From Salpingoeca rosetta (taxonomy: Eukaryota > Protista > Choanoflagellata), in assembly GCA_033442325.1 (NCBI GenBank), contig JAWQFM010000015.1, forward strand, positions 1,056,420 through 1,078,123: 21,704 nucleotides of DNA. Direction: 5' to 3'. Within the stretch, counting starts at the first letter, position 1, and every line of letters begins with the position of its first letter. A program made the position numbers and the translations under genes. Shown in pieces: positions 1-21,704 of the stretch. The notes below the pieces were generated by a model. It did no database searches. It was not told the DNA's origin and saw only the letters and a program-made list of their open reading frames with translations.

Positions 1-12148: not shown

Positions 12149-14085
12149 TCGAGTTCTGAAGTCGTTGCTGTGTGTGAGTGAGCGCGTGCATCTCAGTGAG
12201 AGAGCCAACAACATTGACACACAGTGTACGCACGCAGGCACAGGCAGGTGTGACACTCGGGGAAACAACAACTTCACTTGCTGCCACGTAGTCAAAAACC
12301 TTGGCGCCGGGTAATGTTTTAGCGACTCGCAATTGAACGCGCGCAAGTCCCGCCGCCGTGCCAAAAAGCCATGGAGCAGCTGTTTCCTGTGCCGTCTTGT
12401 GAACTTGTCCGAGTATGCTGGCGGTGTGCCAGCTCCTCAATCGTATGGGGATGTCGTATGGGTCTCTGCTGCTCCACGCCTTGCTGCGCTGCTTGCCATG
12501 CTTCCTTGTGTGCCTGCCTTTTCTCCCGTCGCGCCTTTTTCTGTTTCGACGAGAGAAGGCGACAGTGGAGGAAGTTTGCCCAGCGCTGTTGCCTGTAGCG
12601 CAGAACCCGCCCCGTCTGTACGCAAGCCAGTGTCACTGGGACGCGTACGCCGGGATCGCACCCAACCACGGTTGGTTGGGCAGTCCCCTGACGCAAGCGA
12701 CACTTGCGACGGCGACGGCGACGGCGACGACGGGATCTTGTGCGCCGCTGGCTCTTGGTCAACTTGCCCTTGCTGGCATTCTGATCCGCAACGACCTTGC
12801 CACCATTCTTGTTCTTGGCAGCCCCCTTCGGCTTCTCCTCTACCTGCAGGCAGACGTGTGCTGCGACTCCGTCCGTTACGAAGGACGTCGCTTCCTTTAG
12901 CCGCTCGTGGTCTCGAGGGCGCCTTGGCCTGAAGAAGTCATCAAGGCGAGACCCATCGCCTTGACGGGGTTGTATCTTGAGGAGGCGCAGCGTGGATTTG
13001 GAGAAGCGCAGGTGTCTTGTGCCTCGAAACAGGGGAAGGAGCGGTGGGTGCTTGTAACGGATGTGGCTGCGCAGCAGGAAGACAAGGAGACAAGGTGCAT
13101 GTGAGTGTGTGAGATAGTAGTTGACATGAGCGACGAGCAGTGCACATGGACACATGCATCAGACACACCTGTACTGCCGCAGTGCCTGCTTGACTGCAAA
13201 CACAAAGCCCAGGCGCTCCTCATTTGTCTTGCAATCTGTGAGCAGGTCTCGCAGCTCAGCGTACTCAAGATCATCCTCAACTGAGTCCTTCTCTTGGTCC
13301 TCCTGGTCCTCCTGCTCTTGCTCCTTTGCTTTCTGCCGCACATACCTGAAAGTACGCAGCCAGCGTGCTGGGGCGTGCCTGATGTGGAGTTTCAGGGCTC
13401 CTTGAAGCGTTCGACAGGTCATGTCAAGGAGGTTGTGTGCGATGGCCTTGATCTGTGGTGGCGTGTTGACTGGGGTGGTCGCGTTTGGCATTGTGCGGCT
13501 GACGCCGCGAAGGGCCGATGTCTGCCGCGTGAAGGCTGTTGTGGAGACCTTGAGGGCCTCCCATAGGCCTGGTGCTTGGTAAGGCTGCTTTTTAGCGCGG
13601 ACAGCGCGGCGAGGCTGCTTCGTAGGACGAACAGCGCGGCGAGGCGAGGCCAGCACGCGCTGGGCCTCTCTCGTACTGACATCGTGGGCTGGCACCTTCT
13701 TCTTGCAGATGACAGCGAGCAGCGCATCAACGTCCTCTGGCCCAAAGCCATCGACCTGCGGGATGGCTGATGACTTGCCTTGACCAGGCCCCTTCCTTCG
13801 CCGCCGCCGGCGGCGCTTCCTTTTTCGTTTGCGCTTCTTCTCGCTCTTCTCCTTCTCCTTCTCCTTCTTCTTCTTCTCCTCCTCCTCTTTTCGCTTCTTG
13901 ATTCGCTCTTGGAGCTCGCTCTTCATATCCACTCCCTCTGTGCTCTGTAGCAGCTGCTCCAGCACCTTATCACTCGCCTTGCAGACGAGGTCGCTCACCC
14001 ACTCCACGTGCTCCACACATTCCGCCACACGTGGGTCAAGGCCCAGGCTGGCAAAGGTCCGTGTCACAGAGACAAACTTCTTCAT
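12149..14085 (-). mobile_element. Fanzor1-like (eukaryotic TnpB-family) RNA-guided endonuclease gene, intron-containing, frameshifted near its 3' end, C-terminus in the gap
   Basis: ATG at 14085 (MKKFVSVTRTFASL...). Exon 1 is 14085-13169, GT-AG intron 13168-13067, and exon 2 from 13066 joins in frame (QY|SHIRYKHPPLLPLFRGTRHLRFSKSTLRLL). Motifs: SFVTDGVAAHV (12876-12865, Fanzor1-type TDGV) and VVGCDPGVR (RuvC-I Asp at 12657-12655). After a frameshift at ~12436-12410 comes YSDKFTRRHRKQLLHGFLARRRDL, resembling the bridge-helix region. RuvC-II, zinc finger and RuvC-III are not visible. Confidence 0.8.
13067..13168 (-). other. Spliceosomal intron (102 nt) in the Fanzor gene
   Basis: Donor TACAG|GTGTGT; pyrimidine tract TTGTCTCCTTGTCTTCCTGCTGCGCAG| acceptor. 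Removing it deletes the in-frame TGA at 13161-13159 and fuses two same-frame ORFs. Confidence 0.8.
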
Positions 14086-14310
14086 GCTGAACAAGCCGGT
14101 GAAAATGGAGCTCAGCAAGCAATGGATGGCCTTTTGTTTGGGTTTTGGGTGGGTGTGGTGCCTCGCGCGCGTTCTGCACTCCTCCCGCCGAATTCCCACA
14201 ACCGGCAATGTTTTTGAAAGGCTTCCACGGTGAGGGTTTTTCTATGAGTTGGTTAATCGACACCACCTCCCTGATTTTGCCAACAAACATACAAAAAGGA
14301 AACAACCAAC

Positions 14311-14367
14311 CAAGAAGGAAACAGGCAAACAAGAAGGAAACAGGCAAACAAGAAGGAAACAGGCACA
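14311..14367. repeat. Tandem 19-bp direct repeat x3 (CAAGAAGGAAACAGGCAAA)
   Basis: Units at 14311-14329, 14330-14348 and 14349-14367 (one mismatch), with a degenerate copy just before (~14292-14310). Confidence 0.9.
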
Positions 14368-14397
14368 CAACACCACACACTCTCTTTGAAAAAAAAT

Positions 14398-14446
14398 TAT
14401 GAAGGTGACATGGCGCACGCATGGCGTGCGCCATTTCGCCTTCATA
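14398..14446. repeat. 23-bp inverted repeat (hairpin) upstream of Fanzor
   Basis: TATGAAGGTGACATGGCGCACGC - ATG - GCGTGCGCCATTTCGCCTTCATA: 21 of 23 positions complementary, 3-nt loop. Confidence 0.9.
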
Positions 14447-15182
14447 TCCGCACCTGCGGCCACATATGGGCCAAAATGTGCCGTGCGGCAATAATGTGCC
14501 ACATTGTGATGGGAGGTGGGTATAGCTCATGTGTGCGTGTTTGGGCGTTTGGGCGTGTGTGTGTGAGTGTGCGTGTGTGTGCCTACTTCTGCGTGTGTCC
14601 CTGTTCTTGCACGTGCCCAATGCCTACTAGCCGGCAAGGGCCTGCAGTCCAGACACGTGTGTGCCGTGCTTTCGACGCAGAAAGGCGTAATAGTTGCGAT
14701 ATGCCGACAACTACGACTTGGGGAGGAAACGCCTAGCCGCCAAGAAGCAACGTTCCACCTTCTTAACTACTGACAGGAAACAAAGTACATCCCCACTCGA
14801 CAAAGACGGGAAGGCGCGCTAGACTCTATCTCGGCGCCCCGTTTCTCCTGAACCGACCTGAACTTAANNNNNNNNNNNNNNNNNNNNNNNNNNNNNNNNN
14901 NNNNNNNNNNNNNNNNNNNNNNNNNNNNNNNNNNNNNNNNNNNNNNNNNNNNNNNNNNNNNNNNNNNNNNNNNNNNNNNNNNNNNNNNNNNNNNNNNNNN
15001 NNNNNNNNNNNNNNNNNNNNNNNNNNNNNNNNNNNNNNNNNNNNNNNNNNNNNNNNNNNNNNNNACACACACGGATACACGGATACACGGACACGCACAG
15101 ATACACACAGGCACGCTCCCCCCGCCCTCTCCCCCTCTCTCGCTGTTGCTCGTGCGTACACCTTTCTTTGCCGGCTGCTTAG

Positions 15183-15988
15183 ACTATACTTACGCCACCG
15201 ACGTCTTTGCACCCCCGACCTGCTTGGACGTCAGCCATGAAGCACTGATGCTGATGGCTCGAATAACAGGCCCGTGTGTCCTCAAACGAACGCCAATCCC
15301 ATGCGCCACGTGAACAGCGGCACTGCCCTTCCAAACAGAACGGCACCCCTCACCCGCTTGTGCAACAAACGGGTCACCTTCTCCTCCCTCCCCGTCAGGC
15401 CCTCTGCCTTGGCATGTGCGTTGCTCGTTGGATGGTAAGATGGTGGGTGTCACCTGCGTTCCATCCACTGCGCCGTGCTGTGCAAAAGCATACCTTGCGC
15501 ATGCCACCGCCCGTGTGCTTTCTTCTGAGCTACATCCCTCACTCACTCACACACACACACACACTCTCTCACTCTCACACTCACACACACGCACACACGC
15601 GCGCGCACACACACACACTCACACACACACACACACACTCTCTCACACTCACACACACGCACACACGCGCGCGCACACACACACACTCACACACTCACAC
15701 ACTCACACACACGCACTCACTCACACACACACTCTCTCTCACACTCACACACTCTCTCTCACACTCACACACACGCACACACACACGCGCGCGCGCGCAC
15801 ACACACACACACTCACGCACACCATCTCTCTCCCTGTCTCTCTCCTTGCGCCTGTCACAACGCCAGACATTGATTGCTATTGCCACCACCAACGGCACAC
15901 GGTGTTCGATTCCGTGCACCGCGTGGAGACGCTGGGGCCAGCTTGTAGTCTCCAACGTGCGACGCTGGAATGACCGATGAGGCGGCAG
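15183..15988 (+). other. Putative exons of an unidentified gene
   Basis: Acceptor-like sites after CA-rich/pyrimidine tracts (CTTAG| 15182, GTCAG| 15398, GCCAG| 15866) and a donor GTAAGA at 15435. No recognisable domain and the frame is uncertain. Confidence 0.3.
15538..15822. repeat. (CA)n compound microsatellite, probably intronic
   Basis: Directly visible CA/CT/CG dinucleotide mosaic, followed by a pyrimidine tract and CAG. Confidence 0.9.
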
Positions 15989-16841
15989 NNNNNNNNNNNN
16001 NNNNNNNNNNNNNNNNNNNNNNNNNNNNNNNNNNNNNNNNNNNNNNNNNNNNNNNNNNNNNNNNNNNNNNNNNNNNNNNNNNNNNNNNNNNNNNNNNNNN
16101 NNNNNNNNNNNNNNNNNNNNNNNNNNNNNNNNNNNNNNNNNNNNNNNNNNNNNNNNNNNNNNNNNNNNNNNNNNNNNNNNNNNNNNNNNNNNNNNNNNNN
16201 NNNNNNNNNNNNNNNNNNNNNNNNNNNNNNNNNNNNNNNNNNNNNNNNNNNNNNNNNNNNNNNNNNNNNNNNNNNNNNNNNNNNNNNNNNNNNNNNNNNN
16301 NNNNNNNNNNNNNNNNNNNNNNNNNNNNNNNNNNNNNNNNNNNNNNNNNNNCATCACGCCGTTGCAATGTTACAAAAGCACATGGTGGGTGAGACAGGAC
16401 ATCGTCGCTTCGCTCCTCCTTGTCCACATGCGTCGCCCACATCTCGTCCATGTGTTGCACGCGTGCACACCTGATCAGACTCATCACGGGAACTGCCAGA
16501 GCCACACACCCACACATACGTGTTCGCCAACGCCCTCGCATCAATCAGCCATCCGCGACAGTGGCCATCATTTCATCAGCTTCGAAGGAGTGCTGCCAGC
16601 ACAACCCACCCCTCGCCGCTTGTGCGTAACCGCATCACCACCCACCTTCTCCCCCTGGTTGTCGTCTTCGTCGTTGTGGCGGTTCTGCCTGCTGACTGGT
16701 GGCATGCATCGTCGCCCTCAGTTCATATCATGTCCATGTCTCTATCTATTCGTGTCATGTATGTTCAGCCCCCGTGCACCCCTCCCTCCTCACTTACCGC
16801 ATTTTGGTGTTGTGCCACCGCACTTGCTCCTCTGCCTCCAG

Positions 16842-17774
16842 TACATGAACAGCGGTGATTTCACGGCGTGCGTGCTTTCCCTCGGCCACACGGACGCGAG
16901 TGAGGAAGCAACTCTTGCATCCTGCATCTCAGGGTGCCAATCAAGCAACTCAACCTGCCGGTGAGTTGTGAAAGGCTGACGCAGCGGCGTCTTGGAGTGT
17001 CGGGGTGTACGCTGTGTACATACAGCTAACAGCAAGTAGTTGACTATGAACTTGCTATCTGACACGTTTTGTACTCTGTTCGAGATTCCTTCTTGGCAGT
17101 GCTTGCGCCTAAATGCCTATTGGGTGTCATTCTGGTCCTGCATCAGTGCTTACCTCTGCTGCCTGATGGCCATGCATTTTGCTCACAAACTGGCTTTGCT
17201 TGCGTTGCGTTCTGCATTTTGCAGAGCCGACTGTGCTTTGAGCACCAGTGACTTTGTCACAGCGTCCACAACAAGTTCGCCCGCTTCGACTACAACAACA
17301 ACCACAACTACGACCACCACAACAACGACAACTACCACAACAACCACAACAACCACAACAACCACAACGACCACAACAACAACGACAACAACTACAACGA
17401 CAACAACTACAACAACAACCACAACGACTACAACAACAACCACAACAACAACCACGACCACGACAACAACAACCACAACAACCACAACAACAACAACAAC
17501 AACAACAACCACAACAACAACCACAACAACAACAACAACCACAACAACAACCACGACCACGACAACAACAACCACAACAACAACCACGACCACAACAACA
17601 ACCACGACCACAACGACTACGACAACAACCACAACAACAACAACAACCACAACAACAACAACCACAACAACAACAACAACCACAACAACAACAACCACAA
17701 CAACAACAACAACCACAACAACAACCACGACAACCACTACCACCACGACAACAACTACACCTCCGCTGCGTTGA
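16842..17774 (+). CDS. Last two exons of a Cys-rich protein with a mucin-like poly-Thr tail (5' part unresolved)
   Basis: Exon 16842-16960 (CTCCAG| acceptor, GTGAGT donor) and exon 17225-17774 (TTTTGCAG| acceptor) join in phase 2: YMNSGDFTACVLSLGHTDASEEATLASCISGCQSSNSTCR|ADCALSTSDFVTASTTSSPAS(T)157PPLR*. Confidence 0.65.
17289..17759 (+). repeat. (ACN)157 trinucleotide repeat encoding poly-threonine
   Basis: 471 nt made only of ACA/ACC/ACG/ACT triplets. Confidence 0.9.
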
Positions 17775-18497
17775 GCTCTCTTGCACACGACCATATGCTC
17801 ACCAACGCCTTCCAATGCAGCTCATTGCTTCATCAACGCCCATGCCACATTCACATTTACATGTTTTACTTTCGTACTACGCTCCTACGCTCGCTCTCCC
17901 ATTCTCGATGGTCCACGCTTCATTCGTGCCATAGCAACTGCTTCTTTCCGTGTTGTGGTGTGTACTTTTGAGTAACAACCGTCCAATATCTACACCGCCC
18001 AATACCCATCATCCAANNNNNNNNNNNNNNNNNNNNNNNNNNNNNNNNNNNNNNNNNNNNNNNNNNNNNNNNNNNNNNNNNNNNNNNNNNNNNNNNNNNN
18101 NNNNNNNNNNNNNNNNNNNNNNNNNNNNNNNNNNNNNNNNNNNNNNNNNNNNNNNNNNNNNNNNNNNNNNNNNNNNNNNNNNNNNNNNNNNNNNNNNNNN
18201 NNNNNNNNNNNNNNNNNNNNNNNNNNNNNNNNNNNNNNNNNNNNNNNNNNNNNNNNNNNNNNNNNNNNNNNNNNNNNNNNNNNNNNNNNNNNNNNNNNNN
18301 NNNNNNNNNNNNNNNNNNNNNNNNNNNNNNNNNNNNNNNNNNNNNNNNNNNNNNNNNNNNNNNNNNNNNNNNNNNNNNNNNNNNNNNNNNNNNNNNNNNN
18401 NNNNNNNNNNNNNNNNNNNNNNNNNNNNNNNNNNNNNNNNNNNNNNNNNNNNNNNNNNNNNNNNNNNNNNNNNNNNNNNNNNNNNNNNNNNNNNNNN

Positions 18498-20074
18498 CTG
18501 CCGCTGCTGCTGGAAAGAGGGTTCGCGACGAGCACGCACGTGGCCAGGGCGTCCTTGCATGCAAGCAAGTCCCGCAGACTTCGCTTCAACGCACCAACAT
18601 TGGGGCTGCCGCTGTGCCGGCCGTGCGCGCTGCTGTGCAGCGTGGCCCGTTCAAAGTGCACCTGCAGCACAAGCCCGGCCGTTTCGTCCGGGTACATGGC
18701 GTAGTACGACAGCGCCTTGTTGAGGTGGTTCTCTGCCACCTTGCTCGCCTTGCTGGCTGCAGTGCGTGCTGCCGCCGCCGCCCACCGCCGGTGCACGAGA
18801 CCAAGGCGATGGTGCGCCTCCCCGAGCTTCAGCGACACAGCGCGACGCATTGCACTGATCCACGCCGCGTTGTCGTGCCGGCCGGCGGTGGCGGGCGCGG
18901 ACGTGAGGTTGCGGCTGATGTCTGCAAAGATGGCGATGGCGCTGTTGAGGTACGAGTCCACGTGCGTATCGTCGCGAAGGCCGGGGGCAGCACTCGCCAG
19001 CAGCGCCGCAAACCCAAGATGCGTGCCGCCCAGCTCAAGCTGGATCTGGGTCCCACAACTGCGGGTGCACGGCGCGGCGCGCAAGGCAGTCCTTCGCCTG
19101 CTGGTAGTACTGGATGGCGTGCATGTGCAGTTGCGGTCAGCGGTTGACGCGACAGCATGGGGACTGGCACCTGCCGTGCCCATNNNNNNNNNNNNNNNNN
19201 NNNNNNNNNNNNNNNNNNNNNNNNNNNNNNNNNNNNNNNNNNNNNNNNNNNNNNNNNNNNNNNNNNNNNNNNNNNNNNNNNNNNNNNNNNNNNNNNNNNN
19301 NNNNNNNNNNNNNNNNNNNNNNNNNNNNNNNNNNNNNNNNNNNNNNNNNNNNNNNNNNNNNNNNNNNNNNNNNNNNNNNNNNNNNNNNNNNNNNNNNNNN
19401 NNNNNNNNNNNNNNNNNNNNNNNNNNNNNNGGCCCGCTCCCAGATGCAGCCGCGTCCAGCCGTTGCCGTTGCCGAAGCCGGCTATCACCACCACCACCAC
19501 CACCACTACCATCATCACCATCACCACCATCGCCATCGTCGTCGTTGGTGCTGGCTTTCGTGTCCGTGTGGGCGTCGGGTTGTTCTGATGCTGATGGCCG
19601 TGCTGACTTGTCCTTGCTTGCACCGTGCACTGCGCCACTGCCACCACCATCGCCACCACCACCGCCACGACGACGTGCACGCTGTGCTTCCTGCGCGTTC
19701 ATGTGGAGTTGGTTGCGCGCGTAACTGATGCGCATGAGCTTGGCCAGGTTGCAGTTGATGACGGCCTGGTTCACGCGGTCCCGCAGGTTGCGAAACGCCG
19801 CCAGCGCGCGGAAGAAATGCGCACACGCCATTTGCTTCTGCTCTTCAAATTGCGCGGCAGACCAGGCAGTGAGTGCCGGCATCTCCGACAGCTGGTCCAT
19901 CAGCACTTTGGCCATCTCGTTGTGCGCGTTGCCCGTCTGCCGCACCAGCGTCTGCTCCTCCATCAGAGAGGCCTGCGAGTGTGTGTATGGTTTTGTGTGT
20001 GCGTGAGCGATAAGGGGAACAGATGTGCCAGAGACAGGGCAAGAACAAACCAAGAGTCAAATAAGACGAGCAAT

Positions 20075-20128
<54 letters not shown>

Positions 20129-21704
20129 GACACAACCAAGCAACCACAAATGCGCGCACTCCCCCCCATCTCCCCCACGCACACACACGCGCATGCGCAG
20201 GCCACCGCACGTTGTGGATAAAGTCGTAGAGAGCGAGTGCTGCCTTTTGCCAGNNNNNNNNNNNNNNNNNNNNNNNNNNNNNNNNNNNNNNNNNNNNNNN
20301 NNNNNNNNNNNNNNNNNNNNNNNNNNNNNNNNNNNNNNNNNNNNNNNNNNNNNNNNNNNNNNNNNNNNNNNNNNNNNNNNNNNNNNNNNNNNNNNNNNNN
20401 NNNNNNNNNNNNNNNNNNNNNNNNNNNNNNNNNNNNNNNNNNNNNNNNNNNNNNNNNNNNNNNNNNNNNNNNNNNNNNNNNNNNNTTATTGTCGCGGTGC
20501 GCTGCTGCAGCGGCTGTTGTCATGCTGGTGGTGGCCCTGGAGCTGTCACATCACACGCGCGCGTTCAATCAAGCAGCCACACTCCTTCGTCGGCACCACA
20601 TGCCCACACCGCCCTCTTTCCCTGCAGCAGCCACACCTCCTTCGTCGGCACCACATGCCCACACCCGCCCCCTTTCCCTGCAGAAGAAGAAGAAGAAGAA
20701 GAAGAAGAAGAAGAAGAAGAAGAAGAAGAAGAAGAAGAAGAAGAAGAAGAAGAAGAAGAAGAAGATGATGATGATGAGGTGGAGGAGGAGGTGGAGGAGG
20801 AGGTGGTGGTAGTGGTGGTGGTAGTAGAGGAGGAGGTGGTGGTAGTAGAGGAAGAGGTAGTGGAGGAAGAGGTAGTGGAGGATGTGGCGGTGGTGTCCCA
20901 CCGCGCCAGAGCCGCATCCTGCCGTGTGCGGTATGTTGCCTCTGCCATCTGCTGGGGAAGGTGCTGGGGTGCGTCGTGGTGCAGCGCCGCAAGCGCCAGG
21001 AGCGCGTGTGCGGCCAGCGGCAACACTTTACCAAGCAGGTCGTCTTCTTGCTTCACGTGTGTCTGCAGCTGCTCTGCCGCCTTGACGGCAATGATGGGGC
21101 CCGCTGCTGGTGGCGGCGTTGGTGGTGATCGCGATCGCGATGGCGATTGTGTCGAATGTGCTGTCGTTGAATGTGTTGTCGAATGTGTTGCCGTTGTTGT
21201 TGTCGAATGTGTTGTCGTGGTTGTCGTTGTTGTGGTGCGCGATTGGTGGCCGTCCACGTGTTGTCGACCAGCCCTTGATGCATCGCCGCTGCGCTTGCTC
21301 TCCAGCTGTTCATCACCCGCGCCATTGACTCTGCTATCATTGCTCGCTGCACTCCCCCCCCTCACCACCTTCCAGCTTACCACCACTACTGCCATCGCCT
21401 CCAGCTCTTCCGTTGTCATCACCATCCCCATCAGCACCGTCACCATCCCCATCAGCACCTTGACCTCCGCCGTCACCACCGTCATACCACGTGCTTGCTC
21501 GGCGCGCGCCGGTGCGGCACCGCAGGCACAGGTCACAAAAGCGGACGGTGGATCCAAACTTCCCGCGCTGCAACGCAAGCTTGGCCAGCGTTGCGTAATG
21601 GTGTGCGGCGCGCGTGAGCACCAGCTCCAGCAGCTGCCGGCTGTGGCCGTCCTGTGGGTTGTCTGCAATCCACTCCACCGCTGGCTCCAACAGGTCCAAG
21701 GCAA
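18498..21704 (-). CDS. EDRF1: Erythroid differentiation-related factor 1 (EDRF1)-like TPR-like helical protein, partial, multi-exon, with apparent frameshifts
   Basis: EDRF1-like blocks in the expected order: AAHHYATLAKLALQRGKFGSTVRF; LVRQTGNAHNEMAKVLMDQ; FFRALAAFRNLRDRVNQAVINCNLAKLMRI; AIQYYQQAKDCLARRAVHPQLWD-QIQLELGGTHLGFAALL; AHHRLGLVH...AENHLNKA. Intron 20210-19973 (phase 0, FIHN|ASLMEE). Single extra bases in homopolymers at 21354-21361 and ~19048-19050. Start is outside the window and the end is in a gap. Recognised from memory of the family. Confidence 0.8.
20078..20123. repeat. (CA)n microsatellite within the EDRF1-like intron
   Basis: Pure CA run inside predicted intron 19973-20210. 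Confidence 0.9.
20683..20764. repeat. (GAA)n trinucleotide microsatellite
   Basis: Pure GAA run. On the minus strand it reads as poly-Ser in the EDRF1-like frame, or as a pyrimidine tract ending in CTGCAG. Confidence 0.9.

What the first reader, a model, noticed from the sequence alone, without database searches (positions are those of the whole stretch)
12149..14085. Hidden Fanzor1-like RNA-guided nuclease gene split by a spliceosomal intron
Seen: two same-frame minus-strand ORFs, each looking like low-complexity junk, join through a clean 102-nt GT-AG intron into more than 500 aa. The product carries LLP..RHLRFS..TL, SFVTDGV and VVGCDPG in that order. Established: TDGV followed by RuvC-I (G)xDPG is characteristic of Fanzor1, the eukaryotic TnpB descendants guided by an omegaRNA encoded at the element's 3' end. 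Inference: this is a divergent Fanzor1 in a probable choanoflagellate. This copy is frameshifted (~12436-12410, possibly again ~12310), so intact sister copies may exist elsewhere in the genome.
Basis: partly seen in the sequence, partly recalled or inferred. Interest (0 to 1): 0.9.

Follow-up and report, generated by a model that had tools for sequence, protein, structure and literature searches.

The report
Broken Fanzor nuclease gene copy, choanoflagellate
The window holds a disrupted copy, cut off by an assembly gap, of a very divergent Fanzor (eukaryotic TnpB-like, probably RNA-guided) nuclease gene of Salpingoeca rosetta; it is already annotated as a nameless protein, an intact twin lies on another scaffold, and its nearest described relative is a Fanzor family reported from this species in 2013.

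Summary
On the minus strand, ATG 14085, a 102-nt GT-AG intron (13168-13067) and exon 2 give a 554-aa product with RHLRFSKSTL, SFVTDGV and VVGCDPG in that order.

The gene is not hidden. This exact spliced model is GenBank PTSG_06033, a hypothetical protein of Salpingoeca rosetta.

A 98%-identical paralogue on contig C6, PTSG_11622, has 722 aa in 4 exons and reads through where the window copy fails. It carries the missing C-terminus:
- FWGD at the old RuvC-II site
- the alternative glutamate, in TSEYRSSK
- a zinc ribbon, CC...CxxC
- RDRD, the RuvC-III aspartate

Evidence for TnpB/Fanzor identity:
- Pfam PF07282 scores over its cut-off.
- A family profile finds only TnpB, Cas12 and mimivirus Fanzor2 structures above chance level.
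- ESM Atlas neighbours are TnpB/Fanzor clusters.

The Fanzor1 subtype is not supported. The nearest described relative is SAl-2 of Bao & Jurka 2013, which that paper lists under Fanzor2.

Against C6, the window copy lacks one base at about 12408 and one at about 12334, has lost FWGD, and runs into the gap 19 nt into exon 3. Both copies lie inside a segmental duplication of at least 9.4 kb, not a delimited transposon.

No guide RNA (omegaRNA) could be defined, and AlphaFold failed twice.

Verdict: a new member of a known kind, of modest interest.

The parts
13169..14085 (-). Exon 1 (ATG at 14085). N-terminal extension of about 305 aa, helical and highly charged.
   Evidence: Identical to residues 1-305 of the annotated protein P0001 = PTSG_06033.
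13795..13899 (-). Lys/Arg-rich stretch (KKRKEEEEKKKK...RKRKRKRRRRRRRKG), which looks like a nuclear localisation signal.
   Evidence: Read directly from the sequence. The NLS function is inferred, not tested. About 60% of Fanzor ORFs carry a predicted NLS (PMC10530073).
13067..13168 (-). Spliceosomal intron 1, 102 nt, GT...AG, phase 2. It contains an in-frame TGA 6 nt after the donor.
   Evidence: The same junction is used in both annotated models, P0001 and P0002. An RNA-like contig starts exactly at the equivalent exon boundary of the C6 copy.
12322..13066 (-). Exon 2 as annotated. It encodes the putative WED-like segment and RuvC-I. The stop at 12321-12319 is reached only because of the frameshift.
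   Evidence: 98.6% identical in DNA to the C6 copy.
12865..12885 (-). SFVTDGV motif.
   Evidence: Aligns with SIRTDGY of SAl-2. Also present in SPu-1.
12649..12669 (-). VVGCDPG, the RuvC-I motif. The catalytic Asp codon is at 12657-12655 (D443 of P0001, D462 of P0002).
   Evidence: Aligns with VVGVDPGTR of SAl-2, VVSIDPGVRVP of SAl-1 and VVGVDLG of PDB 8hr5.
12408..12409 (-). First frameshift: one base is absent here compared with the intact C6 copy.
   Evidence: L007 position 7288 has an extra C. DNA-like contigs laid on the C6 copy show no such deletion.
12333..12335 (-). Second one-base deletion, with neighbouring substitutions, compared with C6.
   Evidence: L007 7213-7215.
12168..12293 (-). 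Strongly diverged patch. It covers the end of exon 2, where C6 reads FWGDAAS and the window reads FDYVAAS, and the counterpart of intron 2.
12149..12167 (-). First 19 nt of the exon 3 counterpart, cut off by the assembly gap.
   Evidence: window 12182-12149 aligns with L007 7090-7057; exon 3 of C6 starts at 7075.
11184..12148 (.). Assembly gap of 965 N. It is expected to hide the rest of exon 3, intron 3, exon 4 (alternative glutamate, zinc ribbon, RuvC-III) and any 3' guide-RNA region.
   Evidence: The C6 copy continues for 670 nt beyond the equivalent point. DNA contigs show a second genomic variant of exon 4, 6823 G>T.

Best explanation
The window carries PTSG_06033 of Salpingoeca rosetta. 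It is one of two assembled near-identical copies of a highly divergent Fanzor gene, that is, a eukaryotic TnpB homologue. A third assembled copy, on C28, is a decayed fragment.

The intact copy is PTSG_11622 on contig C6: 722 aa in 4 exons with 3 GT-AG introns. Its parts, in order, are:
- a charged N-terminal extension of about 325 aa with NLS-like K/R runs
- a segment with the TDG motif
- RuvC-I (D462)
- a helical insertion
- the 'rearranged' RuvC-II typical of Fanzors: Gly at the canonical site in FWGD, and the alternative Glu E621 in TSEYRSSK
- a zinc ribbon whose first knuckle reads CC rather than CxxC
- RuvC-III (D656)

By analogy with characterised Fanzors, the intact protein would enter the nucleus, bind a guide RNA transcribed from the 3' end of its locus, and cut double-stranded DNA with its single RuvC site. 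That mechanism is inferred, not shown.

The window copy as assembled cannot do this. Two one-base deletions and a diverged patch remove everything after RuvC-I, and the assembly gap hides the rest.

The family is a distant paralogue of SAl-2, one of the two Fanzor families already described from this species. The two copies arose by duplication of a block of at least 9.4 kb that also holds other genes. They are not discrete transposon insertions.
For: Gene structure and identity with the annotated models.

Intact C-terminus in the C6 copy.

Family membership:
- Pfam PF07282 (Cas12f1-like TNB) scores 27.3-27.9 bits against a cut-off of 26.3.
- A profile of this family plus SAl-2, searched against the PDB, finds at E<0.05 only TnpB/Cas12-type chains: a designed TnpB-like nuclease at 8e-5, mimivirus L79 at 3.4e-4, ISDra2 TnpB at 7e-3. 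E621 falls on E467 of L79, which Jiang 2023 showed to be catalytic.
- ESM Atlas: the top hits score 0.96 with 191 shared features, and all of the best ten are TnpB/Fanzor-type clusters. Structural TM is about 0.5 over residues 325-690.
- BLASTP to the SAl-2 protein PTSG_12014 gives 3e-15, plus the DPG block at 8e-6. Both share the unusual [ST][ST]KY..CC knuckle.

SAl-1 and SAl-2 are published Fanzors of this strain.

Frameshift positions. Segmental duplication.

Selection: 11 synonymous against 8 non-synonymous differences over 524 codons, pN/pS 0.23.

Expression: contigs in runs guessed to be RNA lie on exons only.
Against: - Nothing in the window itself scores as TnpB. P0001 has no Pfam hit, so the assignment rests on the paralogue.
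- Sequence searches of 1.84 billion and 5.8 billion proteins found only the two copies themselves.
- PDB searches with single sequences were blank.
- AlphaFold gave unusable models twice, pLDDT 44 and 42, so there is no fold-level confirmation from a model of my own.
- The first zinc-knuckle Cys is replaced by Thr.
- No omegaRNA, no terminal repeats and no partner transposase were found.
- The two deletions lie within 260 nt of an assembly gap. Independent DNA contigs show only the undeleted form, so the 'broken' state may be partly an assembly artefact.
Confidence: 0.85

Rival explanations
1. One reading: this is a Fanzor1, a member of the purely eukaryotic clade that is carried by Mariner, Helitron, MuDR and similar transposons.
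For: The protein is long, with a large N-terminal extension, and the gene has several introns. The TDG motif ahead of RuvC-I also occurs in the Fanzor1 prototype SPu-1. No HTH_OrfB domain and no IS607 serine recombinase were found. SAl-2 is absent from the one alignment file in which SAl-1 was found, so its published Fanzor2 label may be weakly founded.
Against: The nearest described relative, SAl-2, is listed as Fanzor2. Saito 2023 also places the choanoflagellate Fanzors in Fz2. The DPGxRxP form of RuvC-I is shared with SAl-1, which hits mimivirus L79 at 1e-12. The family profile finds L79 and TnpB but no Fanzor1 structure. No eukaryotic transposase or terminal repeat lies beside the gene.
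Confidence: 0.2
2. The window copy is intact in the real genome. On this reading the two one-base deletions and the diverged patch are low-quality or mis-joined sequence at a contig end, and exons 3-4 simply sit in the gap.
For: All the damage lies within 260 nt of the gap, while the 1.7 kb upstream differs from C6 by only about 1%. DNA-like contigs from two studies show no deletion at either site and do show a second exon 4 variant. Word depth suggests 3-4 genomic copies against 2 assembled. pN/pS of 0.23 argues against long decay.
Against: Contigs drop minority variants, so absence from them proves nothing (the tool's own caveat). The FWGD to FDYV change is a cluster of substitutions rather than a homopolymer slip. 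Contigs end at about the point where the two copies diverge, as expected if both forms exist in the reads.
Confidence: 0.3
3. The gene is no longer mobile. It is a host-retained ('domesticated') Fanzor derivative with a cellular role.
For: It is low in copy number and was duplicated only as part of a larger block together with other genes. It has three introns and pN/pS of 0.23. Exon-only contigs appear in RNA-like runs. The catalytic residues are kept. No transposase or terminal repeats were found.
Against: No orthologue turned up in any other organism among 1.84 billion representatives, which include eukaryotic proteomes. A decayed fragment on C28 and the disrupted window copy look like the usual turnover of a mobile or selfish gene. 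Both 3' flanks are hidden by gaps, so element ends could not be sought.
Confidence: 0.15
4. There is no nuclease here. The motifs are chance matches in a low-complexity protein.
For: The protein is rich in charged low-complexity runs. The window-encoded part has no significant hit of its own.
Against: Four lines of evidence converge on TnpB/Fanzor: Pfam over its cut-off, the profile search of the PDB, ESM Atlas, and homology to a published Fanzor. D, E, zinc ribbon and RD follow in the right order and at the right spacing.
Confidence: 0.03

Closest known systems
SAl-2 Fanzor family of Salpingoeca sp. ATCC 50818 (Bao & Jurka 2013, PMC3627910). Annotated proteins PTSG_12014 and PTSG_04012, at loci on C8 and C12, with relatives on C2 and C10.
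   Same: Same genome. Both genes have 4 exons. The motif order is the same..TDG.., VVGxDPGxRxP, VFxGD, RGxG..P..LR, E[YF]R[ST][ST]KY..CC, CxxCG, DRD. Identity is 32% over 136 aa (E 3e-15). Both share the atypical CC first zinc knuckle.
   Different: Only about 30% identical. This family is 722 aa against 498, with an N-terminal extension of about 325 aa, and it lacks SAl-2's CCHC zinc knuckle. The intron positions differ. It is not among the two families listed for this species in 2013.
Acanthamoeba polyphaga mimivirus Fanzor2 (ApmFNuc, 'TnpB-like protein L79', PDB 9b0l)
   Same: Rearranged RuvC site. The alternative Glu (E467 in L79) aligns with E621, followed by [ST][ST]K, a zinc ribbon and DRD. 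ApmFNuc also has an N-terminal NLS.
   Different: L79 has no introns, lies in an IS607 element with a TnpA, has a defined 3' guide RNA and has shown cleavage activity. None of these was found or tested here. Similarity is confined to about 50 residues (E 3.4e-4).
Spizellomyces punctatus Fanzor1 (SPu-1 / SpuFz1)
   Same: A eukaryotic TnpB homologue with a long N-terminal region and a TDG motif ahead of RuvC-I.
   Different: SPu-1 is a single-exon gene in a 2.1-kb element with 33-bp terminal inverted repeats and TA duplications, present in many copies. Its RuvC-I reads VIDPNKRD. It gave no detectable match to the family profile in the PDB search.
Bacterial TnpB (ISDra2; PDB 8bf8, 8h1j) and Cas12f
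   Same: Single RuvC domain split by a zinc ribbon. Pfam PF07282 matches, and the profile hit has E 7e-3.
   Different: ISDra2 TnpB keeps the canonical RuvC-II glutamate. It is prokaryotic, has no introns and is about 400 aa long.

Membership tests
Fanzor/TnpB superfamily | The Bao & Jurka motif: D-X(125-275)-[TS][TS]-X-X-[C4 zinc finger]-X(5-50)-RD | tested here: met
   In the intact paralogue P0002: D462, then 161 residues, S624-S625, K-Y, the finger, then RDRD at 653-656. One deviation: the first Cys position holds Thr, and the cysteines are C630, C631, C646 and C649. In the window copy only the D is present. The rest is frameshifted away or lies in the gap.
Fanzor/TnpB superfamily | Significant match to the TnpB/Cas12f zinc-ribbon (TNB) profile PF07282 | tested here: met
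   P0002 scores 27.3 bits and exon 4 alone 27.9 bits, against a cut-off of 26.3. The whole-genome scan also flags C6:2025739-2025876. The window protein P0001 has no hit.
Fanzor/TnpB superfamily | Rearranged RuvC-II: an inert residue at the canonical Glu position and an alternative Glu about 45 residues downstream (Jiang 2023) | tested here: met
   P0002 has G585 in FWGD, and E621 lies 36 residues downstream. E621 aligns with the catalytic E467 of mimivirus L79.
Fanzor/TnpB superfamily | TnpB-like fold (WED, REC, split RuvC) | tested here: inconclusive
   My two AlphaFold models were unusable, with pLDDT 44 and 42. The ESM Atlas's own low-confidence model gives TM 0.43-0.56 to TnpB/Fanzor clusters.
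Fanzor/TnpB superfamily | A guide RNA (omegaRNA/fRNA) encoded at the 3' end of the locus | tested here: inconclusive
   Only 173 nt of 3' flank exist before a 14-kb gap in C6, and none exists in the window. The fold z-score is -0.71. The C28 fragment ends inside exon 4. RNA-like contigs stop at the stop codon.
Fanzor/TnpB superfamily | RNA-guided double-stranded DNA cleavage | not testable with these tools
   This needs biochemistry.
Fanzor1 | Placement in the eukaryote-only Fanzor1 clade | not tested
   No reference Fanzor1 sequence could be brought into the tools. Indirect signs point elsewhere: the nearest relative SAl-2 is listed as Fanzor2, and the profile reaches L79 and TnpB but no Fanzor1 chain.
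Fanzor1 | Carried by a eukaryotic DNA transposon (Mariner, Helitron, IS4-like, Sola, MuDR, hAT) with recognisable ends | tested here: not met
   No transposase domain lies next to the gene. The left neighbour is a convergent cadherin gene. The copies share a block of at least 9.4 kb that includes other genes. Gaps limit this test.
Fanzor2 | N-terminal HTH_OrfB domain and TnpB-like size | tested here: not met
   No PF12323 or PF01385 hit at E<=1. The protein is 722 aa with an unrelated N-terminal half.
Fanzor2 | IS607-type element with a serine-recombinase TnpA | tested here: not met
   No Resolvase (PF00239) match anywhere in the assembly. Many published Fanzor2 elements also lack TnpA.

The most novel reading that the evidence does not exclude
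PTSG_11622 and PTSG_06033 represent a Fanzor lineage that has left its transposon and is kept by the choanoflagellate as a host gene. The signs are: low copy number, three introns, duplication only along with neighbouring genes, pN/pS of about 0.2, probable transcription, an intact catalytic triad, and a new 325-aa N-terminal domain. If so, it would be an RNA-guided nuclease co-opted for a cellular function in a close relative of animals.
Probability: 0.12. Interest if true: 0.6.

Novelty: new member of a known kind. Interest (0 to 1): 0.27.

Why it matters
Fanzors are the eukaryotic RNA-guided nucleases now being developed as compact genome editors, and choanoflagellates are the closest unicellular relatives of animals.

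Two Fanzor families were already described from this very strain in 2013, so a third, very divergent lineage is an incremental addition. It names two 'hypothetical proteins' and extends the SAl-2-like clade, which has an unusual zinc knuckle. It also adds a case of an intron-bearing, low-copy Fanzor with signs of selection.

It does not change what is known about how Fanzors work.

Tried and rejected
- **Pfam on the window's own exons:** nothing real.
- **PDB sequence searches:** exon 2, exon 4, P0002 and the SAl-2 protein each gave no significant TnpB hit. Only the profile search worked.
- **Large protein searches:** The search for homologous proteins with exon 2 and with P0002 residues 330-722, and the search of 1.84 billion representatives, returned only the gene's own two copies.
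- **AlphaFold2:** single sequence gave pLDDT 44 and the 4-row alignment gave 42. I ran no fold search, because matches from such models would be meaningless.
- **The search for related loci in viral contigs:** the family alignment had no stretch conserved enough, and SAl-1 found nothing. No Fanzor2 alignment could therefore be built for a profile-profile test or a tree.
- **Published lists:** supplements of Saito 2023 hold no Salpingoeca entry or accession. Those of Jiang 2023 are not held. No paper names PTSG_11622 or PTSG_06033.
- **Read laying:** only assembled contigs were on offer, so no splice joints, transcript ends or strand could be read.
- **MULE context:** Window 2433-3638 gives only Sushi and EGF at E<=0.001, so I dropped the idea.
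- **3' RNA fold of the C6 copy:** not more stable than shuffled sequence.
- **C28 copy as a guide to element ends:** it is an internal fragment only.

Full report
**1. What is in the window**

On the minus strand, ORF 13159..14208 and ORF 12319..13155 lie in the same frame. Exon 1 runs from the ATG at 14085 to 13169. It is followed by GTGTGT..., and a pyrimidine-rich tract ends in CAG at 13067. That makes a 102-nt GT-AG intron of phase 2, with an in-frame TGA six bases into it.

The window has nine N gaps. One of them, 11184-12148, begins only 19 nt into what turns out to be exon 3.

**2. The gene is already annotated**

I searched 1.84 billion representative proteins with exon 2 of the sister copy. 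Its cluster has two members:
- PTSG_06033 (EGD74668.1 / XP_004992925.1), which is the window gene
- PTSG_11622 (EGD75924.1 / XP_004998100.1, 722 aa)

Both are 'hypothetical protein' of Salpingoeca rosetta ATCC 50818. The organism guess (a choanoflagellate) was right, and the intron is the annotators' too. The gene is unnamed rather than hidden.

**3. The sister copy supplies the missing half**

The window lies on contig C15 of the assembly; C6, C28 and the other C numbers below are further contigs of the same assembly. A six-frame search of that assembly found a 98% copy on C6 and a decayed fragment on C28.

In the C6 copy the frame stays open where the window fails. Three GT-AG introns of 102, 80 and 113 nt join four exons into 722 codons. 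My model is identical to P0002.

Downstream of VVGCDPG (D462) it reads ...KVFWGDAAS / NGFRTRGAGLHGPTGQLRKHISKLLDVQ / TTSEYRSSKYTYCCGVQGQYSSATRLTRCPACGVARDRDVVGATAI.... This fits the Bao & Jurka definition D-X(125-275)-[TS][TS]-X-X-[zinc finger]-X(5-50)-RD. The one deviation is that the first Cys position holds Thr and the first knuckle reads CC.

**4. Tests of family membership**

- Pfam PF07282 (Cas12f1-like TNB) scores 27.3-27.9 bits against a cut-off of 26.3, on P0002 and on exon 4 alone. The same family, scanned over the genome, flags this C6 locus.
- I built a profile from P0002 residues 325-722, the SAl-2 protein and a C2 relative, and searched it against all PDB sequences. At E<0.05 it returned only TnpB/Cas12-type chains: a designed TnpB-like nuclease at 8e-5, mimivirus 'TnpB-like protein L79' at 3.4e-4, a 497-aa 'Transposase' (8hr5) whose VVGVDLG aligns with the DPG motif, and ISDra2 TnpB at 7e-3.
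- In that alignment E621 falls on E467 of L79. Jiang et al. showed E467 to be the essential 'alternative' RuvC-II glutamate of Fanzors, with Gly or Pro at the canonical site. Here the canonical site is G585 in FWGD.
- ESM Atlas feature neighbours score 0.96 with 191 shared features. All of the best ten are TnpB/Fanzor-type clusters, mostly from giant viruses. The Atlas's own model aligns to TnpB clusters at TM of about 0.5.

Searches with single sequences and my two AlphaFold runs failed. The family is very divergent, and the assignment rests on profile-level and motif-level evidence.

**5. Which Fanzor**

Bao & Jurka 2013 list two families for this very strain, SAl-1 and SAl-2, and mark both as Fanzor2.
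- SAl-1 corresponds to the C14 and C29 loci. It hits L79 at 1e-12.
- SAl-2 corresponds to the C8 and C12 loci, annotated as PTSG_12014 and PTSG_04012.

P0002 matches the SAl-2 protein at 3e-15 (32% over 136 aa), plus the DPG block. It shares SAl-2's motif order and its odd [ST][ST]KY..CC knuckle. The window family is therefore a third, distant paralogue of SAl-2.

I could not build a tree with reference sets. In addition, SAl-2 does not appear in the one alignment file where SAl-1 was found. The subtype therefore stays open. The available evidence leans away from Fanzor1. Saito 2023 also places the choanoflagellate Fanzors in Fz2.

**6. State of the window copy**

Over 1.7 kb the two copies differ by about 1%, plus two in-frame indels of 27 and 30 nt. 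After that the window lacks one base at about 12408/9 and one at about 12334. From 12293 to 12183 it is barely alignable: FWGDAAS becomes FDYVAAS, and intron 2 differs. The annotated protein therefore ends at a frameshift-induced stop (12321-12319), without the alternative Glu, the zinc ribbon or RuvC-III.

One caution applies. All of this damage lies within 260 nt of the gap.

I laid contigs of four public runs on the C6 copy.
- In the two DNA-like runs there is no deletion at either site.
- Those runs hold a second exon 4 variant (6823 G>T).
- Their word depth is about 20 on the C6-specific 57 nt, against 60-70 on the flanks. That suggests 3-4 genomic copies where the assembly shows two.

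These are contigs, not reads, so this is suggestive only.

Between the two copies there are 11 synonymous and 8 non-synonymous changes over 524 codons, giving pN/pS of 0.23. This points to purifying selection since the duplication.

**7. Expression**

No run is on record as RNA. In two runs guessed to be RNA, contigs lie only on exons 1, 2 and 4. One of them starts exactly at the exon 1 / intron 1 boundary with 7 unaligned letters, and another spans almost exactly exon 4. No joint was reported. This is weak support for transcription and splicing.

**8. Context**

The left neighbour is a large plus-strand Sushi/EGF/cadherin gene, convergent with the Fanzor gene.

Window 12294-23777 is collinear with C6:2026172-2037083 at 88-99% identity. 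Part of it (16683-23503) recurs on C4, and one 686-nt piece has four copies. The two Fanzor copies are thus part of a segmental duplication with other genes.

I saw no terminal repeats, no neighbouring transposase and no serine recombinase anywhere in the genome.

The C28 copy is an internal fragment of about 850 nt with stops.

No guide RNA could be defined. Only 173 nt of 3' flank exist, and their fold is unremarkable.

**9. Mechanism**

This part is inferred from established Fanzor work (PMC10432273, PMC10530073).
- The intact paralogue would be imported into the nucleus through its K/R runs.
- It would bind an RNA from its own 3' end.
- It would cut matching DNA next to a short motif, using D462, E621 and D656.

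Shown here: residue conservation and family membership. Not shown: the RNA, any activity, any mobility.

**10. Verdict**

It is wrong on 'hidden', and unsupported on 'Fanzor1'. This is a new member of a known kind, and Fanzors were already known in this species. Interest is modest.

Noticed in passing
window 2433-11183 (+): A large multi-exon gene with Sushi, EGF and several cadherin domains runs into the same gap from the other side, convergent with the Fanzor gene. No MULE domain appeared at E<=0.001 in 2433-3638.
   Followed up: partly
window 12294-21704 and beyond; C6:2026172-2037083; C4:693055-699668; C6:2009894-2011116: A gap-ridden segmental duplication at 88-99% identity. C15 and C6 share at least 9.4 kb, including the Fanzor gene. 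C4 and a second C6 site share only the part from window 16683 onward. The 686-nt piece 18498-19183 has four copies.
   Followed up: partly
L007 8505-8586 (C6 copy) against its flanks: In DNA-like runs, word depth on the C6-specific 57 nt is about 20 against 60-70 on the flanks. This hints at 3-4 genomic copies of the gene, with only two assembled.
   Followed up: no
L007 6800-6802 and 6823 (exon 4 of the C6 copy): RNA-like contigs of two studies carry three adjacent differences (6800-6802) that the DNA-like contigs lack. 6823 G>T occurs in both kinds of run. This could be an unassembled copy, a strain difference or something else; it is unexplained.
   Followed up: no
L018/L019 (C12, C8), L013 (C2), C10:1411872-1412030: The SAl-2 family has more loci than the three copies reported in 2013. 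Its N-terminal half carries a retroviral-type CCHC zinc knuckle (PF00098, 22.4 bits) that the window family lacks.
   Followed up: partly
L011 (C14:435939-439145): The PF07282 match at the SAl-1 locus lies in an open frame of 813 aa, much longer than the published 400 aa. Other readers of this scan flagged an EXO1/XPG-Fanzor fusion elsewhere in this genome, which may be the same locus.
   Followed up: no
window 12168-12290, 14300-14400, 15500-15990; L007 6440-6530, 7076-7155, 6878-6990: CA-rich and CACTCA-type microsatellites fill the introns and flanks of the gene. They read as THTHS... in translation, and they coincide with contig breaks and assembly gaps.
   Followed up: no
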